Source: Thermoproteota archaeon (GTDB lineage Archaea; Thermoproteota; Thermoprotei_A; Sulfolobales; Ignisphaeraceae). Taken from it: a stretch of DNA of 64,000 bases. The notes under the pieces were generated by a model. The model made no database searches, was not told the DNA's origin, and saw only the letters and a program-made list of their open reading frames with translations. The stretch is taken from positions 100,333-164,332 of the forward strand of contig JAUQPB010000003.1 of NCBI GenBank assembly GCA_030550585.1, in the 5' to 3' direction. The position numbers were made by a program, and so were the translations under genes. Of the stretch, positions 1 to 64,000 are shown in pieces; position 1 is the stretch's first letter; every line of letters begins with the position of its first letter.

Positions 1-459
1 AACATTGTTGCAGTAATGCTTATAGCTCTTGGCTCTCTGCTCATTGCACTAGAGTTTATGTTTCCAACCCATGGTCTGCTAGGAGTTGGAGGAATAATAT
101 CACTTCTATTTGGGGTCTTACTCATGCCCATCTCTCCAGCTACACAAATAGCACCTAGTTTTATAGAGAGCGTCAGAACATTTGCAATAATACTTGGCGG
201 TGGTCTCACAGGCTTCTTCTCCTTCATATTATACAAGGCTATAGAGGCAAATAGGAAAAGAAGAAGAGCTGTGTCTAAGATATCGAATAACGTAGCCAAG
301 GTTGTTGAGCGTATAGAGCCAGGTAAAAGAGGTAGGGTGGTGTTTGAGGGTGAGTACTGGTTTGCTGAAAGTGATGATGTTCTAGAGCCAGGCGAAGAGG
401 TTGTTGTAGTTGATAGGAAGGGCTTTGTTTTGATAGTTAAGAAAAAGAAGCAGGTTTAG
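1..459 (+). CDS. NfeD family membrane protein, C-terminal part (5' truncated by window edge)
   Basis: Hydrophobic helices (LEF..PTHGLLGVGG) followed by OB-like NfeD tail (GRVVFEGEYWFAES..LEPGEEVVVV); frame is open from base 1. Confidence 0.85.
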   Translation, partial: NIVAVMLIALGSLLIALEFMFPTHGLLGVGGIISLLFGVLLMPISPATQIAPSFIESVRTFAIILGGGLTGFFSFILYKAIEANRKRRRAVSKISNNVAKVVERIEPGKRGRVVFEGEYWFAESDDVLEPGEEVVVVDRKGFVLIVKKKKQV

Positions 460-479
460 TTGAAGAGAGTTATACTGCT

Positions 480-1190
480 TCACTCCTCCTCTTCTTCCTC
501 AACCTTGGGCATTGGTACAGCAGCAACCCTTTCTCTAATCGCATTCATTATTTTTAGCGCTTCATCATAGCTTACATGCTTAGCTGTCTGCATGACTGCC
601 GACAATGTCGTTTTTAGGGATTCCTCAACTGTTTTGCCGGGCTGTATCTCAAGCCTTATCTTCTCAAATATTGCGGGGGTCGGCTCTATCACAGCCCCTC
701 TCTTCAAAATCGCAAGAGTGTCGTTAACCGGTGTTAGAATTGCTGCGCCCACCTCCCTCTCGCCAAGCTTTATTGCGAAAACCACATCGCCATCAAATGT
801 CTCGCCAAGTTTCGTTACATCGTATGCCACAGCAGCTAAAGCAACTTCAGATGCCTTTGACACCAGCTGTTTTACAATAGAGTCTACCTGTTCTTGGGGA
901 ACCCTTCTGAAAACCTCTACAGATAGGGTATCCCACTTCCACACAATATTCTTATTCGCCTCATCCACTTCATATTCAATTCTAATTCTGACAACATCGC
1001 CTTTATCGATCTTGAGTTGCTCAACAAACACAGAATATAGTAATCTGTTTAGCTGGGCCACTGCAAACGCTATCTTCTGCCCCCACTCCTTGTCCCTTCT
1101 TATATAGTCCCTAAGCTGAGCAAACATTGTCCTCCTGATCTTATCAGCATATGCACCAGCTATTACAAACCCAGAGCTTAGCCTAGCCAC
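480..1190 (-). CDS. DUF2258 / ThermoDBP-related single-stranded nucleic acid-binding protein
   Basis: N-terminal LSSGFVIAGAYADKIRRT...KGDVVRIRIEYEV signature of DUF2258; 236 aa with acidic tail; GTG start after GGTGA SD. Confidence 0.8.
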   Translation of the reverse strand: MARLSSGFVIAGAYADKIRRTMFAQLRDYIRRDKEWGQKIAFAVAQLNRLLYSVFVEQLKIDKGDVVRIRIEYEVDEANKNIVWKWDTLSVEVFRRVPQEQVDSIVKQLVSKASEVALAAVAYDVTKLGETFDGDVVFAIKLGEREVGAAILTPVNDTLAILKRGAVIEPTPAIFEKIRLEIQPGKTVEESLKTTLSAVMQTAKHVSYDEALKIMNAIRERVAAVPMPKVEEEEEE

Positions 1191-1269
1191 AGTCTCACCC
1201 GATAATACGTTTTCTGGTAAAAACTCAAAAACTTATCTGATTTATGAACATAGAGAGTGACCTAAATAA

Positions 1270-2631
<1,362 letters not shown>

Positions 2632-2635
2632 TTTT

Positions 2636-2848
2636 ATGAAGATAGAGGTTGAACTAGTTGAAACATATAGATATGAAGGTATTCCTGGAACAAGATTCAG
2701 GTTTAGAATCAAGGGAACGAATATATACTTTAATGTCACAGCAGACAATTTAGAAGAGGCGGCAGCAAAAGTTGAGCAAATGATTAGAAATCTAGAGCTT
2801 GACAAATATTTAGAGAAGGTGATGAAAGATGACGACAAAAAAACTTAG
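2636..2848 (+). CDS. Small hypothetical protein
   Basis: ATG 4 nt after aminotransferase stop; overlaps next gene; protein-like composition. Confidence 0.7.
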   Translation: MKIEVELVETYRYEGIPGTRFRFRIKGTNIYFNVTADNLEEAAAKVEQMIRNLELDKYLEKVMKDDDKKT

Positions 2849-3083
2849 ATGTATGGTATGTGGAAGGCTATTTCATGATGGACAAGGAGTAAAAATTGTT
2901 GCAGGTGGGAAAGAGCTTTATTTCCATTCAAAAACATGTGCACTAAAATTCTTTAAAAGTATGGTTCTATATATAGATCGAGAAGAGCTCGAGAAATCCG
3001 TTTCAGCAACACTAAAAGAGTTTGAGAATAGACTTAAAGAAGTTGAAGAGAGGAGTAGAAAAAGGATAGAGGACATGCTATAA
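2829..3083 (+). CDS. TRASH/YHS-like metal-binding small protein
   Basis: CMVCG...LYFHSKTC pattern (treble-clef, one Cys replaced by His); GGTGA SD. Confidence 0.65.
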   Translation: MTTKKLRCMVCGRLFHDGQGVKIVAGGKELYFHSKTCALKFFKSMVLYIDREELEKSVSATLKEFENRLKEVEERSRKRIEDML

Positions 3084-3086
3084 AAT

Positions 3087-3449
3087 CTATGTTCTCGGCG
3101 AATAAATGGGGCACAATGCACAGACATAAAATGCAGAATTAACGTTGAATCTTGTTATCCCATCTCTATCAATTACCGCACTATCACCAAGATTCTTCTT
3201 AACCTCATCAGCAACTTCTTTTGGCATTTTCCAACCCATACAAACACCATTTGAATTCATCTTACATGTCAACATCTTCCAACGACCAATCAAATTACTA
3301 ATATATGCAAAATTCTTTGCTTGTTGCACTACACTACTTAGACTATCTATGTTACGTATTAATTCCTCGATCTTCTGCCTAAGTTCAACAACATTTTGAT
3401 GCGGCATAAACTCTGCCAAGAGATTTGCCTCCGAAACATTTTGTGACAT
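3087..3449 (-). CDS. Hypothetical protein with coiled coil and Cys cluster
   Basis: 120-aa ORF with GGTGT SD; C..C..CALC residues. Confidence 0.65.
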   Translation of the reverse strand: MSQNVSEANLLAEFMPHQNVVELRQKIEELIRNIDSLSSVVQQAKNFAYISNLIGRWKMLTCKMNSNGVCMGWKMPKEVADEVKKNLGDSAVIDRDGITRFNVNSAFYVCALCPIYSPRT

Positions 3450-3724
3450 CTAACACACCATCATAAAATTAACCAGTGAATAGATTAAAAATCGAGAGAC
3501 TCATTAATACAAAAATTTTAGAATACACCTATAGGCCAGGATGTGGAGACAATTCTATATTATTTAAATCCAACTGCTACAAAATGAAGATCTGCCGATG
3601 GAAACATTGAAATCTTCGAGAGGTAAAGGCCACCTCTAATTTCAAATCAAGCCTACCTAAAACCACACTAAAGGTGTTATCATTATAGTTAGAGATGGAA
3701 AAACAAAAACTTTTCTACACCAAG

Positions 3725-4213
3725 CTACTTTCTCTGTGCCAGCATATTGTCTAGCGCAAGTAGCGCTGCAGGAGAATCTTTAACTAGCTTTACTTTTGCT
3801 AGTAAATCAGCTGCGTTTTTCTCCTCCTCAACTTGTTCGTCTATAAACCACTTCAGAAATGACTCTGTTGCTTTATCTCCCTTGCTCCTTGCTAGCTCCA
3901 CCAAGTTCCATATCTTCTTGGTGTTCTCTGTTTCTGCTCTATAGAACTCCTCAATAGCTTCTAAAATGCTGCCCCAACCAGATTTTGGTTTTGGCACCTC
4001 AAATAGTTCTACTCTGCCACCCCTATCAATGATATAGCTGTAGATCTTCATAGCATGTTCAAGCTCTTCTCGAGCCTGAACCTTAAAGTAGTGAGCAAAA
4101 CCACTAAGACTTAGTTCATCAAAGTAGCTGGCTATAGAGAGATAGAGATACGCATTCTGAAGCTCCTGATTGAGTTGCCTATTAAGTGCTTCTAAAACCT
4201 CTCCACTAAGCAT
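3725..4213 (-). CDS. ftnA: Ferritin (non-heme)
   Basis: LNRQLNQE..Y, EELEHA, FLKWFIDEQVEEE ferroxidase motifs. Confidence 0.93.
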   Translation of the reverse strand: MLSGEVLEALNRQLNQELQNAYLYLSIASYFDELSLSGFAHYFKVQAREELEHAMKIYSYIIDRGGRVELFEVPKPKSGWGSILEAIEEFYRAETENTKKIWNLVELARSKGDKATESFLKWFIDEQVEEEKNAADLLAKVKLVKDSPAALLALDNMLAQRK

Positions 4214-4235
4214 ATCATTTCACCAGCTGTAACCA

Positions 4236-4287
4236 TTATGTCATAAATTATATTTAAATATAACTTTCTTGACCAAACTAAAGTCAA
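4236..4287. promoter_or_regulatory. Ferritin promoter region with palindromic elements
   Basis: TTATG-T-CATAA (4236-4246), perfect palindrome TTATATTTAAATATAA (4248-4263, contains TATA box), TTGAC-N9-GTCAA (4269-4287). Confidence 0.45.
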
Positions 4288-4497
4288 AAGGTATTGAACA
4301 TTGCATTTTTTCTAACTAGCTTATCCTTCAATCTTCTGTTTACCAGTCTTCGCAACTCTTATGAAAGGTCTTGAAGTAGAGACTAATGTTCTTTAGGAAC
4401 GTATTCAATGTTATCAAGACAACAAAAATTCATTAGTTATCAATTCATTGGTGTTAAAAAAGCGAAGGCTTTAGTTGTTATATAGAGCATTCTTTGG

Positions 4498-4585
4498 TGG
4501 TGCGGGGGGTGGGATTTGAACCCACGCAGGCCTACGCCATCGGGTCCTGAGCCCGACCCCTTTGACCTGGCTCGGGCACCCCCGC
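4498..4585 (-). tRNA. tRNA-Leu(CAG)
   Basis: Reverse complement GCGGGGGTGCCCGAGCCAGGTCAAAGGGG-TCGGG-CTCAGGA-CCCGA-long variable arm-GTGGGTTCAAATCCCAC-CCCCCGCA-CCA; intronless, CCA encoded. Confidence 0.97.
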
Positions 4586-4673
4586 ACTATTTCCATGTCT
4601 AGCATTCATACCGTGTTGTAAACTTTAATTTTGTGGTTTGATAAACTTATCTGTTGTTGCATTTATTATTTGA

Positions 4674-4874
4674 TTAAGCAATACCGTTTTTCGAATTTTG
4701 GAGTAGTTTCTCTAACTTGTTTTTATCATCGACTTGTTTAAGAATGCTAATGTATAACTTTATTGCATCTCTAATGAAATCAGATCTGCTTTTATAATGA
4801 TGTTTCCTGCACAAGTCTTCTATTTCGCTTAGTGTTTCAATATCGATTTTTACAGAAACGACCTTGGTTGCCAT
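4674..4874 (-). CDS. Ribbon-helix-helix (CopG/Arc/MetJ) transcription regulator
   Basis: KVVSVKID beta strand + SRSDFIRDAI helix motif; ATG at 4874 preferred over ORF-track start 4910. Confidence 0.8.
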   Translation of the reverse strand: MATKVVSVKIDIETLSEIEDLCRKHHYKSRSDFIRDAIKLYISILKQVDDKNKLEKLLQNSKNGIA

Positions 4875-5212
4875 AATATCTAGTTCAATTTCAGCATTTC
4901 TATATCTCATTTATATCTACCTCCACTTTGCTACAGACAATAATTTTATGTGGCGAGCTATTTATCTATATCTATCAATGATGCCACATACCAGAAATCT
5001 ATGTAGCTTCATAGTATTGCTGCAACAGCTGTGCAAAGTTTGTACCATAATAAAATTGTATAATAATGCCAGGTATTACTTTAGAAATGCTTAAAATATA
5101 TTTATAAACTGCTTAAGTTAGCCTCTTATTAAGGCTCTGTTATTAAGCTTGATGCTAATTGGGTAGCCAGCTTATATATTTTTATGAAAATTAGTTATTC
5201 TTATGGGAATTT

Positions 5213-5638
5213 TTGATGAGATCCTCAGCTGAAGATGTTTTAGAATATCTGATCATAAAGGTGCTTGCAGGCAAGGATAATGTTGTCAATGCGCTATCTG
5301 ATTACTTTATTGTTGGTGAGAGCCCTAGTGTTGTGGCATTAAAATATGGTTTGAGCAAGCATCAGGTAAGGGGATATGCGCAAAGAATCATCGAAAAAAT
5401 GGGTTCTGCCACAAAGGCGAGGGTGCTTTTAAAATATGCTGTACCAGTTGTAATTAAGATTAAGCCCATTGTGAAGAAGCTCAATGGCGCATTTGTTAAG
5501 TGTATGGTCTGTGGTGAGGAGCTTCCAATACAGATTATAGAAGACCATATAAGGAAAAAGCATGCTGCTATCGTTGAAGAATACATGTATTCTACAATAG
5601 AGTTGATCAGAAGAAACATCGCTGTTGAAAGTCGTTGA
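5213..5638 (+). CDS. Hypothetical protein with HTH-like segment and C2H2 zinc finger
   Basis: SPSVVALKYGLSKHQVRGY (HTH-like) and CMVC-x11-HIRKKH. Confidence 0.7.
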   Translation: MMRSSAEDVLEYLIIKVLAGKDNVVNALSDYFIVGESPSVVALKYGLSKHQVRGYAQRIIEKMGSATKARVLLKYAVPVVIKIKPIVKKLNGAFVKCMVCGEELPIQIIEDHIRKKHAAIVEEYMYSTIELIRRNIAVESR

Positions 5639-5688
5639 GGATACAAAAGGGTTTTAAGTTCTAAGCCTGATAATACTCAGTCAAAATT

Positions 5689-6132
5689 ATGATCAGGATT
5701 TGGACAAAGAATGAATTTCTAACTCACATCCCTAGAGGAAAGCATATTGCCATAGCTATTATGTTGATATATAGAGACTTGGCATGTGGTGGAAAGCCCT
5801 GTTTATTTGCTTCGCTTCCTTATGGTAAACATGACGATGTTGAATTCATTCAAAATATTGTCGACTCTCTTGCAAAATTGAATGAGATCTCATGTATAAT
5901 AAGTTTCTGTAGCAATATCCCAATAGTTAGTAAGAGTGTCGTTGGCTTATGTAACGGCAATCACTCTGTGGCTAAGCATAGATATGATGAAGCTTTGAAA
6001 TGTTTAACATTTTCAGACTTGCTGCTTGTAATATCAAATAGTGCCTTCATTCCAAGGATGCTTGCAAATCTTCTCTGCATAGCTCAGATGGAAAGCGTTG
6101 AAATCAATATTATAAATCTTAACAATACCTAG
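5689..6132 (+). CDS. Hypothetical protein
   Basis: 147-aa ORF filling the gap; no recognisable motif. Confidence 0.5.
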   Translation: MIRIWTKNEFLTHIPRGKHIAIAIMLIYRDLACGGKPCLFASLPYGKHDDVEFIQNIVDSLAKLNEISCIISFCSNIPIVSKSVVGLCNGNHSVAKHRYDEALKCLTFSDLLLVISNSAFIPRMLANLLCIAQMESVEINIINLNNT

Positions 6133-6136
6133 ACAC

Positions 6137-6661
6137 TTACTTTAGTTTTTTGGCCATCAGATACGCGTCTTCGCCATCGAGATAATATTCCTCAAGCCTT
6201 TTTATTATTACGAATCCCAGCTTCTCATAAAGCTTTATTGCAGGTGCATTACTAACCCTAACCTCGAGATATGCTTCTGATGCGTCATATGAATATCCTA
6301 GAGCCCCTAGAACAGCTGATAAGAGATATGTTGCTATGCCCCTCCTTCTAAAGCCTTCTCTAACAGCAATGCTTACAATGTGACCCTTCTTAACCTTTTT
6401 ATTTGGATCGAAAAACGATTCTCCTTCCTCAATACGGGTTAGCACATAGCCAACAATACTATCATCAACTTCAGCAACGTAGAAAACATCGCCATACTTA
6501 TTCAGATGCTCCAACCAAAATGAAAGGGGGTAGTGCTCAGGTAAACACTCAATGTTTATAGCAATAACATAGTCTATATCCTTCTCAGAGGCCGGCCTTA
6601 TCCTGATATGCATAGCGCTATTCATTTCATTTACCCTTAACAACAAGATTGCATTCCACAA
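6137..6661 (-). CDS. Ard1/RimI-type N-terminal acetyltransferase (GNAT)
   Basis: LPEHY, GHIVSIAV..RRRGIA, YLEVRVSN..AI.LY, YYLDGEDAYLM; true start probably further downstream. Confidence 0.9.
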   Translation of the reverse strand: MWNAILLLRVNEMNSAMHIRIRPASEKDIDYVIAINIECLPEHYPLSFWLEHLNKYGDVFYVAEVDDSIVGYVLTRIEEGESFFDPNKKVKKGHIVSIAVREGFRRRGIATYLLSAVLGALGYSYDASEAYLEVRVSNAPAIKLYEKLGFVIIKRLEEYYLDGEDAYLMAKKLK

Positions 6662-6698
6662 TATTCAAAGGGATTCAGAAAAATTAAAATACTTTGTT

Positions 6699-7055
6699 TC
6701 AGCCTATTTTCTCATCGATTTTTATCAAATTCAATGCCTCGGCTATTTCTAAAGTCCATGCAGAAAACTCTTTTGCCAATAAATACGTTGCTGTTGCTTC
6801 ATCCACATCTTCATTTAACACCTCTTTAAACACCTCTCTAGCTATACCTGGATCTATTCTCTTCATAAACCTTTGTATCAGATCCTCCATTATTTTAAGC
6901 ATATCAAGAGCGTGCATCGAAACATTTCTAACTAAATCAATATCTTCTTCGTTTGGCAATACCTTTGACAAATCTATACCTCTCTTCCTGGCCTCATCAA
7001 CGTATCTCCTGATTAGCTGGGGATTTTTAACAAGCTTTCCACTACTAAGAAACAT
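6699..7055 (-). CDS. Hypothetical protein
   Basis: 118-aa ORF directly downstream of the aminotransferase on the same strand. Confidence 0.7.
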   Translation of the reverse strand: MFLSSGKLVKNPQLIRRYVDEARKRGIDLSKVLPNEEDIDLVRNVSMHALDMLKIMEDLIQRFMKRIDPGIAREVFKEVLNEDVDEATATYLLAKEFSAWTLEIAEALNLIKIDEKIG

Positions 7056-7061
7056 ATGGGT

Positions 7062-8264
7062 CTATAGCACCTCGCGTAATACATCAGCTAGTATGTGTAT
7101 ACCAATTCTTATGTCATTTTCAGATGGGTTAGAGTAGCTCAATCTCATAGCATCTAGACACTTGTCTTCATTTATGCAAAATCTTTTTCCTGGGGTGAAT
7201 ATTACACCTCTTTTTCTACTCAACTCCAAAATTTTTTCGGTATCAACATCTCTATTGAGTTTTAACCATGTGTAGAAGCCGCCCTTTGGGCTGGTTCTCG
7301 ATACTCCATCTGAAAGCTCTTCATCTATAAGCTCTATCATTATGTCTCTTTTGAGTCTGTACAAACTCTTCGCATATTCGATTGCCTTATCAACAACACC
7401 CTTCTTAAGAGCTGTCTCAACTATTAGTTGGCTTAGAGTAGATGTTCCTAGATCCATGAATTGTTTCATTATATGCATTTTCTTTGCTGTTTCATCATCA
7501 CCGACTATGATATATCCCATGCGCAGACCCGGCGCCAAAATTTTGCTAAAGGAGGATAGATAGACAACACTACCCGATTTATCTATGGATGCTATGGGTT
7601 TTGGTGCTTCCTCTTCAAAAGTTAAGAGGCCGTAGGCATCATCTTCAACTATGACAAAGTTATATCTTTCTGCAAGCTCTAAGAGATATTTTCGCCTCTC
7701 TTCACACATTGTTGTTCCTGTAGGGTTCTGAGCTATTGGCATTGTATAAACAAGTTTAATTCTCTTACCTTCTCTACCATATCTCTTGATAGCATCCTCC
7801 AACATCTCCACTTTCATTCCCTTATCATCAACCGGTATAGCAACAAATCTAACCCTCCTTAACCTAAACACGTTCAAGGCAAGCACATACGAGGGCTCTT
7901 CAACAACAACAATATCGCCAGGATCTATGAAAATCCTTGATATGAGGTCTAAGCCTTGTTGGGAGCCTGAAACAACTATTGTGTTATCTGAATTAGTTTT
8001 TAGACCTCTAGTTCTGTAGACGAACCTCGAAATCTCGTCTATGAGCGATGCAAACCCTGTTGATGGTGCATATTGCAAAGAGTTGTAGCCGTATCTCTTG
8101 AAAACCTCTATAGTAACAGCCTCAATATCTTTTACAGGAATTGTGCGTGGGTCTGGCACCCCACTTGCAAAATTGATTATCTTATCACTTGCTGCCGGTA
8201 TTTCAAGAGAGACAAAGTTCTCTTCTAATACCTTTGCTTCCTGTGAATACAGATCTTTGAACAT
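7062..8264 (-). CDS. Class I/II PLP aminotransferase (MocR/ARO8-like, aromatic/multi-substrate)
   Basis: SGSQQGLDL, QNPTG, EDDAYG, SFSKILAPGLRMG. Confidence 0.92.
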   Translation of the reverse strand: MFKDLYSQEAKVLEENFVSLEIPAASDKIINFASGVPDPRTIPVKDIEAVTIEVFKRYGYNSLQYAPSTGFASLIDEISRFVYRTRGLKTNSDNTIVVSGSQQGLDLISRIFIDPGDIVVVEEPSYVLALNVFRLRRVRFVAIPVDDKGMKVEMLEDAIKRYGREGKRIKLVYTMPIAQNPTGTTMCEERRKYLLELAERYNFVIVEDDAYGLLTFEEEAPKPIASIDKSGSVVYLSSFSKILAPGLRMGYIIVGDDETAKKMHIMKQFMDLGTSTLSQLIVETALKKGVVDKAIEYAKSLYRLKRDIMIELIDEELSDGVSRTSPKGGFYTWLKLNRDVDTEKILELSRKRGVIFTPGKRFCINEDKCLDAMRLSYSNPSENDIRIGIHILADVLREVL

Positions 8265-8376
8265 GTTTTTATGTGTTATGCCAAAAACTATTCACCTAAT
8301 GCATTAAAAATAGCGCTAGGATCCAAAAATATAAGTTTTTATGTTACATCAAATTATTTGAATGGTGTTTTAGACT

Positions 8377-9234
8377 TTGTATCAAAGGGTAGTTGTACCC
8401 TATTGTGGAAAGCCTGCTACAAAAAAATATAGTGGGTTTATCATTGGAAGAAACGAAGTGGCTGTTGATATAAGCTATGTATATATGTCAGTAGCTGACG
8501 AGGCTCTCATAAACTGTATGCTTGTTGCGCAAACTAGCGAATCTGTCTTGGGTTTTGCTGGTGTTGGGAAGGTTATTGGTGTTGGTCTAAATGTTTCTGA
8601 TGTTAGAGAAGGTGATAGGGTGATTGTTTATGCTGACAATAGCGGTGTAGCACAATCTATTCATATAGCAGATAGAAGAGTTCTTATACCATTCAATGCC
8701 AAGGGTTTCAACGATTTAGAGGCGCTGATCATAGCAGTTTTTTCGGTATCTAAAGATCTAGTTGAAAGTGTGAAAGGCACTAATGTATTGATTGTGGGCA
8801 AGGACCTATCTATAATGCCGTTTGCCCTAGAATCCCAGTTAAATTCATCTAAGATGTATACTGTGCCCAGCCATACACTATGGCCTGATATCGTAAAAGG
8901 CGAACATATCTCAGTATATGATACAAGCCCTTTGTATGATGTAGCTGTTGTAGCCACATACGACCCTCTGGTACTGTCGCTAATACTTAGAATGGCTAAA
9001 GAAGGGGCAACCATAATATTACATCCACTGCTAATGCCACTAGCAAAATTTATGGAATTCAAACCGTCTAGCAACATATCGTTAAAGTCTATGAAATTTG
9101 GAGATATAAGCAATGGCATTCAAGTCTATGAGAAGCTCAAAGAGATTGCAAACTCTAGAATAAAACCCTTAGATATATCAACTTATCTTGAAAAGCTCAC
9201 ACACCCCGCAGCAGTAGCTTTACAAAGCTCTTAG
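8377..9234 (+). CDS. Degenerate medium-chain dehydrogenase/reductase (GroES-like) protein
   Basis: LGFAGVGKVIGVG..V..GDRV matches the MDR motif but lacks GHE and Zn ligands. Confidence 0.55.
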   Translation: MYQRVVVPYCGKPATKKYSGFIIGRNEVAVDISYVYMSVADEALINCMLVAQTSESVLGFAGVGKVIGVGLNVSDVREGDRVIVYADNSGVAQSIHIADRRVLIPFNAKGFNDLEALIIAVFSVSKDLVESVKGTNVLIVGKDLSIMPFALESQLNSSKMYTVPSHTLWPDIVKGEHISVYDTSPLYDVAVVATYDPLVLSLILRMAKEGATIILHPLLMPLAKFMEFKPSSNISLKSMKFGDISNGIQVYEKLKEIANSRIKPLDISTYLEKLTHPAAVALQSS

Positions 9235-10779
9235 AAATCTCGCTCTCAGTTCCAGATATTTCACCGGTATACCCATATCAACTGCATCATACCAGGGAGG
9301 TGCTTCCCAGCCATGTCTTATATACCTCTTGCATTCTTGATTCAAAGATGAGAGAGCTTTTTTAAATCCTCCCAGCCCCAATCCATGCAATGCCCATTCG
9401 ATTATAAGCTTCGATGTTTCCCTACTACCCAGCGCAATAACAGCTTGTGCAAAAGCCCAATTAGGATCTAGAATTGAAATGTCTGCAACGCTACTTTTAA
9501 AAGACTTGTAAATGCTGATGTTTTTGCTTGTCTTTAGAACATGCTCTGGTGGGAGATATTGGTATGGAGTCCACGGTTTTGGAACTAGAGGGTTCATGGA
9601 TATTTCAATAAACTTTCTTTTCTTTATAAAGCTTAGTCTATGCATAAAATCCTTAAATGCCTGTATCTCGTCGTCTATGTTTAAATCTGGAAAGCCAGTT
9701 ATTAGATATAGCTTTACGTGATCGAACCCCAATCTATAGGAGGTCTCTAAAACTTCGATGAGATGATCGATGCTATAGCATTTTCCTATTCGACAACTAT
9801 GGCTAGTTACAAGCGATTCTGGCGCCAATGTAATGGTCTTCTGACCTAGAAGTTTTATGAGTTCCAACCTATTCGAATTTGCATGCTCCACTCTTATCGA
9901 TGGAATTGAAGCTTTTATGCCATTGCTGATAAGTTTGCCTAGCAAATGGTCTATACCAGGTACACTAAATAAGGATAGGGAATAGAAAATCGCTCTTGGA
10001 ATCTTAAGAAACTCAATTCCTCTCAATACAATTTTTTCTATCATTGAGACATCTCTATATCTAAATGGGTATAGAACATGAGATTCCATGCAAAATGCAC
10101 ATAAATACGGACATCCTCTAGAAACCTCAACCCTAATTCCATAGCCATAGATCGGCTCTTCATCAGGCGAGTAAAATTGTTGCAGAGGGTGATAGCTGTT
10201 GTCTAAGTCTTCGACAAAACATCTTCTTTTAACATCGGAAAAAGGTGTTGCACTAACACATGGCATATCTTCAAGCATTTTTACAGGATTTTGCTCTGCT
10301 AGAGAATAAACAATTTTGTCTATAATATTCTCCGCTTCGCCAATCACAACAAAATCAACTATTTCCGCTAATGGTAGTGGATTCGATGTAGGTGCTAGCC
10401 CCCCAGCTATAATCAAAGGTTTTGACCACCCCTTATCTTTATGTATTATACCAAGTCTATGAAGAATGAAAGCAGCTGTAACATAGTCTAGTTCAAAGGG
10501 TAATGAAATTAGAATGGCATCAAGCTTTTTAATGCTCATCTCAGTATCTAAAGCCTCGATCCTTTTGCTATCAATATCAAATACATATCTGTAGGCATGA
10601 ACACCCTCTAAGCTATTCAAATATGTATAAGCCATTTGAAAGAATAGCGATGATACAGCTGCTCTGTATGGTATAGTCATCATTATGCCTATCTTAATAT
10701 CGCTAGGCCTACCCCTTTTCGCTATAGTATAGTTTTCTTTTCTTGGTTTAAACACTAAAAAATCACTATTTATAGCCAT
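9220..10779 (-). CDS. Radical SAM protein with B12-binding-like N-terminal domain
   Basis: VEVSRGCPYLCAFC, IIAGG..PTSNP, IGEAE, TLAPES, PKPWTP. Confidence 0.85.
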   Translation of the reverse strand: MAINSDFLVFKPRKENYTIAKRGRPSDIKIGIMMTIPYRAAVSSLFFQMAYTYLNSLEGVHAYRYVFDIDSKRIEALDTEMSIKKLDAILISLPFELDYVTAAFILHRLGIIHKDKGWSKPLIIAGGLAPTSNPLPLAEIVDFVVIGEAENIIDKIVYSLAEQNPVKMLEDMPCVSATPFSDVKRRCFVEDLDNSYHPLQQFYSPDEEPIYGYGIRVEVSRGCPYLCAFCMESHVLYPFRYRDVSMIEKIVLRGIEFLKIPRAIFYSLSLFSVPGIDHLLGKLISNGIKASIPSIRVEHANSNRLELIKLLGQKTITLAPESLVTSHSCRIGKCYSIDHLIEVLETSYRLGFDHVKLYLITGFPDLNIDDEIQAFKDFMHRLSFIKKRKFIEISMNPLVPKPWTPYQYLPPEHVLKTSKNISIYKSFKSSVADISILDPNWAFAQAVIALGSRETSKLIIEWALHGLGLGGFKKALSSLNQECKRYIRHGWEAPPWYDAVDMGIPVKYLELRARFLRAL

Positions 10780-10782
10780 AAG

Positions 10783-11388
10783 CTATTCTCCTAACACTGA
10801 TATATTAAGATCTTGCACATCGACTAGCAATGAAGTGAACTGTTTATTGGTAGAGACTAAGACGTTACTAGGGTCTAGGACATCTATACATAAATCGCTT
10901 TGAAAACTCTTGTTACATGATATGAATAAAAGCTTTGTAGGTTTATTCACATCCCCAAATACATTCTTTATTCCAATATTCAAATCCTTTCCAACTAACT
11001 TGACTTTAGAACATGAGGATGTTTTTAGAGGGTAGCGAGAGAGTATTATTGTGAGAAAACAGTTAGACAATATTTTTTCTCTAAGCCTTTCAATGTTTTG
11101 AATAGGGTTCTTTGCATCAATTCCGCTGATGCATATCCCATCATCTATGAAGTGCAAAGAGCCTGCTATGTATGCCCCCACATTTTTCATAGTCTTCACA
11201 ATATGTATATCGTCATCTACATCCACTATACCATAGATGCTCTTACCAACTCTTAAAACATCTAGACATTGTCCCAGACCACCGCATAGCATTACCAAGT
11301 CGAAATGCTCTGCCTTCAGTTTATCTACAACCTCTCTACATTTCCTATAATCGATTGCTTGTATAATTGCTATTCTCAATCTCTTCAT
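10783..11388 (-). CDS. Degenerate calcineurin-like metallophosphoesterase-fold protein
   Basis: Spacing resembles the family (RIAII.., DLVMLCGGL, YGIVDVDD, ILSRYP) but canonical DxH/GD/GNHD residues are replaced. Confidence 0.45.
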   Translation of the reverse strand: MKRLRIAIIQAIDYRKCREVVDKLKAEHFDLVMLCGGLGQCLDVLRVGKSIYGIVDVDDDIHIVKTMKNVGAYIAGSLHFIDDGICISGIDAKNPIQNIERLREKILSNCFLTIILSRYPLKTSSCSKVKLVGKDLNIGIKNVFGDVNKPTKLLFISCNKSFQSDLCIDVLDPSNVLVSTNKQFTSLLVDVQDLNISVLGE

Positions 11389-12122
11389 AGTAGATCTCTA
11401 TTCTTGTCCATGTACACATGGAAAAGCACTCTATAGTTATTCCCAACATATCTCTCTATAACTGGTCTCCACTGATCCCCTATAGCCACAAGAGCATAGA
11501 AACCCGCTGGCCTGGCACCAGCTTTCTTTATCAACTCAAACACAGCTGCGCTAGTCCTTCCACTTCTCACAAGATCATCGACCACAAGAACCTTGTCGCC
11601 ATATTCTAAAACAGCTTCAGGAAGATACAAAGAGATTACCTCCGGTGGTGCTCTTGTAACATAGCTTACCTCAATGAACTTGCTATAGCCAACCTCCTTT
11701 CTCTTTTTAATTACAACTATTTTTGCATTCAATCTTTTAGATATTAATGTAGCCAGAGCTATTCCATCGGTTTCAACAGTTGTAACAACATTAAATCCCA
11801 TGTTCTGGGCCCACAACAACGCATCTATCGAGGCATAGTTAAGCAAATCTATATTGTAAACGATGTCATATGTCCTTATAACACCTTCATCATCCAGTTG
11901 AATTATCCTCTCCTTCAATTTATTCACTATATCCTGATCCAATAGCTTTGATAGCATCTGCCGCGCTCTCTCAACCGAAGGCCTTATATCGCCATGTACA
12001 TAACGCCAAAGGGTTGGCACTGTAACATTCAATATTTCTTCCAGCTCCTTAAACTTGAAAAATCTCTTAAGACTTGAAAGTACCTCGACGATAAGCTCCC
12101 TCTCGTCTATCTCCATTACCAC
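11385..12122 (-). CDS. HTH-fused type I phosphoribosyltransferase (PurR/APRT-like regulator)
   Basis: N-terminal HTH (FKELEEILNVTVPTLWRY) and PRPP motif VLVVDDLVRSGRT. Confidence 0.85.
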   Translation of the reverse strand: MVMEIDERELIVEVLSSLKRFFKFKELEEILNVTVPTLWRYVHGDIRPSVERARQMLSKLLDQDIVNKLKERIIQLDDEGVIRTYDIVYNIDLLNYASIDALLWAQNMGFNVVTTVETDGIALATLISKRLNAKIVVIKKRKEVGYSKFIEVSYVTRAPPEVISLYLPEAVLEYGDKVLVVDDLVRSGRTSAAVFELIKKAGARPAGFYALVAIGDQWRPVIERYVGNNYRVLFHVYMDKNRDLL

Positions 12123-12342
12123 ACCCTACACTATCTCTAATCCTTAATAAACATTTTAAAAGAGAATATAAGCTGTATAGTTACGGATCTTCATATCTAA
12201 TATTTAATCAGCTATCAGATAAAGAATTGTCGCTGAGGCAGTTGACCTTCTTATTACCTACTTTAAACCATTGTAATACACCTATACACGATTGTTTTAA
12301 AACCATTGTAGATAGAGCATTTACATACAGTCAAAATTTCTT

Positions 12343-12627
12343 TTACTCAAACACTGCTGCTGCCATTACAATACCTCTGATAGACATGTTATTATTACTA
12401 GATAGTGCGATTTTAGATATTATGTACTCAATTGTCTCGTCTTCTTCGTCACATGAAACAACTTCCTCACCATTTAACAATATGCCTGGGGGAAGAGAGA
12501 CATTTGCAAAAAGAACCTCAACATTTGTGTACCTCGCCAAGGTTTTTTTCACCATTGTTGCCACCCTACCGCATTTTTCCATATCCTCTATTTTCGATCC
12601 CATTACAATTAATTTAACCTTATTCAT
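12343..12627 (-). CDS. Hypothetical protein (possible thioredoxin-like fold)
   Basis: LPPGILLNGEEV resembles the thioredoxin cis-Pro strand; weak. Confidence 0.5.
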   Translation of the reverse strand: MNKVKLIVMGSKIEDMEKCGRVATMVKKTLARYTNVEVLFANVSLPPGILLNGEEVVSCDEEDETIEYIISKIALSSNNNMSIRGIVMAAAVFE

Positions 12628-12754
12628 ACTAGATCAAGATAAATATGTGTTTGGTGTTACCATATAAAATTGGAGTTAAGGATCGCTATTCAAGATAGAA
12701 AAGCTTAAAAACTTTAATGATCCTATACTCTTACTGGAGTAAAAAGTATATAGG

Positions 12755-13216
12755 GTGAGAAGCATGATAAGACTTAAAAAGCTTTATGAGGATATCGATA
12801 TTGAGGTCTTCAAAGCGCCTACAGAAGAAGAGCTAGAGAATCTCATCAAAGAGACCATCAAAAACAACGGAAGGCCAATGACATGGAAAGAGCTTAGAGA
12901 ACTGTTTGCAGGTGTTGCTGGAGAGGATAGGTTAAGAAAGGTTCTAGTCAAACTCATTGAAAGAGATGAGCTTATAGAGCTACCTGATGGAGCGCTAGCA
13001 TTGCCCGGTATGGAGCAGAACTACATACCTAGAAAGAATACTAAGAGAGTAAGACCATTGGTTCCAACAAAATTTAGAGAAAGATGGGGCAATCTAGCTG
13101 CAAAACTAAGGAAAACTGGGTTACCATTAGGAGAGGCCATAAAACAGTTTGGAACTTCTGCTCCATTTGAAGAAGAGTTTGAAGAAGAGTCTGAGGAAGA
13201 ATACATAGAGGAGTAG
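12755..13216 (+). CDS. Hypothetical winged-helix-like protein with acidic C-terminal tail
   Basis: PMTWKELRELF..GEDRLRKVLVKLIERDELIEL.DG pattern; EEEFEEESEEEYIEE tail. Confidence 0.7.
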   Translation: MRSMIRLKKLYEDIDIEVFKAPTEEELENLIKETIKNNGRPMTWKELRELFAGVAGEDRLRKVLVKLIERDELIELPDGALALPGMEQNYIPRKNTKRVRPLVPTKFRERWGNLAAKLRKTGLPLGEAIKQFGTSAPFEEEFEEESEEEYIEE

Positions 13217-13263
13217 AGCAAAACAATTTCTTGAGTGGAGCACAATCATTTACTTATGGTTAA

Positions 13264-13452
13264 TTGTTAAATATTACAATATGTGTAGAAGGTATGAGTT
13301 CTCGAAGATGTGAAAAAGCAAGTGTTAAAATAATGGGTAAGGTAGCTATAATAAGAACTGAGAGAGGGTCAAAGGCGTTAGTTGGAGCCGATGATCTATG
13401 CGATTTAGCTAAAAAACTTGGTTTATGTCTCGAGAACTATAACTGCTTTTAA
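13264..13452 (+). CDS. Small hypothetical Cys-containing protein
   Basis: 62-aa ORF following the previous gene. Confidence 0.45.
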   Translation: MLNITICVEGMSSRRCEKASVKIMGKVAIIRTERGSKALVGADDLCDLAKKLGLCLENYNCF

Positions 13453-14540
13453 AGCTTGTATCTTTTTATCAGTCCTCGCATTTTTGCGTACATCCCATAG
13501 TCAACATATTCCTTTCTATTAATGAATTGATCTACTGTTGGCGCCTTATTGACTACATCTAATAGTTTGTCGGTAACAATTATACTAAACGCATCGCTTC
13601 CCGCACCACTACCAAACGACACTGCCAAAATTCGTTGGCCTGGCTTTGAGTTTTCTAAAATTCTTGCCAATCCTATTAATAGCGAGCCGTTGTAGGTATT
13701 GCCGATATAGGGGGTTACAATACCTGGAATAACTTTTTCCTTTGGTATTCCAAGCATGGAAGCAACTCTTAGTGGAAATTTACCGTTTGGTTGATGGAAA
13801 ACAGCGTAATCGAAATCTGATGGTCTTAGACCCAATTCCTCCATTAAAAGTTTTGCTGCTGAAACCACATGACTAAAATATGCTGGTTCACCTGTAAACC
13901 CCTCACCATGTAGAGGGTATGGGGCTCCCTCTCTACGCCAGAAATCGGGTGTATCGGTAGAGTATGATGCAAATCCCTCAAAATATGCTATGGACTCATT
14001 CTTAGACCCTATAATATATGCTGCACCACCACTGCTTGCAGTGAACTCTAGAACATCGCCTGGGCTACTTTGAGATGTGTCTGCACCTATTGCAAGAACA
14101 TATCTCGCCAATCCACTTTCTATGTGAACTATCCCCAACCTTATACCCTCTGCACCAACCCTGCAAGCAAATTCCAAATCAGCAACGGCTTTTTTGGATT
14201 TGATGCCAAGAGCTTCAGCAATAATGGTTGCACCTGGTTTAACAGCATAAGGCTTACTCTCAGTACCGAGATACACTACATCTATTTCGTTAGGGTCTAT
14301 GCCCGCCCTTTTCAAAGCGTACATCGATGCCATATAGCCTATTGTAACTGAATCCTCATCTACATTACCTATAGCCTTCTCCTCAATCCAAATTCCTTTT
14401 GCAGACTCGTCATCAAATCCCCACATGTCAACAATATTACCCGCTTTTATTCTGTATTTGGGTATGTAAACCCCCCAGCCAACTATCCCACTCCTCAAGC
14501 ATCTTGGCAAATATAACACCATCTCAACAAATATTTGCAA
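13449..14540 (-). CDS. hmgS: Hydroxymethylglutaryl-CoA synthase (archaeal)
   Basis: GTESKPYAVKP, DLEFACR (catalytic Cys), DFWRR, FHQPNGKFP, GNTY, SFGSGAGSD; true start probably ~14510. Confidence 0.93.
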   Translation of the reverse strand: MQIFVEMVLYLPRCLRSGIVGWGVYIPKYRIKAGNIVDMWGFDDESAKGIWIEEKAIGNVDEDSVTIGYMASMYALKRAGIDPNEIDVVYLGTESKPYAVKPGATIIAEALGIKSKKAVADLEFACRVGAEGIRLGIVHIESGLARYVLAIGADTSQSSPGDVLEFTASSGGAAYIIGSKNESIAYFEGFASYSTDTPDFWRREGAPYPLHGEGFTGEPAYFSHVVSAAKLLMEELGLRPSDFDYAVFHQPNGKFPLRVASMLGIPKEKVIPGIVTPYIGNTYNGSLLIGLARILENSKPGQRILAVSFGSGAGSDAFSIIVTDKLLDVVNKAPTVDQFINRKEYVDYGMYAKMRGLIKRYKL

Positions 14541-14741
14541 TGATATAAGGGCTATTTAAGAGTTCGCCTACAATTACAACCATAAAAATTTGAATATGTC
14601 CATGTTTCTCAATACTCTATTAGAGCTTCTGAACTCTAATGACTATCTCAAGAATTTATCAGAGCCCTTAGAATAGATAATAGGAATTATTTTCATAACC
14701 ATAGACAGACCAAGAACATCAACAAATGCTTAAAATATCCT

Positions 14742-15245
14742 CTATCGCTCATTTTCAAGAATTTCCCTAACCTTTTTAAACACAAATCTAATAAGCTTCA
14801 AGAAGACGCTTGCAAACTCTTCTACCTGAGACAAAATTTTTTGTTCTCCATCATCAGATATGTAAAGCCATGCTTTTGAGACGTTTGGCACAGTTTGAGC
14901 AGACCTTGTGCTTGCATACCCATATCTTATCCACCCACTGCTGCATCTAGTCATCAACATTATTACATTGTCCATGAGATTTGATCCAACATTGCCAATA
15001 TTTGTAACTGAATCTATTGTAGTCACCAACTCCAAGAAAATATCTCCAACAAGCTCTTCTAGAGCTGGTGGCATGCTATCGCATGGCACTATATAACCAT
15101 ATATGGAAAGCACTGGATAACGAATTTCATTGTAATCTAGGTATAGGGCTATGCACCCACAGTCTTTTTCAATACATTCCAGGACAGCGTTTATCACACT
15201 GTCATTTGTAGGGATGCACATCGATTTCTCCTTACTTTTTGGCAT
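14742..15245 (-). CDS. Hypothetical protein
   Basis: 167-aa ORF, no recognised motif. Confidence 0.55.
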   Translation of the reverse strand: MPKSKEKSMCIPTNDSVINAVLECIEKDCGCIALYLDYNEIRYPVLSIYGYIVPCDSMPPALEELVGDIFLELVTTIDSVTNIGNVGSNLMDNVIMLMTRCSSGWIRYGYASTRSAQTVPNVSKAWLYISDDGEQKILSQVEEFASVFLKLIRFVFKKVREILENER

Positions 15246-15321
15246 AACCTAATAAAACCTCTAAAAACTACTAGCATAGTACTGATAATCAGTGTAAGTA
15301 AAAATATTTTGTAGATAAACG

Positions 15322-16044
15322 ATGATGAAGGCAACCCCCTTAACAATAGTTATTGCAGAGGCGGGGCTAGAGCTTATCCCTAAGGAGATAGAGAATCATC
15401 CTCTAATAAAAGCTCATGCAAGAAAGCGTGGAAAGAAACCCAATGAGATTATACTGGATATCTCATTGCACTATAAAGCTATGAAGAGCCTCAGCAATTG
15501 GTTCAAGAGAGGAAGACCAGATATTGTACACACCTCACTGTTAATAGCATTATCGAGCGTTCTTAACAGAGCTGGATTGCTGAGGATATATATTCACACA
15601 ATTAACAATCTAATAGTGTATGTAGATCCTAGGGTTAGGATACCTAGAAACTACAACAGGTTTGTGGGACTGATGGAACAGCTTCTCATAGAAAAGAAGG
15701 TTCCTCCAAATACCCAAAAGCCTCTATTATTGGCTGAGGAGAAGAAGCTGGACGAATTTATTAAGGAAAACCACTTTGACCATATTGTTTTGCTGTACGA
15801 AAAAGGAGAATTCATTAAGCCAAATACCTTTGGCGAGATGATTAGCAGTAAAATGGTTAGAGGGGAGAGGGTATGTGTGATTATTGGCGGTTTTCAACAT
15901 GGAGATTTTGAGCCAAGCACACTTAGTCTTTCTGAAAATAGGATTGCTATATACAAACAACCTTTGGAAACCTGGACAGTGCTATCCATGGTTATTCACA
16001 GCATCGAAAATTCAAAAGAATTTGACGAAGTACTTTGGCGCTAG
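15322..16044 (+). CDS. nep1: 16S rRNA pseudouridine N1-methyltransferase Nep1/EMG1 (SPOUT)
   Basis: KRGRPDIVH, RIPRNYNRFVGLMEQL, IGGFQHGDF. Confidence 0.93.
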   Translation: MMKATPLTIVIAEAGLELIPKEIENHPLIKAHARKRGKKPNEIILDISLHYKAMKSLSNWFKRGRPDIVHTSLLIALSSVLNRAGLLRIYIHTINNLIVYVDPRVRIPRNYNRFVGLMEQLLIEKKVPPNTQKPLLLAEEKKLDEFIKENHFDHIVLLYEKGEFIKPNTFGEMISSKMVRGERVCVIIGGFQHGDFEPSTLSLSENRIAIYKQPLETWTVLSMVIHSIENSKEFDEVLWR

Positions 16045-17045
16045 TAGTACTGGAGATATCTAAGCATTTTAACTAGGTTTGGTGGAGGCTTCATAGCCAA
16101 TGCTATGGCTCCCATGAGAACAACGTCATCCCCAAATTTCGTTGGTGTTATCATAGGCTGGGCTGTCACTATACCTGGAGCCCTCTTCAAACCCTCTACA
16201 ATTCTATCTATAACTAGTTCTTTGTTCTTTAATGCAACAGAGCCTCCTACAGTTATTATTTCGGGATCGTACAAGTTAATTATATTTATAAATCCTACAA
16301 TATTATATTTGTTCACCTCTTCTACTATCCTAAGAGCCAGCTTATCGCCTTCTTTTGCCTTTGAATATATGAGTTCGGATGTTAGGAAGCCGTCTTTGTA
16401 TGCTTTGTATATCTGGGACTCTTTTTCTTCTTGACTTAAACTCAATTCTTCGATAAGCCTAGAAGCAAATTTTGGTATGTTAGCACCACTTGCATAAGCT
16501 TCCCAATGTCCATATCCTCCACAACCGCACTTCATTTTGCCATTAACATCGACAACTATATGCCCTATTTCATGAGCGTTACCCATTTTGCCTAGTAGAA
16601 GCGTGTCATTAACTATCATACCCCCTCCAATACCAGTGCTGATTGTTACATAGACAACATTTTCATATCCTCTGCCAAATCCTAGTACCTTCTCCCCCCA
16701 GACACCAGCAATACAGTCATTTGCCATGATAACAGGTTTTCCAAACCTTTCCTGCAATGGTCGTGCAAGTTCAAATGTGTGAATAGATATGTTAGGGGCG
16801 TTTAGTACAACACCTGTAGCAAGATCCATTGGCCCTGCGCTTCCAATCCCTATTGCTCTTACATCCATTAAAACATCTCTAAAACTTTCCTCGATTTTAT
16901 CAGATATGACATTGGCTATTGTATATCTATCCCCCTCCTGAGGCGTCCTCATAACAATCTTCTTAACTATTTCTCCATCTTGCGATGCGAGAGCTATTCT
17001 TGTCCAAGTTGCACCAACGTCAATTCCTATATAATACACAACCAT
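16041..17045 (-). CDS. ROK-family ATP-dependent glucokinase/hexokinase
   Basis: GIDVGAT, ANDC, STGIGGG, EIGH, CGCG..GHWEAY. Confidence 0.92.
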   Translation of the reverse strand: MVVYYIGIDVGATWTRIALASQDGEIVKKIVMRTPQEGDRYTIANVISDKIEESFRDVLMDVRAIGIGSAGPMDLATGVVLNAPNISIHTFELARPLQERFGKPVIMANDCIAGVWGEKVLGFGRGYENVVYVTISTGIGGGMIVNDTLLLGKMGNAHEIGHIVVDVNGKMKCGCGGYGHWEAYASGANIPKFASRLIEELSLSQEEKESQIYKAYKDGFLTSELIYSKAKEGDKLALRIVEEVNKYNIVGFINIINLYDPEIITVGGSVALKNKELVIDRIVEGLKRAPGIVTAQPMITPTKFGDDVVLMGAIALAMKPPPNLVKMLRYLQYY

Positions 17046-17071
17046 ATACCCCCTCCCACAAGTTTGTTTTG

Positions 17072-17124
17072 TCAGCCTTCTTACCGCACATCATTTATCA
17101 GGTAGGAGGTGCATACATCATCAA
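17072..17124 (-). ncRNA. Box C/D methylation-guide sRNA
   Basis: Minus strand: (T)TGATGA-TGTATGCACCTCCTAC-CTGA-TAA-ATGATGT-GCGGTAAGAAGG-CTGA, intergenic between apgM and glucokinase. Confidence 0.85.
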
Positions 17125-17132
17125 AAAATGTT

Positions 17133-18422
17133 TTATTGATTCAACAGCTCAAAAACTTTTTTGAGAACTAGATAGCCATGTGGTATTATTCCAAGAGAAC
17201 CTTTCGTACAGCACTCATATTCTGTAAACCTTTCGAGGCCATCAAATCTCTTGAGGTTCTTCGATGCTACCATTAGTGGAACTGGATCACTTGTATGTGC
17301 TTTAAGCTCTGGTGGTGTTGCATGGTCAGCTGTCACAACGATCGCCACATCGCTTAGATCTACAGACTTTAGAAGAGGTGATATGTAGAACTTGTCTATG
17401 TTTTCTATTGAAAGCACCTTTCTCTTCTTATCCCCATCATGACCGGGTTCGTCAGGTCCTTTTAGATGTACATAAACAACATCTACCTCATTTAGTAGCT
17501 TGAGTGTTGCCTCAAGTCTTTCTTTCAGATCCTTCTCAGCTACTCCAGAGGGCGGCGATACCTCTACCGCTTTCATTCCTAGTAACCTCCCTATACCTTT
17601 CTCAACAGGCATCTCCGCAACAATGCCAAAGGTCTTTCCATAGAGCTTGTTAATCGGTCTAATATTTGGATATCTGTCTTCGGCATCTCGAAGGAGAATT
17701 GCATTAGCTTTTGGAAGCCCCCTCTCAGCCCTCTTGATATTCACTTGATGAGAGTCCAATATCTCGATGGCTCTACGTGTAAACTCATCTACAAGTTCAC
17801 ATGTTATCTTAGCCTCTTCGCTATCATCAAGAGGTTTGCATTTAGCTACAAAAGGCTCGAATTTATCAAGAGCTATAGACACTCTGCCCACTCTACCATA
17901 AGCTGGATCAGTATTTGAAACATTTGCCGACAACCTCTTTTCCCTACTGCCTATAATTACCACAGCACGATGACCCACAGTAGAGTAGACTTTTGCATAA
18001 CCGCCATACTTACCTAAATCAATATTTAGAGATTTTGCCAGCTCTCTTGCCTCATCTGATCCCAGACTTCGCCCCACCCTCCTATCAACTATCTTCATAT
18101 TTCTAATATCAATTGTAGCAAAGTTAGCTCTGAACGCAACCTCAAAACCCTCTGATATGTTAACACCAATGCCGAGAGCCTCTAACAGACCCCTCCCAAT
18201 ATTGATCTCCTTGGGGTTGTAACCCAAAATCGAAAAAACAGCTGCATCGCTTTCAGGTGCTGTCTCGCTGTCTATAGGATGGAAGCAACCAGCAATTGAG
18301 ACCTTGGCCAATTCTTCAAGGCCTTGTGTCTTTGCAAGCTCTAATGATGTTGGTCTGTATTTAATTGTGTCAGCTACACCATCTAATACTATTATAACGG
18401 TTTTCTTCATAAACAACCACAC
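17133..18422 (-). CDS. apgM: 2,3-bisphosphoglycerate-independent phosphoglycerate mutase (archaeal)
   Basis: LDGVAD, PESD, GRG.LEALG, HLKGPDEPGHDG, TADHATP, HTSDPVP. Confidence 0.92.
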   Translation of the reverse strand: MWLFMKKTVIIVLDGVADTIKYRPTSLELAKTQGLEELAKVSIAGCFHPIDSETAPESDAAVFSILGYNPKEINIGRGLLEALGIGVNISEGFEVAFRANFATIDIRNMKIVDRRVGRSLGSDEARELAKSLNIDLGKYGGYAKVYSTVGHRAVVIIGSREKRLSANVSNTDPAYGRVGRVSIALDKFEPFVAKCKPLDDSEEAKITCELVDEFTRRAIEILDSHQVNIKRAERGLPKANAILLRDAEDRYPNIRPINKLYGKTFGIVAEMPVEKGIGRLLGMKAVEVSPPSGVAEKDLKERLEATLKLLNEVDVVYVHLKGPDEPGHDGDKKRKVLSIENIDKFYISPLLKSVDLSDVAIVVTADHATPPELKAHTSDPVPLMVASKNLKRFDGLERFTEYECCTKGSLGIIPHGYLVLKKVFELLNQ

Positions 18423-18556
18423 ACCTCTTAGATGCTGCTAAGTGCAATTACACGCATTAAATAATTAAGTCTAACCTATATAAAAGTTTATAAAGTAAGT
18501 AAGGATATAAGTTGGGATGATATAACATTAAGTCTGATAAAAATAGGTGTTATAAT

Positions 18557-19570
18557 ATGGAAGCGGTATTAACAAGCGTTAGAAAGGTAATTAGAATTGG
18601 AGAAAGAAGTATTGGTGTTACAATACCAAAGGAGTGGCTATCTGTATTGGGAATATCTGTTGGAGCAAGTGTTGAGGTGACTCTAGGCCCTGGATATCTC
18701 TTGGTAAAACCTCTTTCAACAATACATCCAAAGATAACACAAAGTATAAGGATTAAGCATGAGGATGAGGAAACTTTATCAAGGCTCATTATAGCAAGTT
18801 ATATTGAGGGATTCGATGTAATATCGGTCGATGAGTCGAAAGATCTTGCAAGAAAAGCCTTCCAAAAAATCTCTATGAGGTTGCCAGGAGCTATTGCAAT
18901 GGAGGGGCCAACATTCAAATTGAAGATTTCTGTAGATGAGTTTAACACAGATCTCGATGAAGTGATAGGGGCTATGAAGACCACTTTATCGATGATGTTT
19001 GATCTTATAACAGATTACTTTATGACTGGAGATAAGTCGAAGCTTCAAGAAATTATTAGACTAGATGATGATCTTGATAGACTGCACTTCCTTGGAATGA
19101 GAACAATAAAGAGAACAGCGTTTAGAGACCCCTCGCAAGCAATAAACAACTCTATTATAATTAAGAGCCTGGAACATATTGGCGATACATTAGACAGAGC
19201 ATCAAACACTATACTGAATCTTGGATTCGATGAATTCCATAAGAATGGTAAATGTAAGGATGTGTTTAGAGATATCTTCTCAAAGGTATCATCATATGTT
19301 TCAAAAGCTGTAAATGCTTTGACATCGTCTAACCTATCGCTAGCAATGAAGGTTTTAATTGGCAGAGAAGAGTTGACAAGAGAAATTTTAAATAATGTTG
19401 CAGAGTGTTCTGATATTCCAGGAGTCTTGGCGATAGCACATGAGGCTATTGTTGGTGTTTATGAGGCTGCTGAGATAGCTGAGGTTGCAACGATTAGGGC
19501 GCTTATGACTGTTGGAAAGCCAGAAACTGTTTTACCAAAGATTGAGATGCCTCAAGAGCCTTCTGAATAG
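18557..19570 (+). CDS. AbrB-PhoU phosphate uptake regulator
   Basis: N-terminal RKVIRIG..SIGVTIPKEW (AbrB) plus DDDLDR..LEHIGD PhoU repeats. Confidence 0.85.
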   Translation: MEAVLTSVRKVIRIGERSIGVTIPKEWLSVLGISVGASVEVTLGPGYLLVKPLSTIHPKITQSIRIKHEDEETLSRLIIASYIEGFDVISVDESKDLARKAFQKISMRLPGAIAMEGPTFKLKISVDEFNTDLDEVIGAMKTTLSMMFDLITDYFMTGDKSKLQEIIRLDDDLDRLHFLGMRTIKRTAFRDPSQAINNSIIIKSLEHIGDTLDRASNTILNLGFDEFHKNGKCKDVFRDIFSKVSSYVSKAVNALTSSNLSLAMKVLIGREELTREILNNVAECSDIPGVLAIAHEAIVGVYEAAEIAEVATIRALMTVGKPETVLPKIEMPQEPSE

Positions 19571-20999
19571 CTTCTATCAATCCAATAACCTTTTTTACGG
19601 TCTCATTAGCCATATAGACAAGGTCCTCACTTAACAAGCCACTTTTTTCAGCGTTTTCAAGCTCTTCAACATCTATTACCCTCAGATTATTTTTAACTAT
19701 GCCAATATCTATTATTAGATCAAGGTACTTAACCACATTATCCAATGGACAGTATTCTGGCGGTGTATTAATATTTATGTAGATTCCTTTTTCATTTCCA
19801 TATTGATCCATGTACTTGTGTACAACAAACCATTCATCAAATGGTATCAGAGTTAGCGCAATGTCTCCTGCCTTTCTTTCCACACCTATGCCGTCATAGG
19901 TACCACTTTTCTGAATAATTCTTATACCCACCATCGCTAATCCAATATCTGTGTTGATAACATTCATGATTTTTATGGGCCCTATCTCTATATGTCCATT
20001 GCCTGGCTTCTCATGTATGATCGTTACCTCCCTACCTATGCTTCTACTAAGCAAAAACTCTTTTATTGCGCCATCCAAGACCTTTTCACCCACATTATTC
20101 GCCACATAATCTAGCATGTCAACACAGACGTCAATGGGTTTTCTACATGTTCTTAGCATGTGATGGTTTGGAGTAGTTGGTGCAACGGTTCTCCTCACAA
20201 TATCCAAAAATTCCTTGGAAGCTCTATTCAGTTTTATAAATGCTATTGTTTCCCCTTGGTATAAGATCGTTGGAACATCCTTTAAACTGATATTCCGAAG
20301 CTTTATGGCTTCATTTACCGCAGACTCAAGGTCTTTTCCAATTGCCTCTAGGGAAGCGTTTTTAGCTGAGCTTCTCCATCTTATGCTGAAACCTTGTCTA
20401 GTTATTTGCATTGCAAGGCTGTTTAATGTTGCTCTTCTATCGAAGTCTCTAATATGCTCGCTAAAGTATACTCTGCCACCTCTGTCATCCAATAACACTA
20501 GAGTATCTTTCAATATTGCTACACCTGGTAAAGCAACGGCTCTTCCAATCTTCGGATTTTGACTTGGTTTGACAATGTGAGCAACTGTTATAGCCCCCTC
20601 TACACACTCCTTTATATTTTGAAGTACAACCTCTTTACCGTTAACAGTTTCGCCAATACATCTGCCCATTCTATCAATACCCTTTATCTTAACAGATATG
20701 GTTGTGTATGGTCCAAGCTCTTCGTAAACATATGTTGCAAAAGGAATCCTTGCAATCATCTCATACAGCAACGTCTCAACAGCATCAGGATACCCAACTA
20801 TTATCAAGGTGTTGGGATCCTCATCGCTCTCCTTCAAAGTTGCGTGTGGCGCCACATTGCTTTTTTCATCCATTCCCAACCTAGATGACAAACTCTTTGA
20901 CAGATCAACAAGTTCAAATCCGGCGTCAATTATAATCTTTGCTAAAGCGGTTGCATATGGGCCTCTAACTCTATATCGATACATCTTAAACCTCTCCAC
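19503..20999 (-). CDS. fau-1: FAU-1 AU-rich RNA-binding protein/ribonuclease (DUF402)
   Basis: RVRGPYATAL N-terminus, RWRSSA, GTYDG, GIYININTP, YLDLIID. Confidence 0.88.
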   Translation of the reverse strand: MERFKMYRYRVRGPYATALAKIIIDAGFELVDLSKSLSSRLGMDEKSNVAPHATLKESDEDPNTLIIVGYPDAVETLLYEMIARIPFATYVYEELGPYTTISVKIKGIDRMGRCIGETVNGKEVVLQNIKECVEGAITVAHIVKPSQNPKIGRAVALPGVAILKDTLVLLDDRGGRVYFSEHIRDFDRRATLNSLAMQITRQGFSIRWRSSAKNASLEAIGKDLESAVNEAIKLRNISLKDVPTILYQGETIAFIKLNRASKEFLDIVRRTVAPTTPNHHMLRTCRKPIDVCVDMLDYVANNVGEKVLDGAIKEFLLSRSIGREVTIIHEKPGNGHIEIGPIKIMNVINTDIGLAMVGIRIIQKSGTYDGIGVERKAGDIALTLIPFDEWFVVHKYMDQYGNEKGIYININTPPEYCPLDNVVKYLDLIIDIGIVKNNLRVIDVEELENAEKSGLLSEDLVYMANETVKKVIGLIEAIQKALEASQSLVKQFLAFQQS

Positions 21000-21015
21000 A
21001 AGTTCTTATACTTGG

Positions 21016-21366
21016 CTAATCCTTGACCGTCTCAAGAATTGATATTGCTTGCCATAGAAGGGTTCTTGCATGTAGAGGCATGTTAGGGTCTTGACTAACC
21101 TCATCAAGTACACCAACAGCGTTTGCAGCTCTCACACCTGCTGTGAGGTTTTTCTCATTTAGAGCTCTTATTGCATACATAGCTGCTCTTCTAATATTCC
21201 TAGGTATCGATGGATCATTCATCACTCTATTCAATATCATTAGGGCTTGTCTAATCTTTGCTTCATTGTCATATTGTGGTATTCTTGATTCGAATCTTTT
21301 TTGAATATCTGAACCGCTACTACCACCCCCTTTTTGCTGACTACCTTCAGCAACCATTGTTTTCAC
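21016..21366 (-). CDS. UPF0147 family protein
   Basis: [13 protein letters not shown]...[16 protein letters not shown]. Confidence 0.9.
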
Positions 21367-21467
21367 CCCAATCTCCGTTATACCATTTAGCGAGCTTATA
21401 GGTTTTTAAAGCAAGAAACTTTAAAACTAGAGAAACTCACATAATTTCTCTTTAAGGGTTTATAAAA

Positions 21468-22127
21468 ATGGTTGTAGTTAGATGGCATGGTCATGCATGC
21501 TTCGAAATAGTCACCTCTAAGGGCACTGTTATAGTGTTGGATCCTCATGATGGCTATAGCATTGGTTTAAAGCCTCCAAGGGTGCAAGCAGACATAGTAT
21601 TGATAACCCATGAGCACTTTGATCACAATGCTTATGCAGTTGTAGCTAAGCCAAGCGCAACTGTTTTGTCTATGTTTGTGGGAGAGAAGGCTGTCAACGA
21701 TGTGATGATTAAAGGCTTTGAGGCATATCACGATAGAGAAAAAGGGAAAAGAAGAGGAAGGGTATCGATATACAAAGTATATGCAGACAACATATCGTTT
21801 GTTCATTTAGGCGATCTTGGACATGAGCTTGACAACACATATAAAAATGTTCTTGGAGACATAGATGTTCTTATGATCCCCGTTGGGGGAACCTATACAA
21901 TAGACCCCAAATCAGCTTGGAATGTAATAGAGCTACTAACACCAAAGGTTGTCATACCAATGCATTACTGGGTAAAGGGCTTAAATCTCCCATTAAAGGC
22001 CGTAGATGAATTCCTGTCTCTAAAGCCAGATGACTGGAGTGTTAATATGATAGAGTCTAACCAGATAGTTATAGAGAGGAGTAGCATACCAAATAAGGTC
22101 ATATATGTAATGTCCCCGCCGACATAA
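21468..22127 (+). CDS. MBL-fold metallo-hydrolase
   Basis: WHGHACF, ITHEHFDHN, HLGDLG, PVGGTYT, IPMHY. Confidence 0.9.
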   Translation: MVVVRWHGHACFEIVTSKGTVIVLDPHDGYSIGLKPPRVQADIVLITHEHFDHNAYAVVAKPSATVLSMFVGEKAVNDVMIKGFEAYHDREKGKRRGRVSIYKVYADNISFVHLGDLGHELDNTYKNVLGDIDVLMIPVGGTYTIDPKSAWNVIELLTPKVVIPMHYWVKGLNLPLKAVDEFLSLKPDDWSVNMIESNQIVIERSSIPNKVIYVMSPPT

Positions 22128-22191
22128 TTAAACGCAATATTTTTCTAAGCAATACAACAACCTAGCACATTATCAAAGAGGTTTAGAAAAA

Positions 22192-22794
22192 TTGGTAATA
22201 TTTAGATGTCTTCTCAAAGGCCACTGCTGCAAAAAGTATTGGATTCCAGTAACACATCTAGATCTGCTAAGGCTTCACATATACGCTGGGATAGAAATAA
22301 AACCAAGTATAATAAATCTATATGAGTCATCACTTTACGAGGATCTGACATATCCACGTGTGATTTTCAAGAATGAAAGCTATTTCCTAGCATTGAATTC
22401 AAAAGATGATAGTTCATGTATATTCCTCTCAAAAGAGGGTAAATGCAACATTCATCCATATAAACCACTTGTGTGCAGATTTTACCCATTTGTTTATATA
22501 GAGAAAGAGAGTGAAATTGATATAGAAATCAATGAGAATGCTCTAGGAGAGTGCCCAGGTCTAATCATAGATAAAAAGCCTATACCAGATTCTATAAAAA
22601 GAGATCTTATTAGACTAGCCCAAGTAAGAATATTAGAGCTTAAAATGTGGGGTAGAGTAGCTGAAGAATGGAACAGTAGCGAATATAGCAAAAAGGAGTT
22701 TGATGAAGTAGCCGAAAAGTTTTTGGGGTTTATAATGAGTCGTGCGGAGGAAGATAGAAAGAAGCTTGTAGAAAGTGGCTTGTGGATACCTTAA
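22192..22794 (+). CDS. YkgJ (CxxCxxCC) cysteine-cluster protein
   Basis: C..GHCC, CIFL..GKCNIH..KP.VCRFYPF, ECPG. Confidence 0.85.
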   Translation: MVIFRCLLKGHCCKKYWIPVTHLDLLRLHIYAGIEIKPSIINLYESSLYEDLTYPRVIFKNESYFLALNSKDDSSCIFLSKEGKCNIHPYKPLVCRFYPFVYIEKESEIDIEINENALGECPGLIIDKKPIPDSIKRDLIRLAQVRILELKMWGRVAEEWNSSEYSKKEFDEVAEKFLGFIMSRAEEDRKKLVESGLWIP

Positions 22795-22840
22795 ATATTT
22801 ACCTTAAATATTGAAACTTTATAAGTCTTGAAAACTATGG

Positions 22841-23374
22841 TTGTACAAAATGTGGAGTTTCGAAGAGGTGATGGGTCTGGTATCCGCATACTACGAAGGC
22901 GCAAGAGTGCCGTGGGTTCCAACAAGAGAAGAGTTGCTAGACATGGTGATGAGGCTAGCAAATGTAAGTCCTAACGATATCTTCTATGATCTTGGCTGTG
23001 GGGATGGCAGAGTAGTATTAAGGGCTGTGAAAGAGGGTGTAAAAAAAGCTGTATGCGTTGAGATAAACCCAACACTTATTGAAAGAGCTAAGGAAAATGC
23101 CAAAGCAATTAATGCATTGGACAAGATAGAATTTGTAAATGAGGATTTTTTCAAAGCTAATCTAAGCGAAGCAAGTGTTGTGTACATGTATTTGCTGACG
23201 TCGGTAAACAAGGCGCTGAGACCAAAGCTTGAGGCAGAGCTTAAAGATGGGACAAGAGTCGTTACACTTGATTTTGAGATCCCTGGGTGGAGACCTGTTC
23301 AAGTAGTTGAAGTGGCATTGCCTATGAGAACAGCTAGACTTTATCTCTATGTTAAGGGTGTAAGTGATAAATAG
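22841..23374 (+). CDS. Archaeal protein-lysine methyltransferase (aKMT-like, class I SAM MTase)
   Basis: VPWVPT, YDLGCGDGR, VYMYLL..VN..LRPKL..EL..GTRVV..DF.I.GW; likely start 22871 after GAGGTG. Confidence 0.8.
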   Translation: MYKMWSFEEVMGLVSAYYEGARVPWVPTREELLDMVMRLANVSPNDIFYDLGCGDGRVVLRAVKEGVKKAVCVEINPTLIERAKENAKAINALDKIEFVNEDFFKANLSEASVVYMYLLTSVNKALRPKLEAELKDGTRVVTLDFEIPGWRPVQVVEVALPMRTARLYLYVKGVSDK

Positions 23375-23395
23375 ACTTATTTACCACGTTTTTCA

Positions 23396-23881
23396 CTAAG
23401 TCATTCCAGCAACTTTTTTCGCTTCTTCAATTATTTTTTTAGCCTCTTGATTGGCGTACAAGGATGTTTTCGGATCTGACTTCATATCAATGCTTGCAAT
23501 ACTCATAAGCTCATTAGACAGTCTATTGAGCCTATCAAGATAGACTTCTATTATTGGTATAGAAACCCCCATCATCTTTTTCAACTCCTTTACAGTTTCT
23601 CTGACAACAATAATCGATGAAATAGCTTGGTTTAAAGCCGTAAGGGTTTCAAGTCTCAGAATAACTGTTTCTAGGAACAGATCAACACTATTCAACCTCT
23701 TTTTCAATGACTCCAAATTTTGCTTCTCTTTTTCAACACTCTTTCCATTTATATTGGTATGCTTTGAAAATTCTTCAATCCTTTTAATATTGTTGTCGAC
23801 AACACTTTTGTAATATTCAATCTTGTTGTGAAGCTCTCTCAAAAGCGCTACACTTAATAATAGCTTTGGCTTGGCACTCAT
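23396..23881 (-). CDS. ESCRT-III / CdvB paralog (short, CdvB3-like)
   Basis: Long helical hairpin with LETVILRLETL and C-terminal EAKKIIEEAK motifs typical of crenarchaeal CdvB proteins. Confidence 0.7.
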   Translation of the reverse strand: MSAKPKLLLSVALLRELHNKIEYYKSVVDNNIKRIEEFSKHTNINGKSVEKEKQNLESLKKRLNSVDLFLETVILRLETLTALNQAISSIIVVRETVKELKKMMGVSIPIIEVYLDRLNRLSNELMSIASIDMKSDPKTSLYANQEAKKIIEEAKKVAGMT

Positions 23882-23938
23882 AAAATCTCAAAATATATTT
23901 TTGTTATCAATTATGTTATAAGAAGTAAAGCACATTGC

Positions 23939-25528
23939 TTAGTCATAACATTTGGCTTTTCTAATAATATCCTCAACATTTTGTTTAGAGGCTTTTAGTG
24001 AGAGCTCCTTACCTGTAAACGATGGCAAGATTCTCTCCTCTATATCCTTCATTTTTCTCTTTGCGAACCATAGGAACGCTTTTATAATCAGCTTTAGCGG
24101 TTCATATTTAACTCCCTTCATGTAGAAGTTTGTTACTATATCCTCTGCCCAGTAGACAGTATGCCAAAATGCTACCCTCATAGCTTCAGCATGCTCTGGT
24201 GTTATATTCATACCTGTTACACCCCCCTCCTCAGTCTTTAGTGCGCCCATGGGCACAAAAAGCATTGGCACAATCAAACTTCTGTACTTCTTTAATCTCT
24301 CAATTAGCTCAATTGTTTTAACAACATCGTCAGGTTCTTCACCAGGAAAGCCCAGTATAAATGTTGCCGCAGGTATTATTCTATGGTCGTGCATTATAGC
24401 GAATGCCTCCTCAACCACATCAGGCCACTCCTCTGCTTTAAAAGGCATTGCTTTTGCTGGCATAATTATCTTTGCCAATCGCGGCGACCCCGTTTCTATA
24501 CCTACCTCAACACCCAGATAGTTTTGCTCAAGTCTCGAATATATTATGTCTGTTAGCTTTGATATTAATCTGTACTTTCTTTGTGCATATACCACTGCTG
24601 CTAGCGATGCGTGTGCCCATGCCAAACTCTCAGCAATTTTTGTAACACTATCATGAAGCTTTATCAAGGCCTCTTCATTTATCTCCAAACCCTTGGCTCC
24701 ATACAGCAGAACGTCTTCGCTATGCAAAACAGCGCCTTTAACACCATGCTTCTTATTAACCTCTATTTCTGCAATTATTTTCTCAATAGGAATATGTCTA
24801 AGAGGTCTCAAAGTCACACTACAGAATTTGCAACCCCTTGGACAGCCCCTCATAATTTCCACCAAACCATTGACACTTGCCCCCTTAATCAAAGGTATTT
24901 TGTCTATCGAAGGCGATTCATGGGCGCCAACAGATATGTACCTCGGTATTTTCTCTCCATTCAAAATCTTCTTAGCAATGTCGACAATGATCTCATCAGC
25001 CTCTCCCTCAACAATAACATCTATCCCCCATTTATCTACATACTCTGGCACCCAAAGCCATTGCCAAGCAGCAGGCCCCCCAACTACAATCTTCACATTC
25101 CTGCTTTTCATCTTCCGCACAGCCTCACTATTCATGAGTTTGAAAAAGCTTTTTCTATTGACAGGCTCCTTACCCGTTATAAGCCACCACTCAGAACTTG
25201 GAGGGCCAAAAGCGAAAAAGTCGTGGTGTCCTACCATCAGAATCTTGGCTGTATCCACGTATCTGTCTAGATAATCTGGGTCTATTATGTAGGCTTCTAA
25301 CCCAGCATCTTGTAGAGCAGCCTCTATTTTTCGCAGTCCGTAGGGAGCTTCATGTGGTCTACCAAATTCGTCTACCTTTGGTTTGGGACAGCAGAGATAC
25401 ATCCATATTGATTCTGGAATGCCGATGGCAGGACCTGTGGCTAGGAAACCTATGAACTCTCTCCCATGATGATTCGTCATCATGCTTCTATCTGTGGTTA
25501 TAACTATCTCAGCGTTGAGTTTACGCAT
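23939..25528 (-). CDS. B12-binding radical SAM enzyme, probable GDGT ring synthase (Grs family)
   Basis: VEIMRGCPRGCKFC; N-terminal TTDRSMMTNHH..EFIGF and APYGLRKIEAAL motifs recalled from the Grs family. Confidence 0.7.
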   Translation of the reverse strand: MRKLNAEIVITTDRSMMTNHHGREFIGFLATGPAIGIPESIWMYLCCPKPKVDEFGRPHEAPYGLRKIEAALQDAGLEAYIIDPDYLDRYVDTAKILMVGHHDFFAFGPPSSEWWLITGKEPVNRKSFFKLMNSEAVRKMKSRNVKIVVGGPAAWQWLWVPEYVDKWGIDVIVEGEADEIIVDIAKKILNGEKIPRYISVGAHESPSIDKIPLIKGASVNGLVEIMRGCPRGCKFCSVTLRPLRHIPIEKIIAEIEVNKKHGVKGAVLHSEDVLLYGAKGLEINEEALIKLHDSVTKIAESLAWAHASLAAVVYAQRKYRLISKLTDIIYSRLEQNYLGVEVGIETGSPRLAKIIMPAKAMPFKAEEWPDVVEEAFAIMHDHRIIPAATFILGFPGEEPDDVVKTIELIERLKKYRSLIVPMLFVPMGALKTEEGGVTGMNITPEHAEAMRVAFWHTVYWAEDIVTNFYMKGVKYEPLKLIIKAFLWFAKRKMKDIEERILPSFTGKELSLKASKQNVEDIIRKAKCYD

Positions 25529-25653
25529 ATTGTCAAAACCTTGTAGCTAGGATAACCTATACCATATGTATCAACATAGGAAGGTATATATACCTAGTCA
25601 CCATTAGAAAATTTGAGTGCTTTTAGAAATTCCATGGATCATCCATTGCTAGG

Positions 25654-26400
25654 GTGCTGAGATTGAATTTGAGAAGAAAGAGGATAGAGGCCATAACAAC
25701 CACATGGAGCATCATAGTGTCTAAGCCTGTTAAAAAAAGGGAAGAGGCGATAGATATACTAAAGAGTGTTTATAGCAATATGGGTGTGGAGCCTATAAGA
25801 GGCTCTAGCAGCCCTCCTGATCTATATGATAAGGAAATGGCATCGCTCTACATAATTGGCAAATGGGGTCTTGGGATAGATAAAGAATTGGATGAAGAGA
25901 CCTTGAAATCTCTGTTCTCAACGGAGATAACGTTTGAGACAATGATGAAGGCTCTTGCATCATCAACATCTAAAGAAGATTTTTGTAAAGCCATTGGAGA
26001 TCTGTGTTCGAGGTTAAGCGATTCGTTTATCGCAAGGTTTCTTAGATTTGTCTTCACACTATATTATTTCGGTTTTGCAAAATTCGAAGATCTAGCGATG
26101 ATCATGAGAAAGCTATACAACTTTTTCGAGCCATTACAGGAAACTGTAAGAAGATTTGCCAAATTTGTTATAGCATATGAGGTTGGCTCTCGAATAGCCT
26201 CTGGACAGGTAAAAAACCAGTTGGATATCAATATGGCAAAGAATGTTGTAGCACTTGAAATTGGCATACCAAAGGCAGTGCCATCGACAGGTTACATAAT
26301 TGAGGTGAGCAAACACTTTTTTACCCTACCAGAAAACATAGTTAAGAACATCTCTGTGTCAAATAATAAAAAAGAACAGAGAAGTGATGATAATGTATAG
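25654..26400 (+). CDS. DUF2192 family protein
   Basis: PIRG..PPDLYDKEMASLYIIGKWGLG motif. Confidence 0.7.
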   Translation: MLRLNLRRKRIEAITTTWSIIVSKPVKKREEAIDILKSVYSNMGVEPIRGSSSPPDLYDKEMASLYIIGKWGLGIDKELDEETLKSLFSTEITFETMMKALASSTSKEDFCKAIGDLCSRLSDSFIARFLRFVFTLYYFGFAKFEDLAMIMRKLYNFFEPLQETVRRFAKFVIAYEVGSRIASGQVKNQLDINMAKNVVALEIGIPKAVPSTGYIIEVSKHFFTLPENIVKNISVSNNKKEQRSDDNV

Positions 26401-26638
26401 AGTAAGTGTTGAAAAGAGATATATCGTGAAAAAAGGTGATAAAAGAATAGTTGTAGAGCTTTGCAGATCCCAAGACGGTAAACTATTTGCTGTTCCAATA
26501 CTCATCACAAAACATGTTTATACCACACCTGATGGAACTGAGAAAGAGTGGGAGTATCCGGAAAGAGAGGCCGAAGAAATAGATTATATGTCTTTGCCTA
26601 AAAACGTGAGAGAAGCCCTGTCAAAGATAAACATATAG
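26384..26638 (+). CDS. Small hypothetical protein
   Basis: 84-aa ORF overlapping the upstream gene. Confidence 0.7.
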   Translation: MMIMYRVSVEKRYIVKKGDKRIVVELCRSQDGKLFAVPILITKHVYTTPDGTEKEWEYPEREAEEIDYMSLPKNVREALSKINI

Positions 26639-26721
26639 CATTTTCACGAAGCTGATGCTTAATAAAGCTTCTAGGTATTGAAATTTCCTATCAGAAAAGC
26701 TAGTTTTAAGGTGTAGGGTAT

Positions 26722-29439
26722 TTGAATTTGGACATAGTTTTTTCAGGTGATGGCTTTGCATATGCTCGCGAATTTGATGAAGAAGCTGTATATAGTCTTC
26801 TCATTTCTCCTATTGTGAATTGGTTTAAGAGTAGATATGGTTCTCTTACACCCCCACAGAAAATGGCTATTCCATATATTAAAAGTGGGTATAACATACT
26901 TGTGTCGAGCCCCACAGGTACAGGTAAGACTCTTGCTGTTTTTCTTCCAATAATAGACGATTTGTATAGACTGGCTCTAAATAATGAATTGAAGGATCAG
27001 ATATATGTGATATATGTTTCGCCTCTCAGGGCTCTCAACAACGATATGCAGAAAAATCTTATACAGCCTCTAGCAGAGATCAGAGAGTATGTAAGAAACG
27101 AGCTTGGGGTAGAGGTAGATATAAGAGTTGCCGTCAGAACCAGTGATACATTGCCAAGCGAGAAATCAAGAATGCTTAGAAGCCCCCCACACATACTTAT
27201 CACAACCCCTGAGAGCTTGGCATTAGCTCTAAATGCTCCGAAGTTTAGAGAAAAACTTGCTACAGTTAGATGGGTTGTTGTTGATGAAGTCCACGAAATG
27301 GCTTCAAGCAAGAGAGGGTCACACCTAGTTCTATCACTTGAAAGATTAGTTGATCTCGTTGGCAAAGATTTTCAGAGAATTGGGTTAAGCGCTACTATAT
27401 CACCTCTAGAGGATGTGGCAAGATTCTTAGCGGGATTCAGTAGCGATGGTTCTCCAAGACCTATTGTGATAGCCGACGCCCGATTTTCCAAGCCTATCGA
27501 TATAAGGGTTGTGACACCCCGTCTCGATCTTGTTTACACACCTGCCAGCGTATTGAATGAAGCAATATACGAAGAGCTTACAAAGTTGGTTCTACAGCAC
27601 AGAACAACACTTGTTTTCACGAACACCCGTAGCGCCACAGAAAGTGTGGTCTATAAGTTGAAGAAGAGCCTCAGCTCCAATGGCGTTGTTGACGCTGATG
27701 AGATTGAAGCCCACCACAGTAGTTTGAGCAGAGATGTTAGACTCGAGGTAGAGGATAAACTTAAGAAGGGGTTGCTAAGAGTTGTTGTATCTTCCACCAG
27801 TCTCGAGCTCGGCATAGACATTGGCTATATAGACCTCGTTGCTCTGCTTAGCAGCCCAAAAAGTGTTACAAGACTTTTGCAAAGAGTTGGAAGAGCGGGT
27901 CATAATGCATACGAGGTTAGCAAAGGTGTTATCATAGTTGTTGATAGAGATGATCTAATTGAATGCGCTGTTCTTTCAAAACTTGCTCTAGAGAGAAAGA
28001 TAGACAGGGTTAAGATACCTAGAAAACCGCTTGACATTCTAGCGCAACACATAGTTGGGATGGCTATTGAGAAACCTCGAACAGTTGACGAGATTCTAGC
28101 CATAGTTAGAAGGAGCTACACATACCACGATTTATCAGAAGATGAGTTAATGACTGTGATAAACTATTTGGCTGGTAGATACCCTAGCTTAGAGGACTAC
28201 AATGTTTATGCCAAGATAAGATACGATGAAGAGACGAAGACTGTTAGTAGAAGAAAAGGAGCGAGAATGATATACCAGCTCAATGTGGGTGCAATTCCCG
28301 ACGAGGTTAAGGTCGCTGTTTTTGCTGTTATCGATAACAAGAAGAAGTATATTGGCGATTTAGAAGAAGGTTTTGTTGAAATACTCACACCGGGCGACAT
28401 ATTTGTACTAGGTGGTAAAACATACAAGGTTTTAGCCATACACCCAACGCATGTAGTCGTAGAGCCGGCCAAAGGCGAGAGGCCCACTGTCCCCTCCTGG
28501 TTCTCTGAAATGCTTCCACTAGCCTACGACTCAGCTATAGAGGTTGGCAAATTTAGAAGGGTTATAGCTGAAATGATCAAAACCATGCCGAAGAATTATG
28601 TTATTGAATGGCTGATTAGAGAATATAGGATTGAACCTCATGCAGCGGAGTACATCTATGACTATATATATCAACAGCTGTTGTTCACAAAAGGCAAAAT
28701 CCCGTCGGATAAACTTATATTGGTTGAGATATGGCCTGATAGAGAGAAGATGGCTACAAATATCATATTCCATAGCTTATTCGGTAGAAGAGTCAATGAT
28801 GTGCTTTCAAGAGCGTACGCCTACGTGCTTGCAGATATCATGAGAGAAAACGTTAAAATATCTGTGACTGACAACGGGTTCATGCTAACAATACCCGGGC
28901 ATGTATCTGTTCATCAAATCAGGAAAGCTATTAATAGTGTATCTAGCCAAAATGTTGAGGATATTGCTAGAAGAGCTGTTAGAAAAACAGAGCTATTTAA
29001 GAAGAGGTTCAGACATTGTGCTGAAAGAGCATTTATGTTGCTAAGGCGCTACAAAGGTGTTGATGTATCGATTGCTAGGAGGCAGGTCAATGCAGAGAAG
29101 ATTATTCAAGTTGTTGAGAAATACGAAAAGTTTCCAATAATTGAAGAAACATATAGAGAGATTTTGGAAGATTTTATGGATTTGACACATGCGAAAGAAG
29201 TTTTGAGAAAAATTGAAAGTGGCGAGATAAAGATAGAAATTATTGAGAGCTTCTATGCTCCAAGCCCATTTGCGCACAACATTGTTGCTTATGGATACAG
29301 CGACGTTGTTTTGATGGAGGACAAGAGAAAACTCATTGCAAGACTCCAAGATATGGTTAAAAAAGTTTTAGAAGGTGAGATAGGACAAAGTTTAAGGAGT
29401 TCAGCAAAACAGGAAATGGGTGTGTCCATAAACTCATGA
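26722..29439 (+). CDS. lhr: Lhr-like (Lhr-core) SF2 ATP-dependent helicase
   Basis: SPTGTGKT, SPLRALNND, DEVH, LSAT, LELGIDIG, QRVGRAGH, PSWFSE. Confidence 0.93.
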   Translation: MNLDIVFSGDGFAYAREFDEEAVYSLLISPIVNWFKSRYGSLTPPQKMAIPYIKSGYNILVSSPTGTGKTLAVFLPIIDDLYRLALNNELKDQIYVIYVSPLRALNNDMQKNLIQPLAEIREYVRNELGVEVDIRVAVRTSDTLPSEKSRMLRSPPHILITTPESLALALNAPKFREKLATVRWVVVDEVHEMASSKRGSHLVLSLERLVDLVGKDFQRIGLSATISPLEDVARFLAGFSSDGSPRPIVIADARFSKPIDIRVVTPRLDLVYTPASVLNEAIYEELTKLVLQHRTTLVFTNTRSATESVVYKLKKSLSSNGVVDADEIEAHHSSLSRDVRLEVEDKLKKGLLRVVVSSTSLELGIDIGYIDLVALLSSPKSVTRLLQRVGRAGHNAYEVSKGVIIVVDRDDLIECAVLSKLALERKIDRVKIPRKPLDILAQHIVGMAIEKPRTVDEILAIVRRSYTYHDLSEDELMTVINYLAGRYPSLEDYNVYAKIRYDEETKTVSRRKGARMIYQLNVGAIPDEVKVAVFAVIDNKKKYIGDLEEGFVEILTPGDIFVLGGKTYKVLAIHPTHVVVEPAKGERPTVPSWFSEMLPLAYDSAIEVGKFRRVIAEMIKTMPKNYVIEWLIREYRIEPHAAEYIYDYIYQQLLFTKGKIPSDKLILVEIWPDREKMATNIIFHSLFGRRVNDVLSRAYAYVLADIMRENVKISVTDNGFMLTIPGHVSVHQIRKAINSVSSQNVEDIARRAVRKTELFKKRFRHCAERAFMLLRRYKGVDVSIARRQVNAEKIIQVVEKYEKFPIIEETYREILEDFMDLTHAKEVLRKIESGEIKIEIIESFYAPSPFAHNIVAYGYSDVVLMEDKRKLIARLQDMVKKVLEGEIGQSLRSSAKQEMGVSINS

Positions 29440-29700
29440 TGACTGTTTTAGTCCGCTCTGAGGGTGTGATGATGTCGGCACCCACTGACAGTCTATAGCA
29501 CCATATGGACACACTGTTGTACAGACTCCACAACCCTTGCACTTGGCATAGTCTATCTTTACGAAGTTGTCAGGGCCAACATAGAACACATTATAAGGGC
29601 ACTTAGAAATGCATGATAAGCACTGATTGCATATCGCATTGTCTATAACGGGTTTGCAATGCCATCCCATTCGAAGATTGTATAAAACATATGATAACAA
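29434..29700 (-). CDS. 2x[4Fe-4S] ferredoxin-like protein
   Basis: CNQCLSCISKCP and CKGCGVCTTVCP. Confidence 0.8.
   Translation of the reverse strand: MLSYVLYNLRMGWHCKPVIDNAICNQCLSCISKCPYNVFYVGPDNFVKIDYAKCKGCGVCTTVCPYGAIDCQWVPTSSHPQSGLKQSS
29436..29488 (+). ncRNA. Box C/D methylation-guide sRNA
   Basis: ATGATGA-CTGTTTTAGTCCGCT-CTGA-GGGT-GTGATGA-TGTCGGCACCCA-CTGA; all four boxes perfect. Confidence 0.9.
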
Positions 29701-29785
29701 GACTCTTACACCTTATCCACATGGAATATGCATAGCATGATACATATACAGCTCATAAAGGTTTATATTATTTTAATTATTACCT

Positions 29786-31177
29786 ATGGTAGGAGGCTTT
29801 ATGAAGATTAATGAAAATGATGTAGATAAAGCCATATCTTCTTTAACATCGGCATACATGGCTAAGACAAAAAGAAGTAGAGAGCTGTTCGAATATGCGC
29901 AAAGGGTGTTGCCTGGAGGTGCAACATATCATATCAGATACTTTTCTCCTTACCCCCTTTATATGTCGAAGGCTAAGGGCTCGAAGATCTGGGATGTTGA
30001 TGGCAATGAATATGATGATTATTGGATGGGACATGGAGCACATATACTGGGTCACGCCCCCGATTTTGTTGTTGAAGCTGTTAATGAGGTCTCAAGAAGT
30101 GGCACTCACCTGGGTTTTGAAAATGAGTATGCCGTTAGATATGCAGAGCTTCTGACGAGGGTTATACCCAATGCTGAGATGGTGCGTTTTTGCAATAGTG
30201 GCACCGAGGCCAACATGTATGCTGTTAGACTTGCTCGTGCATATACCAAGAGGAGATACATTGTCAAGATAGAAGGTGGATGGCACGGATCTCTTGACCA
30301 GTTACACGTGGCCCTTACACCTCCATTCCATGGTGCAGAGTCTCTAGGTATTCTTGAAGAGTTTATCAAATACACCATTGCCGTTCCATACAATGACTTG
30401 GACAAGCTTGAAAATACACTTAGAAATTTTGATGTGGCTGCAATTCTAATTGAGCCAGTTCCAGGCTCTGGCGGATGCATAGAGCCCGAGCCAAACTATT
30501 TGAAGGAGGTTAGAAGACTTGCAGATGCCTATGGAGCGTTACTAATATTTGATGAAGTTATAACCGGTTTTAGACTTGCTTTGGGAGGAGCCCAAGAGTA
30601 TTTCAATGTAAAAGCTGATTTAGTTGTTTTGGGAAAGATCGTCGGCGGTGGATACCCTGGGGCAGGCGCTTTTGCAGGGCCTAGCGAATATATGGAGCTA
30701 TTGAATCATCTGAAATATCCAAATCCCCGTCAGAGGGTTTTCCATGGAGGTACATTCACAGGTAATACAATCTCTATGGTCGCAGGCTATACAACCATTA
30801 AATACCTATACGAGAACAGGCACCTATATGATGAATTCAATTATAGATGGAGTTCAACAGCCAAAAAACTCGACGAAGTTTGTCAAGAGTTCAACAGAAT
30901 TTGTTGGATAACTTCCGTAGGAAGCATGATTGGCATACACTTCACATCGAGTAAACCACGAAACATTGCTGAGGCATATATGAATAGATTAAGTGAAAAA
31001 ATATACAAAGCGCTGCATATGTACATGATAGTCAATGGCATTGTGTATATGACTGCTAACATGCCTCATTTAATGCCATCAATTGTCCACACAGAAGAAC
31101 AGGCTAAAAGACTTGTAGCAACATTTACACAATTTCTATCATATATAACGAATTATGTAAAGATGTCAACTTCATAA
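29786..31177 (+). CDS. Glutamate-1-semialdehyde aminomutase-like class III aminotransferase
   Basis: NSGTEA, GGWHG, FDEVITGFR, GKIVGGG, HGGTFTGN. Confidence 0.85.
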   Translation: MVGGFMKINENDVDKAISSLTSAYMAKTKRSRELFEYAQRVLPGGATYHIRYFSPYPLYMSKAKGSKIWDVDGNEYDDYWMGHGAHILGHAPDFVVEAVNEVSRSGTHLGFENEYAVRYAELLTRVIPNAEMVRFCNSGTEANMYAVRLARAYTKRRYIVKIEGGWHGSLDQLHVALTPPFHGAESLGILEEFIKYTIAVPYNDLDKLENTLRNFDVAAILIEPVPGSGGCIEPEPNYLKEVRRLADAYGALLIFDEVITGFRLALGGAQEYFNVKADLVVLGKIVGGGYPGAGAFAGPSEYMELLNHLKYPNPRQRVFHGGTFTGNTISMVAGYTTIKYLYENRHLYDEFNYRWSSTAKKLDEVCQEFNRICWITSVGSMIGIHFTSSKPRNIAEAYMNRLSEKIYKALHMYMIVNGIVYMTANMPHLMPSIVHTEEQAKRLVATFTQFLSYITNYVKMSTS

Positions 31178-31219
31178 ACATATTTGATCATTTGCTATAA
31201 TATTGCCACAACATTTAGG

Positions 31220-31307
31220 TGGTGCGGGGGGTGGGATTTGAACCCACGCAGGCCTACGCCATCGGGGCCTAAGCCCGACCCCTTTGACCTGGCTCGGGCA
31301 CCCCCGC
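31220..31307 (-). tRNA. tRNA-Leu(UAG)
   Basis: Same body as tRNA at 4498-4585, anticodon loop CTTAGGC; CCA encoded; no intron. Confidence 0.97.
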
Positions 31308-31374
31308 ACAAATCTCAGTATACTTTCTAAACAGTGTTTGAGGTTAATAATTTTTGTTGTGTATCACACAAATG

Positions 31375-31692
31375 CTATGATTCCATCAATTGAAATTCTA
31401 TGATATATACTACCGGATCTGAATAAACTCTTTTACTGCCATATATTTTTGCAAGAGCCTTCAACAGCTCTTCTCTGGTGTTGAATCCATCAGCCTTTAT
31501 TTCGTCATCTGAAAGCTCGCTCAATTTTTTCTTCTGAACCTTCTTAACAATAGCCTTTCCTATTCTCACATGACCAACATAAACCTCTACAATTTCATTT
31601 TCTCTCAAATCGGTTGACAATCTTATTGTTGTTCTCTTTTCACCTGAAAGTATCTTTCCAGCATAATCAAGTTTGAATACAAGTTTCTTCAT
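31375..31692 (-). CDS. ASCH domain protein
   Basis: ILSGEKRTTIR, ADGF, VYIIEF. Confidence 0.88.
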   Translation of the reverse strand: MKKLVFKLDYAGKILSGEKRTTIRLSTDLRENEIVEVYVGHVRIGKAIVKKVQKKKLSELSDDEIKADGFNTREELLKALAKIYGSKRVYSDPVVYIIEFQLMES

Positions 31693-31720
31693 CTCTATTC
31701 ACATTGCTGCACTTCAAAAA

Positions 31721-32209
31721 CTATTCTTCAGAAACCTCTTCACCTATTTCCTCAGGCAATTTGACTATCAAAAAGCCTTCTCGAAGTATTTTAACAAGAT
31801 CTCTCCTTGTTATTTCCTCAACCACTTCTCTAAACCCATCGAGTGGATTCTCAGATCTTATCTTCACATCAAGCTTCTTAGCAAGGTTCTTAACAGCCGT
31901 TAAACATCTTTCTCTTGCAATGCATACATCACATCTGCAGTACTCTCCTTTGACAAATGCAAACCCTATGGTTTCATCAACAAATCCCCCCTTATTAGGA
32001 AATATTATCATTCTAATAGACCCTCTCTCATCGATGTCAACATCATAAACTAGAAATAATCGTGCAGCGACATAGAAACGCCCATCTCTATACATGATTA
32101 GACCATTTCTTTTGAGATTATTCAAATGCCTGTATATCGCTGTTCTTGAGATGCCAAGTGAAGATGCTATTTCAGCTGCCGTGGTAATGCCTCGTGCCAT
32201 TAGAGACAT
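31721..32209 (-). CDS. ArsR-like wHTH transcription regulator with Cys cluster
   Basis: TAAEIASSLGISRTAIYRHLNNL; CRCDVC..RC; frame stays open upstream to ~32398. Confidence 0.8.
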   Translation of the reverse strand: MSLMARGITTAAEIASSLGISRTAIYRHLNNLKRNGLIMYRDGRFYVAARLFLVYDVDIDERGSIRMIIFPNKGGFVDETIGFAFVKGEYCRCDVCIARERCLTAVKNLAKKLDVKIRSENPLDGFREVVEEITRRDLVKILREGFLIVKLPEEIGEEVSEE

Positions 32210-32464
32210 TATTGCACATCTAATCTCATTTTTTATACAGTTCTCAAAGGTTCTATAGTTTACTAATCTAACAATATCTATCTCAGGATAATTTGATGGT
32301 AGCGATAGAGATAGTATCCTTTGTGTATAATCGTGAAGAGCTTTTATATTTAGCCACCCACAGTATGTTATGTTTAGAGGCCATAAATTTAAATATCTTT
32401 ATACCAATCAGCAACAGGCAGATCTTGAACTAATTCCAAATTCTCGCCAAACCTTAGAAAAAAG

Positions 32465-33232
32465 TCATATTGGAATTCCCACATCTTTCAAAATCCTACG
32501 AAAATTTTTCCATATAACCTCTCTAACAATCTCCACATCAACATTCTTGATGCTGGCAATAGTGGAAACAAGCTCGGGTATCATGCTGGGCCCCAGCAAC
32601 AATCCCCTGTATCTGTAAGGCCCATCAGATTCCGTCACAATATTCTCCAATGGCGCATTTCTAATCACATCCAGATGCTTTCTCTGTATTTTTGCAGCCA
32701 CATTAATTCCTATGTAGTAGCCATTATCGATAATTTCTTTTAGAAGCTCTATTGGCCCTGTGTACCAGTGAAATATGGCCACCTTTATATCGTTTTTCCT
32801 TACAACCTCTAGTGCCTCCTTCCATGCATCTGGTGCATGGATAGATAAGCCCATATTATTTCTCTGAGCAATTTCAACAAATCTTGCAAATAGCTGGTAC
32901 TGCACATCAAATGTGTTGGAAACGAATCTTTTATCTAACCCTATTTCGCCAAAGAATCTAACATTGCTCTTCTTTATCACATTTTCAAAGAACTCCATAT
33001 CGATACCTTCTAAGCTCTTTATATTCCATGGATGGTAACCCACAGCTGGAACAACATTTTGGCACCTCCCTGCAATCTCCACAGTTTTCACACTACTTTC
33101 AACATCATCTGAAACAGCTAGAAACACATAGTTGCCGGCGCAAAGATTTTCTATATCTTTATCATATTCATATAAATGTATATGAGAATCTACAAAAGGT
33201 ATGGACAGATCTCCTTGACCAACCATATACAT
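32465..33232 (-). CDS. tatD: TatD family hydrolase
   Basis: DSHIH, GYHP, GEIGLD, IH, FHWYTG, ESDGPY. Confidence 0.92.
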   Translation of the reverse strand: MYMVGQGDLSIPFVDSHIHLYEYDKDIENLCAGNYVFLAVSDDVESSVKTVEIAGRCQNVVPAVGYHPWNIKSLEGIDMEFFENVIKKSNVRFFGEIGLDKRFVSNTFDVQYQLFARFVEIAQRNNMGLSIHAPDAWKEALEVVRKNDIKVAIFHWYTGPIELLKEIIDNGYYIGINVAAKIQRKHLDVIRNAPLENIVTESDGPYRYRGLLLGPSMIPELVSTIASIKNVDVEIVREVIWKNFRRILKDVGIPI

Positions 33233-33253
33233 TATCCCCTTTGATCATGCAAA

Positions 33254-34390
33254 CTATTTCAATGCATTCTCTAAAACAAACTTTCTAATCTGATCTTGCC
33301 TGACATGTATAAACTCTGTAAAGTTTTCAAGTGGTATATAAACAAATCTATCCAGCTTATATGTTGGATGAACCCTTCCAGCTATATTGATTTTATATCC
33401 GCAAAACGGACATCTCATATCCTGCGTCAGATTGACCTCTAAAATATCAAATCCAAATCTTCTTATCAATACCCTTCCACAGCTTGGGCAATAGGTGCTC
33501 TCTAGTTTGTGTCCCGGCACATTACCTAGATAAACATATTTCAGACCCTCATCTTTTGCCGCCTGAGCATGTTTTTCAAGAATTGTAAGAGGTGTGGATG
33601 GCACATCCAAAAGTTTGTAATCTGGATGGAACTTGAGGAAATGTACAGGGGTTTCAGGACCAAGGTTCTCTACAATCCATCTAGACAGCTTTCTAGCCTT
33701 TTCAATATCATCTCCATATTTTGGCACAACAAGATCTGTTACCTCTATGAATACCCCCTTTCTCTTTAGCTCTGCCATAGCATTGAACACTGGTTCAATA
33801 TCTGGAACGAGGCTGAACTTTCTTGCAAATTCTTTATCGCCATTACCCTTTAAATCAACTGTAGCCGCATCAATAAATTTTGAGACTAAGTCTATGGTAT
33901 CATCTGTCATATAACCGTTTGTCACCATAGTGTTGAACAACCCCTGTTTCTTGGCCAAAACCCCTATGTCATAGGCATATTCTATGAAGACTACAGGCTC
34001 GTTATATGTATATGTAATCCCTTGGGCACCGTAGCTAAGCGCAAGCTCAACCGCAAGCTCTGGCTGTAGTCTCCAGCCGGCTATGACCCTTCTCTGGCTA
34101 ATATCCCAGTTCTGACAAAAGCTACAGGCCCAGCTACACCCAGTTGTGGACAGAGAGAACACCATTGAGCCAGGGTTAAAATGATAAAGAGGCTTTTTCT
34201 CTATGGGATCAACAGCAACAGCTATGGCAAGTCCGTGGGACACTAGATAGAGCTTTCCATCGAAGTTCCATCTAATTCCGCAGAATCCATATTGACCATC
34301 CCCTAATTTGCATCTTCTCGGACAAGCTGTGCATTCCACAATCTTTTTCTGGGCGTCGATAACTCTGTAAAGCATAGCTTCCTTGGGCAT
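33254..34390 (-). CDS. AmmeMemoRadiSam-type radical SAM enzyme (AmrS/PflA-like)
   Basis: CTACPRRC..G.CG.R, DPIEKKPLYHF, GCSWACSFCQNW.ISQ, TYNEP, CPSCG. Confidence 0.88.
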   Translation of the reverse strand: MPKEAMLYRVIDAQKKIVECTACPRRCKLGDGQYGFCGIRWNFDGKLYLVSHGLAIAVAVDPIEKKPLYHFNPGSMVFSLSTTGCSWACSFCQNWDISQRRVIAGWRLQPELAVELALSYGAQGITYTYNEPVVFIEYAYDIGVLAKKQGLFNTMVTNGYMTDDTIDLVSKFIDAATVDLKGNGDKEFARKFSLVPDIEPVFNAMAELKRKGVFIEVTDLVVPKYGDDIEKARKLSRWIVENLGPETPVHFLKFHPDYKLLDVPSTPLTILEKHAQAAKDEGLKYVYLGNVPGHKLESTYCPSCGRVLIRRFGFDILEVNLTQDMRCPFCGYKINIAGRVHPTYKLDRFVYIPLENFTEFIHVRQDQIRKFVLENALK

Positions 34391-34495
34391 ATATCAACAC
34401 ATCTATTGATCCAACTCCTATAAAAATTTAGATAGACTAATATGCTTAGCTGATTTTTCTGAGAAGATAAAACATATTATTTTGGTTTAAAGTAG

Positions 34496-35653
34496 CTATA
34501 GAGCAGATTTCACTATATCTCTTACTATATCGGCTGTTAATGGGAATGGGGAGTTGCTATGCAGGTAGCCGAGTCTTGTTAATGTGTATTCAATTATCTT
34601 TTCTATATCCCTTTCTGTAAAACCGTAGTCGCTCAGCCTCTCACTGAATCCTACTTCTTGTTGGAACCTCTCAACAGCTTTCTGAGCTTTTTCAGCGTCT
34701 TCAGCTATGGGCTTTATTGTTGGATCTAGGATTTTCAGTATGGTGGCGGAGTACTCTGGAACAGCTTTATGTGTGTAAAAAGCTGATCTGGGTCCAAGCA
34801 ATGCAAGACCGCAGGCATGTGCTAACTTTGGCTGTAGGCCGCTGAGGGCGTGCTCTATCGCATGTATTATGTGTGTTGACCCAGAGTCTATCGCTATTCC
34901 AGCAATCATTGAGGCGTATAACAGCTTTTCTCTTAGCTCAATATTTCTTAAATCGTTAACAAGCTTTGGAAGATTTTCTGCTATTAGCGCTGTAGCCTCT
35001 TTTGCAAGAGTTTCTATGAGCAAGCTTCTAACTTTTGAGGTTGCAGATTCGTAAACATGGTAGAACGCGTCTAGCGATGTGTATATTGTCTGTCTCCTAT
35101 CGAGTGTGAGTGTATATCGAGGGTCATCTATGGAAACCTCTGGATACTTGGGGCTCAGCCCATGCTTTTCCCTAGTATCGTCAAGCGTCACCACAGCATA
35201 TCTATCAATTTCTGTTCCAGTGCCATGGGTAAGGTTTATAGCAAGAAGTGGAACACTCCTCTTAGGCTTTCTAACACCTTCCACATACTCCTTAACACTT
35301 CCACCACTTAACGCTATTACAGATGCCACCTTCGCTGTATCGATGGGGCTACCCCCGCCAATTGCTATGACAAGATCTGCTCCTTCGCTCCATATTACCT
35401 TTGCCAGCTCCTCTGCCTGGCTTGCCCACGGATTTGCAGATATATTATCGTAGATTACATAGCTTATTCCGAATTCCTTCAAAATCTTTTCAACGTCTCC
35501 CAGAGCTCCGCTGATTCTTGCTGACGTTTTTCCAGTTGCTATAACAACTTTCTCGTGTTTGGATATGAAATCCTTTGCGTTTTCTAGTGCATTAACCCCG
35601 AAATATAGTGTTGTTGAGGCATATCTTAATGTGAAGACCATAAGTATCGCCAC
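34496..35653 (-). CDS. Iron-containing alcohol dehydrogenase
   Basis: GGGSPID, THGTGTE, DAFYH, H.IEHALS, HACG. Confidence 0.92.
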   Translation of the reverse strand: MAILMVFTLRYASTTLYFGVNALENAKDFISKHEKVVIATGKTSARISGALGDVEKILKEFGISYVIYDNISANPWASQAEELAKVIWSEGADLVIAIGGGSPIDTAKVASVIALSGGSVKEYVEGVRKPKRSVPLLAINLTHGTGTEIDRYAVVTLDDTREKHGLSPKYPEVSIDDPRYTLTLDRRQTIYTSLDAFYHVYESATSKVRSLLIETLAKEATALIAENLPKLVNDLRNIELREKLLYASMIAGIAIDSGSTHIIHAIEHALSGLQPKLAHACGLALLGPRSAFYTHKAVPEYSATILKILDPTIKPIAEDAEKAQKAVERFQQEVGFSERLSDYGFTERDIEKIIEYTLTRLGYLHSNSPFPLTADIVRDIVKSAL

Positions 35654-35740
35654 AGTCTAAGAATTGTTGAATAATATATTTAAATTTTGTGTAGATGACT
35701 ATAGGCTTTTGAAGATGGTTTTGCTATAATATTTGTCTTT

Positions 35741-36196
35741 CTAGCAAGAGTTTTTTATCATTAGATAGCCATCCTCGCCATCAAGATAGTACTTCTTCAA
35801 AATTGCTTCTATTCTATATCCAAGAGATTTATAAAGATTTATCGCATTTGTATTGCTAACTCTAACCTCTAGCCGATACTTGCATATATTGAATAGAGTG
35901 CGCATAGCATTCTCTATTGTTTCCATCAATCTCTTTCCAATACCTCTCCCTCTATATCTTTGGCCAACACATATCGAGACTATGTGACCAAAACCATCAA
36001 TTCTTATCATACCTGACACATATCCTACTATGGTTTTAGTATCGCTATCCTCAGCCACAAAAAACAACTCTGGATAAAGTTCATAGAGCATTCTTAGAAC
36101 AATCTCTGGGTATGGATCTCTAAAACATTCTTTCTCTAATTCGTAAACACTTCCTATATCATTCCTCTCAGCCCTTCTAATCAATATCATTATCAA
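35741..36196 (-). CDS. RimI-like GNAT acetyltransferase
   Basis: GHIVSI.V...RGRGIG, LEVRVSN..AI.LY, YYLDGEDG. Confidence 0.9.
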   Translation of the reverse strand: MIMILIRRAERNDIGSVYELEKECFRDPYPEIVLRMLYELYPELFFVAEDSDTKTIVGYVSGMIRIDGFGHIVSICVGQRYRGRGIGKRLMETIENAMRTLFNICKYRLEVRVSNTNAINLYKSLGYRIEAILKKYYLDGEDGYLMIKNSC

Positions 36197-37407
36197 CCAC
36201 TTAACAGAATGTATGTCGATATTCCAGTTGCAATAGCAATCACAATAACGTTTGCAATATCCAAAAGCCTCTTGTCTACAACAAGCCTTAGCCTATTCGT
36301 ATTCGGTATGATGGATGATAGAAGCACAGAGCCATCTGTAATGAAGAGTGGTATTGCATTGAACACATAGAGGCTTAGATTAACCATTACCACGAAATTA
36401 ATGTAATTCAGAATATCAACTAGCATTGGGTTGTTATAGGGAGCCCCACCTTTCAATACCACCAAGCTATTCTCCATTGACACACCTATACATGGTGTAT
36501 TATTGCCAAGCTTCTTGTTATATGCGTCCATAACCACTGAAACATTTTTGCAGATGCCATTTCTACATATAGTAAATGTTACATTATCTCCGACCTTAAG
36601 CCTCTTCAGTATATTGCTAACTTCATCGACACTTCTTATTAATGTGCCATTAATAGAGTAGAGTATATCACCTCCTCTAAGACCAATTTTTTCTGCTGGA
36701 CACACAGCATTGCTGCATATACTACAATCGACTGATGTAACAGTAACAGCTTGAGAAAATGAGATGCCGGTAAATGGCAATAATGCTATTAATGCTATGC
36801 CTATCAAAGCTATTATGGCATTTGCTAATGGGCCTGCCGAGGCTATCAACGCTTTTGTCGATGGCGATGCGCTCTTAAAGGAATCGTCGTCTAGTTCAAC
36901 AAAAGCCAATGGTATTAAAAAGGCTATTCCAATCCCCCAGCTCCTAATATCGACACCTTCTCTCAGAGCGGCAAATGCATGGGCAAGCTCGTGGAATACA
37001 GCTCCAATTGCTATGGATATCACTAGATACTTTAATATTGATGTGAATGTGAATAATATTGGAACAGGGACTGCAACAGGTTGTGGGGGATTGTTTGAGG
37101 CTCCTGCTGAGAACATGATAAAGTCCCTGATCATTCTAATAAATATTGGGACGAAAAATATGTAGAATAGAGCCATACCCACAAACATTGATAAGATCAC
37201 TGCAATTCTTATCGGTTTTATAACTGGCGACTTTCTACTGGACTTAACTTCTTTTCCGATGTAAAGCAAAAAACCTCCGAGAACGAGCTTGGCTCTTGCC
37301 GATCCTAGTCTAGCCTCTTTATCTCCAAAGAAAATGGGTAAGACAGTGAATATTATTATCCATGCTAACATTATATATAGCATTGCCTCCAATTGGAGCC
37401 CCCTCAA
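36193..37407 (-). CDS. Site-2 (M50) membrane zinc metalloprotease with PDZ domain
   Basis: HELAH, AGPLAN, PAEKIGLRGGDILYSING (PDZ), NAIP..TDG. Confidence 0.9.
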   Translation of the reverse strand: MRGLQLEAMLYIMLAWIIIFTVLPIFFGDKEARLGSARAKLVLGGFLLYIGKEVKSSRKSPVIKPIRIAVILSMFVGMALFYIFFVPIFIRMIRDFIMFSAGASNNPPQPVAVPVPILFTFTSILKYLVISIAIGAVFHELAHAFAALREGVDIRSWGIGIAFLIPLAFVELDDDSFKSASPSTKALIASAGPLANAIIALIGIALIALLPFTGISFSQAVTVTSVDCSICSNAVCPAEKIGLRGGDILYSINGTLIRSVDEVSNILKRLKVGDNVTFTICRNGICKNVSVVMDAYNKKLGNNTPCIGVSMENSLVVLKGGAPYNNPMLVDILNYINFVVMVNLSLYVFNAIPLFITDGSVLLSSIIPNTNRLRLVVDKRLLDIANVIVIAIATGISTYILLSG

Positions 37408-37503
37408 ACAGCTTCAACAATGGTTAGGTATAAATTCTCCCTAGTTTTAAACACTAATTAGCTTGTTACACACATTAAATATTGTGTCAAATACGATTAA
37501 ACA

Positions 37504-38235
37504 TTGCTGTGGTCTAATGAAATGTCCTATGGTTACAGGAGAAGGGTTGTATATGATGAGAGTAGGTGGAATATTCTTAGGAAAAAGAGGTTTTCAGCAA
37601 TAAAAATATTGAAGGCCCTTTCCTCTTGTGGGATAATAAACCCTATTGTTCATGGCAGCGTTGCTAGAGGGGATGTTAATGAACACAGCGATGTTGACGT
37701 TGCTTTGCTTAGACCATATCCACCTAGTCTGCTAGAACTGTGTATTGAGAGACAGGGCTACAGCATATACAGCAAGAAAATTGTTATGCCAACGCCCATC
37801 CACACACCCAAGCTATACATCTATCTTGATCCATTCGAAGAGCTCGTCATTTCAGATCCACTTGCAGAATTGCTTCCAATTGAGGTAGAGTTTTACAAAT
37901 TTAGCGGAATGGTCGAATACAATGATCTTTTGAGAGATGTTAGAGTGGCAGGTGTTGATAAGAGACTCATGCTTATAGAGCCTGTTGAAGATGGCCATGT
38001 AGAGACCCCTGTTGTAGGTAACGAGGGCTATGTTGCAAAGAGGTTGGGGGTGTCTATGGAGGTTGTTCTTGATAGAGTAGAGGCGTTGACAAAGAGGGTT
38101 AGAGAGGGTCACACAGGTCTTTTCATCGAGTATGAGGTGCCGATCAACACAGAGACGGAGGCTTATGTAGAGGCTCTCTGCAAGGAAAATAGTCTATTTA
38201 GAGATAGGGTGAGAGACTATGGACTCTGTATATAG
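37504..38235 (+). CDS. Pol-beta superfamily nucleotidyltransferase (conserved archaeal family)
   Basis: HGSVARGDV...SDVD, GVDKRL, GHTG. Confidence 0.85.
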   Translation: MLWSNEMSYGYRRRVVYDESRWNILRKKRFSAIKILKALSSCGIINPIVHGSVARGDVNEHSDVDVALLRPYPPSLLELCIERQGYSIYSKKIVMPTPIHTPKLYIYLDPFEELVISDPLAELLPIEVEFYKFSGMVEYNDLLRDVRVAGVDKRLMLIEPVEDGHVETPVVGNEGYVAKRLGVSMEVVLDRVEALTKRVREGHTGLFIEYEVPINTETEAYVEALCKENSLFRDRVRDYGLCI

Positions 38236-39130
38236 AGTAGAGGGAAATGATGTTATTGGCTATTGGTACAGGGGGCTCTCGAGGGGCTGTAGACTTTGTA
38301 TGAAAGGATCTAAAATAGTTATATTTGTAACAGGTATTTGTGGTGTGGACTGTTACTACTGTCCAATTAGCAGAGAGCGAAGATCTTCAGAAGCTTTTTA
38401 TGTAGATGAAGAGAAAATCCATGAAATAACCACGATCATAGATGAGGCATCTTTTGTGAGAGCTGAGGGCGCATCTATAACAGGTGGCGAGCCTATGCAG
38501 AGATACGACCTCACAATCAAGATTATCCAGCTACTTAAAGACACATTTGGTCAAAGCTTCCACATGCATCTCTACACATCGGGTCTCGGTGCAACAAAAA
38601 ACGCTATAAAGTACCTCGATGTGGTGGGCCTTGATGAGATAAGGTTTCACATAGTTAACGATTCCATATGGAAACTCATCGAATATGCTGTAAAGAATAC
38701 TGCAATGGATGTTGGGATAGAGATTCCAGCTATACCCGGAAATGATGAGGAGATCTGGAGAATTGTGCTAAGAGCTGATAGAATTGGTGTTAAATTCATC
38801 AACTTGAATGAGATGGAGGTTAGCGAGACTAACCTAGATAGAATTCTGTTTAGAGGGTATAGGATAGCAGAAAATGGGAAAACGGTTGTTGGAAGTATGG
38901 AGACAGCTAAGAGAATCTTAGCTAAGGCAATACAAAACGGCATATCCATCCCAATCCATTTATGTCCAGCACAATTCAAGGACTCAATTCAGCAAAGAGC
39001 TAGAATGCTTAGAAAAGCTAGAATGTGTGCCAACATAGATGATAAGGTTACAGAGGATGGTATGATAATTAGAGGCGATGAAGAGATGGAGCCACGGTTA
39101 GATGTTTGTGCACCTCTACTTAGACATTAG
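38219..39130 (+). CDS. Radical SAM protein (conserved archaeal family)
   Basis: GC.LC.KG.K, CGVDCYYCP, TGGEP, LDEIRFH, NLNEME. Confidence 0.88.
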   Translation: MDSVYRVEGNDVIGYWYRGLSRGCRLCMKGSKIVIFVTGICGVDCYYCPISRERRSSEAFYVDEEKIHEITTIIDEASFVRAEGASITGGEPMQRYDLTIKIIQLLKDTFGQSFHMHLYTSGLGATKNAIKYLDVVGLDEIRFHIVNDSIWKLIEYAVKNTAMDVGIEIPAIPGNDEEIWRIVLRADRIGVKFINLNEMEVSETNLDRILFRGYRIAENGKTVVGSMETAKRILAKAIQNGISIPIHLCPAQFKDSIQQRARMLRKARMCANIDDKVTEDGMIIRGDEEMEPRLDVCAPLLRH

Positions 39131-39146
39131 ACCGAAGCCCATAACC

Positions 39147-39929
39147 CTACTCACATAGAAACTGTTTTATAGCATCATAATTTATCTTAACATATCTCTC
39201 CAGACTTCCAACATCATACCAAACACCTCTGTAAATATAGGCCTTTACCTTATGCCCCCTCTTAATAATCCATGGTACTAGATCGCCCATTATATCAAAT
39301 GACTTCCCCAAAGAATTTTCAACATTCTTCAGTATCTGGGACTCCAACACCATCACACCTATTGAAACATACAGGTTTAGCCACGGCTTTTCAACCAACT
39401 CTACAACATTGTCTTCATCGCCGACCCTGGCAACGCCAACAGGCACTTGATATCTGTCAGCAAGAACTACTGTAGCATCCGATTCTCTATTTCTATGAAA
39501 GGATAGTAGATCATAGATGTTAATAGGCGCTATTATATCTCCATACCAAACAAGGATCGTGTTATCCTTAAACAAACCATTTTTGAATGCTTTTAAGAGT
39601 GCACCTCCAGTCCCATGATACTCTTCATCATCTAGACTATATCTAATTGAAACTCCATGTCTAGACCCATCACCAAAATAGTTTCTTATCTGCTTCCACT
39701 TGTATCCAACAAGAAGAACAAACTCTTTTATGCCAAACCTCTTAAGCCAGCAAATTATGTGCTCCAGAAGAGGTTTTTCTTCGCAGCCAATGGGAAACAT
39801 CGGCTTGGGGACAATTTCTGTGTATGGCCTAAGCCTTGTTCCCTCACCACCAGCCAAAATGACAGCAACGACATTCTCCTGACCTATCGGATGCATAAAA
39901 ACCACTAAATAACATTGTCTACAACACAA
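39147..39929 (-). CDS. Sugar-phosphate nucleotidyltransferase (NTP_transferase)
   Basis: ILAGGEGTRLRP..PKP, GTGGAL, YGDI, EKP, WYDVG. Confidence 0.9.
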   Translation of the reverse strand: MCCRQCYLVVFMHPIGQENVVAVILAGGEGTRLRPYTEIVPKPMFPIGCEEKPLLEHIICWLKRFGIKEFVLLVGYKWKQIRNYFGDGSRHGVSIRYSLDDEEYHGTGGALLKAFKNGLFKDNTILVWYGDIIAPINIYDLLSFHRNRESDATVVLADRYQVPVGVARVGDEDNVVELVEKPWLNLYVSIGVMVLESQILKNVENSLGKSFDIMGDLVPWIIKRGHKVKAYIYRGVWYDVGSLERYVKINYDAIKQFLCE

Positions 39930-40049
39930 CTATTCTTATAGTTAACGTTAACATAACTATATAAAGCTTTTGGTTATCCCAAAACATTATATTGAAGCTT
40001 TTATTCAAAGTTTTTATATCCACTCTTGAATTACTGTTAACAGCCTAGA

Positions 40050-40376
40050 ATGGTGTTTTCTTTGGGTAGCGCAAGCAGTATTATGAAGGAGATAGAGTCT
40101 GAGGCTGAGAGAATTATTGGAGAAGCTGAAGAAAGAGCTTCGAAGATAGTTGAAGAAGCTAAGAAAAAGGCTAGTGAGATTTTAGATGATACAAGCTATA
40201 TTGATGATTTGAATAAGTTTGCAAGGGAATTAGAGGAGAATGTGAATAGGGAGTATCATAATATAATTGAAGAGGCTAAGAAAAAAGCAGAAGAAATAGC
40301 TAGAGCATATAAGAAGAACATTGATGAGATTGTTAAAAATATTGTATCAAATGTCATAGGAGTTGAAATCGACTAG
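40050..40376 (+). CDS. atpH: A/V-type ATP synthase subunit H (peripheral stalk)
   Basis: E/K/A-rich coiled coil at head of the operon. Confidence 0.75.
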   Translation: MVFSLGSASSIMKEIESEAERIIGEAEERASKIVEEAKKKASEILDDTSYIDDLNKFARELEENVNREYHNIIEEAKKKAEEIARAYKKNIDEIVKNIVSNVIGVEID

Positions 40377-40385
40377 GTATCATTC

Positions 40386-42401
40386 ATGAATATAAGATAT
40401 GTTATTCTTAGCGATCCTGATATAGCATTAAAAGCCTATGTGATTGTCCCCCGCGACTATGCTGATACGGCATTGGAAAAGATAGTGAAGCTAGGTGCTT
40501 TTGAGCCTATATCATTGGAGGAGAAGGAAAAAGCTAGAGAAATTGAAGAGTACATTGCCTTAGTTGAGAACTGCAAAAAGCTATTTGATTCAATTAACTC
40601 ATTCATAGAAAAGCCATTAACTGTAAAAATTGAGGAGATGCCAACAAGTACCAAACAAGCTCTTCAGAGTCTATATAAAAAACTCGGTAATGCGTTAGAA
40701 TTACTTAGAGAACTCGATAAGAAGAGACTTGAGAATATTAAAAAATTAAGAGAACTTGAGATGATAAGGAAATATCTCGACCAAATATCAATTATGTATA
40801 GCAACGCTGATATAAGTGTTCTAGACTATGATGGTGATCTAATTGCTGTAAAAACGTTTCTAGGCCCTAAAAACGAGATTGAGTTGTTGAAGAAGAGAGC
40901 AAGATATGTACTGGGAGAGACCGTTTTCGACGAACAAAACGCTTTGGCTACAATTGTTTTTGATTCAAACCTGTTGGAAATCATCCTAAAGGAAGTTGAG
41001 CAAAGGAATGTTAAAATTATAGAGTTTTCAAAAGTATATGGATATACCACTCTTCTAAAAGCTATTGAGGCTATTGACAAAGAGAAGTTAGATATAGAGG
41101 CGGAATTAAGAAACATTGAGAATAGAATTGACGAGATTATAAAAAGTAATGTACATGATATCGCCTTGTTGAAGACTCTTGTAGACATCGAATATGGCAA
41201 GATTGAGTTATTGAAAACAGCTTTAGAGTCAAAGTATTTGGTGTTGCTTAGTGGCTGGGTTTTAAGGTCTAGAAAGGAAGAGTTTCTAAAGGAGTTGAGC
41301 AAAGTACCATCTCAGATAATATTTGAGGACTCTCCCGAGCCTCCTGTAGAATTCAACAACTTAAAGCCGTTCAAACCTTTTGAAATGTTTACAGAGTTGA
41401 ATGGCTATCCATCGCCTAGAGAATGGGATCCGACACCCCTACTTACGTATTTTTACGGAATTTACTTCGCTCTAATGTTCCCTGACATAGGCTATGCAAT
41501 AGGGTTGCTAATAGGTTCTAAGTACATCCTACCCTACTTTGTTCAAAATCCTGAGACCCTCCAAAAGCTCAGAAGAATAGTATATGTAACAGCTTCTAGT
41601 GCCATTATCACCGGACTCCTCTCTGGAAGCTTCCTAGGCTCGCTTATAGGCCAGTACATATCTCTTGTACTGCCCCCTATCCTCCCATCTCCACCACCAA
41701 GACTTTTAGATGTCGAAGCTACAGTAAAGTATATGCTATCATCAATTAAATTGGCTTTGCTAATAGGATATATAAGCATATTAATAGCACATATAGTTGC
41801 ATTAGCAAAGGCAGCTACAAAAACACGTGATCTATGGACAGCATTATTAGAGGCTTGCATGGTTTTATTCATAATATTTGGGCCACCACTTATAACATAC
41901 AAACTTTCCTTTCTGGAAATGGATGTTGATATATTCAAATTAGGTAGGATAATACCTGTTAACATAATAGAGTATACGGTTTATGCAACATTAGCTATAT
42001 TCATACTGTCCAAGGTTAAAACATCGGGTCTTATGGGAATGTTCTTCTGGATATTTGATGTTATCGGCATCTTGGCTGATGACATGTCATTTATTAGAAT
42101 TGCTGGAATAGGTGCTGGCTCAGCTTTGCTAGCAGAAATTTTCAATTCATTTATATACTCAGCAATACAAAGTGCATTAACTATAAATATAGCTGTAGGG
42201 ATTGTAGTGGGACTTATAATGACTTTCATATTACATACATTCATACTTGGTGCCTCTGTCTTAGGTCCCTACATACATTCACTTCGATTGATAACATATG
42301 AAATGGCTACGAAATTCTATGAAGGAAGTGGAAAAAGAATTGTACCCCTAAAAATTGTGCTAAGCCCGGTAAAACTTGGGTCAACAAAAGAATTGGTTTA
42401 A
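40386..42401 (+). CDS. atpI: A/V-type ATP synthase subunit I (a)
   Basis: Soluble N-half; PF..F...G.P...WDPT, MFPDIGY, SFIRIAG (essential Arg), HSLRL..YE..KFY.G. Confidence 0.92.
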   Translation: MNIRYVILSDPDIALKAYVIVPRDYADTALEKIVKLGAFEPISLEEKEKAREIEEYIALVENCKKLFDSINSFIEKPLTVKIEEMPTSTKQALQSLYKKLGNALELLRELDKKRLENIKKLRELEMIRKYLDQISIMYSNADISVLDYDGDLIAVKTFLGPKNEIELLKKRARYVLGETVFDEQNALATIVFDSNLLEIILKEVEQRNVKIIEFSKVYGYTTLLKAIEAIDKEKLDIEAELRNIENRIDEIIKSNVHDIALLKTLVDIEYGKIELLKTALESKYLVLLSGWVLRSRKEEFLKELSKVPSQIIFEDSPEPPVEFNNLKPFKPFEMFTELNGYPSPREWDPTPLLTYFYGIYFALMFPDIGYAIGLLIGSKYILPYFVQNPETLQKLRRIVYVTASSAIITGLLSGSFLGSLIGQYISLVLPPILPSPPPRLLDVEATVKYMLSSIKLALLIGYISILIAHIVALAKAATKTRDLWTALLEACMVLFIIFGPPLITYKLSFLEMDVDIFKLGRIIPVNIIEYTVYATLAIFILSKVKTSGLMGMFFWIFDVIGILADDMSFIRIAGIGAGSALLAEIFNSFIYSAIQSALTINIAVGIVVGLIMTFILHTFILGASVLGPYIHSLRLITYEMATKFYEGSGKRIVPLKIVLSPVKLGSTKELV

Positions 42402-42442
42402 ACCAAAAAACAATAGAGTAGTGATAAAGAATGATTAGATCC

Positions 42443-42456
42443 AAAAAACTTTTAAT
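42443..42456 (+). promoter_or_regulatory. Putative internal BRE/TATA promoter upstream of atpK
   Basis: AAAAAA-C-TTTTAAT about 40 nt upstream of atpK ATG in a 91-nt gap; GAGGGA SD follows. Confidence 0.5.
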
Positions 42457-42492
42457 CCGCACCTTTCTTCTAGACCGAGGGATTAAAGAAAG

Positions 42493-42975
42493 ATGAGTAG
42501 TGATATACTTGCATTCATAGGCCCTGGGCTAGCAGAGGGGCTCGCAGCAGTAGGCTCTACACTAGGAATTTACATAGCGATTTCAGCAGGAATCCCAGTA
42601 ATAAGTGAGGATCCTGCTCAAAGAGGTAGGGTATTTGCACTAGCCTTCCTCCCCGCCACCCAAACACTGGTATACGGTTTCCTCTACATGCTAATGAGCT
42701 ACAGTGCCTTCCTACCATCTCTACTCAAGAAATACTCTTCAGTACCACCCCATATTGCAGCAGCCGTATTTGGTATAAGCATATTCGTCGGCTTAGTAGA
42801 GCTCTATTCAGCATATGGACAAGGAAAAGTTTGTGCAGATGGGGCAGCACAATTAATAAAAACACGTGGAGCAATATTTGGTCCCACGGTAATTTTAGCT
42901 GCATATGAGGAGTTGTTCGGCATTCTTGGCATGGTTTTCGGCATAATGTTTATGTCTATTATCACCAGTTGGTAA
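42493..42975 (+). CDS. atpK: A/V-type ATP synthase subunit K (c), 4-TM duplicated form
   Basis: 160 aa hydrophobic; LPATQ..Y in helix 2, GQG in helix 3, EE in helix 4. Confidence 0.9.
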   Translation: MSSDILAFIGPGLAEGLAAVGSTLGIYIAISAGIPVISEDPAQRGRVFALAFLPATQTLVYGFLYMLMSYSAFLPSLLKKYSSVPPHIAAAVFGISIFVGLVELYSAYGQGKVCADGAAQLIKTRGAIFGPTVILAAYEELFGILGMVFGIMFMSIITSW

Positions 42976-42981
42976 GCCTAT

Positions 42982-43578
42982 ATGAGTATTGAGGAGCTTA
43001 AAAGAGCTGTTTTAGAGAAAGCCAAGATAGAGGCAGAACATATTTTAAAGAAAGCTGAAGAAGAAGCGAAAAACATTATAGAAGAAGCTCGAAAGAAGAA
43101 GCTGATGCTCATTGAGGAAAAGAAGAGAGAGATGGTAGCTAAGCTAAATCCTGATGCTAGAATAGCAGAAGCTAGATATAAAGCAAGACTCATTCTTGCT
43201 GAAGCAAAAGATTCTATAATTAGAGAAATCATAACTCGTGTCAACAGTATTTTGGATTCTCTACCACAAAATATAAGATTCGAGTCGATAAAAAGACTTG
43301 TTGATGAGTCTCTACAAGAGATCTTCAATTCCGTTGGTAAAGTTGATAGCATTGTAATCAAAATTTCGTCTAAAGATGCAAATCTTGTTGATGCTATTAA
43401 GGAATATGTTGAGCAATCCTATAATATAAGGGTTAAAGATGTGCATACAATAAATATTTCTGGTGGTATAATAGTAGAGCATTCCAGTGGGGAAATAATT
43501 ATCGATAATAGTTATGAAGAGAGGCTAAAAAAGATACTTAGAAGTATAATGCCTCAATTGTCAAAAACTGCTTCGTGA
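42982..43578 (+). CDS. atpE: A/V-type ATP synthase subunit E
   Basis: N-terminal coiled coil, ISGGIIV..IIDNS. Confidence 0.88.
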   Translation: MSIEELKRAVLEKAKIEAEHILKKAEEEAKNIIEEARKKKLMLIEEKKREMVAKLNPDARIAEARYKARLILAEAKDSIIREIITRVNSILDSLPQNIRFESIKRLVDESLQEIFNSVGKVDSIVIKISSKDANLVDAIKEYVEQSYNIRVKDVHTINISGGIIVEHSSGEIIIDNSYEERLKKILRSIMPQLSKTAS

Positions 43579-43583
43579 GATAA

Positions 43584-44453
43584 ATGACATACAAAATGAG
43601 TGTATATGGACTAAAAACAATTTTGATAACACACCTAAACAAAAATCCAAAACTCGAAGAGGTTATTCAAACGGCATTAGAAAATAGGTTCATAGATCTC
43701 CCATCAATGGTGACCAAATATAATTCGAGAACAGATTATCTCAAATTGGCGTCTGCAAAAACAATTCATGAATTGGAAGAGAATTTGATTGGATTAATAA
43801 AAAATGAGTTAGACTATGTCTACAACCTTCTTCCTGAGTTCTATTCGAAATTCTTTAGGACGTTTCTAACGATATACGAACTTGATTTGATCTATAATTC
43901 CATTGTATCATCTAAACGTTTTACTGAAATGAAGCCAAGATTTTTAGAGTCTAAAGACATGGATACTTACATGTACTGCACGAAAGAGAATGCTTATGGG
44001 TGTCTTTTACTAACATTTCTAAAAAATCTCAAAGCAGATTTGGAGATAGCGGAACAGCGAAGAACACTTAGAGAGAATTATTCTAGGGCTCTTGGATGTG
44101 TGAGTCTCCTAGTTGCTTCGAAGTATTTGAAATACGTATCTAATTTAGAGAAGCTTAATCTTACAGTATCAGACTCTATAGAGATTTTCGTTAAGCAGAT
44201 TACTTCAACTACTAATATAGATGGCTTAGCTCAATATCAATTGGAGAATTCCACAAAGCAACTATACAGTATCATTAGATCTTATCCCAGCAAAGCAACT
44301 ATATACGAAGCACAGCATGTGTATGGAAAATGCAGAGAGTTGCTAGCATTATCTCCGCAGGTCATAGATTTGCTGACGCTTTATCTAGTTAATAGATACT
44401 ATGAAATGTATATACTGAAATATGTACTTCCGGTTTCTTGGGTATTCAAATGA
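43584..44453 (+). CDS. atpC: Probable ATP synthase subunit C (highly divergent)
   Basis: Position between E and F, helical 289 aa; weak sequence similarity by eye. Confidence 0.55.
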   Translation: MTYKMSVYGLKTILITHLNKNPKLEEVIQTALENRFIDLPSMVTKYNSRTDYLKLASAKTIHELEENLIGLIKNELDYVYNLLPEFYSKFFRTFLTIYELDLIYNSIVSSKRFTEMKPRFLESKDMDTYMYCTKENAYGCLLLTFLKNLKADLEIAEQRRTLRENYSRALGCVSLLVASKYLKYVSNLEKLNLTVSDSIEIFVKQITSTTNIDGLAQYQLENSTKQLYSIIRSYPSKATIYEAQHVYGKCRELLALSPQVIDLLTLYLVNRYYEMYILKYVLPVSWVFK

Positions 44454-44794
44454 GTTTGCCAAGAGATTTCACCAAAAAGATTTGTGCCATTGTTAGAAAA
44501 GAGTTTGAGCCACTTGTGAAAATACTTGGCATCAAAGATGTTTACACAGCGGAGAATTGGGATGAAGCTAAGGTTGTGTTGGATAAACTTGTGACGCAGA
44601 GTGATATAGCCATTATCATTATACAGAAAAGTTTGGTGCCCAATGAGAAGAGCTTCATTGATTTGAATCTAGATAGGCTTTATCCGATAGTTACAGTTAT
44701 ACCTGACGATAAAATAAGTTTATCTGTATCACTACAAACTTTTTATGGAGAGCTTATCCGAAGATATATAGGCTATGAAATCTACTTAGGGTAA
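44450..44794 (+). CDS. atpF: A/V-type ATP synthase subunit F
   Basis: ILGI, DIAIIII, YP.V..IPD, LIRRYIG. Confidence 0.85.
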   Translation: MSLPRDFTKKICAIVRKEFEPLVKILGIKDVYTAENWDEAKVVLDKLVTQSDIAIIIIQKSLVPNEKSFIDLNLDRLYPIVTVIPDDKISLSVSLQTFYGELIRRYIGYEIYLG

Positions 44795-44799
44795 TTACA

Positions 44800-46575
44800 T
44801 TGAGCATTAGAACAGGTAAGATATATAGGATTGCCGGCCCCCTTGTTGTCGCTACTGACATACCTAATCCAATGATATACGAAGTTGTTTATGTTGGTGA
44901 AGAGGGGCTTATTGGAGAGATTATAGCTATCAGAGGAGAGAAGATATATATACAAGTTTATGAAGAGACAACAGGTTTGACTGTTGGGGAAAAGGTAGAG
45001 GCTACAGGCAAGCCCTTGTCAGCAGAGCTTGGACCTGGGCTGGTAGGATCTATATACGATGGTCTTCAAAGACCTGAAAAAGAAATTGCAAAGCTATTTA
45101 ATGATATATTCATTAGAAGAGGTGCCAAAGTTGCTTCACTTGATAGAAACAAGAAGTGGCATTTTGTGAGGGAGAAGAGTATTAGTGTTGGTGATAAGGT
45201 TTATCCTGGTGACTTCATAGGATATGTTATTGAAACCCCTCTTGTAAAGCATTATATCATGATTCCGCCAAATGTTAAAGGCGAGCTCAAGTGGATTGCT
45301 GATGAAGGCGACTACACAGTTGAGGATACTATAGCTACTGTCTCATCTGGTCAACAAGAATACGATGTTAAGCTATATCATATTTGGCCAATTAGAGTTC
45401 CAAGACCATACACCGAGAAGCTACCTCCAACAGAACCTTTGATTACGGGTATCAGGGTTATAGACCATGTTTTTCCAATTGCAAAAGGTGGAAAAGCTGC
45501 TGTTCCAGGCGGTTTTGGAACAGGGAAGACTGTACTGCTTCAAGCATTGACAAAGTGGAGCCACGCCGATATAGCAATATATGTTGGATGTGGTGAGAGA
45601 GGTAATGAAATGTCGGATGCTTTAACAAGTTTTCTAAAGCTTATGGATGTCAGGAGGGGGAGGCCAATGATGGAAAGATCGGTCTTCATAGCAAATACGA
45701 GTAACATGCCTGTAGCGGCTAGAGAAACCAGTGTTTTTCTTGGCGTTACAATAGCCGAGTACTTCAGGGACATGGGCTACGATGTGATAATGGTGGCTGA
45801 TTCCACCAGTAGGTGGGCTGAGGCCATGAGAGAGATAAGTGGTAGAATGGAGGAGATGCCAGGTGAAGAAGGTTTCCCAGCCTATTTGGCAAGCAGACTT
45901 TCAGAATTCTATGAGAGGGCTGGCAAAGTTAAAACACTTGGAAGGCCGGAAAGGTTTGGAAGCGTAACTGTGTTTGGCGCGGTTTCGCCACCTGGTGGAG
46001 ACTTCAGCGAGCCTGTGGTCAGAAATACTGTAAGGTATGTTCAAAGCTTTTACGCATTGGACTATGGACTTGCGACAAGAAGGCACTTTCCAGCTATAAA
46101 CTGGCTTACAAGCTATAGCATGTATGTTGATTTTGTTAAAGAGTATTGGGATAAGGTAACAGATGGAAAATGGAGTAAGTATAGAGCAGAATTGCTGAGA
46201 ATACTCCAAAGAGAGTCTGAGCTAAGCGATATTGTTAGGCTTGTAGGGCCTGAGGCTCTCCCCGAAGAAGATAAGTTCATACTTGAGGTGGCCAGGATTA
46301 TTAGAGAGGGTTTCCTACAGCAAGACTCCTTTGATCCTGTTGATGCCTATTCGCCTCCCGAGAAGGGAGTAATAATTATGGAGGCTATAATGGAGTTTTA
46401 TAGAAGGGCTTCAGAGTCCTTGTCGAAAGGTTTGTCAGTAGCTAAGATAAAAGGATTTAAGAGTAGATCTATGCTCTATCGAATGAGGTTCTACCCACTT
46501 GATGAACTTAAGAAGCTTGTAGCACAATTTCTCGAAACCCTAAACCAAGAGCTTGGTTCTGCGGTGGGAAGCTGA
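44800..46575 (+). CDS. atpA: A/V-type ATP synthase subunit A
   Basis: GGFGTGKT P-loop, [27 protein letters not shown]; no intein. Confidence 0.97.
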
Positions 46576-47993
46576 TGACTAGAGGTGCTCCAGTAACTAA
46601 GCTATATTCAAAAGCAAGTAAGCAGATATTTGGTGTAAGAGGTGCTCTGATATTTGTAAAAGCATTGAGCGGTATAAGCTATGGAGAACTTGTAGAAATA
46701 GATGTTGATGGCGATACCAGGCTGGGACAAGTAATAGACGTCAGCAAAGATGTTGTGATAGTCCAAGTTTTTGGATCGTCTCTTGGTGTAGCCACTGGCA
46801 AAACTGTTGTAAAGTTCCTCGGAGAAACGCTGAAAATTCCTGTATCAGCTGACATGCTTGGGAGGATCTTCGATGGTCTTGCAAGACCAATTGATGGAGG
46901 ACCTCAAATCATTCCAGAAGATTACCTGGATATACATGGAGAGCCCTTGAACCCTGCTGTGAGAATCCCACCTTCAGAATTTATAGAAACAGGAATATCT
47001 GTAATAGACGGTATGCTAACCCTTGTAAGAGGGCAGAAACTGCCCATATTCTCTGGCTCTGGTCTCCCCCACAACAAGCTAGCAATGCAAATAGTTAGAC
47101 AGGCTGCAGTGAGGGGAAGTGGTGAAAAATTTGCTGTTGTGTTTGGGGCTATTGGTGTTACACATGAAGAGGCCATGTATTTCCTAAGTGAGTTAAAGGC
47201 TATGGGTGCACTAGACAGAACAATAGCTTTTATAGCACCTGCCTCAGCATCAACAGTTGAGAAGTTGGCACTACCTAGAACAGCCTTAACAGCTGCAGAG
47301 TTTCTTGCATGGAAATACGATATGCATGTTCTGACAATATTAACTGACATGACAAACTATTGCGAGGCACTAAAAGAGGTTTCAGCAGCTAGAGAGGAAG
47401 TTCCTGGGAGAAGAGGTTATCCAGGATACATGTACACAGACTTGGCAACAATGTATGAAAGAGCTGGTAGGGTTGCAAATAAGAAGGGAAGCATGACAAT
47501 AATGCCTATACTGACCATGCCAGACGATGATATTACACATCCAATACCAGATCTAACTGGGTATATAACCGAGGGTCAAATAGTACTTTCTAGAGATTTG
47601 TGGAGAAAGGGTATATATCCACCTGTAGATGTGTTCCTCTCTTTATCTAGACTAATGAAAGAAGGTATAGGCCCTGGAAAGACACGAGATGATCATAGAG
47701 AGGTCTTTGCACAGCTGATGTCAGCATATTCAGAGGGTACATACTTGAGAGAGCTCATCACAATTGTTGGAGTAGAGTCTCTGACACAGAGAGATAGAAA
47801 ATATCTGGAGTTTGCTGATGAATTTGAAAAGAGGTTTATAAATCAAGGAGAATATGAGAGGAGGTCGATAGAGGAGACACTTGATATTGCATGGGAGCTT
47901 CTAGCAATACTTCCAGAAGATGAGCTTAGACAGGTCAAACCAGAGACTATTAGGAAATACCATCCAAAGTATAGAGGGGGCAAAGCTGAGTAG
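46575..47993 (+). CDS. atpB: A/V-type ATP synthase subunit B
   Basis: [45 protein letters not shown]. Confidence 0.97.
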
Positions 47994-48618
47994 CGAAATA
48001 ATTAAATTATCGAGACCAACAAAAATAGAGCTCATAAGACTCAGAAGAAGACTTGCACTAAGTAGAAGAATACATAGGATTTTGAGAGATAGACTAACTT
48101 TTCTGATGCAGGAGTTCTACACAGTTTACAGAAAGGCATTTGAATCTAGACGCAGACTCCATGAAATGCTCAATGAAATCTACAAAAGCTACTCACACGC
48201 TGTTGCTATACATGGCCTTGAGATCCTCGATACCGGGGCAAACACCATCAACGGAACAGTAGAGGTTGTGGCAGGCACAAGAAATGTCATGGGTGTTGTG
48301 GCACCGTCTATGGAAATATCCTCTATACCTATGCACACACCTGCATTGCCGATCGAGGTTGCAGATATCCAGGTAAAACGCAATGAGTTCTTAGAGACGC
48401 TTGTTTCCGTAGCCGAATACGAGAAAGAGCTGATTGAGCTAGCCATGGAGATTTCAAGAGTGAGAAGAGTTGTCATGATGCTAGAAAAGGTTTTGATACC
48501 AAGGCTCATCACAACCATAAGATATCTTATGATGAAATTTGATGAAATGGAGAGAGAGGAGAAGGTTAGAAGCATGAAGATAAAATCTTTATTGCTTCAA
48601 AGATCTGAGGGAGTGTAG
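47986..48618 (+). CDS. atpD: A/V-type ATP synthase subunit D
   Basis: RPTKIEL.RLRRRL, RR.V..LEKVLIP, EMEREE; CTG start at 47986 after GAGGGGG inferred (ORF track starts 47920). Confidence 0.9.
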
Positions 48619-50427
48619 CACAAAATCTACAATATTTTTTGTAGGGGCTGCTGGAATTCCCAACCTATAAATTCTAGCAATTCTATATACATTATCTGAT
48701 GCCAGCATCGATGCAAAACCCTTTCTATAAGCTTCAACAATATACTCGATATTGTCGTCTATAACAACAGCTTTTGCATCATCGAATCCCTCTAAACAAT
48801 TGAAATACATAGCTATTTTTATTGGCCCTGCATTACCGTCTCTACCAATCACCTTATAGACAAATTCGCTAACCCCAAGTTTATTGAGAACAGCTTTAGC
48901 CACTTTCATGCTCTGCTTAGTAGCAATACATATGGTAGCCTCTTCACTAAGTTGTTTCAGAGCCTGTCTAGAGGCATAGAGGTCATTCTTGCTTAATTTA
49001 TTTAAGGAGCTGAGCTCCGCCTCTTCTATAATGCTAGATAAAGTTTCAAACCCCTTTTTGTCACTGCTCCAAAGCCTAACCATAGCCCTATTTATTGTCT
49101 CCCACTCTTTGACTAGCCCAAGTTCCACAAGTTTTTGTCTAACCCTTCTCCAATCTACTGGAAGCTGGGTTAATGTGGCATCCAAATCAAAGATTACAAC
49201 TCTTCTTCTACTCTCTAAAAATTGTGTAAACCTCTTAAGCCAGTAAACCAACTCAATTCTAGAACCCTCCAGATATGCCCTCCAACTATCGCGTTCTCTA
49301 GAAAACCTTTCCAAAGCCTTCAAAATCTGCATCAAGTTTTTTGCAGGCTCCAATAGATCAACGTCGCTTCGCAAAGGATTTGCAACCATTTTTCTAGCCA
49401 TGTATATCCAAACCGATGGTATCTTGGCCAAGTATCTTAGCCCATCCAAAACCCATACAAATTCTCCCCCATGTACCTTCAACCTCTTTGCAAGTTCCCT
49501 TGCACTTTCCTCGCCGTATATATAAGCAGCTACGAGAATTCCTGGGAAATGATATCCTAGCGACACAGCCAGATCTATGCTTCCCCAAAACTTGGGATTT
49601 ACCTCAATTACATAGTATACCCCCAGCTCATCAACATATCTTGTTTCGACCATTAGAACCCCATTCCATCTCAATAGCTCTACAACTTTTCTCCCAATGG
49701 CATAGAGCTGAGGATCCTCCACAGGGCCTTTCGCACATAGGCTTGCACCACCAACCGGTTGATATTCGACTATCCTCTGATGAGTGAACTCTACAATGGG
49801 TTTGCCCTCAAATGCCAATGCATAATATCCTCTTCCGATTCCTTCAACATATTCTTGAACAACACACGGAATTCTTCTAACAGCTTCTGAAACAGCTGAC
49901 TCAGAATCTAGATGAAAAGACGGGTTAGATGCATCACCAAGATTTTTTACCACAAGAGGTGGGGAAAGCCCGTATATACTCTCAGCATCGTGACTGCTAC
50001 CTACAAACACCTGCTTTGGAAACGCAACAGCTTTGCCCAATTTGTCAACAATTCTAACCCTATCCGATGCCAATACAATATCTTCGTAGCGTGGTGCTGC
50101 AACTGTTATCCCAAGCTCATAGAATATTTTCGCATATTTAGAAAAACCTACGAAATCAATATAATCCACGGGAACAACAACGTCGCATCCGTGTTTATGT
50201 GCAACCATAGCTACTATGTAAGGCCAGTCAACACCTTCTCTTCTAACCTTATACAAATATCTATAATCAAATATTCCAGAAAAAAGGTGGGGGTGAATGC
50301 TGTGAGCAACGCCAACAATCTTGATATTCAATAAACCTTTTATAGATTTTGCTATTGCCATAGATTTTCTAGAAGATATAGAGGCTACAACAGCACATTT
50401 GTCCAACGGCCATCGCCACAAAGACAT
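48589..50427 (-). CDS. ATP-grasp (carboxylate-amine ligase-like) fused to HAD-family phosphatase
   Basis: VVQEYVEG, GGAS, IEVNPKFWGS (ATP-grasp); IFDLDATL, IATKQ, VIDD (HAD motifs I, II, IV). Confidence 0.82.
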   Translation of the reverse strand: MSLWRWPLDKCAVVASISSRKSMAIAKSIKGLLNIKIVGVAHSIHPHLFSGIFDYRYLYKVRREGVDWPYIVAMVAHKHGCDVVVPVDYIDFVGFSKYAKIFYELGITVAAPRYEDIVLASDRVRIVDKLGKAVAFPKQVFVGSSHDAESIYGLSPPLVVKNLGDASNPSFHLDSESAVSEAVRRIPCVVQEYVEGIGRGYYALAFEGKPIVEFTHQRIVEYQPVGGASLCAKGPVEDPQLYAIGRKVVELLRWNGVLMVETRYVDELGVYYVIEVNPKFWGSIDLAVSLGYHFPGILVAAYIYGEESARELAKRLKVHGGEFVWVLDGLRYLAKIPSVWIYMARKMVANPLRSDVDLLEPAKNLMQILKALERFSRERDSWRAYLEGSRIELVYWLKRFTQFLESRRRVVIFDLDATLTQLPVDWRRVRQKLVELGLVKEWETINRAMVRLWSSDKKGFETLSSIIEEAELSSLNKLSKNDLYASRQALKQLSEEATICIATKQSMKVAKAVLNKLGVSEFVYKVIGRDGNAGPIKIAMYFNCLEGFDDAKAVVIDDNIEYIVEAYRKGFASMLASDNVYRIARIYRLGIPAAPTKNIVDFVLHSLRSLKQ

Positions 50428-50446
50428 TGTCTAGAGGTGAATAAAA

Positions 50447-51229
50447 GTGTTGTTAGTTTTGACACACGATGTTGATTGGAGTAGAAAAGGGCCTGCAACA
50501 GAGCATGTACTAGCCCGTCTAAACAGATTCTCTATTGAGGATAGATATAGATTCTTTACTTTGAGGGAGAACATTTATGATGGGATAGCAACTATAATGG
50601 ATTACGAGCAGCGTCAAGGAATTAAATCAACATTTTTCTTTAGAACCTTCTACGATGATTATACAACTGTTGAACTTTATAGCGATATCATATCCGAGCT
50701 GAGAAGAGGCGGCTGGGAAATAGGTTTGCATTCAAACAGCGGAGAAAACCTTGAGAGCATTAGACAAGAAAAGATCTTGTTGGAGAAGATATATTCCCAA
50801 GAGGTCAAGAGCCTAAGGGTTCACTACCTCAAAATAGATGCCAACTTAATACCAAAGTTAAGCGCAATAGGTATAAAATATGATAGTAGCATATGCAAAG
50901 CAAAAACGGGTCCATCACATGAAAGCACAGGATGCCACATATTAGACGGTGTAATGGAGCTACCCATAACAATAATGGATGCATATATGTTTACATATTG
51001 GGGGGTTAAACCAAGTGAGGTATATCAGAAAATTATAGAAATTCTAGACAACTTCAACAGACAAGGTATTAAAATAGCCACTTTGCTTTGGCATACAAAT
51101 AGCGTTAGAATGCATGACGGTAAAGAATACTTGAGATTAGTTGAAGAGATTTGGAAAATTGAGTGGCTAACCCCTATAAGGGTAATCGACACGCCTATCT
51201 CGTTATGCAAAAAAGAAAAGCTGATATAA
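50447..51229 (+). CDS. Polysaccharide deacetylase (CE4-like) family protein
   Basis: LTHDVD, STFFF, WEIGLH, R.HYL, KYDSS, ELPITIMD, LWH. Confidence 0.85.
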   Translation: MLLVLTHDVDWSRKGPATEHVLARLNRFSIEDRYRFFTLRENIYDGIATIMDYEQRQGIKSTFFFRTFYDDYTTVELYSDIISELRRGGWEIGLHSNSGENLESIRQEKILLEKIYSQEVKSLRVHYLKIDANLIPKLSAIGIKYDSSICKAKTGPSHESTGCHILDGVMELPITIMDAYMFTYWGVKPSEVYQKIIEILDNFNRQGIKIATLLWHTNSVRMHDGKEYLRLVEEIWKIEWLTPIRVIDTPISLCKKEKLI

Positions 51230-51244
51230 TCAGGAAAAATTTTA

Positions 51245-51294
51245 TCAGACTAGGTGTTTCACATCATCTTTTCAGTGTGCCACAGGCTCATCAA
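51245..51294 (-). ncRNA. Box C/D methylation-guide sRNA
   Basis: Minus strand: TTGATGA-GCCTGTGGCACA-CTGA-AAAG-ATGATGT-GAAACACCTAGT-CTGA with two 12-nt guides. Confidence 0.88.
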
Positions 51295-51344
51295 CATACA
51301 CTATAAAAATTCACTACCGCGCTTAATTAAACACTGTTGAAATC

Positions 51345-52283
51345 TTGAAGGTGATGCATATGAACGTCTATGAGCCTTTAATCATGGTAGTTTTAACAAT
51401 AGCTGGATTCATGCTATCTAGATGGGGATCTAAATATGGTGATATATTTATCAATGCCTCCAACAGTTATCTATTCTACGTAGCTGTTCCAGCCATCTTG
51501 GTAATAAAAATTGGGTTCACCCAAATTAGTTATATTTTCGCTATTTTAATGCTTATATCGTCACTTCACATAATTTTGATGTTGGTAACCTCCTTCTTAT
51601 TGTTTAGACCCCTTGCCGAGCCTATTACCGCATTATCAGCCTCTCTATCACTTTCAATGCCAAATTCAGCCTATTTGGCAATACCATTAGCCTTAATACT
51701 GTGGGGTGATAGCATATATGTTTTGCCATATATGATTGCCTTCAACATTATATTACCGTTCTTGACCATGTTCTTGGCATACATTACTGCAAGAAGGATG
51801 CACGAAAAATCTGTCTACTTTAAATCTTTACCAGTGCTAATAGGATTCGCCTTAGCATTGATAGCAAGAATATTGTATGATGCTGAATATGGAGACAGCA
51901 CTACTATAGTAAACTGCATAGATAATTTAATTTCATATTCGTTCTATTTGTCGTTTATTGTTATTGGAGGTTCCATAGGAAAACTAAGCATGAAAGTATT
52001 GAAAAATGATATCAAAATTGTCGCAACATCATGCATAATCAAGTACATACTATCACCTCTACTTATGTTACTCCTCTCCTTTCTGCTACTAAACAATTTT
52101 AACACAAGCAACAATCTATACATCCATGGGCTTATTCTCCAAAGCATTATGCCACCTGCTGTAATAAATATAGTTCTAGGCAAGGTGTTTCATCTGAATG
52201 AGGAGCTGATAACGATACTTTTAATATTATTGACACCCATTTCAATAGCTTTATCGTTAGCAGTATGGAATATATTAATATAA
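51345..52283 (+). CDS. AEC (auxin efflux carrier) family transporter
   Basis: About 10 TM segments; PNSAYLAIP, IKYILSP, QSIMPPA motifs. Confidence 0.82.
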   Translation: MKVMHMNVYEPLIMVVLTIAGFMLSRWGSKYGDIFINASNSYLFYVAVPAILVIKIGFTQISYIFAILMLISSLHIILMLVTSFLLFRPLAEPITALSASLSLSMPNSAYLAIPLALILWGDSIYVLPYMIAFNIILPFLTMFLAYITARRMHEKSVYFKSLPVLIGFALALIARILYDAEYGDSTTIVNCIDNLISYSFYLSFIVIGGSIGKLSMKVLKNDIKIVATSCIIKYILSPLLMLLLSFLLLNNFNTSNNLYIHGLILQSIMPPAVINIVLGKVFHLNEELITILLILLTPISIALSLAVWNILI

Positions 52284-52342
52284 TGTGGTCTATATCCAGC
52301 CATGGTCTGTTTTTATAACTGGGATTTGCCATAAGAGAAGGG

Positions 52343-53458
52343 CTATGTAATAGTCTCTTCCGATTTCAAATAAATCTTTATGTGTATTCCAAAATAATCA
52401 TTTTCGGGTATGATGCTATCAAATTGAAGAAGTCCTGTGATAGCATATGGCTCCATATACTCTATAAAGTCTTTGTATGGTATTGATAGATCCTTTATTT
52501 TGACTTCACAATCTCTTCTATCTATTCTAGCAAACGTCTCTACATAGATGTACTCAGCTCTAACATACCTCTTCTCAGCACTTCTATACAATGAGCTATA
52601 TAGGCTTTGAATATCTTTTACTCTCAATTCTGTAGAGACTCTCCGTGCCGTTTTAATCATGTTTCTCACAAATTTCTTCCTTTCATCAACAACATTAATA
52701 AATCTCCTTATAGCATATGGCTGTTGCTCAAAAAGTCTATATATGTTGTCAACCAGAAACAACACCTTTTCTCCCGTGCTATTCTTCTCATGACCAATAA
52801 TCGTTGTTTCATCACATAACCGTATTTTTCTATACCTTATACCAAATCTCGACAAAAATTCTAAGTCCAAACCCGTAAAGTATTTTTTAAATAGATCATA
52901 GTCTATGTTTCTCGTTATTAACAGAAAATATGTGAATTCATTATGTAGAGGCAGGAGTGCTAGAAGTGATGTGTACAAACCCTTCAATATTCTGATTATG
53001 TGAAGAGGGTTGCCTGTTAAGGTGTTGTAATCTGTATCAAGAATGTTGGAGGCTGTTGTCGAGGGTCTTGCAATAATGGAACTTTTATAGATGTCAGATA
53101 GTATAACAATCATCGATTCGATTTCTTTAATAGTTCTAGATTCTCCAAAAAGGAGTGAAATCTTCTGCAATGCTGTTTCATATGGCATCCCACGTGCAAC
53201 ATCCTTTATGGCTTCAGAACATTTGATGCACTTTATGCCAAAAAACTCTTCGAAAATTTTCTGTATGTCTCTCCAATGACCTATAGTGTTTTTGCCTATA
53301 ATGCCTGCAACAATCTTTTTTGTTTTTATATCAGAGGATGTCATTGAAAACTTGTTATATAATCCAACAACCCTTTCACAATATCCTAAAGCTCTTCCAA
53401 TATCCCTTTTAAAAAACTGTTTCCATTTCTCATTGCTTGCTACAGATGGTATGAGCAT
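52343..53458 (-). CDS. Hypothetical protein (orphan)
   Basis: 371-aa open frame with GGAAGGT SD; no recognised motif. Confidence 0.65.
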   Translation of the reverse strand: MLIPSVASNEKWKQFFKRDIGRALGYCERVVGLYNKFSMTSSDIKTKKIVAGIIGKNTIGHWRDIQKIFEEFFGIKCIKCSEAIKDVARGMPYETALQKISLLFGESRTIKEIESMIVILSDIYKSSIIARPSTTASNILDTDYNTLTGNPLHIIRILKGLYTSLLALLPLHNEFTYFLLITRNIDYDLFKKYFTGLDLEFLSRFGIRYRKIRLCDETTIIGHEKNSTGEKVLFLVDNIYRLFEQQPYAIRRFINVVDERKKFVRNMIKTARRVSTELRVKDIQSLYSSLYRSAEKRYVRAEYIYVETFARIDRRDCEVKIKDLSIPYKDFIEYMEPYAITGLLQFDSIIPENDYFGIHIKIYLKSEETIT

Positions 53459-53526
53459 TACTAACTACCTTTCCTAAATAAAGATTTTGTGTTTATTTTA
53501 TGTTATGGCAAAGCATTATTTTTTGT

Positions 53527-54876
53527 TTAGAAACGACCGTGTGATAGCGTTCTTGCCGCGACTATTAGAGGGTGCCAAACTGGGGCAACTGCGGGGTGAT
53601 AGCCTATATCTGCAAAGAATAGATCTTCTATTGTCATTTCCTTTTCAATAGCTATCGCAACGGAATTGATGTATTCAGCAACAGACTCTTCCCACCCAAC
53701 TATTTGCGCTCCAAGTATTCTTCCAGTAGATGCGTCTACAACCATCTTTATGTATACATATGTACCTTTTGGATAGTAATGGGCTTTGGTTCTAACTTTT
53801 ATCAACTTACTTTCTATTTTGAATCCCTGCTCCTTCGCTTCTTCTTCGCCTAGCCCTGTTCTTGCAATGTACATATCAAAGAACTTTGTTATGGCTGTCC
53901 CAACAATGCCAGGAAATCTTAGGCTTCTTCCGAGAGCTGCATTTGCACCTGCTACCTGCCCCTCTTTATTAGCTGATGGTGCTAGCGGTATCCAGACCTT
54001 CTTACCTGTTATTATATGTCTTTTTTCAGCCACGTCGCCAGCAGCATACACACCCTCAATGTTTGTCTCCATGTATTCATTCACTTCTACAGCTCCGGTG
54101 ATCCCTATTTTGATACCACTTTTTGTAGCTAATTCTATATTCGGCTTAACACCTGTTGCTAAAATAACTAGATCAGTTTTGTAGATATTTTTGCTTGTTG
54201 CAACTGCTTCGACAAATTCTTTCCCAATGATTTCTTTTAGTGGCTCAGAAAGATGTAGCTCGAGACCTCTTGTCACAACCTCTTTTGCAACAATGTCAGC
54301 CACATCCCTGTCTAAGGATCTTGGAAGTAGCTGACCTTCTTTCTCAATGAGTATTGTCTTCTTGCCTAGAGAAAGAGCGGCCTCAGCCATTTCCAACCCT
54401 AGATAGCTTCCGCCAACAATTACTATATTATTTGCTTTTCTAATTGCATCAGACAGCTCATCTGCTTGTGCTGGATGTCTGATCGTATAAACATTTTTTA
54501 GATCAACACCGTTTACCCTCGGTTTTGCAGGTGTGGCACCAGTCGCGATGACCAGCTTGTCCCATTCCATTACCAATTCTTTACCGTCTCTCTCTAGGAC
54601 AACAACCTTTTTATCAACATCAATGTTCTTTGCAACAGTATTTGTTAAAACCCTTATACCTCTATCACGTTCAAAATCTTCTGGAGTATATGTTACTAGC
54701 ATTTTCCTGTCTTTTACTATTCCCTCAACATAGTAGGGGATGGCACATGGTCCATGTGTAATCATATCAGTTGCCTCAATGAGTATGACCTCAGCCGAAG
54801 GATCGAGTTTCTTGGCTCTTGAAGCTGCTGATGCCCCCGCAGCACCACCTCCTATTACCACAATCTTTTTTGACAT
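53527..54876 (-). CDS. cdr: CoA-disulfide reductase / NAD(P)H:sulfur oxidoreductase-like flavoprotein
   Basis: GGGAAG, HGPCAIPY (single redox Cys), ATGA, GGSYLGLE, YAAGD, Y.P..APVW.P. Confidence 0.85.
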   Translation of the reverse strand: MSKKIVVIGGGAAGASAASRAKKLDPSAEVILIEATDMITHGPCAIPYYVEGIVKDRKMLVTYTPEDFERDRGIRVLTNTVAKNIDVDKKVVVLERDGKELVMEWDKLVIATGATPAKPRVNGVDLKNVYTIRHPAQADELSDAIRKANNIVIVGGSYLGLEMAEAALSLGKKTILIEKEGQLLPRSLDRDVADIVAKEVVTRGLELHLSEPLKEIIGKEFVEAVATSKNIYKTDLVILATGVKPNIELATKSGIKIGITGAVEVNEYMETNIEGVYAAGDVAEKRHIITGKKVWIPLAPSANKEGQVAGANAALGRSLRFPGIVGTAITKFFDMYIARTGLGEEEAKEQGFKIESKLIKVRTKAHYYPKGTYVYIKMVVDASTGRILGAQIVGWEESVAEYINSVAIAIEKEMTIEDLFFADIGYHPAVAPVWHPLIVAARTLSHGRF

Positions 54877-54934
54877 TCTAATCACAAATATATACGACTT
54901 TATTTGGAAATAAAAGCTGCAGCACAATGAAAAA

Positions 54935-57151
54935 CTATATCTTTAGCTCCATCCTTTTACCAGAGTACTCTACTTCTATGTCAGGTTTTGATTCTTCGAT
55001 TCCAACCCCTCTACCCTTATCTACCAACACAATTTTAAATTTCATAGATCCTATGCTCATAGCCCCCTTCTTCTCGTCGATAATTATCTTATTCTCTTTC
55101 TCAACCCATCTAATTGGTATGACTGCATAGAAGCCCTTTTCATAGTCATATGTTTCGCCATCATCTAGATAGATCATAAATTCACCATCTCTACCTCTAT
55201 ATATTCTCAGCTCTATCTCGCTTCCATAGTCATCCGCTTTTTCAATAGTTGCAGGTGCTAGGGGTAGTATCGCACCACCCCTAACATGTAGGGGTATTCT
55301 ATCTAGAGGTGCCTCAACTCTTATCCACCTACCTCCTAACACCCTATCGCCAGTCCAAAAGTCGTACCACATACCATGTGGTAAATAAACATCTCTCTCA
55401 AATGTTGAGGGCAATGTGATGGGCGATACCATTATAAATGGTCCAAACATGTATTGGTCATCAATTATGGCGGCTGTTTTATCGTTTCTAAAGTCCATGA
55501 CAAGCGGTCTCATAATAGTGTAGTCATGTTCGTATACCATCCAGGCCAATGTGTATATGTACGGTAGAAGCCTATATCTAAGCCTAATGAATTTAACCAG
55601 TATTTCCTCAGCCTCTTTTCCAAATCTCCAAGGCTCCTTTGGATAGTATGTCCCGTGAACTCTGAATATAGGGCAGAAGACACCCCATTGGAACCATCTA
55701 ATAAACAGTTCCTTGTATCCATCGGTCTCTGGGTTTCCGCTAAAGAACCCTCCAATATCTGTTGTCCAGTATGGTAGTCCAGATAAGCTGTAGTTTAGAC
55801 CTGCCCATATCTGTGCTCTGAAGGTTGTCCAGTCACCTGTTATATCACCACTCCAATTAACAACGCCATATCTTTGAATTCCTGCAAAGCCTGATCTTGT
55901 TAATATAAGAACCCTTTTGTTAGAAACTGCTCTCTGTCCTCTGTAAACAGCTTCTGATTCGAATAATGGGTAGACATTCAACAATTTAATCATCTTTTTC
56001 CCATTTCCAATATCTAGAGACTTCTGCCATGTTGAGTATATCAAGAGGGGTCTAACCTCCGGCTCTGAGGCGTCTAGCCACCAGCCATCTATGCCTATGC
56101 TATAGAAAACCTCGCTTATCTTCCTCCAGAACCATTCCCTACACTCTTCCTTAAAGACATTTAGAAGACCAAAATCATCTGCACCCGAGCCCATTAGACA
56201 ATTGTTTTTCTCTGCTTCTCTATATACATCAGTTTTCTTTTCGAATATAGGCCAAATAGATATGGCTAATCTGATGCCAAGCTTATGTATGTCTTCGACC
56301 ATCTTCTTTGGATCTGGATAATACTTCTCATCAAATTTGAATGCATTCCATCCATAATCTCCCCAGTATCTCCAATCCTGAACAATTATGTCAATAGGTA
56401 TTCTCCTCTCTCTAAACATTTTTGCAACAGAAACAATCTCTTCTTGTGAAGCATACCTCTCTTTAGATTGCCAGTAGCCAAAGGCATATCTTGGTAGCAT
56501 TACAGCCTTTCCAGTTAACCACCTATACCCCGCTATAACCCTGTCAAGTTCGGGCCCATAGATAATGTAGTAGCTAAGATAGTCGCCAGCCTCAAACCAT
56601 ACCCTGAGAATATCTCTCCTAGACTCTACAACACCCATTGAATACATGTCCCATAGAATACCATAGCCCGAGCTAGAAACTAAGAACGGAACAGCAATAT
56701 CAGTATTTCTCTGCACTAGGTAAACAGTTCTATTCCTATAATCAAATGCATTGTGAGCAGAATAGCCAGCGTGCTGACCAAGACCTAGAAGCAGCGAGTC
56801 TGGCTCTATTCTAAATATCTGCTCGAAGGTATAGAAATCCTCACCATAGAGTCTCTGCTTAGTGGCTTTCCTGTCTATCTCTTCAATTGGAATATCCCCA
56901 AATCTAAAATCTATTTTGTTTTTACCCATATCAACATAAACAGTGATTTCATTCGATGAAACAGCAACTATATCGCCAGATCTATACACATCAACATTGA
57001 CATGCCTAGGCTTTGCAATAACAACTATACTATTATCTTTGAATTGAGATGTTGACGGAACGTGTACAACACGCACAATGTTACTGTCAAAGAACTCTAT
57101 TACGACTTTGCCAACACCAAAAGATAGTTCAACTCCTTGTGATTCATACAT
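54935..57151 (-). CDS. Glycoside hydrolase family 31, alpha-xylosidase (XylS-like)
   Basis: GYWQSKERY, WWLDASEP (nucleophile), WSGDI (acid/base), TTDIGGF, FRVHG. Confidence 0.9.
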   Translation of the reverse strand: MYESQGVELSFGVGKVVIEFFDSNIVRVVHVPSTSQFKDNSIVVIAKPRHVNVDVYRSGDIVAVSSNEITVYVDMGKNKIDFRFGDIPIEEIDRKATKQRLYGEDFYTFEQIFRIEPDSLLLGLGQHAGYSAHNAFDYRNRTVYLVQRNTDIAVPFLVSSSGYGILWDMYSMGVVESRRDILRVWFEAGDYLSYYIIYGPELDRVIAGYRWLTGKAVMLPRYAFGYWQSKERYASQEEIVSVAKMFRERRIPIDIIVQDWRYWGDYGWNAFKFDEKYYPDPKKMVEDIHKLGIRLAISIWPIFEKKTDVYREAEKNNCLMGSGADDFGLLNVFKEECREWFWRKISEVFYSIGIDGWWLDASEPEVRPLLIYSTWQKSLDIGNGKKMIKLLNVYPLFESEAVYRGQRAVSNKRVLILTRSGFAGIQRYGVVNWSGDITGDWTTFRAQIWAGLNYSLSGLPYWTTDIGGFFSGNPETDGYKELFIRWFQWGVFCPIFRVHGTYYPKEPWRFGKEAEEILVKFIRLRYRLLPYIYTLAWMVYEHDYTIMRPLVMDFRNDKTAAIIDDQYMFGPFIMVSPITLPSTFERDVYLPHGMWYDFWTGDRVLGGRWIRVEAPLDRIPLHVRGGAILPLAPATIEKADDYGSEIELRIYRGRDGEFMIYLDDGETYDYEKGFYAVIPIRWVEKENKIIIDEKKGAMSIGSMKFKIVLVDKGRGVGIEESKPDIEVEYSGKRMELKI

Positions 57152-57204
57152 AAATTTGTGCCACCATGAATTTTGTAGCCCCTACCTTTAAAAATGTTTG
57201 TAAA

Positions 57205-57483
57205 CTAATCGCATTTGCATGTACACATATTGATTACCTCTACAAATGTATCTAAACCCCTCTCAGATAGCTCTCCTATTACCTTGGGCATTTTCTCTAG
57301 TGGAAATGCATATAGGGAGCCGTTTATCTTTATTCCATCCATTAGCTCTACCAGCCCCTTGGATCTATATCTCTTCCCTTTTATGGTGACCACAGTTCCA
57401 TTCATTGTCTTGTAGATCTTTATCTTAACATTCCTTGGCACATTTTGAGCTACCTTCAGCAACACATATCCAGATGGCTTCAC
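57205..57483 (-). CDS. Small basic hypothetical protein with C-terminal CxCxC
   Basis: 92 aa, ATG overlaps upstream stop (ATGA); ends MCTCKCD. Confidence 0.7.
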   Translation of the reverse strand: MKPSGYVLLKVAQNVPRNVKIKIYKTMNGTVVTIKGKRYRSKGLVELMDGIKINGSLYAFPLEKMPKVIGELSERGLDTFVEVINMCTCKCD

Positions 57484-58034
57484 TGTTTTTCAACCTCTTC
57501 TAAACATAGATCCTCTCTACACCTTGTACTAGCCTTGGTTAGAATATTGGCAACCGATTTGCTCCTTTCAAACATTTTAATTATTCCTCTAAGTACATTT
57601 TCTCGAACAGTCAACAACGTCTTTACACATTCGATTAAATCACTGTTTCCAGTTTCTCTTAACCTCTTCAACAGCTTCTCTATGCATTCGTCTATATGGA
57701 TGAGCGCTGTGGTAGAGTGCTTTAATGCACACCAAATGCTTTCCCACGATGATCTAACATCCGTGCTACCGCCCTTCGCACTCTCAAGCTTTTCAACCAG
57801 GAACAGCGCTTGACCGACAAGCTTTCTCTGCTCCCTAAAAGAATCGATAATATCAGAAAAGATTGGTGCTCCAACATAAGAATCCGATTCTATTAGATGT
57901 TGTTCAACATGATTAAGATGGCCAATGGCATATATAAACTCTTGTATTAAAGCCTCCTCCCAAACAGCAGACCTACCAGCCTCGCCTTTATCCCCAACTA
58001 ACTGCTTAGCCGATTCCAACTGGGCTTGTGACAT
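57480..58034 (-). CDS. Hypothetical four-helix-bundle protein with two H-x6-H-x2-E motifs
   Basis: GHLNHVEQHLIE and KHSTTALIHIDE; amphipathic helices. Confidence 0.75.
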   Translation of the reverse strand: MSQAQLESAKQLVGDKGEAGRSAVWEEALIQEFIYAIGHLNHVEQHLIESDSYVGAPIFSDIIDSFREQRKLVGQALFLVEKLESAKGGSTDVRSSWESIWCALKHSTTALIHIDECIEKLLKRLRETGNSDLIECVKTLLTVRENVLRGIIKMFERSKSVANILTKASTRCREDLCLEEVEKQ

Positions 58035-58043
58035 ATAAGATAC

Positions 58044-58075
58044 CCATTTTTATGCAAATTCTTGCATAAAAATGG
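58044..58075. promoter_or_regulatory. Perfect 14-bp inverted repeat, candidate operator
   Basis: CCATTTTTATGCAA-ATTC-TTGCATAAAAATGG, about 10 nt upstream of the 58034 start codon. Confidence 0.7.
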
Positions 58076-58211
58076 CTAACTTGGCTAATAAATTTTACCC
58101 CTAGTTCTAATTTCATCATAAGTAATGCTAAGTTTTGTAGCAAACTTCTATCTGTTTTTGCAATGAAAATAATAACCAGCTAAATGTAACAATATTTGAG
58201 GTTGAGTTCGA

Positions 58212-58577
58212 TTGGATATAAATACTATTTTGAATTCAAGAAAAGGTATAGAAAAAGTTATGGGAGATGTTCTAAGGGTTTTAAGGCTATATAGAAGGCT
58301 GTGGTTATCTGAAATCCACATGGAGATAGAGGGCATGAACTCAACGTTAAAAGAAGAGGTGCCTAGTTATAACGATGTAAAGAGGGCTGTTAAAGAGTTG
58401 AGCAACCTAGGGTATGTACATGTAGAGAAAGGGATTAGAGGTTCTTTGCAGCATGTACATGGAATAGAGGATTATCTTGTAACAATAGTCGATGATGTAA
58501 AAATAGTCAATGCTTTGACTAATGACAAAAAGCTCTCTGAGTATATGAGAATAAAATATGGCTTTATGGAAATGTAG
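58212..58577 (+). CDS. Hypothetical winged-helix-like protein
   Basis: VLRVL...LWLSEI...SYNDVKRAVKELSNLGYVHV pattern. Confidence 0.6.
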   Translation: MDINTILNSRKGIEKVMGDVLRVLRLYRRLWLSEIHMEIEGMNSTLKEEVPSYNDVKRAVKELSNLGYVHVEKGIRGSLQHVHGIEDYLVTIVDDVKIVNALTNDKKLSEYMRIKYGFMEM

Positions 58578-58621
58578 GATACAACAATTCGATGTTTTTG
58601 CTAAAATGAGTCTAGAATGCA

Positions 58622-61378
58622 CTATGACTTTACTAGATCTTTTATTATATTCTTTACAGCAGTTTCGACGTCGTTTATCGATGCTTCTGCCATTCCAGTA
58701 ACATGATCGCTTTTCCCACCTGCTCTAAGTATGATTTTTCTAGCCAGTGCTTTGGTAATTTCCCTAGCGTCAATGTGTCTGCTTGATTCTCTACCCAATG
58801 ATATTTCAACAAATGTTTTTCCATTTCTTGGTTGCAAGACTATGAGTAGTAGCCTTGGCTCTTTTTCTATAGCTTTAATGATAACGTCTTTCACAAGTTC
58901 TTCGTCTTGTATCTCGGGCTTCAGTATATACATCTTGAGATTTCCTATGGGCTCGCCACCCTTAATGATTTGCTCTATCAGCATGTTCTCATATATTGTT
59001 CTATATGATTTTAGTGTGTTTTCTAAGGTTCTAATGTATTTGACTATGCCTTCAACTCTTTTATCAAGATCTTCGATGCTCGAACCTAGTAAGGCTCCGA
59101 TTTTTCCGAGTTTGCCTTCAATTTGCTTAGCATAATCCGTTAATGCTGTTCCTGCTACAAATTCGAATCTTATTATTCCATCTGCTATTTTCTCAACATT
59201 TATTATCTTTATTGCCCCCACCTCCTTGGTGTTCTTAACATGTGTGCCAAAGCATGCTTCGGCATCCCAGCCCGGTATCTCTACAACCCTGATGATCGGT
59301 GTCATTGGAACTCCTCCTTGGTATAGGACAAAACCATAGGTTTTTTCAGCTTCATTTCTATCCATATACTTTATGTTGACATCCAAACCACTGTCGATGA
59401 GGCTGTTAGCTAGGTTTTCTATTTTCTCTATCTCCTCCTTTGAAGGCATTTTGTAGTGTGTTACATCAAGTCTAGCTTTATACTCTGTCTTCTCAGCACC
59501 TGCCTGCCATATGTGATCCCCTAGAACTTTTCTCAAGGCTCCGAGGACTATGTGAGTTGCTGTATGGTGTCTCATTCTCCTATATCTTATCCCCCAATCA
59601 ATTTCTCCTACAACTTCCACACCCTTTTCCAAGCCTTCGGCATTTTCAAGAATGTGCACAACAACATCCCCAACCTTCTTAGTATCAATAACCTTGTAAA
59701 CATTTCCGGATGTTCTTATATACCCAGAGTCCCCTAACTGGCCGCCACCCTCGGGATAGAAGGCTGAGGCATCTAATACCACATAATTCTTATAAACATC
59801 TATGACCTGGGCCTTGAACGCCTTCTGGTATGGATCCTCATGGAATATTCTCCTAGTTGGCGGTAATTTCTTGGCCCACTCAATAACATCTTTTGGAAGC
59901 TTCACATCTTCCAGTTCTCTAACAGTTTTTGGCTTGCTGTGTCGTGAGGCTACAAGAGAGTAGAAATTGGCTGGAATCTCAATTCTTGAGCCACGTTTTT
60001 TCTCTATCTCTTGCGACACAATGTCTGGTGGAATTCCATGAGAGTCGTACAGCTCTACCAGATCCTCTGTTGAAAGTGATTTCCTCAGATACTTTTCTAT
60101 TACTGTAGAAGCTTTTGATATTATTTCTTTGAACCTTTCTTCCTCTATCAGGATGATTTCAAGGATTCTATCTCTGTATTTTATCATTTGCGGGTATATA
60201 TCGCCCCAGAAGTTGAGTTGTTTTGCAACAAGCTCGGCAAGAGGTGTTTCTGACCCTAGTTTACTTAGCCTTCTCAGTGTTCTTCTAATGACCAGTCTGG
60301 CAAGATAGCCCTCACCACTATTGGAGGGTACAATACCATCTGCTAACATCAATGCTATAGTCTTTGTATGATCTAAAACAGCATAGACATCAAACACATT
60401 TCTTAGCTGATCTTGTATCTCCTTTTCACCTAAGCCAAAATCTCTTGAGATGACTCTAATTAGATTAGCCAGCTCCTCTGCTTTTGTTAGATCGAAACGC
60501 CCAGCTTTTCTAGCTAGAGAATATAGAATCTCTTTATCCGGTTCTAAAACATTTAGTGCCTTGTGAAACTCTCTAACAAGATCCCCATATACTGCATGAA
60601 AAGCCGTAGGCGTTTTTCGAGAAAACCAGGCTATCCTTTCTATGCCATATCCTGTATCCACTATCTTTAGCGGCAACTCTATATAGTTATCGCCATCAAC
60701 CTTATACATCATAAAGACTAGTGTAGCAAGCTCCAAACCTCCGACAGCAACCTCGAAGCTTGGCCCGGCGTTTCCTCCTCCCTCCCACCACGACTCTTTA
60801 AACGTTATCTCCTCTTCCGGTACCCCAAGCTCTTCTACAAAGAAGTCTTTGGCTAATTCAACTGTTTCATTGACCCAGTATACAGTTTTATCTGGATAGT
60901 TAAATGCATGATGACCTCCCATCGTAAAGTTCGTTAGATGCCTCCCTAGGGTATATCCAACAGAATCTATATCCTCTAGCCTTATACAAGGCTGTGCGAT
61001 CACAAGCGGATTAGCTGGCGGCGGCACCAAGCCTGATGTAACATGGGGTTGGAAAACCACAATACTTGCAATAGTTAGGTAGAGATCCTCTCTCCACCTT
61101 GCAACAACAGGTCTTGGTTCTATTATTTCGTGTCCTCTCCTTTTGAAAAATTCTAGAAATATATTTCTGGCTTCTCTATATCCCAAAGACCTTTTTGTTG
61201 GTATATCAAAAAACGTGTAATCAGCGCAGGGTGCATCTCCACAGTTATCCCTATCTATTACACTCCAAAAATATGTTTTACAGTAACGACATTGAGCTCT
61301 TTTGTACCCTTTATTTTTAAACATTTGAACTGCATAAAAATTCGGGTCTATTACTCTCTGCATAAGCAGCTCCATCAA
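58622..61378 (-). CDS. alaS: Alanine--tRNA ligase
   Basis: LTIASI..FQP, QPCIR, GGGNAGP, DTGYGIER, HHTATH, ACFGTH editing motif. Confidence 0.97.
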   Translation of the reverse strand: MMELLMQRVIDPNFYAVQMFKNKGYKRAQCRYCKTYFWSVIDRDNCGDAPCADYTFFDIPTKRSLGYREARNIFLEFFKRRGHEIIEPRPVVARWREDLYLTIASIVVFQPHVTSGLVPPPANPLVIAQPCIRLEDIDSVGYTLGRHLTNFTMGGHHAFNYPDKTVYWVNETVELAKDFFVEELGVPEEEITFKESWWEGGGNAGPSFEVAVGGLELATLVFMMYKVDGDNYIELPLKIVDTGYGIERIAWFSRKTPTAFHAVYGDLVREFHKALNVLEPDKEILYSLARKAGRFDLTKAEELANLIRVISRDFGLGEKEIQDQLRNVFDVYAVLDHTKTIALMLADGIVPSNSGEGYLARLVIRRTLRRLSKLGSETPLAELVAKQLNFWGDIYPQMIKYRDRILEIILIEEERFKEIISKASTVIEKYLRKSLSTEDLVELYDSHGIPPDIVSQEIEKKRGSRIEIPANFYSLVASRHSKPKTVRELEDVKLPKDVIEWAKKLPPTRRIFHEDPYQKAFKAQVIDVYKNYVVLDASAFYPEGGGQLGDSGYIRTSGNVYKVIDTKKVGDVVVHILENAEGLEKGVEVVGEIDWGIRYRRMRHHTATHIVLGALRKVLGDHIWQAGAEKTEYKARLDVTHYKMPSKEEIEKIENLANSLIDSGLDVNIKYMDRNEAEKTYGFVLYQGGVPMTPIIRVVEIPGWDAEACFGTHVKNTKEVGAIKIINVEKIADGIIRFEFVAGTALTDYAKQIEGKLGKIGALLGSSIEDLDKRVEGIVKYIRTLENTLKSYRTIYENMLIEQIIKGGEPIGNLKMYILKPEIQDEELVKDVIIKAIEKEPRLLLIVLQPRNGKTFVEISLGRESSRHIDAREITKALARKIILRAGGKSDHVTGMAEASINDVETAVKNIIKDLVKS

Positions 61379-61452
61379 ACAATTTCATAATATTAGATAT
61401 CAATAAAATACTGTTTTGGCATATCTATAGTTTTACTATAGTTACAGTAGAT

Positions 61453-61788
61453 TCAGCCGAAGAGCGCTGATAGACCCTCTGCCAACTGTTCTTCTGAAAC
61501 GCCCTCCTTCTTCTCCTCCTCTTTCTTCTCCTCAGCCTTAGGAGCTTGCTGAGCAGCTGCTTGCTGGCTTGCTACGGCTCCAGCAGGCATGGCCATGGGC
61601 GCTACAGGCATGGCGAAAGAGGATTTTAGAACATCATCTATGTTTATTTCCTTCACAGCAGCTACAAGAGCCTTTACCCTTACATCGTCTATAGCTATTC
61701 CTGCTGCTTCTAAGACCTTTTTAATGTTGTCTTCTGAAATGTCTTTTTTTGCTGCATGGAGTAGGAGTACAGCATATATATACTCCAT
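61453..61788 (-). CDS. rpl12: 50S ribosomal protein L12 (P1/P2-like stalk)
   Basis: MEYIYAVLLLH..., Ala-rich hinge, GLSALFG end; GGGGTG SD. Confidence 0.95.
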   Translation of the reverse strand: MEYIYAVLLLHAAKKDISEDNIKKVLEAAGIAIDDVRVKALVAAVKEINIDDVLKSSFAMPVAPMAMPAGAVASQQAAAQQAPKAEEKKEEEKKEGVSEEQLAEGLSALFG

Positions 61789-61868
61789 TTTATGCACCCC
61801 ATAGCTACGCTTTTGACTTATACAGAGAGCCACTCTTATAAATTTAAATAATCTTTAGATTGTATACC

Positions 61869-62873
61869 TCAAAACTGTTTTGGCATCACCTTAGCCTCTA
61901 TACCCAACTGTGTTCTAACTAATGATGCGAATTTCTCGGCATAGGCGCTTCTCGAACCATCTACTACTAGTAGTTCTGGTCTTGATTCATCAACGTAGTA
62001 GAGAATGTCATTAAAGTCTGCATGGCCACTAATCCCAACAATCCATGTATTACCAGAATTCAATTTGTAGATTGTTTTCGCAAACCTTCCCGTTAGAATT
62101 ATGTGAAAACTTACGCCATTTCTATAACTTTTTGATGATGATATATGATTTACTTCTATGAACCATCCCATCCTCTTAATTTCTTCAGCTTCTCTAGACC
62201 CCAATGGAAAGACATCTTGAATGCTATACCCATATCTCTCCAAAACTTTATGAACTTTCCAATGAGAATGTGATAAAAGGAATGGTGCATCAACACCATA
62301 TTCTCTAAGCCTTGCCATAACCTCTTGAGCCTTGCCATAGTATGCATATAGAGCTACCGATCCCTGACTCAACAGTTTTCTTATGAGATCTATAAATTTT
62401 TGCCATATAGCTTCATCCCCTTCTCTAACATATGCTGGATCCCCATAAGTCGCATCAATAACTAGGACATTGGGTTCTTTAACAATAACCGTTTTTGTTC
62501 CAGGATTCTTAAAGTCGCTTGTATAAGCAACCACAGTACTGTTCTTCTCAGCAACTATCTGTGCGGAACCTGGTATGTGGTCAGCATACAAAAGTCGTAT
62601 TTTCGTATCGTTGAAGACCAGAGTTTGATTGTATTCTAGTGCAACCTTCTTTACTTTGGGTATGGAATAGCCTAAGGCATCCAAAAGATCAATAGTTATT
62701 GGAGTCCCAATAACATGTTTACACAGTAGCACACTCTTGTTCAAGTCTATTGTATGATCGCTATGAATATGTGTTACAGCCCTTGTTATACAACCATTTG
62801 AATGACCATCAACACATATTCTGCTGAAAAAGGTGATGGCCCCATTCAGATCAATGTTAACGCTTTCTTGCAT
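61869..62873 (-). CDS. MBL-fold beta-CASP-like nuclease/hydrolase
   Basis: VTHIHSDH, DHIPGS, YTSDF, DATYG, SGHAD. Confidence 0.85.
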   Translation of the reverse strand: MQESVNIDLNGAITFFSRICVDGHSNGCITRAVTHIHSDHTIDLNKSVLLCKHVIGTPITIDLLDALGYSIPKVKKVALEYNQTLVFNDTKIRLLYADHIPGSAQIVAEKNSTVVAYTSDFKNPGTKTVIVKEPNVLVIDATYGDPAYVREGDEAIWQKFIDLIRKLLSQGSVALYAYYGKAQEVMARLREYGVDAPFLLSHSHWKVHKVLERYGYSIQDVFPLGSREAEEIKRMGWFIEVNHISSSKSYRNGVSFHIILTGRFAKTIYKLNSGNTWIVGISGHADFNDILYYVDESRPELLVVDGSRSAYAEKFASLVRTQLGIEAKVMPKQF

Positions 62874-62921
62874 TACTAGAAACCTGCTAAATCCTCTAGC
62901 GAAAATGTGGACATGAGAAAC

Positions 62922-63992
62922 CTATAAAACCTTATCGGCTTCTCCATATTCACCAGAGTTTTCATCGCCTATGTCAATGTCGTTCCAGGATACAGGGGGG
63001 TTGCCATATCTAATAATAGGCTTATCTAGCTTTGAGAGTAACACGACTCTACTAGGAATACTCTCAGAGACAACACTATATCCTATTCTATCTGCAAGCA
63101 TTGAAGCAACTGCTTTAACCTCGCTATGTGTAGGCATGTCACTGCGAGAAAGCCTTGTTATAGATGCGCCTATATGCATATAGGCTTTGACCTCCACAAA
63201 TGTTGGCTGGGCAATTGTCAGAAGCTTGGCCCATGCATTTACAGCTCTCTCGTGCATATTAAAGCTTCTGACAATAGTTATCCTAACAACTGTAGGGGAT
63301 GTAAAGCTTGGCAATAGCTCTAAAGTCTCTAGGGTTTTTCTCCAAAGAGCCTTAGATATTGGATTGTTGAAATAATTGTAGCTATCATAATCGTAAGCCT
63401 CTAGAGATATGTAGAGCTGAGTAGGCTCTTCATCTAAATTCGCTAGTACATCTGGTCTAATGCCTCTTGTCACGAGAAATGTTGTCAAACCCTTTTTATG
63501 GAACTCCCTTATCAGTTCTCCTAATCGGGGGTATAGAGTTGGTTCGCCTGTTAAGCTTATGGCTACATGCTTTGGATTGAGTGCCTCTTCAAACATTTTC
63601 TTATCGACATTAGGATACCTCCTATATCCACTTACAGTTCTTCTATGCTCTTTTATAGCCATTTCAACTAAAAACCTAGGATCATCTATTTGATCAGGGA
63701 ATTTAAACCATGTCTCATCCCATTGATCTCTCGATCTATAGCGCCAACAGTGAAGACAGTAGTTCCAGCACCATAGAACAGACGGCGAAAACTGTATACA
63801 TCTATGCGATTCTATGCCATAGAACTTAGCCTTATAACAGAACATTCTCTCTGTAAGAGCCTTGTGAACCCAGTAGCATTTTTTTACAGCGCTATGAGCT
63901 CCTATTATGTGATATTTCTGTTTCTTTAGAACTTCAAATGCTTTTATAAAAGGATTTAGCACACTAGATGAAAGGGTTCCCATTCTCATCAC
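62922..63992 (-). CDS. taw1: 4-demethylwyosine synthase Taw1/Tyw1 (radical SAM)
   Basis: HSAVKKCYW, CYK.KFYGIESHRC, CWNYCLHCWR, SLTGEP, EVKAYM. Confidence 0.95.
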   Translation of the reverse strand: MMRMGTLSSSVLNPFIKAFEVLKKQKYHIIGAHSAVKKCYWVHKALTERMFCYKAKFYGIESHRCIQFSPSVLWCWNYCLHCWRYRSRDQWDETWFKFPDQIDDPRFLVEMAIKEHRRTVSGYRRYPNVDKKMFEEALNPKHVAISLTGEPTLYPRLGELIREFHKKGLTTFLVTRGIRPDVLANLDEEPTQLYISLEAYDYDSYNYFNNPISKALWRKTLETLELLPSFTSPTVVRITIVRSFNMHERAVNAWAKLLTIAQPTFVEVKAYMHIGASITRLSRSDMPTHSEVKAVASMLADRIGYSVVSESIPSRVVLLSKLDKPIIRYGNPPVSWNDIDIGDENSGEYGEADKVL

Positions 63993-64000
63993 AAAGCCAG

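Follow-up and report, generated by a model that had tools for sequence, protein, structure and literature searches.

Ferritin-like proteins, rubrerythrin among them, are defined by the ligand motif E...E-x-x-H, which occurs once in each of two helix pairs, and rubrerythrin carries an additional cysteine-based metal site at its C terminus. Hemerythrin relies on five histidines together with acidic ligands, in the pattern H...HxxxE...HxxxH...HxxxxD over four helices. AhpD has the motif E...C-x-x-C-x3-H, Erv proteins place a C-x-x-C beside a bound flavin, and HEPN RNases carry the catalytic motif R-x4-6-H. At the level of control, a general archaeal mechanism is repression through a dyad that lies at the TATA box or directly after it, where the bound repressor keeps RNA polymerase from being recruited.

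Here we compare with these systems a small locus in the genome of a hot-spring archaeon. The window, meaning the whole stretch of DNA that was analysed, is 64 kb long. It encodes an acidic, helical protein of 184 residues (P184) and a basic partner of 92 residues (P92), preceded by a palindrome, and all three are confirmed as real features of the genome. The interpretation placed on them in a preliminary description of this DNA is partly supported. The features are as follows.

57205-57483, minus strand: ORF of P92, 92 aa, basic, pI 9.6, ending in C-T-C-K-C-D
57480-57483, minus strand: 4-nt overlap of the P184 stop and the P92 start, GTGA, with GTG as the start codon of P92
57480-58034, minus strand: ORF of P184, 184 aa, acidic, pI 5.6, helical
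58044-58075, minus strand: perfect 14-bp inverted repeat, arms 58044-58057 and 58062-58075, 4-nt spacer
58050-58069, minus strand: palindrome core TTATGC-N8-GCATAA, the sole match in the 64-kb window
58085-58092, minus strand: TATA-like box called from the sequence only, TTTATTAG, lying about 15 nt ahead of the core
58212-58577, plus strand: divergent ORF, 121 aa, or 105 aa if read from the ATG at 58260

The most distinctive property of P184 is its set of conserved polar residues. The preliminary description had picked out two His/Glu motifs, a WC..KH element, a CREDLC end and, for each hairpin, an Arg in its second helix; all of these are present in the ORF. The motif is duplicated, as H39-x6-H46-x2-E49 and H106-x6-H113-x2-E116; W101-C102-x2-K105-H106 overlaps its second copy, the tail cysteines C172-x4-C177 lie close to the C terminus, and the hairpin arginines (R67/R70 and R144) are all invariant in the close P184 alignment of 28 sequences (A1). 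This alignment has 32 invariant columns, including all five histidines and three cysteines of P184. Across 34 family sequences, a comparison that takes in relatives about 20% identical, H46, R67, W101, C102, K105, H106 and E116 are invariant, and E32, R70 and H113 are nearly invariant family-wide. The proposed His, Glu and Cys residues are thus conserved in homologues. Family-wide the motif takes the form [H/N]-x6-H-x2-E, present twice per protein: many distant relatives have Asn in place of H39, and conservation of H42 ends with the close clade. W-C-x2-K-H occurs in 35 of the 37 family representatives of at least 120 aa, and C102 is invariant even in relatives with no second Cys nearby. The tail R-C-R-E-D-L-C is found in all 26 locus homologues; among the 37 representatives, 16 have C-x-x-C-x-[ED]-[DE] in its place, and a regular expression found no C-terminal Cys motif in the other 21. 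One of those 21, P0086, carries a Cys motif further upstream.

The family is small and very strongly conserved, with 46 homologues of P184 and 49 matches at E ≤ 1e-3 among 1.84 billion cluster representatives. It includes relatives of roughly 140 aa as well as permuted and fused versions (P0096, P0097). Its members are acidic (pI 4.9-5.9) and largely limited to hyperthermophiles, namely Ignisphaera, Staphylothermus, Desulfurococcales and Sulfolobales metagenome-assembled genomes (MAGs), Pyrodictium and Thermocrinis. The homologue in the last of these, a bacterium, is an apparent product of transfer, and a UbiD-family gene there is a possible functional partner. Literature searches on the Staphylothermus-type homologue Smar_0754, and on Ignisphaera together with four-helix bundles, found nothing.

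P184 was described as pseudo-symmetric and helical, and the structural evidence agrees. Its AlphaFold2 (AF2) model, which is only moderately confident (pLDDT 73.3, pTM 0.53), has four long helices, followed by a disordered tail (residues 169-184, pLDDT < 50). In a profile-profile comparison based on a broad alignment, the two halves align in register, pairing H39 with H106, H46 with H113 and E49 with E116 (probability 51.7%, E 1.5e-4); on the close alignment A1 the same signal is absent (probability 0.2%). The His/Glu motif thus appears to reflect an internal duplication that is weakly detectable. On helical wheels of helices 1 and 3, the conserved polar residues point 108-176 degrees away from the hydrophobic face, a placement that differs from the buried ligands of ferritin-like and hemerythrin proteins, so that a site at a surface or interface fits P184 better than one in a ferritin-like core. 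Of the dinuclear four-helix bundle first proposed, the four helices are present in the predicted model; burial of the site appears less likely.

No known family claims this protein. Neither Pfam nor NCBIfam has a family for P184 at E ≤ 1, PDB profile searches with the P184 family gave nothing below E 0.04 and nothing related, and PADLOC returned 0 matches for eight proteins. Foldseek comparison of the P184 model with the PDB gave no match at E ≤ 0.001 (best E 0.17, to IncA, TM about 0.3), and the best match in BFVD had E 0.39. Pfam searches of 28 distant relatives yielded sub-threshold noise only. A viral link was also considered: the third match in an Atlas search (score 0.85) belonged to a cluster with 46% viral members. 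This link was not confirmed, as a tblastn search of 50,697 phage records with the distant relatives P0093 and P0064 gave no match. The best PHROGs match, to one distant relative, had E 0.0094. P184 is a family with no name, Pfam model or structure. The absence of a known family for P184, P92 and the divergent ORF, in line with the initial description of an unrecognised system, holds across Pfam, NCBIfam, PADLOC, PDB and, for the first two, Foldseek searches, none of which gave a significant match.

P92 is, as described, a basic protein of 92 residues ending in CTCKCD. In its alignment (A2), G29, Y39, G43, L44, G50, Y58, P61, L72, L77, C87, C89 and C91 are invariant, and the C-x-C-x-C end is present in all 15 family members, whose pI ranges from 9.2 to 9.9. 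A literature search on the CXCXC motif in archaea found nothing. The AF2 model is confident (pLDDT 88.9) and predicts a ferredoxin-like alpha/beta fold with the topology b-a-b-b-(a)-b-b-a-b; only the last block is poorly placed (mean pLDDT 46). Foldseek found no PDB match at E ≤ 0.001, and the best matches are generic ferredoxin-like folds (CutA1, HMA, PII, S6; E ≥ 0.055, TM ≤ 0.37). A PDB sequence and profile search with A2 gave nothing meaningful. A Cas2/VapD-like ferredoxin fold had been suggested for this protein. Its ferredoxin-like part agrees with the predicted model. For the Cas2/VapD part there are sub-threshold hints only: P92 has no Pfam match to either, neither is among the Foldseek matches listed, and the nearest signal is that of PaaX_M, a domain resembling Cas2, which 3 of 15 members give below the cut-off (best E 0.045). 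In A2 none of the invariant positions is an acidic residue that could serve a nucleotidyltransferase site.

The two genes form an operon that is kept as a self-contained cassette while its flanks vary. Their 4-nt overlap implies translational coupling; the preliminary description had the length of this overlap right, whereas its letters are GTGA rather than ATGA. Overlaps of the same length (ATGA, GTGA or TTGA) occur in L002-L006, and by reading in L001, with gaps of 3-15 nt instead in L008-L011. Searching genome contigs with A1 gave 26 loci, outside which lie the Staphylothermus-type homologues (Smar_0754) and 140-aa relatives. In 12 of the 26, P92 is the next gene after the P184 homologue, in the order dyad site, P184, P92. 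The remaining 14 have a P184 homologue and no P92; such genes are found in other Desulfurococcales and Sulfolobales MAGs, a Pyrodictium MAG and the bacterium Thermocrinis. The conserved component of the cassette is thus P184, which is single-copy within the window and whose gene tree groups by taxon. In that tree, the 13 rows with both P92 and the palindrome fall inside one 15-row clade (support 99/100), which is Ignisphaera-like and belongs to the Thermoproteota. P92 is confined to this clade, so that its joint occurrence with the palindrome is evidence of a single event in evolution, not of 13. Co-folding of P184 and P92 from A1 and A2 scored 0.01 against a mark of 0.32, a result that weighs neither way on binding; the two families are oppositely charged.

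Flanking genes differ in nearly every locus, and those that do recur hint only weakly at thiol or redox chemistry. A pyridine-nucleotide disulfide oxidoreductase (Pyr_redox_2) lies two genes downstream in the window and is convergent downstream in L001 and L006. Membrane-anchored C-P-x-C proteins sit divergently upstream in L009-L011, and two of the three such neighbours scanned have a sub-threshold Thioredoxin_2 signal (E about 0.005). Membrane proteins downstream in L008-L011, suspected to be CcdA-like, had no Pfam match. Redox-type neighbours are few and inconsistent, and the thiol/disulfide theme is borne out in part only.

The divergent ORF had been placed in the module as a winged-helix-like gene. 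It exists and is probably a real gene, judging by its codon usage (0.349 bits per codon in frame and negative values in the five other frames; GH31 and AlaRS give 0.374 and 0.371). It is possibly a winged-helix protein: the only relevant signal is Pfam Fe_dep_repress at E 0.036, with 14.7 bits against a cut-off of 26 and over residues 56-73 only, and no PDB, NCBIfam or PADLOC match was found. A DtxR/IdeR-type regulator would give a profile match above the family cut-off, which this ORF does not. Moreover, a homologue was found in none of the 26 loci, six-frame search included. Given this absence and the sub-threshold winged-helix call, we regard the divergent ORF as a neighbour only and leave it out of the module. 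Co-occurrence of the genes elsewhere thus applies to the P184-P92 pair (12 of 26 loci, one clade) and not to its divergent neighbour.

By contrast, the palindrome is a constant companion of P92. The perfect 14-bp inverted repeat reported just upstream of P184 is there, 10-41 nt before the ATG; it extends to 21-nt arms at 90% complementarity, and folded as RNA it reaches -18.9 kcal/mol (z = -6.4), with 0 of 200 shuffles folding as well. A terminator scan re-found the same element. A degenerate form of the core pattern is expected 0.25 times per window by chance and occurs at least once in 20 of 100 shuffles; the palindrome goes beyond chance because it is conserved in all 13 P92-bearing loci (12 loci and the window). 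Exact TTATGC-N8-GCATAA is found in 10 loci, one copy in each, and every copy sits a short way upstream of the P184 homologue. The site of L003 departs at one position, and that of L025 carries a symmetric change. TTATG and CATAA are invariant in all 13. Within the aligned sites 99% of cells are paired, compensatory change is seen at three of the eight pairs, and none of 500 shuffles scores as high. The motif was not found upstream of P184 in the 14 loci that have no P92. An alignment of the 13 upstream regions anchored on the site places TTTATAAG- or CTTATAAA-like boxes with their ends about 4-20 nt upstream of it; in L008-L011 the gap between this box and the site is only some 4 nt. Because of the usual archaeal TATA-to-start spacing, transcription would start in or at the palindrome. 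We therefore treat the palindrome as a candidate operator. Rfam gave no match in 57000-58800, and to our knowledge the TTATGC half-site belongs to no described regulator.

Putting these features together, the reading we favor, at a probability of roughly 40%, is that P184 is a metal- and/or thiol-dependent protein, that P92 is its Cys-tailed accessory, and that both are repressed at the dyad operator. P184 would be a pseudo-symmetric pair of helical hairpins in which the two [H/N]-x6-H-x2-E stripes and the E98-C102-H106 stripe build a metal-binding and/or thiol-reactive site, probably located on a polar face or subunit interface and not buried in a hydrophobic core as in ferritin-like proteins. 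Two flexible segments, the Cys pair at the C terminus of P184 and the Cys3 tail of P92, may act as swinging arms that deliver to this site, or accept from it, electrons, a metal ion, or a group bound through thiol or sulfur. P92 would then be an accessory carrier subunit acquired in one lineage. Control would come from a dimeric DNA-binding protein on TTATGC-N8-GCATAA, at a position overlapping or abutting the transcription start, and such a model can dispense with the divergent ORF. The pair probably performs metal or thiol chemistry; no sequence or fold match of P184 to a known metalloprotein or thiol oxidoreductase was found.

Who occupies the operator is the point on which a closely related proposal departs. 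Here P92 itself is the autoregulator: a basic dimer that would bind TTATGC-N8-GCATAA and release repression when its Cys3 tail, or bound P184, senses redox state or metal. This proposal overlaps with our favored reading and differs only in the binder, with P184 as effector or sensor. It draws on the joint presence of palindrome and P92 in 13 of 13 loci and their joint absence from the 14 others, on the uniformly basic character of the P92 family, and on the lack of any conserved regulator nearby (the divergent ORF is found in 0 of 26 loci, and helix-turn-helix genes only sporadically, in L004, L016 and L023). In L025, moreover, the two half-sites share one change, as co-evolution of a dimer with its site would produce. 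Set against this, the co-occurrence lies in one clade and is a single event, P92 has no recognised DNA-binding fold and matches no DNA-binding family by sequence or structure, and it is encoded second, whereas autoregulators usually come first in operons of this type. We regard P92 as a possible binder, at odds well short of even. The dyad might instead work by folding into a hairpin, whether in RNA or in single-stranded DNA, and not as a duplex operator; in the transcript it could be a 5′-UTR element for stability or translation. The near-complete pairing and compensatory double changes would suit a hairpin, as would predicted RNA folding energies of -7.4 to -18.9 kcal/mol at 37 °C, and in most loci the TATA-like box is far enough upstream for the whole palindrome to be transcribed. 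But TTATG/CATAA is conserved in sequence, beyond what pairing asks for; the stems are A/U-rich, 7-10 bp long in most loci, and weak at about 90 °C, roughly the temperature at which Ignisphaera relatives grow. The short distance of the box from the site in L008-L011 would put the start inside the dyad, and Rfam holds no match. Taken together, these points make a hairpin improbable, and duplex operator remains the reading we prefer for the palindrome.

Two further proposals concern the proteins. P184 may not be a metalloprotein at all: its conserved polar stripes could form an exposed surface that binds another protein, some nucleic acid or a small anionic ligand, with its cysteines forming structural disulfides. 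The placement of its conserved polar residues opposite the hydrophobic faces, the invariant basic residues R67, R70, K71, K105 and K120 beside His and Glu, and the lack of a match to any metalloprotein family all suit this proposal. The abstracts of two papers state that certain thermophilic archaea stabilise proteins by intracellular disulfides (PMC1188242, PMC3177088), which fits as well; the text of PMC3177088 returned, on a term search, no passage on an oxidant, Ignisphaera or Staphylothermus. However, five invariant histidines, spaced i/i+7/i+10 in duplicate beside Glu, would be more typical of a metal or catalytic site, and C102 keeps its invariance where no second Cys is near. We consider a purely binding role less likely than not. 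A toxin-antitoxin or defence-type module, also raised in the preliminary description, is far less probable still. The layout is that of a type II system, with an acidic upstream and a basic 92-aa downstream product, a 4-nt overlap and a promoter palindrome, and the gene neighbourhood of the cassette changes from one genome to another. An Atlas structure search also pointed, at TM 0.70-0.74, to a portion of NTP_transf_2 proteins, whose fold class is that of MNT antitoxins; this is a lead only. Nonetheless, PADLOC found nothing among eight proteins, Pfam and NCBIfam hold no toxin or antitoxin family for the locus, and no RelE, ParE, VapD or Cas2 chain is among the Foldseek matches listed. P184 lacks R-x4-6-H and P92 lacks an invariant acidic nucleotidyltransferase residue. 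P184 is far more conserved than usual antitoxins, lacks P92 beside it in 14 of 26 loci, has no second copy in the window, and has a gene tree that follows taxonomy. Membership in a toxin-antitoxin or defence system thus found little support, and a metal- and/or thiol-dependent P184 with P92 as its accessory remains our favored account.

So many invariant His, Glu, Cys, Arg and Lys residues in P184 speak for a specific chemistry. Were this chemistry to involve metals or thiols, the family would supply a missing piece of redox or metal handling at high temperature. The cassette also offers clean experimental handles, in the form of a 20-bp conserved operator, a two-protein unit and some ten residues to mutate. 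Even if the function of P184 proves ordinary, the locus adds a well-defined protein family that is new, together with a cis-regulatory motif new to archaea.

How, then, does the cassette stand to the systems outlined at the start? With ferritin-like proteins and rubrerythrin P184 shares duplicated helical hairpins with His and Glu once per hairpin, and the C-terminal Cys metal site of rubrerythrin is loosely comparable to the Cys tails of P184 and P92. However, P184 has no E-x-x-H anywhere in its sequence, its candidate ligands lie only on the first helix of each hairpin and opposite the hydrophobic face, and rubrerythrin chains match its model only at Foldseek E 2.3-2.7 and TM 0.22-0.31. Hemerythrin and HHE proteins resemble it as helical bundles with five conserved His and acidic residues, but their pattern is absent from P184, where only H42-x3-H46 resembles one element and H42 is unconserved; at E ≤ 1 there is no Pfam match. 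The likeness to AhpD and carboxymuconolactone decarboxylases (CMD) is at motif level only: an all-helical protein with a Cys, a His four positions further along the same helix and a conserved Glu close by, in P184 as E98-x3-C102-x3-H106. P184 differs in having no C-x-x-C at this position, its other cysteines being confined to the tail, and neither a Pfam match to CMD nor such a structure among its Foldseek matches was found. An Erv/ALR- or AhpD-type identity is not supported, as P184 has no Pfam match and the C-x-x-C of its relatives lies in the C-terminal tail. Nor is HEPN identity supported, there being no Arg followed by His within 4-6 residues and no PADLOC or Pfam match.

Cas2 and VapD have the ferredoxin-like fold b-a-b-b-a-b, set against b-a-b-b-(a)-b-b-a-b in the P92 model. 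Type II toxin-antitoxin systems share with the cassette two small overlapping genes, one product acidic and one basic, and a promoter palindrome; they differ in that no recognised toxin or antitoxin family is present here and that P184 is conserved, has enzyme-like invariant residues and is often alone. The closest parallel in control is with archaeal repressors, since the dyad directly follows the TATA-like box and closely precedes the P184 start codon in 13 of 13 loci. At its most ambitious, and at a probability we would put low, P184 would found a new class of hyperthermophile pseudo-symmetric helical metallo- or thiol-enzymes with flexible Cys arms, served in Ignisphaera relatives by the Cys3-tailed carrier P92 in what could be a cytoplasmic thiol/disulfide or sulfur/metal relay, with P92 or the complex as autoregulator at TTATGC-N8-GCATAA. 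Such a relay, if true, would have no counterpart among described systems.

The cassette is on the minus strand, and its elements and the adjoining reading frame lie as follows.

57205–57483, minus strand: P92, the 92-aa basic partner (ORF, pI 9.6)
57480–58034, minus strand: P184, the 184-aa helical protein (ORF)
58044–58057 and 58062–58075: arms of a perfect 14-bp inverted repeat with a 4-nt spacer
58085–58092: TATA-like box, TTTATTAG, predicted from sequence
58212–58577, plus strand: divergent ORF (105 aa if begun at the alternative ATG, 58260)

All ORFs of the preliminary description are present exactly as it gave them, as is the perfect repeat, which spans 10–41 nt ahead of the P184 ATG. 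The translational coupling proposed there stands in that the two genes overlap by 4 bases, although these are GTGA, GTG being the P92 start codon, rather than ATGA. Neighbors in the window are ordinary chromosomal genes. Downstream, and sharing the strand of the cassette, are a GH31 glycosidase and a pyridine-nucleotide disulfide oxidoreductase; past the divergent ORF come alanyl-tRNA synthetase and an acidic ribosomal stalk protein, with A-type ATPase subunits at greater distance. Elsewhere in the window, two minus-strand ORFs (48589–50427, 612 aa; 52343–53458, 371 aa) match no Pfam family at E ≤ 1e-5, and two ordinary tRNA-Leu genes lie on the minus strand (4498–4585 and 31220–31307; anticodons CAG and TAG).

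P184 belongs to a nameless, strongly conserved family. It carries the motifs H39-x6-H46-x2-E49 and H106-x6-H113-x2-E116, together with W101-C102-x2-K105-H106 and a C172-x4-C177 pair close to the C-terminal end. A word-indexed protein search returned 46 relatives, all labeled “hypothetical,” from Ignisphaera and its relatives and from Staphylothermus marinus (Smar_0754). In a close alignment of the window protein with 27 of these, 32 columns are invariant across the 28 rows: Y35, H39, H42, E44, Q45, H46, E49, D51, R67, R70, K71, and G74 in the N-terminal half; R94, E98, W101, C102, K105, H106, A110, L111, I112, H113, D115, E116, E119, and K120 in the middle; and L140, R144, R171, C172, D175, and C177 in the C-terminal part. 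When 1.84 billion cluster representatives were searched exhaustively by profile, only 49 matched at E ≤ 1e-3, many of them about 140 aa long and roughly 20–30% identical to P184. In a broad alignment of 34 sequences (the window protein, 9 indexed-search matches, and 24 profile-search matches), H46, R67, W101, C102, K105, H106, and E116 are still invariant, E32, R70, and H113 nearly so, and position 39 is His or Asn; the His/Glu motif is indeed conserved in homologs, as had been anticipated. Of the 37 representatives that are 120 aa or longer, 35 have W-C-x2-K-H and 16 have a C-terminal Cys pair, usually C-x-x-C-x-[ED]-[DE]; a 17th (P0086) has that motif mid-protein. R-C-R-E-D-L-C takes the place of this pair in all 26 P184 homologs from the related loci.

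P184 matches no Pfam or NCBIfam family at E ≤ 1, none of 28 relatives reaches the Pfam cut-off, PADLOC gives no match and PHROGs noise-level matches only, and profile searches of the PDB with the family return nothing, consistent with the preliminary description, which recognized no described system here. In two distant representatives, P0096 (237 aa) and P0097 (368 aa), the halves are in the opposite order, W-C-x2-K-H first and [H/N]-x6-H-x2-E second, in what looks like a circular permutation; both have additional N-terminal domains and a C-terminal C-I-T-C-x-E-D, and no part of either matches Pfam.

An AlphaFold2 model of P184 from the 28-row alignment contains four long helices (16–54, 60–88, 94–128, and 132–160), with mean pLDDT 73.3, pTM 0.53, and a tail (169–184) below pLDDT 50. 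At E ≤ 0.001 Foldseek matches neither PDB nor viral models, and its best matches are generic helical bundles at TM about 0.2–0.35. The pseudo-symmetry claimed for this protein is weakly supported by hhalign comparison of residues 22–90 with 91–165. On the broad alignment the halves fall in register (H39 with H106, H46 with H113, E49 with E116, and the R67/R70 region with R144; probability 51.7%, E 1.5e-4), but on the close alignment the signal is absent (probability 0.2%). By helical wheel on the broad alignment, conserved polar residues of helices 1 and 3 lie 108–176 degrees from the hydrophobic face, with the two moments 158 and 176 degrees apart. The polar stripes would therefore lie on a surface, cleft, or interface and not in the hydrophobic core, a predicted arrangement that cuts against the ferritin-like picture.

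Only two close relatives of P92 came from the indexed search, whereas ORF analysis places a homolog directly downstream of the P184 homolog in 12 of the 26 loci (L001–L011 and L025), so the pair does co-occur elsewhere. Across 15 aligned sequences, identity to P92 goes as low as 29%; G29, Y39, G43, L44, G50, Y58, P61, L72, L77, and the three cysteines of the terminal C-x-C-x-C are invariant. The P92 family is uniformly basic (pI 9.2–9.9) and P184 proteins are acidic (pI 4.9–5.9). The P92 model is confident (pLDDT 88.9, pTM 0.75), with a poorly ordered Cys tail and the order b-a-b-b-(a)-b-b-a-b, making a ferredoxin-like fold likely. Foldseek matches are generic folds of that type (Cbf5 fragment, CutA1, HMA, PII, S6; E ≥ 0.055, TM ≤ 0.37), and an Atlas structure search reaches TM 0.70–0.74 to small archaeal hypothetical proteins and part of NTP_transf_2 proteins. 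The suggested ferredoxin fold is thus likely, but for the proposed Cas2/VapD affinity Pfam offers only sub-threshold matches to the Cas2-like domain PaaX_M, in three of the 15 members.

In a maximum-likelihood tree of 34 P184-type proteins, all 13 P92-bearing rows fall within one clade of 15 (support 99/100), the other two rows being database proteins without gene context. The P92 association therefore reflects one acquisition, kept through considerable divergence. Flanking genes vary almost everywhere inside this clade; the 67 of 151 candidate neighbor ORFs scanned for family include radical SAM, MutS-like, solute-binding, symporter, Cys/Met PLP enzyme, prephenate dehydratase, ECF transporter component, and POR genes. 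Dyad, P184, and P92 are the unit that travels together. Hints of redox or thiol chemistry among neighbors are thin: Pyr_redox_2 genes in the window and at L001 and L006, and sub-threshold thioredoxin-like genes at L010 and L011. At L025, the most divergent P92 locus, CbiQ and “ABC_cobalt” (ECF transporter) genes (L025:1897–3240) lie immediately upstream on the same strand. In one sub-clade (L008–L011), two conserved genes flank the cassette. The upstream one is divergent and encodes a membrane-anchored C-P-x-C protein whose likeness to thioredoxin is sub-threshold; the downstream one encodes a multi-pass membrane protein that has a D-S-F-D-P-C motif and matches nothing in Pfam.

L008:1176–1865: flank gene
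L009:5224–5769 and 6821–7534: flank genes
L010:5196–5753 and 6838–7527: flank genes
L011:5243–5773 and 6782–7504: flank genes

Beyond the P92 clade, P184-type genes are solitary, in Sulfolobales and Desulfurococcales MAGs, a Pyrodictium MAG, and four Thermocrinis (Aquificota) genomes. At all four Thermocrinis loci a UbiD-family decarboxylase gene starts 3 nt past the end of the P184-type gene, and a functional link is possible; at L020 a PurF-like gene comes next.

L019:4688–6766: P184-type gene and UbiD-family gene
L020:5998–7947: the same pair
L022:925–2874: the same pair
L026:5998–7947: the same pair

In the tree, with a midpoint root only, the Thermocrinis branch adjoins the single Pyrodictium row (support 94/87, not starred), and both fall inside an archaeal group without P92, a placement that suggests transfer from archaea to bacteria. 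In four related MAGs a GalT-like gene (DUF4921/GalP_UDP_transf) lies divergently upstream of the solo gene, which may be mere synteny inside one clade.

L012:4815–5813: GalT-like gene
L014:342–1343: GalT-like gene
L018:4854–5864: GalT-like gene
L024:4857–5855: GalT-like gene

The dyad core, TTATGC-N8-GCATAA, occurs once in the 64-kb window and, in exact form, once in each of 10 loci, with one mismatch at L003 and a symmetric variant at L025. In every case it sits just upstream of the P184 homolog, a position where none of the 14 loci without P92 has it. The operator-like repeat proves conserved: TTATG and CATAA are invariant in all 13 P92-bearing rows, 99% of cells in the 8 dyad pairs can pair, three pairs have changed on both sides (10 cells), and none of 500 shuffles reached the observed score. 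A TATA-like box, TTTATAAG or CTTATAAA, ends about 4–20 nt upstream. If the start site follows the TATA box at the distance usual in archaea, transcription would initiate at the dyad or within it, which is a classic repressor position.

The divergent ORF is probably a real gene, judging by its codon usage (0.349 bits/codon in frame, negative in the other five frames). Its winged-helix label is a single sub-threshold Pfam match (E 0.036). Because ORF and six-frame searches around the 26 loci found no homolog within 6 kb (best E 0.13), and its own TATA-like box is separated from the dyad by at least some 140 nt, we exclude it from the module in which it had been placed. Imperfect inverted repeats (58149–58248; 26-nt arms, 73% complementary) flank that box, a match too weak for interpretation.

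The cassette is thus a conserved operon of two translationally coupled genes whose promoter dyad is conserved as well, and the first gene encodes an enzyme-like helical protein with an internal duplication. We give a probability of roughly 40% to a reading in which P184 bears a metal or thiol site served by mobile Cys tails, under a dimeric repressor. The His/Glu stripes and an E98-C102-H106 stripe would bind metal and/or perform thiol chemistry, either on a polar face or where subunits meet, the disordered tails of both proteins would act as arms serving that site, and the repressor would sit on the dyad. Among the loci compared, P92 occurs exactly where the dyad does, which makes it a candidate dyad binder; such an autoregulator is compatible with the metal/thiol reading, if somewhat unlikely. 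To a similar degree, P184 might instead offer a non-metal binding surface with structural disulfides.

That the dyad acts as an RNA hairpin is improbable: its RNA folds reach −7.4 to −18.9 kcal/mol at 37 °C, but the half-sites are invariant at the sequence level, and stems so rich in A/U suit this kind of organism poorly. The toxin–antitoxin or defense pair raised in the preliminary description fits the gene layout, yet every family test failed and P184 is conserved and often solitary, which leaves it very improbable. A literature search, not exhaustive and with subscription literature outside its scope, found no description of P184, P92, or the dyad motif, and turned up only general papers on disulfides in thermophiles. 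At its boldest, and as a long shot, the operon could encode a metallo- or thiol-enzyme of a new, hyperthermophile-specific class, together with a dedicated carrier protein. The predicted site geometry of P184 deviates from ferritin-like and hemerythrin rules. Both protein families are new; their general kind, in which a dyad operator governs a helical His/Glu/Cys protein and its Cys-tailed partner, is familiar.
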